From Vezdaea acicularis (Eukaryota): a stretch of 50,171 nt of DNA. Shown here in pieces: positions 1 through 50,171 of this stretch (positions are counted from its first letter, which is position 1; each line of letters starts with the position of its first letter). The notes beneath the pieces are model-generated. The model ran no database searches. It saw nothing but the letters and a program-made list of their open reading frames with translations, and was not told the origin of the DNA. The stretch lies in contig JAPEUI010000115.1 in the NCBI GenBank assembly GCA_026025075.1, forward strand, positions 1-50,171, in the 5' to 3' direction. The position numbers were made by a program, and so were the translations under genes.

Positions 1-629
1 GAGGAGAGGAGGATGCTCCGCTGGCTGGCGGCCGAACCCTTCGACGAATCTGGCAGTCGACGGGCTGCGATGCTCGAGGACATGGCCGGATGGCCAAGAA
101 GCATCTCGGCCGGCACAGGCGCGCCAGAAATGCTTATCCCATCTGGCGCCAACGCGCGCGGGCGCACCGTCGTCGTCAACAACACCTCGCACAGGAGGGT
201 TAGGGCCGGGCGTGTTATGCTGCGCTTCTGCGGCCGCGGCAGGCCGAGCGGAGCGGTGGTGGTGCAGCGCTGGGATCGGGCCGTGTGGTGACCGAGACTA
301 CTCGCGCCGGCCGCAGCTCAGCGCACGGGAAGGGCAGGGCAGGGCCAGGGCGAATGATCGATTTTCGATTTGCGGCTATCAATTCGATCTGGACTCGGCA
401 GAGACTCCAATTCGCGATCTCACCGTCGTCCCCCAACGCGGCCGCTCCCCGATATGCCCCAACTCTCCCTCTATCCGTCCGACCCCCAAAAAGCCTCTTC
501 CGTCGCTTCGCTGCGCCGGCCCTACATCGACCCGCGCTCCGTCCGCCGTCAAAGTGCCAGCGTCGTCCATTTGAGGGACAGAGAGCAGCAGAACGGGGAT
601 CGAGAAGTGCTCGAGCAGCAGCCGGCCGG

Positions 630-653
630 CGACAGCTCGACAGCTCGACAGCT
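630..653. repeat. Perfect tandem repeat (CGACAGCT)x3
   Basis: cgacagct cgacagct cgacagct read directly, upstream of the CrgA-like gene. Confidence 0.9.
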
Positions 654-988
654 GCGGGCGCGCTCGAGCCCGAAAGCGGTCTAGCCGGCCACCTGCTCTG
701 ATATCGGCACTTCAGCTATATTGCCGTCACGTCCTGCCCTCGACCGTCCGTGAATCCAGACTGTTGACTGCTCTCGACCGCACCGTCACGCCCATTTGAC
801 CTGCCTCGCCTTACGTAACATAACGACGGAGGACCTCGACCGCTCGGTGCATCTTCTCGAGCCACCATTCGCCCTGACCAGGCACAGGGAAAAGCCGCCG
901 CACCACAGCTCCCCGTCCGCGCTCAGCCACAGCTGCTCTCCCCCATCCGATACACCGCAGCACTTGCGTCCACGGATCTCGCTGACTG

Positions 989-1133
989 GTAAGTGGCACC
1001 GCGCTTCCTACTCCATCTCGTCCTCTCGTCCGTGTTGCGACTTGAACGACCGTGACAAACCTCGACCGTCTCGATCTCGAATTGAACCCGTCGGCCTATT
1101 GTCCGCCGGCTGACTCTCGCTTGCCCCCTGCAG
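989..1133 (+). other. Probable 5' UTR intron of the CrgA/LONRF-like gene
   Basis: GTAAGT donor at 989, GCTGAC branch near 1109, pyrimidine tract and CAG acceptor ending at 1133. Confidence 0.65.
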
Positions 1134-1477
1134 ACCGCCTCATGACGGCATAGCTCTGACCCTTCCGCCACGAGATCAAAGATCAACCGCCGACGAACTG
1201 AGCGGGCCCCCGTATTGCGCCCAGCACAACGACCAGCCATTTTTCACCAAGATACCCAAACGATCCGTGAGACTTGATAAAAATCCGTCCTTGAATAATA
1301 TCAACTCCTTCTCGCGCCTTATCGTCTTGCATGGCGCCGTCAAAACACCATCACCTACAACGGAGTTGAACGAGTCCATCTTTGGCGGGCGAGCCAGCGA
1401 TTCCACAACCCTCCACCTTTCATACCTGCACGGGGCAAGACGAGCATCCTCACCGAGCGTTCGGCAAAACCACTTTC

Positions 1478-3246
1478 ATGGGCGATAATGAGAAGCCCCC
1501 AGCTCCTGCTCCGGAGGGGGCCGGCCAGCAGGTCGACTTCACCCCCGGATTGGACCCGCATCTCGACGCGAGAGCGATAGTTCGACTCATACAATGTTCG
1601 CAATGTTCCCACCCTCTACAAGCACCGCTCACACTGCCCTGCGGCAACTCGCTCTGCCGGAAATGTCTGCCCCCGTTACACCTGAGAGAGAACATCTCCT
1701 ACCCGAATCTAGCTTCTCGACAGGAAGGCTTCACGTGCCCCTTTGAAGAATGTCGGAAAGAGCACTCGCTGGCGGACTGCAGCTCCGACGTGACGCTGGC
1801 CAAGGTGATGGACGTGATCGCGAAGGACATAGCAGATTATAGGGATGTCACTAAGGGCACGCCCTTGGCTCTGCAGGCTTACAAGACGAGGCAATGGGAG
1901 GAGAGGATGCTGCTTGACTTAGACAGACCGCATGATGAGAAAGCCTCTGAGCCCCGGGAACCGACGATACTGGACGGCGGACGCTTTGTAGCGACCTACA
2001 CGCTCGCGGACATGGGCCAGCTTCCATACGACTTTGACGTTATATACAAGCCAGAATCGGTCTTGCAAGACGACTATCAGCAACTGGACGTCGCCGTGCT
2101 CGAGCACCTCAAAGAAGCGACCCGCGCCGAACTTGACTGCCACGTCTGCTACAACCTCATGCTCGACCCCATCACGACGACCTGTGGCCATACCTTCTGC
2201 CGCAAATGCCTGCAACGTGTCCTGGACCACTCGAACCTCTGCCCCATCTGCCGGCGGCTCCTCCAAATTCCTCCATCCCTCGCCCTGGAACCGTCCAACA
2301 AACGGCTCTCCGCCATTCTCTCGGGGCTATGTCCGGACCTGCTCGCGACGCGCGCCGAGATGGTCGCCCGTGACGAGACGGGCGTCTCGGGTGAACTCGA
2401 TACCCCTCTCTTCGTCTGCACCCTCTCCTATCCCTCGATGCCGACCTTCCTGCACATCTTCGAACCCCGCTACCGTCTCATGATCCGGCGCGCCATCGAG
2501 AGCGGCGACCGCAAATTCGGCATGATGATGTACAACCAGACCGGCGCGCCCCAGGGCGACCTCGGCCCCACGCAATTCATGCACTACGGCACCCTGCTCC
2601 ACATCGTCAGCGTGCAGATGATGCCGGACGGGCGCTCCCTGATCGAGACCGTGGGCGTCAGCCGCTTCCGCGTCCGCAAATGGGATCTCCTGGACGGCTA
2701 CACCGTCGGCAACATCGAGCGCATCGACGACGTCTCGCTCGCGGAGGAAGAGCGCCTCGAAATCGTCGAAACCTCTGCGCCCCCCGCCCCCCCCCACGAT
2801 ACCCTCGGCGCCCTCGAAACCATCCCGACCCGCCAACTCCTCAATATCGGCATCTCCTTCGTCGCCAAGATGAAGGCCGCCGCCGCCCCCTGGCTGCACG
2901 AGCGCGTCCTCGCCGCCTACGGAAACCCTCCCGACGACCCCGCCCTCTTTCCGTATTGGTTCGGCAGCATTCTCCCCATCTCCGACGAGGAGAAGTATAA
3001 GCTCCTCCCGACGACGAGCGTGCGCGAGCGCCTGAAGATCACCGCGCGCTGGGTGCGCAAGATCGAGGCTCAGCGATGGTACGTACGTTTTATTTCTTGA
3101 TTTCTCTCCCTGCTTCTGCCCCCCCTTTTTTTCTCTTACGCGCGCCTTTTCCCTGGTCCTGTGCGCTTTTTTCTCTGGCTGGCTAAGCTGACCTTCGGCT
3201 GCTCGTTCCTTCTAGGGCTACTTATAGTTCTTGTACGATTATCTAG
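1478..3246 (+). CDS. RING-finger/LON-N domain protein, probable E3 ligase (CrgA/LONRF-like); exons 1478-3078, 3216-3246
   Basis: Two RING-like Cys/His motifs (CSQC..LPCGNSLCRKC; CHVC..TTCGHTFCRKC..CPIC) and LON-N motif (YPSMPTFLHIFEPRYRLMIRRA). Intron 3079-3215 (GTACGT..GCTGAC..TAG) gives C-terminus WATYSSCTII, a CaaX box. Confidence 0.9.
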
Positions 3247-3695
3247 GGTTGGACCACAGATGGAACCGGTGTGTGCGCGCGGAAGCTTAGATTGGAACGG
3301 AATGGAATGGAATGCATAGGCTGGGTTATGCATAGCGCCGTCTTCCCCCTTTTTTTTTCGTGGGGGCGCCCAAAGTGTCTCCCGTGCACTCGGCCTGGCA
3401 TCTAGGGAGTGTGTTCTCTGATCTTCAGGGGGGCGGGTGAGCATGGAGGCTGAGAATGAGAATGTCTGGCCACGGTAACGCAAGAGGAGGTCGCAGATAC
3501 CGAGAATGTCTGGCTAAGGTAACGTGGGGTGGGGTTGTAGATATCATGTGGTATTCTATATCTGTTCGTGTATCGCAGCTTCATACGGGATGATGTGTGT
3601 ACGCATCCTTCATGCGTACCTCGTCCCGCCCTTGTTCTCTTGTCCTCGTACTATACATCTCTCATGCCCCCAACCCCTATCCCTACCCCCATCCT

Positions 3696-4720
3696 CTATA
3701 ACTTCCCCTTATCCCTATCCCGCCTCCGCTCGTATCCATACCACCAATCCTCGCGTCCCAGGTCCTCACGAACGCGATAATTCCGCTCCGCTTCTTCTAA
3801 AACCTCCATATCCACAGTCAACACACGAAAGCCTTCTTCATGCCCCATCGGGCCGTCCCCGAGCGGGCCGATGAAGGGGAGCGTCACTTGGCTTAGGCCA
3901 CAGTAGCCCTTCTCCTCGGGCCCCGCGGCATTGACGAAGACGATACAACACGTATTCTCGAACGCGCGGGCCGTCAACGTACTATTCAGGAAAAGTTCCT
4001 CGGCGCGGGGGTTCAGCGCCAGTCCGGCGGGCGAGCAGTCGAAAAGTGTCCAGAAACTGGGGATGATAATGATTTTCGCACCCGCGCTGATCAGGGCGCG
4101 GAAGGCTTCGGGGAAGGCCAGGTCCCAGCAGATGAGTAGCCCGATGGGCCCGAATGGCGTATTCGGGATGAGTTCGTGTGGGGCGTGCGCGCTGCTGTGC
4201 AGATGGGGGCGTTCGGGGTGCCAGAGGTTTTTCTTGGTGTACTGACCTAGGATGGTCCCGTGTGGGTCGATGTAGTAGGCCGTGTTCCGCAACTCGGACG
4301 CGCCTGTTTCGGGGTTGGTGTGCCGGGAGATGAGCGTGCCGGGGACGATGCTGATGGAGAGGCTGGAGGCGAGGAGTTGGTATTTGGATAGGTAGGAGCT
4401 GCTTTCGACCACGGCGCTGAGGAAGGAGGGGGAGGAGGGTAGCCAGTTCGTGAGGTGGTATTCGGGGAGGACGGCGAGTTCGGCCCCAGAGGCTGCGGCG
4501 GCGCGGATGAGTGTTTCGGCTTTGGCGTAGTTGTGGGCGACTTGGAGGGGCTGGGAGTGGGGGTTAGGTTTGGGTGGAGGAGAGGGGCAGAGGGGGGGGG
4601 TGTGCTTGCTGAGGTAGAGTATCAAGCGCGGGAGTGGTGCAGATGCGGATAAGACTTAGGAACGCGGGGGGCTACCTTTGGATGGAGCTGGATCACGGCA
4701 ATTTTATAGGTGGGCGCCAT
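3696..4720 (-). CDS. Carbon-nitrogen hydrolase (nitrilase superfamily); exons 4720-4676, 4550-3696
   Basis: Spliced N-terminus MAPTYKIAVIQLHPK|PLQ; E-K-C triad in LPEY, YTKKNLW and LICWDLAFPE; intron GTAGCC..CTAAC..CAG. Confidence 0.9.
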
Positions 4721-4984
4721 TGCGGAAACGATATTACGGGAGCTCTCAGTTGAGGCCTCGTGGGTGGGAGAAGGATATACATGGAGTAGCAGGGGGGGGG
4801 GGCAAAGCAGTTTGATATCGCGAGGTGGGGCAGATGTCGGTATGTTGACAATCGCGGGGGTGAGCCGACAGGGATCAACAGCCGCGAAGCGAGAACCCTA
4901 AAATTTCAACCACAACCACAAGATATTCGCTCTCGTTCTCGCTCCGCCGCTACGCCTCTTCCTCCATCACAAGCAGACGCAACC

Positions 4985-6555
4985 ATGTCTCTCGCGCAGC
5001 GCATGCCGTACCAGAATGGTGCTGGACCGCCCCGGGCCCTCCAGAATGAGTCCGATGAGGAGGAGGAGGTCCTGGTCAACGACTATAAAGAACAGGTGCA
5101 GTTCGACGATGGGATGAGCGATCTGGACCGCACCACCTCGATGAGCATGGCCCCACAGACGGATGATATTCAGTTGAGGCTACAGGCGGCGGCGACGCCG
5201 TTGGAGTATGGGGCTAGTATGGATGTCAAGTTTACGAGCTACGATAACTATTGTACCTTGTTTCATTTCATCCTGAATTCGGATGGGCCGGTTGATGTGG
5301 AGCCTCCTTCCGTAAGTTAGGCTCTGACGAGCTGTGGAGAGATCTGAAAGAATGAGCTGATAGTGGAAAACAGTTCTATTGGGCGTGGGAGGTCATCGAC
5401 GAGTTCATCTACCAGTTCAATACCTTCTGCGCGTACCGCAATAAGTTGGCGAGGACACCATCCTCGGGCAATGAAGAGGAAATACTGCTCTTGCGGGACA
5501 ATCCGAATACGTGGGGCTGCTACTCTGTACTCAACGTACTCTACTCTCTCATCCAGCGCTCGCAGATCAACGAGCAGTTAGCCATGATCAAACGAAACGA
5601 GAACCCTGACCTGGTGGCCGGCGAATACGGTCTAAAGCAATTATACAAGCTGTTGGGCTACTTTTCGATTATAGGTCTCCTCCGGGTTCACTGCCTACTC
5701 GGAGACTTCGCCCTCGCTCTCAAAACCCTCGATGATATCGAGCTGAACAAGAAGGCTACCTTCGCTCGCGTCCTGGCGGCCCATTTCACAACATACTACT
5801 ATGTCGGATTCTCCTACATGATGATGCGACGATACGCAGATGCCATCCGCATGTTCAGCCACATCCTCGTGTACGTGTCGAGGACGAAGAACTTCCAGAA
5901 GAACGCCCAGCACGACGCCATGTCGAAGAAGAACGACCAGATGTTGGCCCTGATCGCCATCTGCGTTGCTTTCCACCCGACAAGGCTCGATGATACCGTC
6001 CACTCCGCATTGAGAGAGAAATACGGCGACACTTTCGCCAAGCTACAGCGAGGCGGGCCGGAGTCTCTCCCCATCTTCGAAGAACTCTTCCGTGCCGCCT
6101 GCCCCAAATTCATCAACCCCACTCCCCCTGACTTTGATAACCCGGCCTCGAACATCGATCCCACGGAACACCATCTCAACATCTTCATGGCAGAGGTCAA
6201 GACGAATATGCATAGCTCGACGCTGCGGAGCTATCTGAAGCTCTATACCACCATGGACCTGAAGAAACTGGCGGGCTTCTTGGAGGTCGAGCCCGAGAAG
6301 CTGCGCTGCTGGTTGCTTGTCAATAAGCAGCGGAGTCGGCAGGTCAGGTGGTCCGAGGGAGGTCTCCTAGAGGGAGAGATTGTTGGCGGTGGCGATCTGG
6401 ATTACGCGTTACAAGGGGTAAGTCTACTAGGGTGCTCCTGCGGTTGGTAGAGGCAGCTACTGATGTATGTTTAGGACCTCATCCACGTCTCGGAGGCAAA
6501 GGTTGGCCGGAGGCTCGTTGATTGGTATCTGAGGAATTTGGCGCGGACGTATTGA
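4985..6555 (+). CDS. eIF3L: Translation initiation factor 3 subunit L; exons 4985-5311, 5374-6417, 6475-6555
   Basis: WAWEVIDEFIYQF, LGYFSIIGLLRVHCLLGDF, RSYLKLYTTMDLKKLAGFL; two canonical GTAAGT introns. Confidence 0.95.
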
Positions 6556-6850
6556 TGTTGGTGGTGCTACGACTGGGGGAGTGTTCCAATTCCCTCTTCA
6601 TATGAAACTTGAGGCTAGGAGCGCCTGTACGGGAGTACCTGAACAGAGTCTGGAAGGGAATCTTGCAGGGCGAGCAGAGTATGCGCCCAATGGCTCCCCA
6701 GTGACTTCATCTGGCTCTCAGGCAAAATGCATATCTGCGCACGGCGCAACGGCTAGCGTGTATCATATAGAAAGCGAATCACATCTCACGCGTCTCTCAC
6801 ATGCAAAAACAAAAGGGGGTACCACCATGCAAAGTAACGCACTAAATTCT

Positions 6851-7789
6851 TCAACTCCAGCCCTCGATCCTAAAGTCGAACCGCCGGTCCCTTTGACCGG
6901 GGTCAATCGGCTTCATATGTTCGTCCGACAACGTCCTCTCTATATACGTGACCCGCCCATCCCTCCGCACAAGAATGACCGTCTGCTGATGCGTACCATA
7001 TGTAATACGCGCGGGCTCGTCGCCCGCGCCCGCCAGGCCCTGCACCACCCGCTCGTCCGTGAGTGGGGGGATGAAGATGCTGAGGCGGAGATTCTCCATG
7101 CATTCGTGGAAGGAGGCTTGGGGGGTGCGGACGGGCATGGAGTCGGTGGTGAGGACGTCCCAGAGGCGGTCGAGGAGTTTGTCCTCGCCTTCGTTGACGT
7201 CGATGCTGGTCTGGACGGCGTCGCGGAGGAGGCGGCGGCCGAGCCCGACTTTCGGCCAGGGGTCCCCGTAGGCGGAGTTGCTGAGGCCGTAGACTTCGCC
7301 TTCGTCGCCGCCGATCCAGGAGAGTTGGTCCAGCCCTGAGGTGCGGTTTGAGATCACGGCGAGGGGTTGGATGCCGCGTTCGCCGCGTGGGCGGAGGGTG
7401 CCGAGCATCATGGAGAAGCCGGCGAAGTCGGTGAAGGAGTCGGGTTGTTCGGGGGAGGCGAGACGCGAGATCCACTCTTCGGGGCCTTCGTCGGGGTTTA
7501 GGGGGCAGGTCAGCCATTCTTTCGTGAGCTGGCCGCGCGAGCGGCGCGCGGCGGTGTCGTCTTCGAGCGGGTCGCGGAAGTTGGTGAGGACTGTGATGCG
7601 GCCGTTGAGGGCGATGCCGAGCCAGGTGCCGTGGGTGGGGGAGAGGAGGTCGCGGCCGCCGAGGACGTGGGCGTGGGGAGGCGGCCAGAAGGAGGCCGGG
7701 GCTGTGGGTCGTGAGAGGTGCTCATCGCGGTTGGAGAGGAGGATGAGGGGGTAGGAGGGGTGGGCGGTGGTGAGGAGGGCGATGCACAT
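6851..7789 (-). CDS. TANGO2: TANGO2/NRDE-family protein (Ntn-hydrolase-like fold), intronless
   Basis: N-terminal MCI, LSNRDE motif, GGRDL..GTWLG, SRG, GLSN and YGT motifs. Confidence 0.9.
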   Translation of the reverse strand: MCIALLTTAHPSYPLILLSNRDEHLSRPTAPASFWPPPHAHVLGGRDLLSPTHGTWLGIALNGRITVLTNFRDPLEDDTAARRSRGQLTKEWLTCPLNPDEGPEEWISRLASPEQPDSFTDFAGFSMMLGTLRPRGERGIQPLAVISNRTSGLDQLSWIGGDEGEVYGLSNSAYGDPWPKVGLGRRLLRDAVQTSIDVNEGEDKLLDRLWDVLTTDSMPVRTPQASFHECMENLRLSIFIPPLTDERVVQGLAGAGDEPARITYGTHQQTVILVRRDGRVTYIERTLSDEHMKPIDPGQRDRRFDFRIEGWS

Positions 7790-7912
7790 TGCTGGGAGTG
7801 GGTTTTGGTGACGATGACGATGGTGTGGAGAATGGTGGACGAGACGGCGGGGAGGAAGGTTTGGCCTAGATTGATTTCGTTTAATGGTGATGGACTCCGT
7901 AGAGAGTGTCAA

Positions 7913-8376
7913 TTAGGCTTTCGACACAGAGTGTGGCTTCTGTGCGTCTCTTGTCTCCGTTCTGTCGTCATTTCCCTTCCTCTTCCAGCATTCCTTGAAA
8001 GCTTCCATCTGAGGCTGAATTAGCACGAACCGATTTTGTGGGGTTGCACATTAAGCGATGCCGCCGAATCATAGCGACGCTCACCTCTTTCTTGCACGCC
8101 CTCCAATCTTTCCTGTCATAGTAGCAGTCCGTCATTTTCGCGTTCTCGTCTTCATTCATGTGTCAATAGTGTCTCATCTGGGTGGCTTGTTCTTGTTCTG
8201 TCTTACCTGCGCATCCGGTGCTGAAAATTCTTTTGTCCCTAGCGGTTCCCGCGGTGTCAGTCAGTGTGACTTTTTTGCTTTTACGAGCAAAGAAAAACAT
8301 TTCAGTACCAGTCATCAGGTTGATCATCAACTTCGGGCAACTTTGCATCTTCCGCTTTTGAAAGTGATTGTCTCAT
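7913..8376 (-). CDS. COA4: Twin CX9C cytochrome c oxidase assembly factor; exons 8376-8309, 8238-8207, 8149-8085, 8008-7913 (start codon uncertain)
   Basis: Hand-spliced protein ..PDDWDKRIFSTGCADENAKMTDCYYDRKDWRACKKEMEAFKECWKRKGN.. has two CX9C motifs and matches the Coa4 pattern. Confidence 0.85.
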
Positions 8377-8530
8377 TATTAGCAATGGCTGGATTGCAGA
8401 AAAGTTGTTGACGAAGATTTTTTTCGCTGCGTCCGGGAAGTCAACGGCTTGCTCGCTTGGGCACGGGCTAAGGATACGAAAAGGGGTGCATAACGACGTT
8501 TTCTCGAAGGCTTGATAGATTCGATCCAAA

Positions 8531-10731
8531 ATGGCAAGCTCTAGGATGAACGTGCTTGTCTATGCAGGTACATATATTGATTTATAAAGTTATATAATGC
8601 CGCTACTAATGATCATATAGGCAATGGGAGCACTGTCGAGTCAGTCCGGCATTGCCTCTGGACACTGCGGCGTCTCCTTTCTCCAAACTACGCTGTGATC
8701 ACCGTGACCGGTGAAATGCTCATCAAAGAGCCGTGGACTCCCTCGTGCGCCCTTCTAGTGTTTCCAGGGGGCGCCGATCTTGGCTATTGCCGGACGCTTA
8801 ACGGCGAGGGTAACCGAAGGATCAGTCGGTACGTCCAACGAGGCGGTTCTTACCTTGGATTCTGTGCGGGGGGGTACTATGGGAGTAGCCGCTGCGAGTT
8901 TGAAGTCGGTAACAAGAAGCTCGAGGTAGTGGGAGATCGCGAGTTGGCTTTCTTCCCAGGAACATGTCGTGGAAGCGCATTTCCCGGATTCGTCTATCAC
9001 AGTGAAGAGGGTACTAGAGCTGCAGAACTAAATGTCGAGAAGGAGGCATTGGCCCAAGGAGCTGTACCTGTGGTGTTCCGTTGTTACTACAATGGAGGCG
9101 GAGTATTTGTGGATGCTAAGAAGTTCGCAGGGCGAGGGGTCCAGGTACTGGCGAATTATACGGAGCCCACGGCTGTGGATGGTGGCGATGGCGATGCTGC
9201 AGTGGTTTACTGTAAAAGGGGGGATGGCGCAGCGATACTCACAGGTCCACACCCGGAGTGAGGCTTTCCTTATAGCCTCGACTGAAGAGGATGTCAAACG
9301 CTAAAGATCAAGCTAGGTTTTCAGCCCACAACCTGGATAGAAAAGCCGACGGAAAGGGGTACTCGAAGATTGTCGACGACTTGATGGAGGATGACCAAAA
9401 GAGGACCGACTTCTTGAAAGCATGCCTTACAAAACTCGGCCTGATAGTGAGCCTCGAACAGGAGGCAGTGCCATCGCTCTCCCGCCTCCATCTTTCATCC
9501 GTGCGGTCTTCAGATGTGTCAGAAATGCTCGCATCTCTGCAGGCCATCATTGTCAACGAGGGCGGGGAAGAGTATATCAAAGGCGAAAACGACACCTTCG
9601 TCATTGAGGACAGTTCGCGCTGGTCATTGGGTGCCATTAAGAAGGCTCTGGTGGGAGGCACTTCTGCAGAGTCAGAGGGCAACAGCGATGCGGCGGACAA
9701 GATCGTTGATTATAATGCTATACTGAAACGCATCATCCCCCATGAGAGCGAATACCCTACGTACAAAGATACTCCGTACTTCAACCATAACGCCTTTTAT
9801 GCATCGCTCAGGTGTTATCAATCAGACTCGAGATCAGCGTCAGAATTTGGTAAATATCTCTTATACGGAGAAGTCGTGACTAGCACCAACACCATGCTTG
9901 AAAAGTACTTATCTCCTATGCCTTCTCCTTTCTCCTTGAACTCAGAAGCTAACAGGACACAGAAACACCCAGCTCCTCAAACACCTCCCGACAGGCTTCA
10001 CAGCGACCGCCGCAGTGCAAGTCGCCGGTCGCGGCCGCGGCTCCAACATCTGGGTTTCCCCCGCAGGCTCCCTCATGTTCTCGACCGTGATCCGACACCC
10101 GATATCCTCCATGAACAGCGCTCCAGTGGTATTCGTACAATACCTCGTCGCGCTCGCCATCGTCGACGGCATCAAATCCTACGACGATGCCGGAAGCTAC
10201 GCGGACGTCCCCGTAAAGCTTAAGTGGCCAAACGACATCTACGCGCTCGACCCAAGCCGCCCCCCCGAGGAGAAGAAATACGTCAAGGTAGGCGGCATCC
10301 TGGTCAACAGCAGCTACTCGGGAAACGAGTTCCTCCTCGTCGTCGGCGTCGGCTTGAACACCACCAACGCCGCGCCCACCACCTCGCTCAACGCGCTTCT
10401 CCGTCGCGGCCAGACCCCCTTCACGCTCGAAAAGCTGCTCGCGCGCATCCTCACCGCTTTCGAGGACTTGTATAACGATTTTTTGTGTACCGGCTTCGAT
10501 AATAACTTGCAGGACTTGTACTATCGGCACTGGCTGCATACGGATCAGATCGTCACGCTCGAGGCGGAAGGCGGCGTTAGAGCTAAGATCAGGGGGATCA
10601 CCAGTGATTTCGGCTTGTTGCGGGCGGAGCAGTTGGGCTGGGAGGATCGGCCGACTGGCAAGCTCTGGGAGTTGCAGAGTGATGCCAATAGCTTTGACTT
10701 TCTGAAGGGATTGGTGCGGAGGAAGGTTTAG
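8531..10731 (+). CDS. BPL1: Biotin--protein ligase (holocarboxylase synthetase); introns 8568-8620, 9258-9316, 9905-9962
   Basis: N-terminal BPL_N domain (FPGGADL, GFCAGGYY, GPHPE); catalytic STNT, QVAGRGRGSNIW, KWPNDIY, KVGGIL. Confidence 0.95.
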
Positions 10732-11344
10732 TGGGCGGGAGAGGCTAGGGATCATGTACTTCTTGGATCTTGAGGATCTTGCGCGCTGCGTGGATGGACC
10801 TGAGAGGGGTTCTTGGGAAGATGGTGTTGAATGGGAGTGGAACATCCTATTCACTGTTCCATGAACCCCCCCTTTGTTCGAGGACGACTACGCATCAAAG
10901 CAAGTGCGCATCTCCAACCACTCCATCGCATCCATCCAAGAAGTAAACCATAATAGCTCATCTCTCACATAATAACCCCCCACCCCAAACCCCCTCTCCC
11001 CCCCCCTCTTTGCCCCTCTCAACGCATAGGCTCTCCTGAACTACACCCTTAACAAACTACTCAACCCACCCCACCCCACACTCGACTCTCCAAGCTCCAC
11101 TCCACCTCACCCCACACCCACTCCACCTCACATCCCCTCCCCGCCCTCAACAGCCAACTCAACCCCACACACCCGACCCCTCCAACCTCGCACCAAAAAA
11201 CCTACCACACTGCACCACCGCATGCACCACATGCCACTACCACTGCACCGCCCTCACGACCTCTACCGCGGACAAGGAAACAGACCCATCAAAGAACGCA
11301 GCAAAGAAACGAGAGACTGCCGTAACCGAAGGAGCGGGCGAGCG

Positions 11345-11480
11345 CGTTTGTATGTGCGTATGCAAGCGTGTGGGTATGTGTGTGCATACATATGTAGGTG
11401 GGCGTGTCTGCGGTGTCTGTGTGTGCGTGCGTGCGTGCATGACATGTCTGCGTGAGTATGCGTGCGTGTGCGTGTGTGCT
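11345..11480. repeat. Imperfect (GT)n/(GTGC)n microsatellite
   Basis: Alternating runs such as gtgtgtgcgtgcgtgcgtgc and tgcgtgcgtgtgcgtgtgtgc. Confidence 0.8.
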
Positions 11481-11891
11481 ACGTAGTAAGCATGCAGGGA
11501 CGCGAGGGCTGGGGAGCTTGATGGGTAGATGTCATGTGGAATTTCAGACGAGGATTGGGACTATGGTTCTTTCATGGGTGGAGAGGTATTTGTTAGCTGA
11601 CAAAAAGGCCCCCCGGGGGGGAATCCGCTTGTGAATGAACGACTTGGCTTGATTTGAGACACAACAGCAGAGGGTGATTTTCATGCGACAGAAGGGCATG
11701 ATCGCGAGGGCATGATCGCAGTTGTTTCGCATCATTACATTAAAAGTCCGCTAATGACACGTACAACGTTTTTTTCTGCGTCCTCCCAAAAAAACACCCA
11801 GTGGGGCCAAGAGGGAAAATCAACAACCGTGAGATTTCATGAGCACGTGAAAGCCAAGTAAGCACCAGCGCGACAACCGGAGACACCCCTT

Positions 11892-12884
11892 TTATAGGAT
11901 GGAGAGGTCGAACGTTGGCGCCGAGGGTGTGACCTCCACGATCGCCGGCCCGGCGACGACCACCGAGTCCGTCAGGGTGCCGGTCACGTTGGAGCTGGTG
12001 AGAATGGCGTAGGACTGCCCGCTGATACCCTGAGGGACCTGGGCGGTGTAGGTGGTTCCCTTGACCGTAGCGGGCTCGGAGATGACCGATAGACCGTTGA
12101 CGTAGGTGATGAAGGGCGTGGCTGGTGCGGCGCCGGTGAAGGTGAAGTCGAAGGGGATGCCGACCATCGTTGGGATGCCCTGGGCTGGGGTGAGGGTAGG
12201 GAAAGCTGAGACGGGCAGGGCACCGTTCGAAGCTGGGCAGCTGACAATGAAGCTTCCGGCGAGGGTGAAGACCTCGTTGAGGCCGAGCGGGGAGCCGTAC
12301 GGGTTCGCGGGCGCAATCTCGCCGATGTTGAAGCGGAGCAAGCTGGTGTGGATGGCCTCGGTGACGAGGATGGATGCCGCGATCGTAAGGTAGTCCTTAT
12401 CTGTGATTGAGCCGGCGGCGCCAAGGTAGGCGGAGACACCGACGCCCTCAAGAACAGAGGCGAGCGTCACGAATGACTTTACGTCGACAAAGGGGAAGTC
12501 GTACGTGCAGGCTGCGACGGGGGAACCACCGGCGGCCTTGATGCCAGCAGTGAGGGCAACGACATGTGACTCTTCGTCTTCGACAACGTACTTCAGGTTG
12601 CTGTAGAAGAAGTCGCTATAGCCGGCGGCGATGAAATCCGACTCCGGCATCATCTCGATACCCTTCTTGTAGAAAGTATTTTCGAGATGCTCAAGCTAGT
12701 GAAGGTGTTAGCTGGGGCATGGAGACTCGATTGGAGCATTGCTCGTGAAGGGACTTACGGTCAGAGCAAACTGGAGAATGTCTAGGTCAGTGATAGCCGC
12801 TCTCTTGAGCAGGTTCCCGGTGGGGACCGCAGCCGCTTGTGCTATGAAGAGAGCGGCGACGCTCGCGATGGTGAAGGACTTCAT
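11892..12884 (-). CDS. Secreted ferritin-like (Rds1-type) stress protein; exons 12884-12759, 12695-11892
   Basis: Signal peptide MKSFTIASVAALFIAQAAA and a KR site; TDLDILQFALTLEHLENTFY, DEESH, LEGVGVSAYLG, EAIH; canonical intron. Confidence 0.9.
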
Positions 12885-14265
12885 GATGGACCGTGGAGTT
12901 GAGGCTGCGTCTAAAGAGTCTGGGGTGGTATCGGTGTAGAACGAAAACTTGGAGATCTTCGAAAGATGCAGGGCAGATGCGCAGGTATATATCGTACAAG
13001 CGGACTGTAACGGCGAGCTGGCGTGCCGTCATGATGGGGCACGCGATCCATCACCTGTAACGGAAGAGCTCGCATCCGGAGAGTCTAGCAGGCGTCCAGC
13101 AGAACTCAGCAGGCGTTCGACGGAGCTTCGAAGCTGTTGCGGTCCAAGCTCCGGAGATGTGTGGACCCGTCGCAACGGTCTGTCGGTCGATCTGCAAGTT
13201 CGCGCCTACCAACTTATCATGATCGCCGGCCGCAGACGACGCCACCAACCCAACACGGCCACGCTAATGCGGCGCTAAACTCTGCTTCTGACCCGCGAAC
13301 GGCTCCGCTGCGCACCGACTGCGCCAAAGAGGAATGCGCTATCGTCGTCGTTGCCAAAGGCCCTCCGCGACTAAGCCCTATCGAGGGCGGTGCTTCCCCA
13401 GCGTGCCTACCGCTTCCGTCCAACGTTGGCCAAACGCACCATCTAGCTCGCCCGGAACGAGTCTGGACCGTCCTGCTATCACTTCAAACTGCGCGCTGCT
13501 GCACGTGCCGTCGTTGGGGTCCAGTAAAACTGGGGTACGTACTGCGACTAGGCCGTTCCTCGTAGGACCGCTCTTCTGCTCCCTCTCTTTCTCCACATGC
13601 GAGCAAGGATGGCCAAGATACGTACCGCTGTGACTTGGCAAGCTAACAAGGAATGACCGGAGGGGGGCCAAGAGAGGGAGAGAGAGCTCTGCCCCACCCG
13701 CTCTGACTTCAATTGCACCAGCAAGATGTGGGACTTGCGTTGATCTAGGCCTTGCAGCTGGACTAAATGATGATGACCTCAGATTACGGGACAGAGACGT
13801 GAGTTGGCTGAGTCGAGGCTAGGCAGTGACCGAAGTTAATTCTGAAGTCGCACAGAAAGCACCAGTAGTCATGGCGGGGCCGTCGACGTCAGCGCGTTGG
13901 AACTTCCCGCGCAAATCAACGCGTTCGCGCTAGAGAAAGGGCCAGGTCCGGATTCAGCCCTTGGCGCGAGCCACTCGAGTGGGACATGCCAACGTCCACC
14001 GCCCAATCGTGACAGTCCTGGATGACTCGTGCGCGCTCGCTCTCTGCCCGTGTTGCTGAGATTGCATGTCGACATAGTAATCTGCCTGTGGCATGATTCT
14101 TGAACGAGCTGCCCAGCTGCGCCAGCAGACGCGCTATCCTCAGTGGCGATAACACGACCGTGGTCCCTTGTTGGGTCAGATCAACTAAGCTTGAACCACC
14201 GGCACGGCATCTGCGAGCTCCCGTGGGACGGAAAAGGGCTGCAGCCTACAGAAGCTCCTGATGGC

Positions 14266-17200
14266 TTAATCAAGCGGCTCTTCTTTGATGATGATCGCAC
14301 TTTCCCATGCCCGCTTCTGCTTCTCCATCTCGTCCTCGGTCATTTGCCGAGTCCCCTGATCTTCTTCCCTCTTGATCTCGATGGTCTCAATCAGTCTTCC
14401 GGCCCGAGGCCTGACTTCATCTGCTAAGATGACCGTCTCAATGCCCGCCGGCGCGTTCTCCTCCGGACCCATGGGGAGCGCGTCCACATCGATCTCTAGG
14501 TTCAGCAGGCTCTTCAAGATGACCTCACTCCCTGCCTTACTCATGACCTGATTCTGCTCTTTGCACCTCTCGCTGCAAACGCACTCGATGCATCCCTCGT
14601 GACAATGGCATGCCGCGACTCTCTCACAAGCCTGCTTCAGTAAAAGGTCGATGAATTCGAAAGCCTTGGTTGAGATGCCGGATCCGTTGGCGCCACCTTT
14701 CGCATCGTAAAACGTCAACCGTGCAGGTCGCTTGCGCGAGGTCTCCTTTTTGGCGAACTCTTTGATCGCGTTTTTGCACTCCGTCCTGACGTCTCCTGGC
14801 ATTGAAACAACGAAATTTGGCATCAGGCTCAGTATCGCGTGTTCTGCAGCGTGAATGGCTCCTGCCACGTTCAGTCTTCTCGCAACGAGAATCTCGACAG
14901 CAGACTTGGGCACGTCGAGCCACATGCCCTTTGAGTAAATGTCAATCGGTGGATTGTCCACCGCAACAGCATCAAGGATGCGCCGTTTCTTGTCGACCTT
15001 AAAGAAGCCGAATATCACGGCGTGAATCTTGATAGGTCCGTAGAATGCGCGTGACAATGAGCCAGGGATCTTCCGTATAGCTTCTGTCTCGATCGGGTCG
15101 ATGTCTGTGTAGTCTCTTTGCTGCGTCGTCCAATCCACCTTGACGTACTCAACCTTGGCGATCTTACGCTCAGGGTTGAACTCCTTGACGAGATAAGTTC
15201 TTCCTTGATGCAAGAATATGCCGCCCTCATAGATTGTAAAGAAAGCTCTAGAGGGTTCAACCTCTTCCATCACCTCATTCTTGCCGTTCGTGATATTGAC
15301 AACGGCGAAATGGTCGTCTTCAGTATCTCGAATGGAGACAAATTTCGACGGACGCGGTCGAAAACGTTCGTTGCAATGATAAAATCCTAAGGGATCTTTG
15401 ACCATGCGCTCCTCTGCAATCTCGCCGAGGTCTTTGCCAAAGTATACCTTGTCTTCCTGCGGGCGGATTGGCATCTCATATGCCGCGCACTGTATGTGGC
15501 CCTCCAGCACGAGCATGTTCTGCAAATCCACTTGGAGCTCACAGTTCGGCTTTGTGAAGATCTCGTCCGGATTTTGCATATAATATTGATCTGTTGGGAA
15601 GCAGTCGCCGATGAGGACTGAGAGAGAATCTTTGTTCCGACGTCCCGCCCGTCCACTCTGCTGACGAAGGTTGGCAATGGTGTATGGAAAACCTACGGTC
15701 ACCACGGCATCAAGAGAGCCGATATCTATGCCCAGTTCAAGTGCGTTGGTCGCAATGATGCCAACCAGCTTTCCCTCGAACATCTCCTTTTCAATCTTCC
15801 GACGATCTTGTGGTGCATAACCACCACGATATCCCATCACCCTGGCCATGACTTCTGGCCTTTCCAAATTCAGTAGCTCGTTCTTCACTGCCGTTATGAG
15901 TAACTCGCATTGCTTGCGGACTCTACAGAAGGCTATAACTCGAACACCTCGAAGGATCAGTTGGCAGAATAACTTTGCTGACTCGGCTAAAGCGTCTCCT
16001 CTTCCTGAGGTAGGATCACCCGGGTCTTTGAAAGGCGTGTTCCAGCACAGGAACTCCTTTCTCCCTGATGGAGAACCATCAAAATCGGTCAGCCTAACGG
16101 AATCAACCCCGAAGATAGTCTTCATATGATCCTCAGGATTAGCGATTGTTGCAGAACAGGAAATGAATTTGACATGGCGGTTACCCACGGCAGCACATAT
16201 TCGCCGCAATCTTCTCATGATAAATGCAATATGTGATCCGAATAAGCCGTTGTAGACGTGTAGTTCGTCGACAACTACATACTTGAGGTTCTTAAGGAAA
16301 GTACGCCAAGCTCCCTCTTGGGGTAAAATAGTGATGTGAAGCATGTCAGGATTGGTAAAAATGATCCTAGCCTCGTCCTTGATCAACTGGCGATCAAGCA
16401 TAGCTGTGTCGCCGTCAAAGGTTTCCACAAGAATATTCTCTAAACCGGTCATGAAGCGGAGGAGCTCTTTCAAGCTTCTTCTTTGATCTTGTGCGAGAGC
16501 TTTCGTGGGAAATATATACATAGCGCGAGTCAAGGGGTCCTTCTCTAATTCGTGGAGTACGGGTATCTGGTAGATGAGCGACTTTCCTGAACTGGTGGAC
16601 GTGGATACAATGACGTTGTGTCCATCGTACAGGTTGTTGATTGCCTCCGCCTGGTGTGCATACAGTTGAGTAATGCCGCGTGTATTATACAGAGCATTTA
16701 CCAAGTTTTGGGTTAATTGGAACGTCAATTCGCCAAAGATTGGTGGCTGAGGGTCAAAGACCCTGTGACCATCTGGAACGATTTGTCCAACATAATCCTC
16801 GGAATCTTTGATCTCACCAATTATCTCTGAGATTGATTTGCGCTCTGTGGGAATGGATCGCGGAAGCTTTGAAAATATCGGCACAGGCGTTTCGCCTCGT
16901 CTCTCCGAAGGCATCGGAATGTATGAGGCTGCTTGTTCTAGGAGATGAACCACAGGGTCCACTCCTTGTTCTCTGCAATCATTCAAAAATGCATTAATCG
17001 AAGATGTAAATTTGGCATTCCTCTTATTGATAAGGTTTGTCATCTGCTTCTGCGAGTAAACTGGCATCTTCAAGTTCTCTTCCCTTAGTTTCCGATTGGG
17101 ATTAGTTGGCTCTCCGGTCTTCGCATGCTGGACTTGCCGCCTCAAGTCTCCGTCAATAAACTCAAAGAGCAGCACTTCCTTTTCAGCTGTGAGTTCTTCG

Positions 17201-17742
17201 TCTGTAGCCCTCTCTTGGGGATCGTAGGAGACAAATTCCTTCGCGCGCCCGTTCTTTATTGCGTCCGCACCGAGTATATAGACTTGTAAGGTCGCCTCGT
17301 CAACGTATGCAAAATTGATAGCCCGAGGTACCAATGATTTTATCTGGGCAACCTCCTCAATTGTTAGGTCTCTCTTCGTATGAGACTGCACCGTCGATTT
17401 GATATTCTCAAATGTTGTCGCTAGATGCTTTCGTGTACAGCAGAAGGTAAAGACAAGGTTCAGAGCCCGATGGGTCTGTTCAAGTTTTCTGAAATGATCT
17501 GGCCATGCTACGTCAGTGGTTACAAGGCTGTTTGTCGAAGAGGCTCGACTCAATGCTGGTGTCTTTGACTTGGGAGCTCGCCGAGGCTTTTTGCCTCCGT
17601 CATAGGTCTTCGTTGGAACGGTAATGGTGGATGCACGATTTTCAGATTCATCATGAGACTCTGCATGCTCTGGGTTTGGTACTTTCCTTTTTCTCTTTTT
17701 CACAGTCTGATTGGAAACCGTTGCAGCCCGTAATTTGGCCAT
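14266..17742 (-). CDS. HRQ1: RecQ4-type DNA helicase Hrq1, intronless
   Basis: TSTSSGKS, FPTKALAQDQ, DELH, SATI, TNALELGIDIG, QQSGRAGRR and a C-terminal Cys cluster (CHCHEGCIECV, DUF1998-type); ATG at 17742 taken as start. Confidence 0.95.
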   Translation of the reverse strand: MAKLRAATVSNQTVKKRKRKVPNPEHAESHDESENRASTITVPTKTYDGGKKPRRAPKSKTPALSRASSTNSLVTTDVAWPDHFRKLEQTHRALNLVFTFCCTRKHLATTFENIKSTVQSHTKRDLTIEEVAQIKSLVPRAINFAYVDEATLQVYILGADAIKNGRAKEFVSYDPQERATDEELTAEKEVLLFEFIDGDLRRQVQHAKTGEPTNPNRKLREENLKMPVYSQKQMTNLINKRNAKFTSSINAFLNDCREQGVDPVVHLLEQAASYIPMPSERRGETPVPIFSKLPRSIPTERKSISEIIGEIKDSEDYVGQIVPDGHRVFDPQPPIFGELTFQLTQNLVNALYNTRGITQLYAHQAEAINNLYDGHNVIVSTSTSSGKSLIYQIPVLHELEKDPLTRAMYIFPTKALAQDQRRSLKELLRFMTGLENILVETFDGDTAMLDRQLIKDEARIIFTNPDMLHITILPQEGAWRTFLKNLKYVVVDELHVYNGLFGSHIAFIMRRLRRICAAVGNRHVKFISCSATIANPEDHMKTIFGVDSVRLTDFDGSPSGRKEFLCWNTPFKDPGDPTSGRGDALAESAKLFCQLILRGVRVIAFCRVRKQCELLITAVKNELLNLERPEVMARVMGYRGGYAPQDRRKIEKEMFEGKLVGIIATNALELGIDIGSLDAVVTVGFPYTIANLRQQSGRAGRRNKDSLSVLIGDCFPTDQYYMQNPDEIFTKPNCELQVDLQNMLVLEGHIQCAAYEMPIRPQEDKVYFGKDLGEIAEERMVKDPLGFYHCNERFRPRPSKFVSIRDTEDDHFAVVNITNGKNEVMEEVEPSRAFFTIYEGGIFLHQGRTYLVKEFNPERKIAKVEYVKVDWTTQQRDYTDIDPIETEAIRKIPGSLSRAFYGPIKIHAVIFGFFKVDKKRRILDAVAVDNPPIDIYSKGMWLDVPKSAVEILVARRLNVAGAIHAAEHAILSLMPNFVVSMPGDVRTECKNAIKEFAKKETSRKRPARLTFYDAKGGANGSGISTKAFEFIDLLLKQACERVAACHCHEGCIECVCSERCKEQNQVMSKAGSEVILKSLLNLEIDVDALPMGPEENAPAGIETVILADEVRPRAGRLIETIEIKREEDQGTRQMTEDEMEKQKRAWESAIIIKEEPLD

Positions 17743-18073
17743 AGCTCGTAAAATGGCATGGTTAAGGCAGTGTTCAAGGGAAGTCCTGACGCCAACCGAA
17801 CGGATGCCCCGCCAAAGAGACGCGGTCTCACGTGGCAAGGTATTCCAGAAACCTTTAGACTGCTTCTACGAAGCTTAATTTCTATGTCAAGGATTTGTCA
17901 TTGAAACATGACGACCAGGATAGAAGGAATGATAACCGCATTTTGGCTTGGAAAGGATTTCTTCAAGTACATTCACAATCTTTGAATCTCGACCAGTTGC
18001 CACAAGGGACGCCCAATAGTTTTCCCTACTCTGCGAGTTCTGGTCTAACTTATATCGTTGGTACAATTTTACC

Positions 18074-19382
18074 ATGCCCACTGATTTGGAAGATGTTTGC
18101 AAAATTTTCTCCTTCTTTATTGCTTTTTAGGTGCTAACAAGGACTGAATAACAGTTAGTCGGTTTCCTTCGTCATGGGAATACTCAGATTAGGCAGATTG
18201 GTAAGAATTTCAAGGCATTTGCTTGATGAGAATTGAACTAACCTCAATCATATAGCCGTCGAAAATCTTGTGGGCTACTCGGTAGCCCAGCCGGCTATCT
18301 TCAAGGCAGGAGAGCTAACCCCGATCAAAGACATGAAAATGCTAGTTAGGGACTACCACGTCTGTATCGTCTCCCGCACGCATAGTTTGCAGGGAACGTT
18401 AAATTTCTGGCTAACATTTGTACCTACAGCCCATTGCAAAGAATGTACTCACTATTCTCATTAATCTTTCCAACGATGAGGAGGTGCTACAGAGCCTCGC
18501 AGAAGACGACGCCTTCCTGGAGTCCTTACTCCTACGTGTGACAAACGCAAAAGAGCCTACGGCAGACCTAATATCGATGCTACTAGCCAACCTCGCAAAG
18601 TCAGATGCCCTAAAGCGTATCTTCAAGCTGAAGCGATCAGTTCCAAAGCCGCTCTCGAATTCAGATCATGCTATGGACCAATTGATGGACTGTTTCGTGA
18701 AGGGCGCAACGGGGACCTACAACAAGGACGCGAATTTTGACTACCTTGCATACTTCTTTGCAGATATGGCCAAGGTTAATCATCCTAAAAGAAGCCCCTT
18801 TCTACCACACCTTACTTACCGAGCTTGCAGTTTCCAGAAGGTCAGACATATTTCACAACGGCACAGGCGTATGATGAAGTGATCCCAATAACAAAACTCG
18901 CGGTTTTCACCGAACATGATAGCCATGTGCGGAGAAAAGGGGTCGTCTCGACAATCAAAAATATAGCTTTCCACATCCCCTCTCACCCTGTCCTCTTGTC
19001 TCCGGAGGGCGTGAATATTCTTCCATATGTCCTCTTGCCTCTTGCCGGTCCCGAAGAGTTCTCTGATGAAGATATGGCGACGATGCTTCCTGATCTGCAG
19101 TTGCTACCGCCAGATAAGAAAAGAGATGGTGACCTAGAAATCTTGCATACCCATGTAGAAACGCTTTTGCTATTCACCACAACGCGAGAAGGGAGGACAA
19201 CGATGAGAAATTCGGGTGTATATCAGATCATACGAGAGATGCACCTACACGTTGAAGATGAAAAGATTAGGGAAGCTTGCGAGCGTTTGGTGGATTTATT
19301 GATGAGGGATGAGGAAGATACGAAGGATTCAGAACAGGCAGACGCTGAGGACGATGAAGAGAAGGTTGTAGAATTATTTTAG
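18074..19382 (+). CDS. HGH1: Hgh1 (FAM203), eEF2 chaperone; multi-exon
   Basis: Spliced N-terminus MPTDLED|LVGFLRHGNTQIRQIA; SMLLANLAK, RRKGVVSTIKNIAF, LPDLQLLPPDKKR, acidic tail. Confidence 0.9.
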
Positions 19383-19733
19383 GGCCGACAATCACTCAAT
19401 GCCTAAACCATTACCATTTCCCAGTCTTCGAAATCTCTATCTACAAGGAGTGAACCAGAGACCGCCAAGATATATTCAGGGCGCGCCTCGTGATTCAACG
19501 GCCAGACATCATAACCCATAGAGACATTCTTTCCGGCCTCTATTCCACATGTACAAAGAGATGTGGGGGAGCGAACGCTCTATGGTGCCTTCTCTGGATG
19601 TGCTGAGATTTGTCTCGGAGATTTGAGCTTTAATTAGCACAGCTCATAGTCTGGAGACCGCTCAGGGTCCTTTCCACTCATTGATTTCCCATGACGACAG
19701 CGGACTTGATCGTTCCAGTATGACTCGATCTAG

Positions 19734-20597
19734 TCACAATTTACTAGCAACCCACCTTGGCTTTCTCTTTTCCACAAATGCGCGAAGACCCTCCTTCATA
19801 TTCTCCCCTTTGTGTAGCCCCTCATACCACTCTTCAACCAGCTTGTTCGTTCCTTCCTCTACCCCAACACCTTCCCAGCCCAGCTTAATTCCCTCCCTAC
19901 TAACAATAATCCCATCGGGACTATTCTCCGCTATCACGCAGGCAGTCTCCACTGCCTGCCCCACTACGTCTTCCGCGATCTTATTCACAATCCCCCAACT
20001 CATTGCCTCCTCCGCTGACACATTCCTACCTGTAAGCGCCATCTCAGTCGCCCTTGGCCGCCCAATCGTCCGCACGAGACGCGGAAGTGCACCTGCAATG
20101 GCCACGACACCGACCTTAACCTCTGGAAGGGCGAAGAGCGCCTTGGGTGAAGCAAGGACAAGGTCGCAATTAGCGATCATCTCGAAGCCTCCACCGAAAC
20201 AGACGCCGTTCACAGCTGCAATTATAGGCTTTTTGCCACCACGCCTGGAGAGCCCCCCAAAGCCTGTAGGGGGCATCTCACGTACTACATCTATGGAATT
20301 GGAGTTCCATTCTATCGTACGGAATCAGTAATGTCAGATATGAAATGCTTACGATGGCTTACCTTTCAGATCCGCACCAGCACAAAATGCTCTACCCTCT
20401 CCAGTAACAATCCCTACTCGTAGGCTCGGCTCATTATCTAACCAGCTGAAAACCTCATGCAATTCCCAATGTCCCTTTATGTTAATGCAGTTGAGCTCCT
20501 TCGGTCGCGAGAGCTTGACAAGGAGGATATACGGCGCGGGGAAAGAAAGGCGCGAGAAGGAGGTGGCAGGGGGCGCAGTCCTGAAAGAAGGCTTCAT
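19734..20597 (-). CDS. Enoyl-CoA hydratase/crotonase-family protein with PTS1 (-SKL); one intron at about 20361-20311
   Basis: AFCAGADLK, KPIIAAVNG, GGGFE and LPEVKVG (both catalytic Glu present); ends in ASKL. Confidence 0.92.
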
Positions 20598-20717
20598 GAC
20601 GGCTCAAATGCAATCAAGTGTATCAATAAATACTGGTGTTGTATCATTGTTGTTTGAAGTGTGAAGATTAACGGGATGCTTACACGGCTTCTCGGATGCT
20701 CTTCGCGGGGTGATGAG

Positions 20718-20723
20718 CCGAGG
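20718..20723 (-). promoter_or_regulatory. Candidate FarA/FarB site CCTCGG
   Basis: CCGAGG on + strand about 120 bp upstream of the hydratase ATG; only a 6-mer. Confidence 0.45.
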
Positions 20724-20981
20724 TCGAGGAAGGTCCAATATTCAAATGGCAGTCATGTCAGCGTTTCGTATAGAGCCAGCTTGTTCATTACGAATACTTA
20801 GACATGCTTGTGGAAGGCCCTATTATTATACGTCTTCTAATACGAGAGCTAGTATTACACCAAGGAAAATATTCGCCGATCCTCCGCAGCAACATGCTAA
20901 GACATCAAATAGCAACTAGACCTCAAGTTATGAGCAACCTTGGTAAATCTCTCTCGGAGGCATGGAAGTTAAGGCTAGTTT

Positions 20982-23284
20982 CTACTTCGCGCCATATGCA
21001 GCATCGACTTCCTTCTTGTACTTCGTAAGGAGCGCCTTGCGATTGAGTTTTTGCGCCGATGTGACCAGGCCCTGTAGGAGATTAGCTCAAGCCATCGCGG
21101 AAATTATTCATGCCACGGTAAGTCTCACATTTTGTGGTGTCCATTCTTCATCAGCTAATACGACCCCATCGATGATCTCAATACCAGTCAGTCCACCATT
21201 TCTGCCTTTAGCTTGCAGCTCCTTGAGGACTATGCCATTCATCTTCTTATTGGCACATAATTCCTCAAGGCTTGACCCCTCGACACCATTTGCCTTTGCC
21301 AGATTCTTAAGAGCTGGTTCTGCCGGTACGATGATTGCGATGGGTTTTTGACGCTGCTGATCAGCATACACGCAAATATTCGCAACCACACTAGCGGAAC
21401 GATAAACACTCTCAAGTTTCTCCAGTGCGATGTATTCTCCGTTCAATGTCTTGACCAAATTCTTCTTCCTGTCAATAATGAGAAGATGCCCGTTAGCATC
21501 AAACTCGCCGATATCGCCAGTCATAAACCAGCCATCCTTCGAGAGTGCTTCTTCGGTCTCCTTCTCGTTCTGGTAATATCCAGACATGACACTGTCACCC
21601 CGAATCCAGATCTCGCCTTGAGGAGGTTTATTCTTTGTGTAGTAGCCGGCATCAGGAAAGTCGACGAGTTTGACTTCGACAGAGGCGGGAATACCTCCCA
21701 AAGCTTTATCAGTCCACTCCATAGGGTCTGTAAGAGCACCCATGGCCGATGTTTCTGTAAGACCATAACCACTAATCATAGGAGTGATAGCCAAACTAAT
21801 GAACCTCTGTGTCTCCTTAGCAACTGGGCCGCCACCATTCATACATATTCTTAATCTTCCACCTGTGGCATCCTTGATCTTGTTAAAGACAATTGCATCC
21901 AGCACGCCAGATCCAGGAAGGTTATTTGCCATCAAGAAGCTCTTCGCTGCAAAAGCACCCCAGAATACCTTCTGGGTGACAAAGCCACCCGCTGAAACTT
22001 TGCTGATGATGCCTTTCTTCACGGATTCCCAGACTGCGGGCACGCCAACAAGCACCGTAGGTCTGAACTCACGGATGTCGCCTTTACAATTGCGTACGCT
22101 GGTGTCAGAAAGAGTCCTTGGGTTGCCATAGCCCATTACGCCTCCCCAGAAGATAACTGCAGTCTCGAAGACGAATTCAAGGATATGGGCTAATGGCAGG
22201 TATGTCAAGAGAGCATCGCCAGGACCTAAATATGGACCAACGATTGCATTGACTCCAGCAACTTCAATACGTTAGCAAGGACAAATCGCTCGACTTGTGA
22301 TATACTTACTTGATGCAAGTACGTTTTTGTGTGTAAGCTGTACGCCCTTCGGTGTCCCAGTAGACCCTGATGTGTACATGATGCAGCATAATTCTTCTGG
22401 CTTTGGTGGCACGGGCTCGACGGGGTTGTCCTCGCCTAATTGACGGAGTTCCTCGAAACTCAAAATAGTAAGATAGTCGTAGGCAGATTTGAGACGGTCA
22501 ATGTGTTCCTGTTTGACTTCACTAGTGCTATTATATATGACGTATTGTATATCCTTAGCCTCCTTGAAGGGGTTTATGAGCGTCGGAAGTAAATGAGGGT
22601 CGAGAAAGATAGCTTTTGCATGAGTCTGAAGCATAGAATGCTTGACAGCCTCTTCTCCAAGAGTGTCGTATGCAGTAACGATAGGCATGGACTGGCTAAT
22701 GGCGCCTGAAAAGAATATTAGTCGTTATTAAACTTCATGTCTACTGAGAAGACATACCATGCGCGGTCGCTAGCCAGTGGGCGCTGAAAGCAAAAGTTAG
22801 CTGTCAAATATCGATTTGTGAAACATACAGAAGATTACCTAGTAGCAGCGAAAATATGCACCCGGTCCTCCCTTTGCATACCAAGCTTACGAAGACCAGC
22901 TCCAACTTGATGAACGAGCTTTTCGTATTCGATAAAGCTCATGTAATGATACTCGCTCAGCTCGAAGTATGTCCATTTCTTGTCAACCTCCTGCTCCTTT
23001 CCATCAACTATCTTCTTAATCTTCTTAGTCTCGACATGTGTCTGGACAACTTTCCGCGAGCCAAGTGCCTTCGCATTACCAAACTTCTCAGCACCTCGCT
23101 TCACGATGTCGTACATAGTGGTGACGCCTTCTTCGGGAGTCGTAATAAGTCCATTCTTAGCTAAAGGGTTACGACGGGGAATCGTTTCTCCTTCCTTTGG
23201 CTCAACCCCAGGGGCTTCGATGGTGAAGGGTGGCTTTTTCATCAGCTTGGGATACACCACGGCGTTCTTCTGTGAATGCGACAT
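20982..23284 (-). CDS. FAA1: Long-chain fatty acyl-CoA synthetase; multi-exon, including a 26-nt exon at 22783-22758
   Basis: IMYTSGSTGTPKGV, YLPLAHILE, GYGLTET, GWFMTGDIG, DRKKNLVK, GEYIALEKLE; last exon GLVTSAQKLNRK..YGAK*. Confidence 0.95.
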
Positions 23285-23906
23285 CTTGAAAGTTGATTGC
23301 CCGAGGCACCCAATAAGTGCTTGCGAATGTTAGAGCGCCTAAGACCAGGATGAAGATATACCGAGTTAAAGATGACTGTGCACTGAGAAAATGAGGTTAA
23401 GGATGGGAGCTTCTGGTGAATGGGAAGCCAATAAATATGCTTTTGTCGGGGGCTGGTGTAGGCCGGGATAATGTGGTTGAGCTGGCCGGTAAGTACGGTA
23501 AGTACCGTAACGTCACACCCAGATCTGTGAGCTTCACCGGGGTTAGCTTAAAGACCTGCCTTAGCTCCTAACCCCCAATGCACCATTCAGTTGTGTAGGA
23601 CTACGCAGATTGAAGATAAGGTACTTCGAAAATAGTTACTGGGCTTTCCTTAAGCTCCCGATGATTATAGAGATGTAGAAGTCATCATATAAAATGGATG
23701 GAGAGATGGTTGCTCCGCGTAACTTCGCTTCGATGCTTCGGCTGAAACGTTACGCTCCGAAGTCTTATAGCAAGATTAGGGCGGCCAACCCTTTCAGTTA
23801 ATGTTATGCCTATGGCGTATGCCCGTTCTGAACAATCGATTTTATTGTCCAACATAACATCTCAAACTAGGCAATAGGTTTGGCCGATAGGTCTTGACCA
23901 GCCTCT

Positions 23907-24887
23907 ATGGGCGTTCAAGACTTCTTAGCGTTGCTAGGAGGAGAGGTAACGGATGCAGAAGAAGGTAAGGTAGCTATACGGTATATCTTGTTGAATCATC
24001 TAGATCTGCTAACTGACAACACCCGTTTTAGAAACATTCCTTCTCTTTTCCCAGGCTGCCTCGTCCCATGCCCTTGGCATCGTTGACCACAATGCGTCTA
24101 CTCTAGATGTAGAAGTGGGCACGCGGTCCTTCTCTATCCGCCAATCGCCCTCCGTCCTGTCATCATCTCGCAGCGGAGGAACTACTGGAGCCGGTAAAGC
24201 AAATAAGCTTCTTCCGTACTTTCCGGAATCCATGACTGATCTAGCTCGAAAGTCATCTGGAAGGTAACTCCCCTAATGGCAGCATGGCTGGCACTCCCTG
24301 AGAACCCGTTATTCAGCGCCAACGTCCTCAGCCGTGATTCAATATTGCTCGAACTTGGAACTGGCATATCTCCCCTTATTGCGTTGACTCTCTCCCCCAG
24401 GATCGGGCGATACATTGCCACAGACCAGGCTTACGTGCTGAAAATGCTTCGCGAGAATCTCTCAGTGAACTCGATGTCCCCAAAAGGTCATGGGAAGCTT
24501 AGCTCGGATTCTACAAACATCGAGATCAAGTTTCTTGACTGGGAACTTCATGCTATCACACCAGACCTACTCAGCTCAAGTCAACTTGAGTCACCCAATC
24601 ACCTAGCTGCGCTCGTAGCCTGTGACTGCATATACAACCCTTCACTAATACGACCCTTCGTGTCAACATGCGTTGACGCGTGCAGGCTATCTCTCGGACC
24701 TATTCCGACACTTTGTATCATTGCTCAACAGCTTCGTACGCCAGAAGTGTTAGAGTCATGGCTAGACGAGTTTATGAGGCATTTCAAAGTTTGGCGTATG
24801 CCCGACGAGCTGTTAACTGAAGCATTAAGAGACGGTAGCGGGTTTATCGTGCATGTTGGGGTCCTCAGAGATCATTCTAGCACTTAG
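23907..24887 (+). CDS. Seven-beta-strand protein lysine methyltransferase (Rkm5-like); two introns
   Basis: IRQSPSVLSSSRSGGTTGAVIW, LELGTG, ATDQ, LDWE, ACDCIYN motifs. Confidence 0.8.
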
Positions 24888-25350
24888 GACACAGTGATAT
24901 TATAATCCGAGCCAAGTCTGCAGAGTGCTCGTCGCACTACGAACATTATCGTCTGCGTTGTCAACGCTGTCAATAGTATCAGGCTTGCAGCTTTTTGAAC
25001 ACTTTGAACGAAGCATACGCCCCCACGATAATGTTAGGCGAATGTAGTTGGCTTCGTTAAGAGGCGAGGCTTGCATAAATGTAACCTCAAGCTTTCGGTT
25101 GTTTGTCAGCGCATATAAGCTTTCCCCAGCAGAGTAAAGAGCAATCCTTCTATGGTGATGCGTGCGAATGTTGGAAATATGACCCGCAACCTGAAGCAAT
25201 GCTCCCCGCTATGCCATGACCACCACTGCAGCTACCAGATATGCAAATAGAGCCCAAGCAAATACGCCTGTCGTTATGCTGATAGCAATGCAGTCAAGCA
25301 CTCGTATATCGTCAAGATCGAGTACGACCCCAGCTAAACTCCGGGTCGAG

Positions 25351-26979
25351 CTATCTCCTTGCATGAAGAACACTATTCCCGCCTCTCTTCATCTCATCTA
25401 GCACTTGCTCCACCCCCTCTATCTTCCTCCTGATCGTCTCCTCCCTCTGAGCGACTTCCTTCTCAAACGCCTCAGATACTTTCCGTCTCTCCTTTCTCGC
25501 TTCCCGCATTTTATCTACGACTCCTGAGAACTGCTCAAGGAACCAATCTCCACTCTCTTCCCATTGTGCGGTGGAGATGGAGGAACAGAAAGCAGCTTGT
25601 TGATCGGGGGGAAGATTGAGAGCGAAAGCCAGCTGAGACGAGAAGGGTTTCCCGAGCTCCGGTTGAGGAAGGACAGATGGGATTGACTTTGGGTTATAGT
25701 CGAACTGTTGGTGGAGAAGGTCGCCATAGGGCATACGATGAAGCTGTGAAGCGTCGTAGTCGGTCGAAACGTAAGGGAGACCGTAGTCTTGCTTCGGTAT
25801 CCGGTTAATTCTTCCAGCTTTCGATAGTTTAGGGGTTCGTTCGACATCAAATGTCTCGTTGTCCCCTTCACTACTTGGCTCAGTTAGATCGAAAATACTA
25901 CTATGCTTGTTGGAGGGCTTATCATCGTCATAAGCCCCTTTTAAGGCCTTAGGCCCAGCTACAGGCATGTTCTCGTCCCGCTCCTTCCGTATTTCCGAGC
26001 TGTTAGATTCGCAAGAAGAGCTTAGGGTTTCTCCATCGAGCGCTCGATTCTTGCTGAGCTTTTTTCTGGGTGGGCTCGGGGGGATGCTCTGCAGCCCATC
26101 ATCTCGGATGATGGGATTTCCCTGAGACATTGCAGGCTGTGAAGAGGCTCTGGCTATAGAATCCTTGTGCGCCTTGAGCCTCTCCGGCACATGCATCTGT
26201 TGATAAAGTGAAGAGGAAGCTCTTGCTTCGTGGAATACAAAGTTGGTACTCTCGCCTGCCATTGCTTTTCGATTGGTAGGATATTGACGCTCATTGATGC
26301 CACCATCACCCATGACATTGGGTATGACATTATCAAGCCTTTCCAAACGATCTTCTTCTCGGTGGTACTCCTCTTCGGATTCGTCACAACGATATGACGG
26401 ACTTCGAGGCTCTTCTCCGCCCTGTGATTGAGGTTCATCCTCTTCAGCATCTTCTAGGACGTATGCGCGTCCTTGCGAATCAATTTTCACATCCTTTGGG
26501 TCATATACTAATCGCCCTAGCTGATCAGTGGAAGACGGCGCAGGAGGAAGCTCGGGCTCCTCCAAAGCTAGGTCGAAAGGCATGCCGTTCAAAGAGGTTT
26601 GGCTGATTCTAGCTTCGCTAAGAGTAGTCGTATCATCAAAATTATCTACATCTGTATCGAAGCCATCATGCTTGCTTTGCGGTCCATCGTCATTGTGAAC
26701 ATGTTCTCTCTTCACCTCGCGGACCTGAGACCTTGAGTATGCCCCCCTTTTGTATGATCCATAGACCTCAGACTCCAATTGGGGGCTCCGCTGAATCCTG
26801 AATGGGGGCTGGGCAATACGAATCTCCTCTGCCAATGCGCGACGGTCTGGAGCTGCTTTCTGGTAGGAGGTTGATGTGCCTGGGAGATTTGCAAGCCTCT
26901 GGATTGAGCCTTTCTGCTTAGAGCTTACAAAAGTATGCACCTGGTGTGACCTCGAATGGACCCCCATCCGACCCTCCAT
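25351..26979 (-). CDS. Largely disordered protein with a C-terminal Ecm11-like coiled-coil domain (start uncertain)
   Basis: 542-codon ORF; C-terminal DY..L..M.Y.DL..Q.FD.NP and QWEESGDWFLEQF..KMREARKERR resemble the ECM11 domain from memory. Confidence 0.7.
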   Translation of the reverse strand: MEGRMGVHSRSHQVHTFVSSKQKGSIQRLANLPGTSTSYQKAAPDRRALAEEIRIAQPPFRIQRSPQLESEVYGSYKRGAYSRSQVREVKREHVHNDDGPQSKHDGFDTDVDNFDDTTTLSEARISQTSLNGMPFDLALEEPELPPAPSSTDQLGRLVYDPKDVKIDSQGRAYVLEDAEEDEPQSQGGEEPRSPSYRCDESEEEYHREEDRLERLDNVIPNVMGDGGINERQYPTNRKAMAGESTNFVFHEARASSSLYQQMHVPERLKAHKDSIARASSQPAMSQGNPIIRDDGLQSIPPSPPRKKLSKNRALDGETLSSSCESNSSEIRKERDENMPVAGPKALKGAYDDDKPSNKHSSIFDLTEPSSEGDNETFDVERTPKLSKAGRINRIPKQDYGLPYVSTDYDASQLHRMPYGDLLHQQFDYNPKSIPSVLPQPELGKPFSSQLAFALNLPPDQQAAFCSSISTAQWEESGDWFLEQFSGVVDKMREARKERRKVSEAFEKEVAQREETIRRKIEGVEQVLDEMKRGGNSVLHARR

Positions 26980-27468
26980 ATAATTAGCAAAGTGCTAAAA
27001 GAATTATTCCAATGAGATCATGAAACGGTTGCATTAGAGATCTGTGTAGACGTCTCGTCAACACTACCGTCGCGTCGGCTAGAGATTCTCCAAGCGGGGT
27101 GACGCGACTCAACGTCGGTGAAAATCGAGGTCGGAAAGTTCCTCCCTGGTACGTGTACTTCCCACCTAGCCAACCCGCAAAGAAAAAGACTGCACAAAGT
27201 CATCACAATTATAATTCTTCAAAATTTGATGCAGAATACGGTGCATTCAAACATTGAGTATCTCCGAGCCAAGTTCAATGCAGTATAGAAGGTCGCTCAT
27301 CTCGTTGATATTTACAAGCAAAATCTATAGCCCTTAAGACCCAGTTCTAGCTCCTTGATTGCCTTCTTTGAAGATGTACGCCATTTTTAAAACACCTCTG
27401 TGCATCTCATTGAAAACATGGCTTTCATGTCTCATAACGCAATCATCTTTGTCCACATGAAGGTACTA

Positions 27469-29315
27469 TCATCCAGAGTGTAGAACATCTCCATCAAGGT
27501 CTCTGTCCTTCCTTTTGCACACCTCTCGCGGTCCTCGGGCCCCCAGATTTACCGCCGAGATACAAGCTGTGAAAAAGCAGAAGATCGCTAAAATATTTTA
27601 TCATAAACCGGTTGAACGCCAAGATGGCTTGGACGTGACACAGAAATTGACTCACCAAAGAAGGAACTCATCTCTAGGTATCCTATGTGATCTACCATCA
27701 ATCCTGCGACTTCCGGGCCGATCAAGGTACCTAGCGTGAACGTCATACTTCCCAGAGAATAAAGGCGGGAATAACCACCATTTGGTCCGAAAATTCCGGG
27801 TTGCTGAGCCTCGATTTCTTCGATTACCAGAGTACTTTCGACCGTCCCCGAAGTAGTAACGAGATTGACGACACTGCCGATGATCGCCATGCAGACCGCG
27901 TACATTATTTTACCATTTTTATCCTGGGCCCAAGGGAACCTTGAATCACCAGGGATGCCACACAGAAACATGAAAACACCAAGTAGCAGGAAACCCATCG
28001 TAGTAGGCCATCTCACACCCACGCGGTCTCGTAGGATACCCGCCAAAGGACTGCAAATAATACTCGGCGCCTCCAAAGCTAGAAACATTAATCCCGAAGG
28101 AAAGGAACCCCAGCCAAACACCGCCCGCACATGAAGCGGAAGGGTTGCCTCAAAGGATGCAAAAAGCATACTGTAGGTCAAGGTAACTAAGGTGGCCGCG
28201 AGAAACCGACGTTGGCGAAATAACAAAGCGAAATAGCCAACTGTCGATACCTCTTCGACCGAAAATGCTCGAGAGGTTGGCCTTTTGAGATTTTGAGGAG
28301 AGAGCAGCGGAGTGTTCTCTGTATTATTCCTGCGATCATTCAGCACAATAGGGACCTGGATGTTTGTTGGAGTTGGTTGCTGACATGAAGGAAGCTTCAT
28401 TGAGAGCATTAGAGACTAATGGAGCTTGGTGGGAGCCATTCTCGCCCGGACTCTCATCGATAGAATCTTCGGGAAGATCGTCAGAGCCCACTGCTGTCGT
28501 ATCCGAGGGAACGAGGCTAGACCTGCGCGGTTTCTCCAGCATCAAGCATCGCATGATGATGTCCAGAACCAGCTACTTTCCCTTAGTGCACCTGCTTGAA
28601 ATAGAGGGCCGAGACATACCACAGCCATCGCTACAGACCAAGTGCTCCAGTACCCGACGATTGGTAGCAATGTCCCACTCACGAGGGGTCCAGTGAAGGC
28701 GCCAGCATTCATGAAAGGAGTAAGCATTCCTAACGCAGTGCCCAGATATTCAGATCCAACCGTATCGGCGATAGTTGCATATCCAACAACCCAAATGACG
28801 GTTGCTGAAAGCCCTTGGATAATGCGAGCAACATAGAGTAGCCATACTGAACCCCTTGTAAGCCATATCAATACACCATTGCGCAATAGAATGAACGAGG
28901 TTCACATTGGCGGCTCCAGGCGAGCAGAGCTGTACTTGCGAGAGCGGCACCCAATCCCATTAGAAGTGGACCCTTCCGTCGCGGAAACTTATCTGCAACA
29001 ATACCCACTAGGGGGCTTGAAACTATCTGAATCGCAGCGAAGACAGCAAGAAGATTCGAGGTGGTAGCTTGTGTATCTGAAGGGTCGATCTTCATGCGGT
29101 CTTCGAGCATATATGGCATTATAGGAACAATGAAGCCGTAAAGAAATAAATCTGACCATAGTCAATATATCATGGACTGCTTTCCGAGAGCTTAACTTGA
29201 CAAAAGGCTCACCCGCGAAAAGAGCGATTGTAATAGAGGACAGAACGAATGCCGTAGATGCTCGCCATGACTGCAGATGTCTAGAGACGCCGCCTAAACA
29301 ATATACAAGAGACAT
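27469..29315 (-). CDS. MFS transporter (amine/drug:H+ antiporter-like); about five exons
   Basis: DLFLYGFIVPIMPY, GIVADKFPRRK, ARIIQGLS, GILRDRVG and many hydrophobic helices; last exon spliced to the stop at 27469. Confidence 0.85.
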
Positions 29316-29512
29316 GAGATAGAACGTAAAATGGTTTCAACAGTTTGAAACTTAGAAAACAAAGTGGAGCTACATTGAATTTGGTGGGCGGGGCTAAGTC
29401 AAGCAAAGCCCGAAAAGCAAAGATAAATTTAGTCATCAAGACCTCCGAGAGCTCGGTACAAGTTCCCGCAAGGAACTAACTTCATCAAACCACAAAGTGT
29501 AATCGCATCACA

Positions 29513-29971
29513 ATGGGAAGCGGGTAGGTGGATGAGAATTTTTCTATTCTCTCTCTTCAATAGTTCATACACTTGCTAACATGCTTTCGTTTGCAGGTGG
29601 GACATCGTCATCGGCTTCGCCATTGTTGCCATTCTATCGGCAGCTGCATGGTTCTTCGCACCGAAGGGAGAAAACCAAACGTACGCGCCCCTCGGCATTC
29701 CCGCCTATCTTCTTGTTCAGAGCCCTAGTTGTGGACTTGATCAAGCTGACTTGCTCTATAGTGTCTGGCGGTCTTCTTTAATCCTTTCCTTCACAAGCAT
29801 GTGGCTTATGTGGGGTACGTCATCTCCTTGGCCTCGAATACACCTCTACTAGACGAGCTCTACCTTTTAAGTTGCATGGTTGTTAACAAAGCTATAGCTA
29901 TAACATATCTGGCGCAATTACATCCCCTTATCACACCACGAAGGGCCAATCTAAGGCCGGGCTACTTGTAG
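29513..29971 (+). CDS. VMA9: V-ATPase V0 subunit e, 73 aa; exons 29513-29523, 29597-29680, 29762-29814, 29898-29971
   Basis: Hand-spliced MGSGWDIVIGFAIVAILSAAAWFFAPKGENQTVWRSSLILSFTSMWLMWAITYLAQLHPLITPRRANLRPGYL; the PKG.NQ and WLMWAITYLAQLHPLI motifs are diagnostic. Confidence 0.93.
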
Positions 29972-30193
29972 TAGGATACAGTTGTGCAGGATAGGAGGTG
30001 ACGGGCAGCATGTACGCATATAAATAGGCAGAGTGCGAACTTTTGTTGCATCGAACAGCGTCCGCCAAGCTTGCGACAAGTATTTCCATGTACAGTATAC
30101 CAATGGCGTCAGTTCAAATTTTCAGTCTATGAGATACGCTTGAAGTTGCGGGAATTGAGTGCTATCAAGGTCAAGTAAACTCTAGTGGAACGT

Positions 30194-31102
30194 CTAACCA
30201 GGGCCTAATATTTGTGACCAGTCGAACCATCCCATAAGATCCTTTGTTCCAAGGCCAAGGGCTGCAAGTCCGCTACCTTCATCTAGTCCCACAGCCCTCA
30301 ATATTGCCCAACCAGAAGCTATCCGGACTAAGGCGCCTGCGCCTGCGACGAAAGCCGCCATGCCATACCCACAATCTAGCAAGATCCTTAAAGCCTCTAT
30401 ATTGTTGACAACCACCGCCCACCCTACACTCTTAGCAGCAGCAGGAACGTCGTAGTCCCAGATGACCATCAAGATCGGGAAAAGCTTAGTGCAACTACTA
30501 ACAAGGAGCGCTGTAGAGACACTATTCGGTCGATGATATGATAGCAAAGTCCGTGTAAGTAGGCGGACTGTGAGATGGAACAAGAGCGACTCGGTCAAGC
30601 ACAGGAAAAGAAAGAATAGGTATTGAAGGACTATAGGCTGATGGCTGAGAGGGCTTGCGGGAGATGATACCTTCTCGATGCGTGCCCAAGTGAGGTAGAC
30701 ATCGAAAAGAAGGAGGAGTATTCCAAAGCGGATTATAGAAGGCTAAATAGGGCTTAGTATGACCACTCATTGCATATTTTGGGTGCCTGTACATCAAACT
30801 TATCATCCTCCCGCCCAAGTCGGTTGAAAAGCAGATGACGGTAGACCTATTTATTGGGTCAGCCCCGTCAACAGTTTGCTTAAAATCGTGTCTCGGGTCT
30901 TGCTACTTACTTGGGGTTTAATTAAGACCAGATCTATGAACAAGACGACGAAATCATGCTCGACATACTTGTCGGCGAAGCGCTTGCACGATGGGCATTG
31001 CGTTAGACGCACTCCCTTTCCGAGAGTCCGATCGTCTGCAGCCTTATATGTAGTATAGAGCTGGTTGACTGGGTTGCAGCATTCTATGCAAATTTTGCCC
31101 AT
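30194..31102 (-). CDS. ARV1: Arv1 ER sterol/GPI homeostasis protein; two introns
   Basis: CIEC..LTQCPSCKRFADKYVEHDFVVLFIDLVLIKPQVYRHLLFN zinc-binding Arv1 homology domain followed by TM segments. Confidence 0.93.
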
Positions 31103-31613
31103 TCCAAGCTCGAAGCAATACTACAGAGTTGCGTGCCTTGCTAGCGTTCGGGGTTCTTGGAGACCGATTTGCGACTCGGAAGACGGATTAGTTGCGCAGC
31201 GCAGCGTTGTGTACATCTATGTAAACGGAAGAATTATGCGTCTAAAAGCTCACAATTGAAAATTGAAATGTTGTTCTAGGGTTTTGATTTTTTTCTATTT
31301 TTGGGAATTTTCTGTAGTCTGGTCACTGGGCAATTGAGAGTCTGACGTCTCGAAAACTGATCTGGGGGTTTTCTCGCCGAGAAATAAATCCAGACCCTCT
31401 ATCTTGCGCTTCCGCGTCATCCTCTTTCTCCGTTCCTTTGGCCCCTTACCTTTATCACGACATCCTCGAACGATCACGCTCCTTACCTAGATAGTCCGAA
31501 CACTACCGTCGACCTTTGTAATCCCACTTCATCCTATTTACTCTGACCCTTTAAATCCGAGCTTCTACCGCCGCAGAGTAAGGAGAGGCCAGTCAGACAT
31601 AGCAAGTACTAAA

Positions 31614-32367
31614 ATGGCAACTCCTCAGGCAAACAAGCGAGTAAGTATATCTAATTACGCTATACGGAACGGACTGACAATCTTAGCTTGCCCGCGAATA
31701 TAAGACAATCTCTGAGAACCCCCCTCCGTATATTGTCGCGCATCCCTCGGAGAATAATATCCTGGAGTAAGGGCTTTTCACACATCTTCACCCACATATG
31801 ACTAAGGCGAATAGATGGCATTACATACTCACCGGTCCTCCCGACACGCCTTACACTGGTGGACAGTATTGGGGCACCCTGATGTTCCCTCCCGACTACC
31901 CCTTCGCCCCCCCAGCAATTCGAATGTTCACACCCTCAGGGCGTTTCCAACCCTCATCCCGCCTCTGCCTCTCTATCTCAGACTTCCATCCCAAATCATT
32001 CAACCCTGCTTGGGAAGTGTCAACAATCTTGATAGGCCTCATGTCCTTCATGACGAGCGAAGAGATGACGACTGGGAGCGTCAGCGCAACGTCAGAAGAG
32101 CGGAAATGGGCGGCGCAAAAGTCACGGTCCTGGAACTCTACGAACGCCAAGTTCCGAGCAGAATGGCCAGAGCTAGACGAGGAGAACAAGAAGCTGGGTG
32201 CCTTGACGACAAAGAGAAGACCTGTTGCGCGGATAGTGGAGGAGACCCAGGCTGCAAGAGATGTGGGGCAGAGCTGGATGAGGAGACACCGCTGGCTCGT
32301 AGCGGCAATCTCGGTGTTTGGATACGTACTCATTGCTAGATTTCTTCGAGATGGCGGCGAGCTTTGA
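31614..32367 (+). CDS. UBC6: ER tail-anchored E2 ubiquitin-conjugating enzyme; introns 31641-31687, 31767-31814
   Basis: GPPDTPYTGGQYWG, TPSGRF, RLCLSISDFHP.SFNPAW and a C-terminal TM helix. Confidence 0.95.
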
Positions 32368-32804
32368 TCTGTACAGTTTGAGAGGCGTTCGAGGATAGGC
32401 TTCTGGGGTGACACGGCATTTGCAGGCGTTGCATGGACTGCGAACTCGTATAGATCTGATTACTGCGGTTTAGATAGGGAATCTCGTACAATATACCTTT
32501 CCATATTGATTTTTGAGTTCATGTCGTTGAAGCCGGTGTACGAAGTATAAAGTGACAATATTACGACGGGCATACGTGATTAGTCTGCAACCCATCCCGA
32601 AGTTTTCGCGAACCTCGGCCCAAGAGTCCAGGTGGATACAACTCTCTCCCACATCATGCTAACACCGTATATCACCCAGCACAACCCTTCCTAAAAGATG
32701 TTAATACTCCCAAAAAAGTCCCAACGCCATCTATAATACTGAAGACGCCCCCAACCCCGAAACATCCCCCAATCGTACTCTACGACACGCCCCCCACCCC
32801 AGCC

Positions 32805-33335
32805 ATGCCCACCTCCAAAGTCTCCATCCCCCTCAGCACCAGCGACCCCTTCCAACGCATCCAAGCCTTCCTAACCGCCATGATCGCCGACCCCTCCTAT
32901 GCCGGCTGGGACGCCTCTCTCTTCCGGCAGCACCTGCGCCTCAAATCCGTCTCCCTCCCTTCCTCCTCCCCCTCCAGTTCCTCAACGCAATACCCCACCG
33001 CCATTTTCCAGCTCACCGTAACCCGGCCGCTCACAAACCGCATGAATAATCTGCATGGCGGCTGCATAGCGACGCTCTTCGATATCTGTACGACTTCGGC
33101 GCTGGCGCTTGTGGCGGAGGAGGGCAATGGCTGGGAGTTTGCGGGCGTGAGTCGCAGTTTGAATTGTACGTATTTAAGAGGGGTGGGCGAGGGGGAGGAG
33201 GTTGAGGTACGCGCGATGGTTGTGGGGTTGGGCAGGAGGTTGTGTCAGTTACGCGGGGAGATCTGGTCGAAGGGGAGGCTGTGCTGTGTGGGAGAGCATG
33301 GGAAGGTGTCGATTGATCCCACGGGGAAGTTATAG
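32805..33335 (+). CDS. Hotdog-fold acyl-CoA thioesterase (PaaI/ACOT13-like)
   Basis: NRMNNLHGGCIATLFD, GVSRSLNCTYL, GEHGK. Confidence 0.9.
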   Translation: MPTSKVSIPLSTSDPFQRIQAFLTAMIADPSYAGWDASLFRQHLRLKSVSLPSSSPSSSSTQYPTAIFQLTVTRPLTNRMNNLHGGCIATLFDICTTSALALVAEEGNGWEFAGVSRSLNCTYLRGVGEGEEVEVRAMVVGLGRRLCQLRGEIWSKGRLCCVGEHGKVSIDPTGKL

Positions 33336-33472
33336 ACGTGAAGGAATGGACAGATTTGAGTATAGACAAGCTGAGATGGGAAAGGGTTTTGGATAGGTCG
33401 TTTTTGGGAGCGGGCATTTTGGATATCTGCATGCAATCCGGTTGTATATATGCATCAAATCATGACCATCCC

Positions 33473-34456
33473 CTATTCATCCATCTCCCACTGCACCTCC
33501 AACTCCCTTCTCCCTCTAGCCCTCTCCCTCGCAGCAAACCACTTCTTCTCGAATCCATTTCCCCTGTCCACTCCATCCCACCTGTACCCAGGCCTGATTC
33601 CGTACCTATTCGGATCCCCTCCGGGCCCCGAGTAAAGTGGCTTCCCTGACACGCTCTTCCCAGCTTTCCTCTCCTTGATGAACCCGGCGGCCGGATCATC
33701 CCACCTCTGCTTCGCCTTCAACTCCCTATTCATCTCCTCATCGTCCCTTGTCCGTGCAAATGGCATCAGCTTGGCCTCCTTCAGCTCCTCCTTCCGGGCC
33801 TGCGCAGCCGCCAACTGTGCCGGAGCCTGCATGGCTTTCTCTTTCTCCCTCTTTGCCCTTTCTTCCGCTTCTGCCGCCGCCCTAGCCTCTGCCCTCTTCA
33901 TGGCAACATTTACAATCCGCCCAGATGCATCGCGGTAGATGGTCTCCTGCCCGCGCCCCTTCTGCGCCAGCGCGTCAGCTTCGAAGCGCCTCCGCTCCTC
34001 TTTTTGCCGTTTTGCCAACGCCGCTGTTACGGAGGCAGCAGACTGCAGCCCAGCGGCGGCGCCACTTTCCATCCGCGGTGTGTCGCCATTGTCGTCGACG
34101 AACGTCGCGTCGTCGTCTTCGGCTGCGCGTTGGGCGCTCTCGAGGCCCGCGGCGGCTATGATGGCATCGGCTTCTGCTTGCTCGGAGCTGGAGGGAGCGG
34201 CCGCGCCGACGGTCTTCCAGGCGTTTTTCTTGGAACGCCGGAACTCGGCGGAGCGGGAGCTGATGGTCAAGGGGCTGTCATTGTCGGCGTCTTCAGGGTT
34301 CCTGGAGCTGCTGTCCCAGCCAAGGGCGTCGTCGTCGGCGATGATGAGGCCGCTGCTGTCGCCGGTTGGGGTGGGGTGGGAACGCTTCTTCTTCTTCTTG
34401 GGAGGGGGGGCGTCGGCCGTGAGGTAGTTCTTGGCAAGGTATGCGGAGAGGGACAT
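33473..34456 (-). CDS. BUD13: RES complex splicing factor Bud13/Cwc26, intronless
   Basis: YLAKNYL, ETIYRDASGR, RWDDPA, NRYGIRPGYRWDGVDRGNGFE. Confidence 0.95.
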   Translation of the reverse strand: MSLSAYLAKNYLTADAPPPKKKKKRSHPTPTGDSSGLIIADDDALGWDSSSRNPEDADNDSPLTISSRSAEFRRSKKNAWKTVGAAAPSSSEQAEADAIIAAAGLESAQRAAEDDDATFVDDNGDTPRMESGAAAGLQSAASVTAALAKRQKEERRRFEADALAQKGRGQETIYRDASGRIVNVAMKRAEARAAAEAEERAKREKEKAMQAPAQLAAAQARKEELKEAKLMPFARTRDDEEMNRELKAKQRWDDPAAGFIKERKAGKSVSGKPLYSGPGGDPNRYGIRPGYRWDGVDRGNGFEKKWFAARERARGRRELEVQWEMDE

Positions 34457-35758
34457 TGTTGGGAGAGGAGATGAGTTGGATCAAGGTAGAGAAACGTGGA
34501 CCCTTGGATGGTTGGAAGGTGAAGTTTTGTTGCGGGTTTCATGTCACGTGTGGCGTACAATAGTTGTGCAGTTATCCAAGCTCTCATGACACGCATATCG
34601 GATGACAGCGCTGATTGGGCGCAACCCCGGCAGGGCGGTGCCTGCAAGCAGCTTCGCCCGCAGCCGAGGCGGTGATCTGCATTGAGCTTCAAGCAAGCTT
34701 CCCCCGAGCTGGTGCTGCCGTCATCTGCCTTTCCTGCCCTTTCCGCAAATGTCCGACGTTAGTAGACACTCGAGCACGCGCCTCTGACGAGGACTCTTAT
34801 CCCTCAGCAACGGCCTCGAGCACGTCTTGCACGGCGCAGAATTACGTCATCTACCCCCCGCGCTGCTCCCTCCTAACAGAGCGCGGGCGGCTAAAATGGG
34901 ACTCACCTCGTAAGCGCCACGCTGGGCCATGTGCCCGAGCTCGAGCTCCCCAAGCTATCGATCCTGTTATCACCCCAATCTCTCCAATCCGCCCTCTTAT
35001 CTCCACCACCGCCCTGCCCTCCGTTGTTCTCTCTTGGAACGAACCCCGCGCTGCATGCCGGGAAAACATGGGTTGTGTTGCGAGATAATGCCAGGCCCAG
35101 GCACGGTCAGTGACATAGGGCCTGCGACGTCTGACGCAGTAAATAAAGAAACATCATCCCCCCCCGTGTCTGCTTGACCTGCTGACTGCCGTGAACTGAA
35201 CCATAACACCACCACCGCTTGTGCACTGCCTTTGTTATCCGACTGACTTCAAGCACTTACCTCTGTTACTTCCTTGACGTGTGCTGTCTGTAACCCATCA
35301 CCAGTACAACGTTCCACCTGCACGCCTTCTGTTACGAGGCTTGCATTCACCTGTCTGACACAAGCCTCTCGTGCTTTGAGTCTGCTGTTGCGACATAGCC
35401 ACAGGTCCAACCAGCAAGAAACGCCCGACGAGAAGAGTTGTGCACTAACCAACCCTTTATTCACTCGATCCTTCCCAACGCCCTGCGGTGACTCAGCCTG
35501 GACTACCCGCGAACGTTCCTGGTACTTCCACCGCGCCCTCCGACTCGCGCCCGCCTCACGTCCTCACGGCGTGAATCCACTCGTCCTCTTCCTCTTAACC
35601 TCCAGACTACGCGTCTTCCCTCTCCTATTCTCATATTCAAGCAAATAATCTCTCCCTGTTCTCCCGCAAAGCTTGCTCCTAGCCTTCAAGCCAACCCAAG
35701 CAAACACCTCTCAAACCCCCACCAACCGCCTCACTACCCCACCAAACCCAGCCCGAAC

Positions 35759-36582
35759 ATGACATCTTCCCCGACCATCCTCTCAGTCTCCGATCTCCGC
35801 TCGCCATCCCGCGAGCACAAGCGGGCCAAAGACCATTCCGCCAAATGGGCTCTCGGCGAAGCCGAATACCCCGTCGGACGCCGTGGAGGACAGATGCATG
35901 AGAACCAGCACCGACCGGTGATTCCGCAGCGGAAGTGAGTAATCTCGCCTTTTGCCCCTGTTCGTGCCCTTGCCCTTGCCCTTAGCCCTCGCCCTAAGCA
36001 ATTCCCCCAGCGTCCCTTTGCCTACGACATATCCTGATTTGATACTGCTGTGTATGCTCTGTGTGCTGTGCACCTTGTTTGCGAGACTCATATGACAGAG
36101 GCTAATGGAGACGCTTTCACAGAGTTGCACGCGCAATCAAGCTCTCCGACCCAACCCACGCCCGCACCACGCACCGCACCTCCCGCTCCCGCCAACTCTC
36201 CATCTCCTCCGCGCTCGCCCTCCCTCTGTCCCCGCTCCCCTACTCACCCACCGCTCCATCAGGCACTACCATCCTCTCAACCACCTCCAATCAAACACCC
36301 ACCGCCCACTTCACCCATCACACTACACTCAATCAAGCACCCCTCCTAACCCCCGAAACGGAACAGGCCTACTCCTTCGATGCGTCCCTGACGCCACAAG
36401 CTCATGCTGAGAGCGTGCTCGGCCTGGCGGTCCAGCGCGCGGTGGAGAGGTATGAAGGCCGCGTGACCGAAAAGTTGGTCAGAGAGGAGTGGGAGGTTGT
36501 CAGGGAGCGAGAGGATGACTTGGGGAGTGTTTGTGGGAGCGCGGTGGGAAGGGGTGAGGACGAGGGGTTTGAGCTTTTGTGA
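35759..36582 (+). CDS. Uncharacterised 211-aa S/T/P-rich protein with a C-terminal helix and two AIM/LIR-like motifs; exons 35759-35934, 36123-36582
   Basis: ATG in AACATG context; GTGAGT donor, GCTAAT branch and CAG acceptor join in frame with no stops; C-terminus YSFD..VLGLAVQRAVERYEGRVTEKLVREEWEVV..EDEGFELL*. Confidence 0.75.
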
Positions 36583-38024
36583 AGACTGGTGGGAGACGCT
36601 GACGGCGAACGGAATGTCGGGTCTGGGGAGTCGGTCCGGTGTGTGGTTCCTACTTGGTGGATTGGTCCTGGGATGGGGTGGGGTCAGGTGCTAATGGGGT
36701 GAGGAGTGGGTGTTGTATACTTTCCATCCCAGCATGTAATATCGTGCAAACCCGGTTCCTTTGGCTAGGATACTGGGTCTGCATCCCCTTCCCTTCCTTT
36801 CCTTCCATCTCTTTTCATTCTCTCTTCATGACCGACCCAGTCGTTCTCTTTACCCTTCAACACCCCTTGTATTCCCCGGCATTCCCCCCTTCATGCAACG
36901 ATGATATCCTAGAACACGCTGTCTTTTTTCCCTCTTCGGCGGCCCCTTTTTGCTTCTCTTCCCTTTAGACAGCGGGCGGATGTGCGCTTTTAATCTCCCC
37001 TTGCCCTACTACATACCTTTCTTCTACACAACGGAGTTTAGGCTTGCGGCGGCTTGAGTAGGGGGTAGGCTTAGAGTTGGGCTCTAGGGAGGCAGCGAGG
37101 GGTTAGGTAGCTTTGCTAGCTTAGTGGGTATCTATACCATCCACATCCTCCCTGATGCCCTCTTGATGCGTAATGAATACGCCCCTTTTTTTGAAATTGT
37201 CACTCATACTCGGATGATTCGATCGGTACCACCTCCTTTCCCATTCCCTAACCAATCTATCGCCGCCGTCTCAGTACCGCAGAACCAACTCCCCTCCATC
37301 CCTAGGTATCCGAGCACTATCCCGCACCACCCCACCGCGGTGCGAGACCCGGTATTGTATCGCTATTCCTCGACAAGGCGGAGGGTGGGAGTAGGGGATG
37401 ATCCGCGGTTTAGCATATACTTGATTTACCACCCCCCTGAGATAAACCCTCTCTTCCTTCCCCCCATGTGTTCTAAGTGTGATGTTACTGACTAGCTAGA
37501 GAAGAAATCTAATTTAAACATCCACCAAGCCCAAAACACTGAATAGAACACGGTAAAGAACCGGGGACACAGCAAAAAGGGGTAAGAAGGAGTGTGCAGT
37601 CTACACGGAATAAACACACCCACAAAGCCTTTACTAGCCCGCCTCCTCCGTAACCATGAACCCAAGCAAAACCCGCGTTGGTCGATAGCTATGAAGCTCC
37701 ATCCATAGCTATCCTTCATCCTTCACATGAAAAAAAAATCGGCTGGATGATTCAAGAGGGGAGATGGATAGGATGGAGGATATATACCGTACAGTGCTTG
37801 ATCACCATAACCCCTCCCGGCCACTCAGTCTACTTCCCGCTGCCGCACCAGAGGCCTGGAGATGAAGTTTTTTTTGGAAGGGTGGAGCGTGATCGGGGAG
37901 AGAGCTGGGGTGGGCAAAGTCGGGCTGGGATAGGATAGGAAGGATAGGAATGATATGGAAGATATTCTTCGATGCAAGAAGCTAGAAGGAGAAGTGCGAG
38001 AAGAGGTGATACACAACAGAAGCA

Positions 38025-38090
38025 GCAGACGCAGACGCAGACGCAGACACAAACGCAGCCACAGACGCAGACGCATACGCAGATACAAAT
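38025..38090. repeat. Imperfect (CAGACG)n hexanucleotide microsatellite
   Basis: cagacgcagacgcagacgcagacacaaacgcagccacagacgcagacgcatacgcagatac. Confidence 0.85.
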
Positions 38091-41000
38091 GAAGATATAA
38101 AACACGAAAAAGAGCCTATGGCCGAACGCATAGATCTCACACTCTTCGAAACTCCGCGGTATGAGACTTACGTATTTCCCCAGACACGAGGATGATGAGA
38201 AACCGCATTATCCCACCTTACCCTCTCTCCCCGAACCACGGGGGGGGTGGGAGGGAGAGGACGAGGGATGAGATATATCCCCAAGGGGACTGAGCTTAGA
38301 GGCTGAATTTGGAGTGTGAGATAGGGGGCTGGAGAGCAATATGTATACAGTGGATGTGATAAGCGTTTAATCAGATGGAGAAAAAGAGGCTCTACGCCGC
38401 TCGCAGCTTGGGAGTAAGTAATTAGTCCTTCCCTTTCCAAGGGATAGCCGTGGGAAGGGGGGTGGGTGTTCTGTCAGTGAGCGGGGATCTCAAGATATCT
38501 GTATCTGTCTACGCGTAGGTATGTATGTGTATACATCTATACATACATCAACCACCCACTCACCCACCAAACCCCTTAACATCGCCAACGAAGCACCCTC
38601 TTGAATGCGTGCTTCTATCTAGTCAACGTCGCGCCGGCACCACCTCGGCGCTTTCCAAGACGCAGAAAAGAAAGAAAGAAAGAAAGAACCACGAAACGAA
38701 CTAAGGCCGGCGGGCGGGGAGGCCGCAAAGTCTTGATTTGATTACGCTTTTCATCATCAATCAGAGTTCGAACCAGATCGACCGACCGCGCCGGATACCC
38801 ACGTGGGCCCCCGAAACACGGGACGGGATGAGAAAGTGAAAAAGGGGGCGTTTGCGAGCCGTACGCGTTTTGGGGGCGGAACGCAAGCCAGTTATGCACG
38901 TTTGATGAGATATCTCCGGGACAGGGCCAACCGCCTCCATTAGGGGAGGAAGAGAGGAGATTGCTGGAGTGGTAGGAAGGGGACTCTAGATGAGGAAGAA
39001 AAAAAAAAAATCTTCGAATACACATGTCAGGCATCGCGATTTTCTTCTTCATGCGAGGATGGCTGTTTCGCGAGTGAGATCTGGGATGATGCTGGGAAAA
39101 AAAGAAGCGGAGGAGGAACGGGGGATGATCCCCGTTCGAAGAAGCGGGCTGGGTTCAGGGTGGGTTGCAGACCGCGTGGTCGACAGGGTTTCGTTAGGCC
39201 GCTTGCAACTTGCGTGACTAGCCTGTTTCAGCCGACCGAAATTTCTCCCGGCCAACGAAGAAACGGGATGGCGGCTTGAGAGAGGAGGTGTTCGTGAAGG
39301 AGAGAGAGTGGTTGCCGGGTGAGGGTGAGAGTGTGTGCCTTGTAGCAGGGCGTGTTGGTTTTTTGGGGTCTGGCTTTCTCTCTGCTCTGCTCTGCTCTTT
39401 AGGCGACGGTCTGGTGGGATGTGAGGAGTCGGCGTTCGGCTGAATGGGGGCAGAGCGTCCGGGCCTTGTTCAGATACTTTCCGGACACGAAGTCATCTCT
39501 TAGTTCGGCTGCAGAGTACGTGTGCGTGAACCGCTCGGCGATATGGAACCTCGACCGACCGCCGGGTCGAGTGGTCGGGAGTGTGAATCAGATCGTGGAT
39601 ATGCTGAGGGCGGCGGAGGTTGTTGATCACCGAAAGCTTCCGCTACGACGACCGAAGATTCTCTGTTTCTAGTGTTGGCTTAACTCGTCGTTCGACTAAA
39701 GATGTGGTGATGGCGCCGTAGCGACGATCTGGTCTTGCGATCTGGATTGCACGGGATCACCCTTGCTCGATGCCTGGTCGAGCATCCCTGCCGCCAACAA
39801 CGCTCGGTGGGGCAGCACCATCCCCCGGATGATTTCATTATCTGATCGTCCTGCTTCTTCGACCCTAGTGTCGTGGCCCCGACTCGAACTCCCCGCTTCT
39901 CTTCGCAATGGCCATAGCTGTGTCTCTGGTAGAAGGATCTCCTGGGTGCCCGGTGAGAGGGGCACCAAAGCAGCTCCCCCATGGGCGATGGCTGTATCCG
40001 CTCGGCAGCCACCTCCATCATGGCGGAATCGGTAGCGGACGAGCAGCTCGAAGGCGCTCGCTTCCTGCTCGCTCAGATAGCCCATTTGTCGTAGCTTCCT
40101 CACCCCCCCCCACTCCCCTTTCTATCCGCCCTTCCTGACTTCGCGACTCAGGCTACTCCGCATCTCTGGATTCTCCCGGAACGCGCCCGGATCCACCCAT
40201 TAGGCAGGTCGAGGATGCTGGAGAGTCACGCAAAGGCACGATGGTACCGACCCCGTCCGTCCAAGCGCCGCGATCTACATCTCGACACGCTCAAGCGATC
40301 GGCGCGCGGTGGTCGAAGCGATAGAACATACGTCCTCGGCATGACGTGACGTCTTGGCACGAGGGCCGGCGAACGTCCCTTCTGCTTCTGAAACGGCGTG
40401 GGTTCGAACGTAGCAGGAGCGACCACGTTGGGGAGAGGGGAGGGGGAGGGGTTCCTAGTTGCGATGGCTAGTTTCAGCTGCACGCAACGCTTATCGCGCC
40501 CACGTAGGATAAGGACCGGCCGGGCGAGCGAGGAGAGCAGCGATAGCGATTGGTGGTGGACGAATGCTCGCTTGGTGGCGGTCAGGCCCCTCTCCAGTCC
40601 CCGGGCGCGCCAAGAGGAGCCGACGACGCCGTCGCTCTTCCCTTCTGCGGCAGCTTCTAGAAAAATTCTGATCCCTGCGGCGTGTGCAGCGCGGCCAGCG
40701 TTAGCGCGGAGCCCCGGTGGTGTGCGGCGACGGAAGAGGCAAGGACGGGGGAGGAGGGAAAGGGTCTGACCAGCGCGCCGAAACGCCGGCCCCTCCGCTC
40801 CGCCAAATGACGCCTCCACCAATTTCCCACGTGGCCTCCTCCGTCCGCCGTCCGCCATCCACCGCCATCCCACCGCCCGCCCCTCCGCTCGTGTCCGCAT
40901 CCGTCTGGAAGCAGATCGTGGACAAGCGCCACGGCCGTCGTCCTGGCTCTCACGACGGCTTCTCCATGTCCATGCCCATGCGCGTGTCGCTTCAAGCTTC

Positions 41001-42780
41001 TGTTCTTGCTCTGCGACGGAGGAAAGGAATGATCCCTTCGGTTGATGCCCGCCAGCGCCAGGGAACGGCTTTTGAGACAGCTTGCCCCGAGCGCACGCAG
41101 GAGACCGAATCTGCGTCCAAGGCGCTCTAGCCGTCTCAGCCTCTCGTCCTTTTCCTGGAGAGGGACCGCGCGTGGGGTGCAGATGCCAGATGCTCGGTGT
41201 GAAAGTATTGTGTCCCCCCTCCGACGAAATTCGACGCAATCCCACGCTGCCATTGGTGGAGGATGGAAATGGCCGGCCGGTATACGAGCGTCGGCCGCGA
41301 CCCAGCTGCAGCCGAGATTGCACGTCGAGCCGACGCCTTCCAGTGCCAGCTCCCGCGCGCCCAATGGAGAGATTCGCTCATCTCTCTGGAAAAAGAACGG
41401 CGCTCGTGGATGGAGATTCGTGGTACGAGGAGGCCTAGTGCGCGTCAAAGTGCGGATGGACATGGCCCCCAATCGAGGCATGCGGTCCACCAGTCTCACG
41501 GCGTCTCTCGCAACGCCCGGCCGATGAAGACGTTCGTTCCATGCTCGTTCACTCTTATTCTGTGCAGCGGTCGGGGCCGGGGCTCGTCTCGTCGCGGCTG
41601 TCGTTTCGTCATGCTGGATGCAGCCACGAAGCGACGGCGACATCAACCGCGGGCAGCAGGGTGGGTCCGTCGCGCGTGGCAGCCTGGTCCAACGTGGAGT
41701 TCTTGCGCGAGGGAGGGCGGCCGGCCGAGCGAGCGAGCGAGCGGGTGCGGATGCGCACGCGCAGGCGCTCCCGTCAAAACCCTTTCCTGCCTTTTTCCAC
41801 CCTTTGCACGGCCATTTCCCCTTCTCGGACCCCCACACCCTTCGCTTTTCCCCCAATTCCTTGCAGAAACAAAGGGGGTGGTTCGTGAGCAGCGCGCGAG
41901 AGAGCCAGTCACGAGAATCAGCCGCGACCAGGCACCTGCAGATCCTCGAGGGGGCCTGCCGCGAGCACGCCGTGTGATTTGCCCTGCGACGATGCCTCGC
42001 GCATCCCAATATCGCCCAGAACATCGAATGACGAATGAGGACAGGAGCCCTCGTCTGGCGCACTGCCCGGTCTCCCACCCCCCTATCCCCTGCCCCTCCC
42101 TCCCGCCAATCACGCCCCCGGTCCCGCAGCGCCGGCCGTCCCTCGTGGCCGGCCAGGAACCCCCATCGGAGGCTGACACACGCCATCCGTCGCCGACGCT
42201 TTCCCTTCTTCTGCGACGGGGGCCGGACGAGGGTGGAGAGTGAGAGTGAGTGCTCAGCCCTTAGTCACCGACCGCTGCGTGCGCGCCCGCCCTCGCTCGC
42301 TCGCTCGCTCGCTGCCGTCTCCTTCACCTCTCCCCAAACATCACCACCCCCCTCTCCCCCCCCTCCCTCCCTCCCTCTCTCTCTCACACTCTCACGAGAA
42401 AACGCCGTCGGACGAGAAACTAACAGCCGCCCGCCCACGCCGCCACGGGACACGACTCACGAAGGAACGCGACCAGCCCGTCGCCCTCGCCCTGGCTCCC
42501 GTCCGTTTTTCCTCGTGGTGGATCCGGCTACTGCAACGACGGATCGACACCGCCGGGCCCTGCACGCATCAGCGCCTTGCATCCGCCCCCCCCTCGGCCA
42601 ACCACCGTCATCTTCCATCTTAGCCGGTCGAAGTCGCCGCCGCGAAGGGACAACGCTCCCTTCAAGGCAAAATCTGCATGGTGTGACGCCGCCTATCGTC
42701 CACTGAAGCTATTCCCTTGCCCTGATCCTATCCGGACCGTCATATCCTGCGCCTTCCACCGTCCGACCCTTCACGCGTTC

Positions 42781-45295
42781 ATGCTCGAAACGGCATACAT
42801 GACGGATCCATCCGCCGCCCGCCCCGTCCCTCCGACGACTCCCTCCTCTCATCATCCCTCTCATGCCCCTCCCATCGCGCCCTTCTCACCCTCAACCAAT
42901 TCACCTCCCTCGCAAGCGCCATCTCTCGCCTTTGCACTGTCCGACGAACAGCTCTTGACCGACAGACCCTCGCTCGAGACAAAGAGCGTGAGATCGGCTA
43001 CCCATCTCCGTCCGACCTTGTTCTATTCACTCTCTGCAGAGTCCCGCACCTCAGCTGAAATCTTTCCCGCCCCAGCCAGTTCAGCGTCCCGCGAGGCCAG
43101 CCCTACCAGCAGATCGTCCCGGAGTACTTCAAGAACGCGCAGTGGCTTCCTCTCCTTCGCCGCGCTCGCTCGTGAGAAGACTTCTAGCGCCTTTTCCGGC
43201 TTCTCCTCTCGGCAGCATCCCACCTCGGCATCGTCAGTCCGCTCGGCGTCGTCCGCAAACAACCTCACCTCACTCAGTTCGACCTCGAGCATCCTGAGCA
43301 ACGAACCGCCGCTGCCTCCGCTGCCTCCACGGGAGCCGAACACGACGATCGACGTGCCCGCCTCTCAGCTGCCCGAAGAACAACGGCCACGCCTGTCCAA
43401 GGAAGAATCGGTCGAGAAGCCCTCGCGCTCGATATCAGCCGTTTCCAAGCCCGCCGTGGGTATCAGCAGCCGGCGTCGCTCAAACGAGGACGACCCCGCC
43501 ACGCCCTTTGAGTTACAAGTAGACCCAAAACTCAAGTCCGTAGCTTACGGCAACGTCAACAAGATGCATCAAACATCGTCGAGGTTATTGCGGATGACGG
43601 ATGAGGAACGGCCGTTCACAAGGGTGAGTTTTGATTCATATACTCGTCAATATCCTGTCAACTAATACATGATCTTGACACAGGACTTTAAGGATCTGTT
43701 CTCGACTCTGATGGTCAGCCTCCCACTGACGTCGCACCGAATACGGCTGCAGAAAGTGTCCCATACCTTTACTTCGGAAGAAGCAATCAACAATCTAGGC
43801 TCGCTCAAATTTTCCCAGTCGAATCGGATGCCAGACCCTAAGGACTCATCTCGTATTGTGACAACCACGACCACCACCACTTTCTCTATGGCCCGTGAGA
43901 TGGCTCGCTCGGTTTGCCAACGGTTCTTGGACGCAAGGTTTATTGAAGCAGCAGATGGCAAATTGATTTACAATTTCCCTCTGAAAGGAAGCATCTGGCA
44001 ACTCACTCCCAAAGGCATGCACATATTACAACGATTCTGTCAGCGCAATGGCATCAATCAGAAGCATATCGTGGACGTCCTTGAGTCGCCTCGAAATTCC
44101 ATGCAACTAGTCATATTAGAACGTGATGCACAGACCGACAAGCTTTCACATGACCGGGCTACGATCGAGGTCATCTTCCGAAGATTTGTCGGACAGGATG
44201 GACCGAATCTCAAGCTGAATACGTCAAGTTCCGACTCGGATTCGTTGAGTGATTATGCAAATGGCCTAGTGGGTGTGAAGATGGCCAAGGAGCGGAAGAT
44301 CGCGGACAAAGTGGTGCCGAATACGTTCACTGGCAAAGCGACCGTCGACTGGCTGATGGACTGCTGTGATACGATCGACCGAGGAGAAACGTGTGAGGTT
44401 GCAAAGACATTCCTCACGCAAGGGCTGGTTGCGTCAATCGCGGAGGACAAACTCTATATCCAGCACAACCCGGACAAGCGGATCTTCCAACCGACGAAGG
44501 CGGCAATCTATTCTCTCACCGAAAAGGGCCAGAGAGTGGCTGGGTGGCTGCGAAGGTCGGGAAGCGAGGAGCGTGATACCGAATTGAATGGCGTGAAGGA
44601 CCTGCGGATAACACCACGAGACTCAAATACGAACCGTCTGACGGTCATCCTGAGCGATCCTGCACTTCGATTGCTCTTCAGAGAGTTCTTGCGGGATACG
44701 CACTGCGAGGAGAACATGGCGTTCTATCTGGACGTCGTGGAGTTCACAACGGCGTACAAGACGATCACTCGGAAGGGCATGACGCCGAAGATTGACACGA
44801 TCCGAGAGTCACTCGCCGCAGCATACGGTAGGCGTGCTTTTTGAAAGATCTCGCAAAGCGATCGCTAACATCCCATAGGTCTATACAACGCATTCCTTGC
44901 CCCCGGCTCACCATGCGAGCTGAACATAGACCACAATCTGAGAAACAATCTAGCTGGCCGAATGACAAGGGCCGTCGGTGACGATGAAGCAATGATCAAC
45001 AGCCTGAAAGACGTAGCGAAGCTTTTCGACGAGGCTCAAAATTCCGTCTTCAAGCTCATGTCAAGCGTAGGTGGTTTGGTTCGATGGAGCAAGTTCGAAA
45101 GGCTGACATCCACGATAGGACTCTGTTCCCAAATTCCTCAAAGACCCAAAGTACGCCCCGATCCTCAAGGAACACGACTACGAGGCGACTCTCAATGGAC
45201 AACAGCCCGCTAGCTCCGGAACGAGTTCTGGTTCGCACACAAAGGAATGGTCACCCTTGCCGCCGCAACCAGCTGTAACGAAGCCCGAAACGTGA
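42781..45295 (+). CDS. flbA: Regulator of G-protein signalling FlbA (DEP-DEP-RGS, Sst2 family); exons 42781-43623, 43684-44827, 44879-45066, 45119-45295
   Basis: MHQTSSRLLRMT.EERPFTR|DFKDLFSTL, KFSQSNRMPDPKD..IVTTTTTTTFSM, RGS box DPALRLLFREFLRDTHCEEN..APGSPCELNIDH..DSVPKF; start ATG inferred. Confidence 0.95.
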
Positions 45296-46377
45296 GCACC
45301 TTCTCAGGCTGTTACGTATATCGCTTCATCATATCCGGTGCCCGCCACACAGTCTCGCCACGTTGTTCAAGATTTGTTTGTATACGAGCTACAGATCAGA
45401 AACCTGATCTTCTTCGTCAAGCTGGACATATACAACTGGTCACACCTCTGCTAGACTGTTGCGATGGGACGCAGTGTCCCGTTTCCGCATTTCACCTAAG
45501 ATACCCCAATAAACCCACAGTCCATCAGCCCTTCTCAATACGCTAGCATCTTCACCTCCACGTCACTCTATCTTCTTAGCATTGCAAACAGCGCTCGCAT
45601 ACAAGCATGCAGAAAGACTGAACTCTTTTGCGCATCACACGCACTCGACTAGATATAGCCCTAATCACGTCACGCACTCGCCTTCACATCTCTCCTCTCT
45701 TCTCGACCAACGCATCTCATTAGTCTCATTTTCTGGTATTGGCACCGCGGCATAGACCGCGATCGATCTTGTGTGAAGGGATACCACGGGGATGCCGGGA
45801 AGGCACGAGGGAAAAAGGGCGCAGGGGTCTCCAACGCTGCCCCGCCCCCACAATAATCCCACCTGGACGCTCCTGGGGAACGATGGAAGATTTACTGGTT
45901 CGGTGCCTGGCGCTCTACTACTTGATTTCTGCTGCTTTTTTTCCCTGCTCGCTCCTTGTTAGATCTTTGCTTCCCTCGAAAATACAAGCGGTTTTGCCTC
46001 CCCAGCGCTCCCCTGCCTTCTTTCTAGGGCCCTGGAGTGAGCGAGGAAGCAGACCCTTTTTCGCTGTGTCTTTTTTTTTTGCTCATGATTCATGAATGGA
46101 TCGCTGGATGGATGGGGGACGGTAATGGATGCGGAGGTAGGGGGTCGGGGATGGATTGGGCTGGTGCCCCACCCCTTCCCGTGTAAGCGAATAGAATAAG
46201 CTGGGCCAGCTAGACATACCCGGAGCTCTTAATGCGGATGAATCGAACTATGTTATGAGCACTTTCAGCGTGTCTGTTTCTGTCTCTGTGGGGTTTGCTG
46301 TGATATGTTCGTGACTACTCGAGTTGCTCTGCTCCGTCAGGCGTTATCACTTCACCCCCCAAAGACGAGTGAAGGGT

Positions 46378-47372
46378 TTATAGTTCCATCCTATCCCCCT
46401 CCTCCCTTCCCTCCGCGTCCCTGTCCTCGTCGACGGAGTCCTCGCTCCCGCCTTCCTCCTCGCGCTCTTTCCGCGCTTGTTCCCGCGCGGCCCCGATTTT
46501 TCTGTTGGGAGGTGGGTGTTAGTGGGTGCGTTCTGTATGTTTTGGGGGTTTTGTTGGTATGTATGCTACCATCTTTCCCCCATCTTCCCCAAAACTTCCG
46601 CACCTCCCACTACCCCCCAAAAGAACCCAAAAAGCCAAACCTGAAGAAACAAAAAAACAAAAAAAAACTAACCTCAACCCCTCAACCACCCCACCCACGA
46701 ACCCGCGATACTCAGATACCTCCAAGCCCCCCACACCGGTAAGACTGACAACGCCTTCTCCGGCTAGTACGCCCGCACTATCCCGCATCTTGGCCATTCT
46801 TACTTCTCGCAAGTCGCGGAGAAGGCGGCGGATAGTATCCGCCTCGGGAATATCCTCCGAGGCGTGCTGGAGGAGGAGGTGTGAGAGTTCCAGGAAGTGG
46901 TAGGGGAGGTATTGTCCTGGGGCCGTGGAGAGGGAGGAGGGGAGGAAGGGTGGGGATATGGGCGCTGTGCTCGTGTTTGTTGTTGGGTTTGTTGTGGCGG
47001 GGAAGGGTGGAGGCGGAGAAAAAGCGTGCGGGGAGATGTTGGTTTCGTACTCCAAAATCTGGTGGAGGGCGGAGGGGGAGAGCCAAGGTGGCGGAACGAT
47101 GTTAGCGCGCGATTGGTGGCGGAGGAGGAGTGCGAGCCAGAGGGGGAGGACCGCCGTCTGCGGCGGATGCAAGGGGGGAGTTGTGCCCTAGGTTCCAAGC
47201 GGAATATTAGTGGGCGGACTGACCCGGGGGGGGGGAGAGGGCGGAAGGAAAGACTCACGCCGAGCAGCTCGACGGACTCGAGGCGTTGGCGCGGGATTAT
47301 CGTCACGCTCTCCATTTCGCAGAGGAAAGATACTTCGCTGGGTGTGAGGCCTGGGGGGAGGGGGAGGGACAT
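46378..47372 (-). CDS. PSF2: GINS complex subunit Psf2; exons 47372-47259, 47187-46673, 46501-46378
   Basis: MSLPLPPGLTPSEVSFLCEME, LPLWLALLL, IVPPPWL, LPYHFLE, LRDLREVRMAKMR. Confidence 0.93.
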
Positions 47373-47499
47373 GTTGGATGTTGTTGCGTCTCTTCATGGA
47401 CTTGGGGGGAGGGGGAGGGTGGTTGTGTCGGCGTGGGGCGCCATTAGGGGGATTGTTGTGGGGTGGAAAAGGAGGAGGAGGAGGGATGGTGGGGCGGAA

Positions 47500-47550
47500 T
47501 CCTCGTCGCGAGCGAGCGGAAGTCCAACGCGGTGCGCGGAACGCGAAGTT
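47500..47550. promoter_or_regulatory. Cluster of CGCG-core MCB/SCB-like elements in the PSF2-ALG10 divergent promoter
   Basis: TCGCGA, ACGCGG, GCGCGG and ACGCGAA within about 45 bp. Confidence 0.45.
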
Positions 47551-47639
47551 CGAATTTCCTGGGGAACTCCTGTCGACAACGCAAGCGGACTTTGTTCTCC
47601 GCGCAAATAGCCTGCGATGATGGCACGACACCCCATCTC

Positions 47640-49714
47640 ATGATGTCCGAACAACCCAGCACTCGAGTCGGTCCCAGCCGGCAGCGCGTGCAGTCCCAGG
47701 CATTGCAGCGCGCAATCCTCTCCCTCTCCGCGTGCGCGTGGCTGTATCAGGTTGTTACTACAGTCCCAGAACCGTATCTGGTACACTCCCTTCCCCTTTC
47801 CTCCCCATTCCGCACGCATGGAGTATACTGGGCAAAGTATAAAGGCTAACCGCGGTGGGTATGGGCGCAGGACGAAGTTTTTCATGTGCCGCAGGCGCAG
47901 GCGTATATTGCGCACCGATGGGAGGTGTGGGATTCGAAAATCACGACGCCGCCGGGGCTGTGAGTTTTGCTCTTCTCCCCCTTTACCTGCTTCCTCCGCT
48001 GTGTGGTACAAGTGGGCTGATCTGATGCCGGGGGGCAGATACTTGATACCGGTTCTTCTCAACGCGGTCTTTCCCTCGTTAGGCGTCCATCGTCTGCCAT
48101 GGCTGCGCGCGATGAACGCCCTTGCGATCATGATGTTGATCCCCTCCCAAGTCGCGCGGATCCGTACGCTTGTTCTCGCGCGTCGCCGACTCGAGCGGGG
48201 TAGGTATGAGAAGTTGGTTGGGAGGGAAGCAGTAGAGCGTGAGGGGGAGCTGGTGGAGGATGCGGGACAGGTGGCGCTGAACGTGGCGTTGTTCCCGCCA
48301 CTATTCTTCTTCGCGGCCCTATACTACACCGACGTCTGGTCCACGTTCTGGGTCTTGGCCGCGTATCGCTTCTGGCTGGAGCAGAGCCTGGTCAGGAGGT
48401 CAGAGCGCTTCTTCACGTCTCCGAAGGTGAGTAGGGCGTTGATGGTCGGGTGTGGATTGGTCTCGTTGGCGTTCCGCCAGACGAATGTTTTTTGGGTGGG
48501 CGTGTTTTTGGCGGGGTTGGAGGTCGTGAGGACCCTGAAGGATAGGGATGCGGAGTCGGGCGTTAGGGTTGATGCGAATTTGGGGTGGGAGGATGTGCTT
48601 GTTATGAGCTATAATCAGAGGAAGCTGTATGATGTCCCGGTTGGGGATGCTGCGCTCGAAGGTTCGTGGTTCATCCCGTCCTGCCCCTCTAAGAGCGTGC
48701 AGCTGACCGCGTGCAGATTATCTCAGGACTGCTCTTTCGCTCGTCGTTGGGGCTGTCACTAGCCTTTCGGACGTTATCCCGCGACTCTATCCCTATCTAG
48801 TAATACTTGCTTCGTTCGCAGCCTTTGTGGTCTGGAATGGCGGCGTCGTCCTTGGTAACCCCCCCCTTAACCCCCCTCTCTTGCCTTCACTAACCCATCC
48901 AGGCGACAAATCAAACCACATCGCCACAATCCACACCCCGCAACTGCTCTACCTCTCCGCCTTCCTCACTCTATTCTCCATCCCGCTCCTCCTCCGCCCC
49001 CTATCCGCCCTCCTCCCACAACCACTCCTCCCCACCTCCCTACGCAGTCCATTCACCTACCGCCGCCCACGCCCCCTAATCTTCCTAGCATGCACCACCA
49101 TAATCCTAGCCACGATCCACTTCAACACCCAAATCCACCCTTTCACCCTCGCCGACAACCGGCACTACACCTTCGCCATCTTTCGGCGTCTGATCCTCCC
49201 CCCTCTTCCGCGCTACCTCCTCTCACCCATCTACTTCCTCTGCAGCTACCTCGCTATCGAAGGCCTCGGCACCCCCTCCTTGTCCTCTCAACCAGTCAAA
49301 GCCCTCGCGTCGGCCACAAAAACGTCTACCACAACCGGCAAACCCGTCGAGGGCGTGGAGGTCCAGCGGAAAACCCCGTACCAGCCGCCGGCAGACAACA
49401 CCACCAGTTTCCTACTCATCTGGCTTGCGACGAGCGCTGCCCAGCTAGTCACGGCGCCGTTGGTGGAGCCGAGATACTTCATCCTGCCGTGGGTGCTGTG
49501 GCGCTTGAATGTGCCTGCTGCCAGGAGGAACGTAGAGGGGAAAGACGCGGCGACGGATGGGGAGGGGGCTTTCTGGGGATATTGGGCTAGGTGGAGTCTT
49601 TGGGTTGAGACGGCGTGGTTTTTGGGCTTTAATGCGGTGGCGGCTTGGTTGTTTCTGTATAGGCCGTTTAGGTGGGAGCAGGAGCCCGGGGTTTGGCAGA
49701 GGTTTATGTGGTAA
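47640..49714 (+). CDS. ALG10: Alpha-1,2-glucosyltransferase Alg10/Die2; introns 47781-47870, 47960-48039, 48662-48716, 48855-48902
   Basis: [78 protein letters not shown]. Confidence 0.95.
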
Positions 49715-50171
49715 TTGGGTCGTAGGGAAAGGGGACGTTGCTTTGGCGGGAGATTATTTAAAAGCACGTAGAGCACTCAAAAAGCGATACAAAACACTGA
49801 GATTCACGTGAACATACGCAGGAAGTTTAATTTTATACGGGGTAAAGCTTGAGGGGTTGACGGGCTTAAAGTGCTTGAAGCGCTCGAAGCACTCGAGACG
49901 CCCAAACATAGAGGAATTGGCCAGCTCAGACGAGAAGACCGAAAATTTACTTAGCCAGACATGAGCCTTTTACCTTTGCCTTTAAATTCATGGAACTACT
50001 GTAGCGCTGTAGACACAAATCTATGGAATCCTAAATCAAGTAACTGTCACGAACCTACCTTCCCGTGACTTAGCCTGCGACTCGACTGCGCTTGGCAAGC
50101 GCTAGGTATACGTCATGTGACCACCGTCATATAGGAAAGCGGGGAAGCACTGTAGAATAGCTCCTTAGTAT

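What the first reader, a model, noticed from the sequence alone, without database searches (positions are those of the whole stretch)
35759..36582. Unannotated 211-aa protein with two acidic Atg8-interacting motifs: candidate selective-autophagy receptor
Seen: a two-exon gene missing from the ORF track. It encodes a disordered S/T/P-rich body, an amphipathic helix (ESVLGLAVQRAVERYEGRVTEKLVREE), then EE-WEVV and a terminal EDEG-FELL*. Known: the AIM/LIR consensus is acidic-[W/F/Y]xx[L/I/V], the FAM134B LIR is DDFELL, and yeast Atg19 ends in WEEL. No TM segment is visible. Inference: a soluble Atg8 adaptor of filamentous fungi with unknown cargo. The first WEVV motif may simply be part of the helix.
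Basis: partly seen in the sequence, partly recalled or inferred. Interest (0 to 1): 0.7.

Follow-up and report, generated by a model that had tools for sequence, protein, structure and literature searches.

The report
Unnamed fungal twin-AIM protein family
A small, mostly disordered protein found across several classes of filamentous ascomycetes keeps two Atg8-type docking motifs and a starvation-response DNA site, making it a good but untested candidate autophagy cargo receptor.

Summary
The two-exon gene is real. The model gives 211 aa, identical to an NCBI 'hypothetical protein', so it is uncharacterised, not unannotated. It belongs to an unnamed family (105 homologues by phmmer; 254 by profile) with no Pfam or PDB match. 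Orthology is backed by a shared phase-2 intron (47 of 50 intron models), intronless relatives that read across it, and Bud13 head-to-head (22 of 30 loci). Both motifs are conserved: E-[YW]-x-x-[VLI] in 105 of 106 rows and acidic-[FYW]-x-x-[VIL] in 105 of 105 rows that reach it, across a 14-58-residue variable linker. The first motif follows the helix end in a second model. New: a CpcA/Gcn4-type site TGASTCA about 270 nt upstream recurs in 20 of 22 upstream regions (shuffles 1.6; control windows 6%). Best reading: a starvation-induced, soluble, bivalent Atg8 adaptor (0.6). Rival binders of acidic-aromatic motifs (Tfb1 PH, mu-adaptin, Atg11) remain open.

The parts
35759..35934 (+). Exon 1 (codons 1-58 and 2 nt of codon 59): basic N-terminal part
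   Evidence: matches P0003
35792..35857 (+). Conserved N-terminal block DLR-x7-R-x6-KWxxG (residues 12-33), predicted helix 15-30; candidate cargo-binding site (inferred)
   Evidence: A1 columns: R22 71/74, K29 69/72, W30 64/73, G33 71/78; helix pLDDT 85-93
35912..35917 (+). Conserved RP dipeptide (residues 52-53) just ahead of the intron
   Evidence: P53 84/84 rows with a residue
35935..36122 (+). Phase-2 intron, 188 nt, GTGAGT ... GCTAAT (36101) ... CAG
   Evidence: same phase in 47 of 50 intron models of relatives, mostly 7-9 codons after the RP motif; removed exactly in intronless L044 against L047
36123..36582 (+). Exon 2: disordered middle, conserved core, two AIM-like motifs, TGA stop
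36370..36489 (+). Conserved core YS[FY]DA-x-x-GP-x-x-GS-x-IL-x-x-AL-x-KAVERFE-x-x-x-TEKLV-x-x-E (residues 142-181), predicted helix 150-181/182
   Evidence: A165 and E181 invariant, Y142 D145 P150 G154 L158 A161 E170 T174 L177 at 90% or more
36490..36501 (+). Internal AIM-like core WEVV (182-185); family E-[YW]-[ED]-[VILF]-[VLI]
   Evidence: aromatic 106/106, last position L/I/V 105/106
36568..36579 (+). Terminal AIM-like core FELL (208-211); family [DE][DE][DEG]-[FYW]-E-[LFIM]-[VIL]
   Evidence: aromatic 105/105, E 102/105, V/I/L 105/105
35489..35495 (.). TGACTCA, CpcA/Gcn4-type response element (CPRE), 270 nt upstream of the ATG
   Evidence: the only one of 3 sites in the window that lies outside a long ORF; in 20 of 22 upstream regions; consensus per PMC3199737
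34996..35001 (.). CTTATC (GATAAG), GATA-factor-type site; a second at 34796
   Evidence: GATAAG in 20 of 22 upstream regions against 27% of control windows
35230..35236 (.). CTTTGTT (AACAAAG), HMG-box-type site (label recalled)
   Evidence: in 18 of 22 upstream regions against 12% of control windows
33473..34456 (-). Bud13/Cwc26 gene, divergent neighbour; synteny marker only
   Evidence: Pfam Bud13 E 5.5e-47; upstream and opposite in 22 of 30 related loci with 3 kb or more upstream

Best explanation
A soluble, largely disordered adaptor of filamentous ascomycetes that is switched on by amino-acid/nitrogen starvation (cross-pathway bZIP site, GATA sites) and binds Atg8 through two acidic AIMs, one straight after a conserved helix and one at the C-terminus on a flexible tether, so that it can grip two Atg8 molecules on a growing phagophore. 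Its other conserved blocks (basic N-terminal helix with KWxxG; YSFDA-GP-helix core) bind cargo or a scaffold, making it a selective-autophagy receptor or receptor-like adaptor. Shown: gene, family, motif conservation, disorder, upstream sites. Inferred: induction, Atg8 binding, avidity, cargo.
For: Both cores fit W/F/Y-x-x-L/V/I with acidic flanks (consensus as in PMC8666691) in 105 of 106 and 105 of 105 rows. The terminal motif did not drive the search: 90 of 105 phmmer hits have a best stretch ending before residue 208, and 89 of those 90 carry it (the exception, P0047, is truncated). The linker varies from 14 to 58 residues. Aromatic swaps Y/W/F occur at both sites, as an AIM allows. Terminal motif lies in a low-confidence, unstructured tail; internal core begins after helix 125-152 in the P0112 model. 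No TM: 1 of 106 members exceeds KD19 1.6, an over-long model. TGASTCA in 20 of 22 dereplicated upstream regions, the top de novo 7-mer, staying 230-370 nt from this ATG in 11 of 12 loci checked while Bud13 lies 1.6-4.7 kb away. Cpc1 binds ATG5/7/8/9 promoters in Cochliobolus (PMC12345223 passages). The genome's own Atg8 is intact and identical to P0286 over residues 1-116.
Against: No binding, localisation or knockout data. AIM consensus matches give false positives (PMC8666691). Acidic-aromatic-x-x-aliphatic strings also bind other domains (Tfb1/p62 PH, PMC10345426). In the model of this protein itself the helix runs to W182. A CpcA site marks any amino-acid-starvation gene, not only autophagy genes; this genome's ATG8 locus L002 has no TGASTCA; 2 of 22 regions lack it; the loci are related, so counts are not independent; and the site lies inside 9 of 15 intronless contigs, so it may sit in the transcribed leader. 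No cargo-binding domain is recognisable.
Confidence: 0.6

Rival explanations
1. It binds Atg8 (or the Atg11 claw, which takes similar acidic-aromatic motifs; recalled) but is no cargo receptor: a regulator or scaffold of phagophore growth, or a short-lived protein whose motifs act as its own autophagic degron.
For: Same motif and promoter evidence; no recognisable cargo domain. Atg8-AIM contacts with core machinery exist (PMC7595586, search listing and abstract start).
Against: Two further conserved blocks, one basic (N-terminal 80 residues average +7 net charge, rest -14), suggest a second, non-Atg8 partner.
Confidence: 0.15
2. A nuclear protein whose acidic-aromatic strings bind the Tfb1/p62 PH domain of TFIIH or act as an acidic activation domain; the basic N-terminus and basic linker would serve nuclear import or nucleic-acid binding.
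For: S. pombe Tfa1 has two acidic strings ending F-x-D-V, one C-terminal (PMC10345426 passages). 33 of the 105 linkers hold 4 or more K/R in 8 residues.
Against: PH-binding strings have an acidic residue two places after the aromatic; here that place is D/E in 0 of 106 (internal) and 0 of 105 (terminal) rows and hydrophobic in 106 and 104. No DNA-binding domain. This member lacks the basic linker.
Confidence: 0.12
3. The motifs are tyrosine-type sorting signals (Y-x-x-hydrophobic, mu-adaptin) or SUMO-interacting motifs, and the protein is a trafficking or SUMO-pathway accessory (both consensus definitions recalled).
For: Internal motif has Y in 98 of 106 rows; both cores are acid-flanked hydrophobic strings.
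Against: W replaces Y in 8 of 106 internal motifs, and F or W stands in 63 of 105 terminal ones; position 0 is never aliphatic; no TM segment to sort.
Confidence: 0.1
4. Gene-prediction artefact or chance motifs.
For: No RNA evidence for this genome itself; exon 1 read through ends at a stop in the intron after 59 codons.
Against: Family of over 100 clusters at under 50% identity, conserved intron and spliced relatives, synteny, shuffle control.
Confidence: 0.02

Closest known systems
Hab1 (S. cerevisiae cargo-hitchhiking receptor; PMC11294605, passages and one section read)
   Same: Small soluble protein; a helix followed by an AIM; a separate conserved segment left for cargo (ribosomes in Hab1).
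   Different: Hab1's helix binds membrane and is N-terminal, with one AIM, and its orthologues were found in Saccharomycetaceae. Here helix and two AIMs are C-terminal, and the helix has near-zero charge, modest moment and invariant small residues. No sequence comparison with Hab1 was run.
AeiA (A. oryzae pexophagy factor; PMC12005406, whole text read)
   Same: Filamentous-fungal, soluble, several AIMs, no yeast or mammalian homologue.
   Different: AeiA ends in the peroxisomal signal ARL; this family ends in or just after the AIM, and 1 of 106 ends is PTS1-like.
MoAti1 (M. oryzae mitophagy; PMC10938464, passages and Table S1 read)
   Same: Atg8 partner without TM segment.
   Different: 416-aa SUN-domain protein; no SUN match here.
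Atg19/Atg34, FAM134B/RETREG1, p62/NBR1 (recalled)
   Same: Acidic AIM/LIR near or at the C-terminus in disordered sequence; multi-AIM avidity in Atg19.
   Different: No coiled-coil/ABD, reticulon, PB1, ZZ, FW or UBA domain detected.
Tfb1/p62-PH acidic strings (Tfa1, Rad4, XPC; PMC10345426 passages)
   Same: Acid run, aromatic, two residues, valine; two copies in S. pombe Tfa1.
   Different: Second position after the aromatic is acidic there and always hydrophobic here.

Membership tests
AIM/LIR-bearing selective-autophagy receptor | [W/F/Y]-x-x-[L/I/V] core with acidic flank, conserved | tested here: met
   105/106 internal, 105/105 terminal; shuffles 2.9 of 106
AIM/LIR-bearing selective-autophagy receptor | Motif exposed in disordered or extended sequence | tested here: inconclusive
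   Terminal motif unstructured in both models; internal core outside the helix in the P0112 model but its first residue ends the helix in the model of this protein
AIM/LIR-bearing selective-autophagy receptor | AIM-dependent physical binding to Atg8 | not tested
AIM/LIR-bearing selective-autophagy receptor | Binds a defined cargo and is degraded with it in the vacuole | not testable with these tools
   Needs cell biology
Hab1-type hitchhiking receptor | Membrane-binding amphipathic helix next to the AIM | tested here: not met
   18-residue windows 155-182: mean moment 0.20-0.35, net charge 0 to -1.4; lipid-binding discriminant above 0.68 in 0-12 of 95-106 rows per window (scale and threshold recalled)
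Hab1-type hitchhiking receptor | Ribosome-binding segment | not testable with these tools
   Only a basic conserved N-terminus is seen
AeiA | C-terminal peroxisomal signal (ARL) | tested here: not met
   Ends in FELL; PTS1-like end in 1 of 106
SUN family (MoAti1) | SUN domain, about 416 aa | tested here: not met
   No such Pfam match in 106 members
Membrane ER-phagy/mitophagy receptors (FAM134B, Atg39/40, Atg32/43) | Transmembrane or reticulon segment | tested here: not met
   Max KD19 0.77; 1 of 106 above 1.6
Tfb1/p62-PH acidic string | Acidic residue at the second place after the aromatic | tested here: not met
   0/106 and 0/105; feature from PMC10345426
Ubiquitin-interacting motif (UIM) | hydrophobic-x-x-A-hydrophobic-x-x-S helix (PMC8666691) | tested here: not met
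   Spacing L158-x-x-A161-V162-x-x-A165 fits, but the Ser place is Ala in 106/106 and the flank is not acidic; no UIM Pfam hit
CpcA/Cpc1/Gcn4 regulon | TGA(C/G)TCA upstream of the gene | tested here: met
   35489-35495; 20 of 22 regions
CpcA/Cpc1/Gcn4 regulon | CpcA-dependent induction on amino-acid starvation | not testable with these tools
   No RNA data listed

The most novel reading that the evidence does not exclude
A starvation-induced, bivalent Atg8 receptor shared by several classes of filamentous ascomycetes that loads a major cytosolic or nuclear assembly (ribosomes or other ribonucleoprotein, through its basic KWxxG helix) onto phagophores: a lineage-specific counterpart of yeast Hab1 wired into cross-pathway control, filling a known gap in fungal selective autophagy.
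Probability: 0.2. Interest if true: 0.8.

Novelty: new member of a known kind. Interest (0 to 1): 0.58.

Why it matters
Selective-autophagy receptors of filamentous fungi are largely unknown because they do not resemble the yeast ones (stated in PMC12005406). This family gives a small, apparently single-copy, easily located candidate (next to Bud13/Cwc26) with two point-mutable motifs and a point-mutable upstream site, so one round of pull-down, GFP-release and knockout proteomics could name a new receptor and its cargo in moulds, lichen fungi and plant-associated fungi.

Tried and rejected
Word-index search with the C-terminal 78 aa found only the protein itself; metagenome scan with that stretch found nothing; both are sensitivity limits, overturned. 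No RNA holder listed: no evidence either way; read laying not used. Complex prediction of Atg8 with residues 136-211 was not available: no verdict. Pfam: nothing above cut-off; DUF7437 (17 of 106 members, best E 0.0011) and DUF7542 are sub-threshold and were not accepted. PDB by sequence: none for A1; for the exon-1 profile only designed repeat proteins. Foldseek none at E 0.001; VIA-align best Z 3.7, generic long helices. ESM Atlas: only unnamed, mostly ascomycete clusters. P0046 (tandem-repeat protein) was dropped from the 107 phmmer rows before all counts. A proline-rich alternative frame in exon 2 was considered and rejected by codon score and stop. L074-L076 seemed to stop before the motifs; L074 and L075 have a second intron and keep both (L076 not re-read); L072 ends at the contig edge. 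Aspergillus gene numbers recalled for cwc26 neighbours led nowhere and are unverified. The A. oryzae septal-pore localisation screen could not be mapped to this gene (part 1 of 12 of one supplement read). The MoAtg8 two-hybrid list has 14 hypothetical proteins that could not be mapped to sequence. The scan's earlier findings held nothing. Upstream STRE, CRE, E-box, CreA and PacC patterns did not exceed shuffles.

Full report
Observation. Exon 1 (35759-35934) and exon 2 (36123-36582) give 636 nt, 211 residues and a TGA; the intron has GTGAGT, a GCTAAT branch-like site at 36101 and a CAG acceptor. WEVV (182-185) and FELL (208-211) are the only [WFY]xx[LIV] cores, and there is no TM segment. A codon score trained on 15 long ORFs of the window favours the model frame in both exons. 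The product is identical to P0003, which the tool lists as 'hypothetical protein M1824_000602 [Vezdaea acicularis]', so it is uncharacterised rather than unannotated. One copy was found in the genome. No RNA run was listed.

Family. phmmer over 1.84 billion representatives gave 107 rows at E 0.001: the query, 105 homologues and one tandem-repeat protein (P0046) that I dropped. A profile of the 106 gave 254 proteins among 8000 scored candidates, 120 listed. All names are 'hypothetical' or 'uncharacterized'. Names were looked up for 30 of the 105 phmmer hits and shown for part of the 120; by my own placing of the genera they span Dothideomycetes, Eurotiomycetes (Onygenales, Eurotiales, Chaetothyriales), Lecanoromycetes, Lichinomycetes in the wide sense and Leotiomycetes. 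No named hit is a yeast, basidiomycete or Sordariomycete, but most hits were not named, so the range is open. There is no Pfam family above cut-off, no PDB sequence match and no fold match.

Orthology and expression in relatives. A metagenome scan returned 79 loci. Of 70 gene models, 50 had an intron, 47 of them in phase 2 like the window's, mostly 7-9 codons after the RP motif (query 7). Intronless contigs read straight across it: L044 matches L047 up to base 8164 and resumes at 8246, the exact ends of the modelled intron; L030 and L054 behave alike. I take these as transcript assemblies (inference). Bud13 lies upstream on the other strand in 22 of 30 loci with 3 kb or more upstream, not dereplicated, as in the window.

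Anatomy. Four conserved elements stand in otherwise variable sequence: a basic N-terminal helix DLR-x7-R-x6-KWxxG followed by RP; a core YS[FY]DA-x-x-GP-x-x-GS-x-IL-x-x-AL-x-KAVERFE-x-x-x-TEKLV-x-x-E; the internal motif; and the terminal motif. AlphaFold gives helices 15-30 and 150-182 and no compact fold (pTM 0.29); a second model on P0112 ends the helix at the invariant Glu, directly before Y-E-V-L. The internal motif is E-[Y98/W8]-[E72/D26]-[V/I/L/F]-[V53/L37/I15] of 106; the terminal one is [DE][DE][DEG]-[F61/Y42/W2]-E102-[L/F/I/M]-[V67/I24/L14] of 105. Between them the linker is 14-58 residues and unconserved. Ascertainment is not the cause: 89 of the 90 hits whose best stretch ends before residue 208 carry the terminal motif, the exception being truncated, and shuffling the last 60 residues yields 2.9 of 106 against 103 observed. 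In the phmmer set a simple end-window scan places the core at the very end in 79 of 106 and 1-6 residues before the end in the rest (one of these, P0047, is truncated and scored on its internal motif); in the second set 78 of 118 have two more residues, so a free C-terminus is not needed. Eleven members delete one residue just before the internal motif, which argues that it is not locked in helical register. The helix is only moderately amphipathic and uncharged, and has invariant Ala, Glu and Thr, which suits a protein partner more than lipid. It has UIM-like spacing but Ala at the Ser place in 106 of 106.

Upstream DNA. Having seen TGACTCA at 35489, I tested it in relatives. Among 22 upstream regions of 800 nt (21 loci with an intron model, dereplicated by protein, plus the window), 20 carry TGASTCA; base shuffles give 1.6 (max 7), 227 control windows from the same loci and the window 6%, and it is the top de novo 7-mer. 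It stays near this ATG and not near Bud13. GATAAG (20 of 22; controls 27%) and AACAAAG (18 of 22; controls 12%) are also enriched. TGA(C/G)TCA is the cross-pathway element of CpcA (PMC3199737 passages), and Cpc1 binds the promoters of four ATG genes in Cochliobolus (PMC12345223 passages). Another bZIP, IDI-4, induces idi genes, a set that includes ATG8, in Podospora (PMC3689799 passages); that its site is similar is recalled. Against over-reading: the loci are kin; two lack the site; the genome's own ATG8 locus has none; and the site lies inside 9 of 15 intronless contigs, so it may be in the transcribed leader or mark an inner start site.

Mechanism. Most likely (0.6) the protein is made on amino-acid or nitrogen starvation, docks on Atg8-rich membrane with two AIMs on a flexible tether, and holds a cargo or scaffold through its N-terminal helix and helical core. 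Gene, family, motifs, disorder and upstream sites are shown; induction, binding and cargo are inferred. The complex predictor was not available, so there is not even modelled binding. Rivals: an Atg8- or Atg11-binding regulator without cargo (0.15); a nuclear acidic-string protein for Tfb1-PH or Mediator (0.12), which fails on the second position, acidic in known strings (PMC10345426 passages) and acidic in none here; tyrosine sorting signals or SIMs (0.10), which sit badly with W/F/Y exchange; artefact (0.02).

Comparison. It works most like Hab1 (helix plus AIM, separate cargo segment; PMC11294605 passages and section 12) but fails Hab1's lipid-helix feature; it is not AeiA (no terminal ARL; PMC12005406 whole text) nor MoAti1 (SUN domain; PMC10938464 passages and Table S1). 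I found no description of the family in searches; the library lacks most subscription journals, bioRxiv supplements were closed, and Atg8 interaction lists with unmapped hypothetical proteins (14) may already contain a member. Other papers opened only as passages: PMC13208281, PMC13696596, PMC10241597 (not relevant), PMC8666691; PMC10023807 as supplement list and one part of one file.

Verdict. A real gene of an undescribed ascomycete family, with two strictly kept AIM-like motifs and a kept starvation element: a strong candidate, not a demonstrated receptor. New member of a known kind; interest 0.58.

Noticed in passing
L074:8186-8235, L075: One lineage of the family has a second intron exactly between the invariant Glu and the aromatic of the internal motif, so naive translation seems to stop before both motifs.
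   Followed up: yes
family linker between the two motifs (window 36502-36567): 33 of 105 members carry a K/R cluster (such as KKGKGK) in the linker, others none; it could be a nuclear signal or an acidic-lipid contact. This member lacks it.
   Followed up: partly
family middle region (window about 36280-36340): An acidic serine patch (SDSSADE-like, CK2-type by recall) is common in relatives (26 of 106 by a strict pattern) and absent in this member; it recalls phospho-switches of yeast receptors.
   Followed up: partly
window 35230-35236 and upstream of related loci: AACAAAG, an HMG-box-type site by recall, is enriched upstream (18 of 22 against 12% of controls); possible developmental control.
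   Followed up: partly
P0355 (Zymoseptoria tritici IPO323 model, 401 aa): Reference gene model runs on past the terminal motif into unrelated sequence while other isolates have 207 aa: probably a mis-annotation.
   Followed up: partly
P0133: A family member labelled Quercus suber; probably fungal sequence in a plant assembly (inference).
   Followed up: no
window 36600-42400: About 5.8 kb without an obvious gene, with simple repeats (GACGCA run near 38020) and a GC-rich stretch at 40-42.4 kb, upstream of an RGS/FlbA-like gene (42424-44844; label from reading the ORF, not scanned).
   Followed up: no
L077-L079: Divergent members without Bud13 nearby, with an 8-residue linker between the motifs and a differently placed first intron; lineage unknown.
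   Followed up: partly
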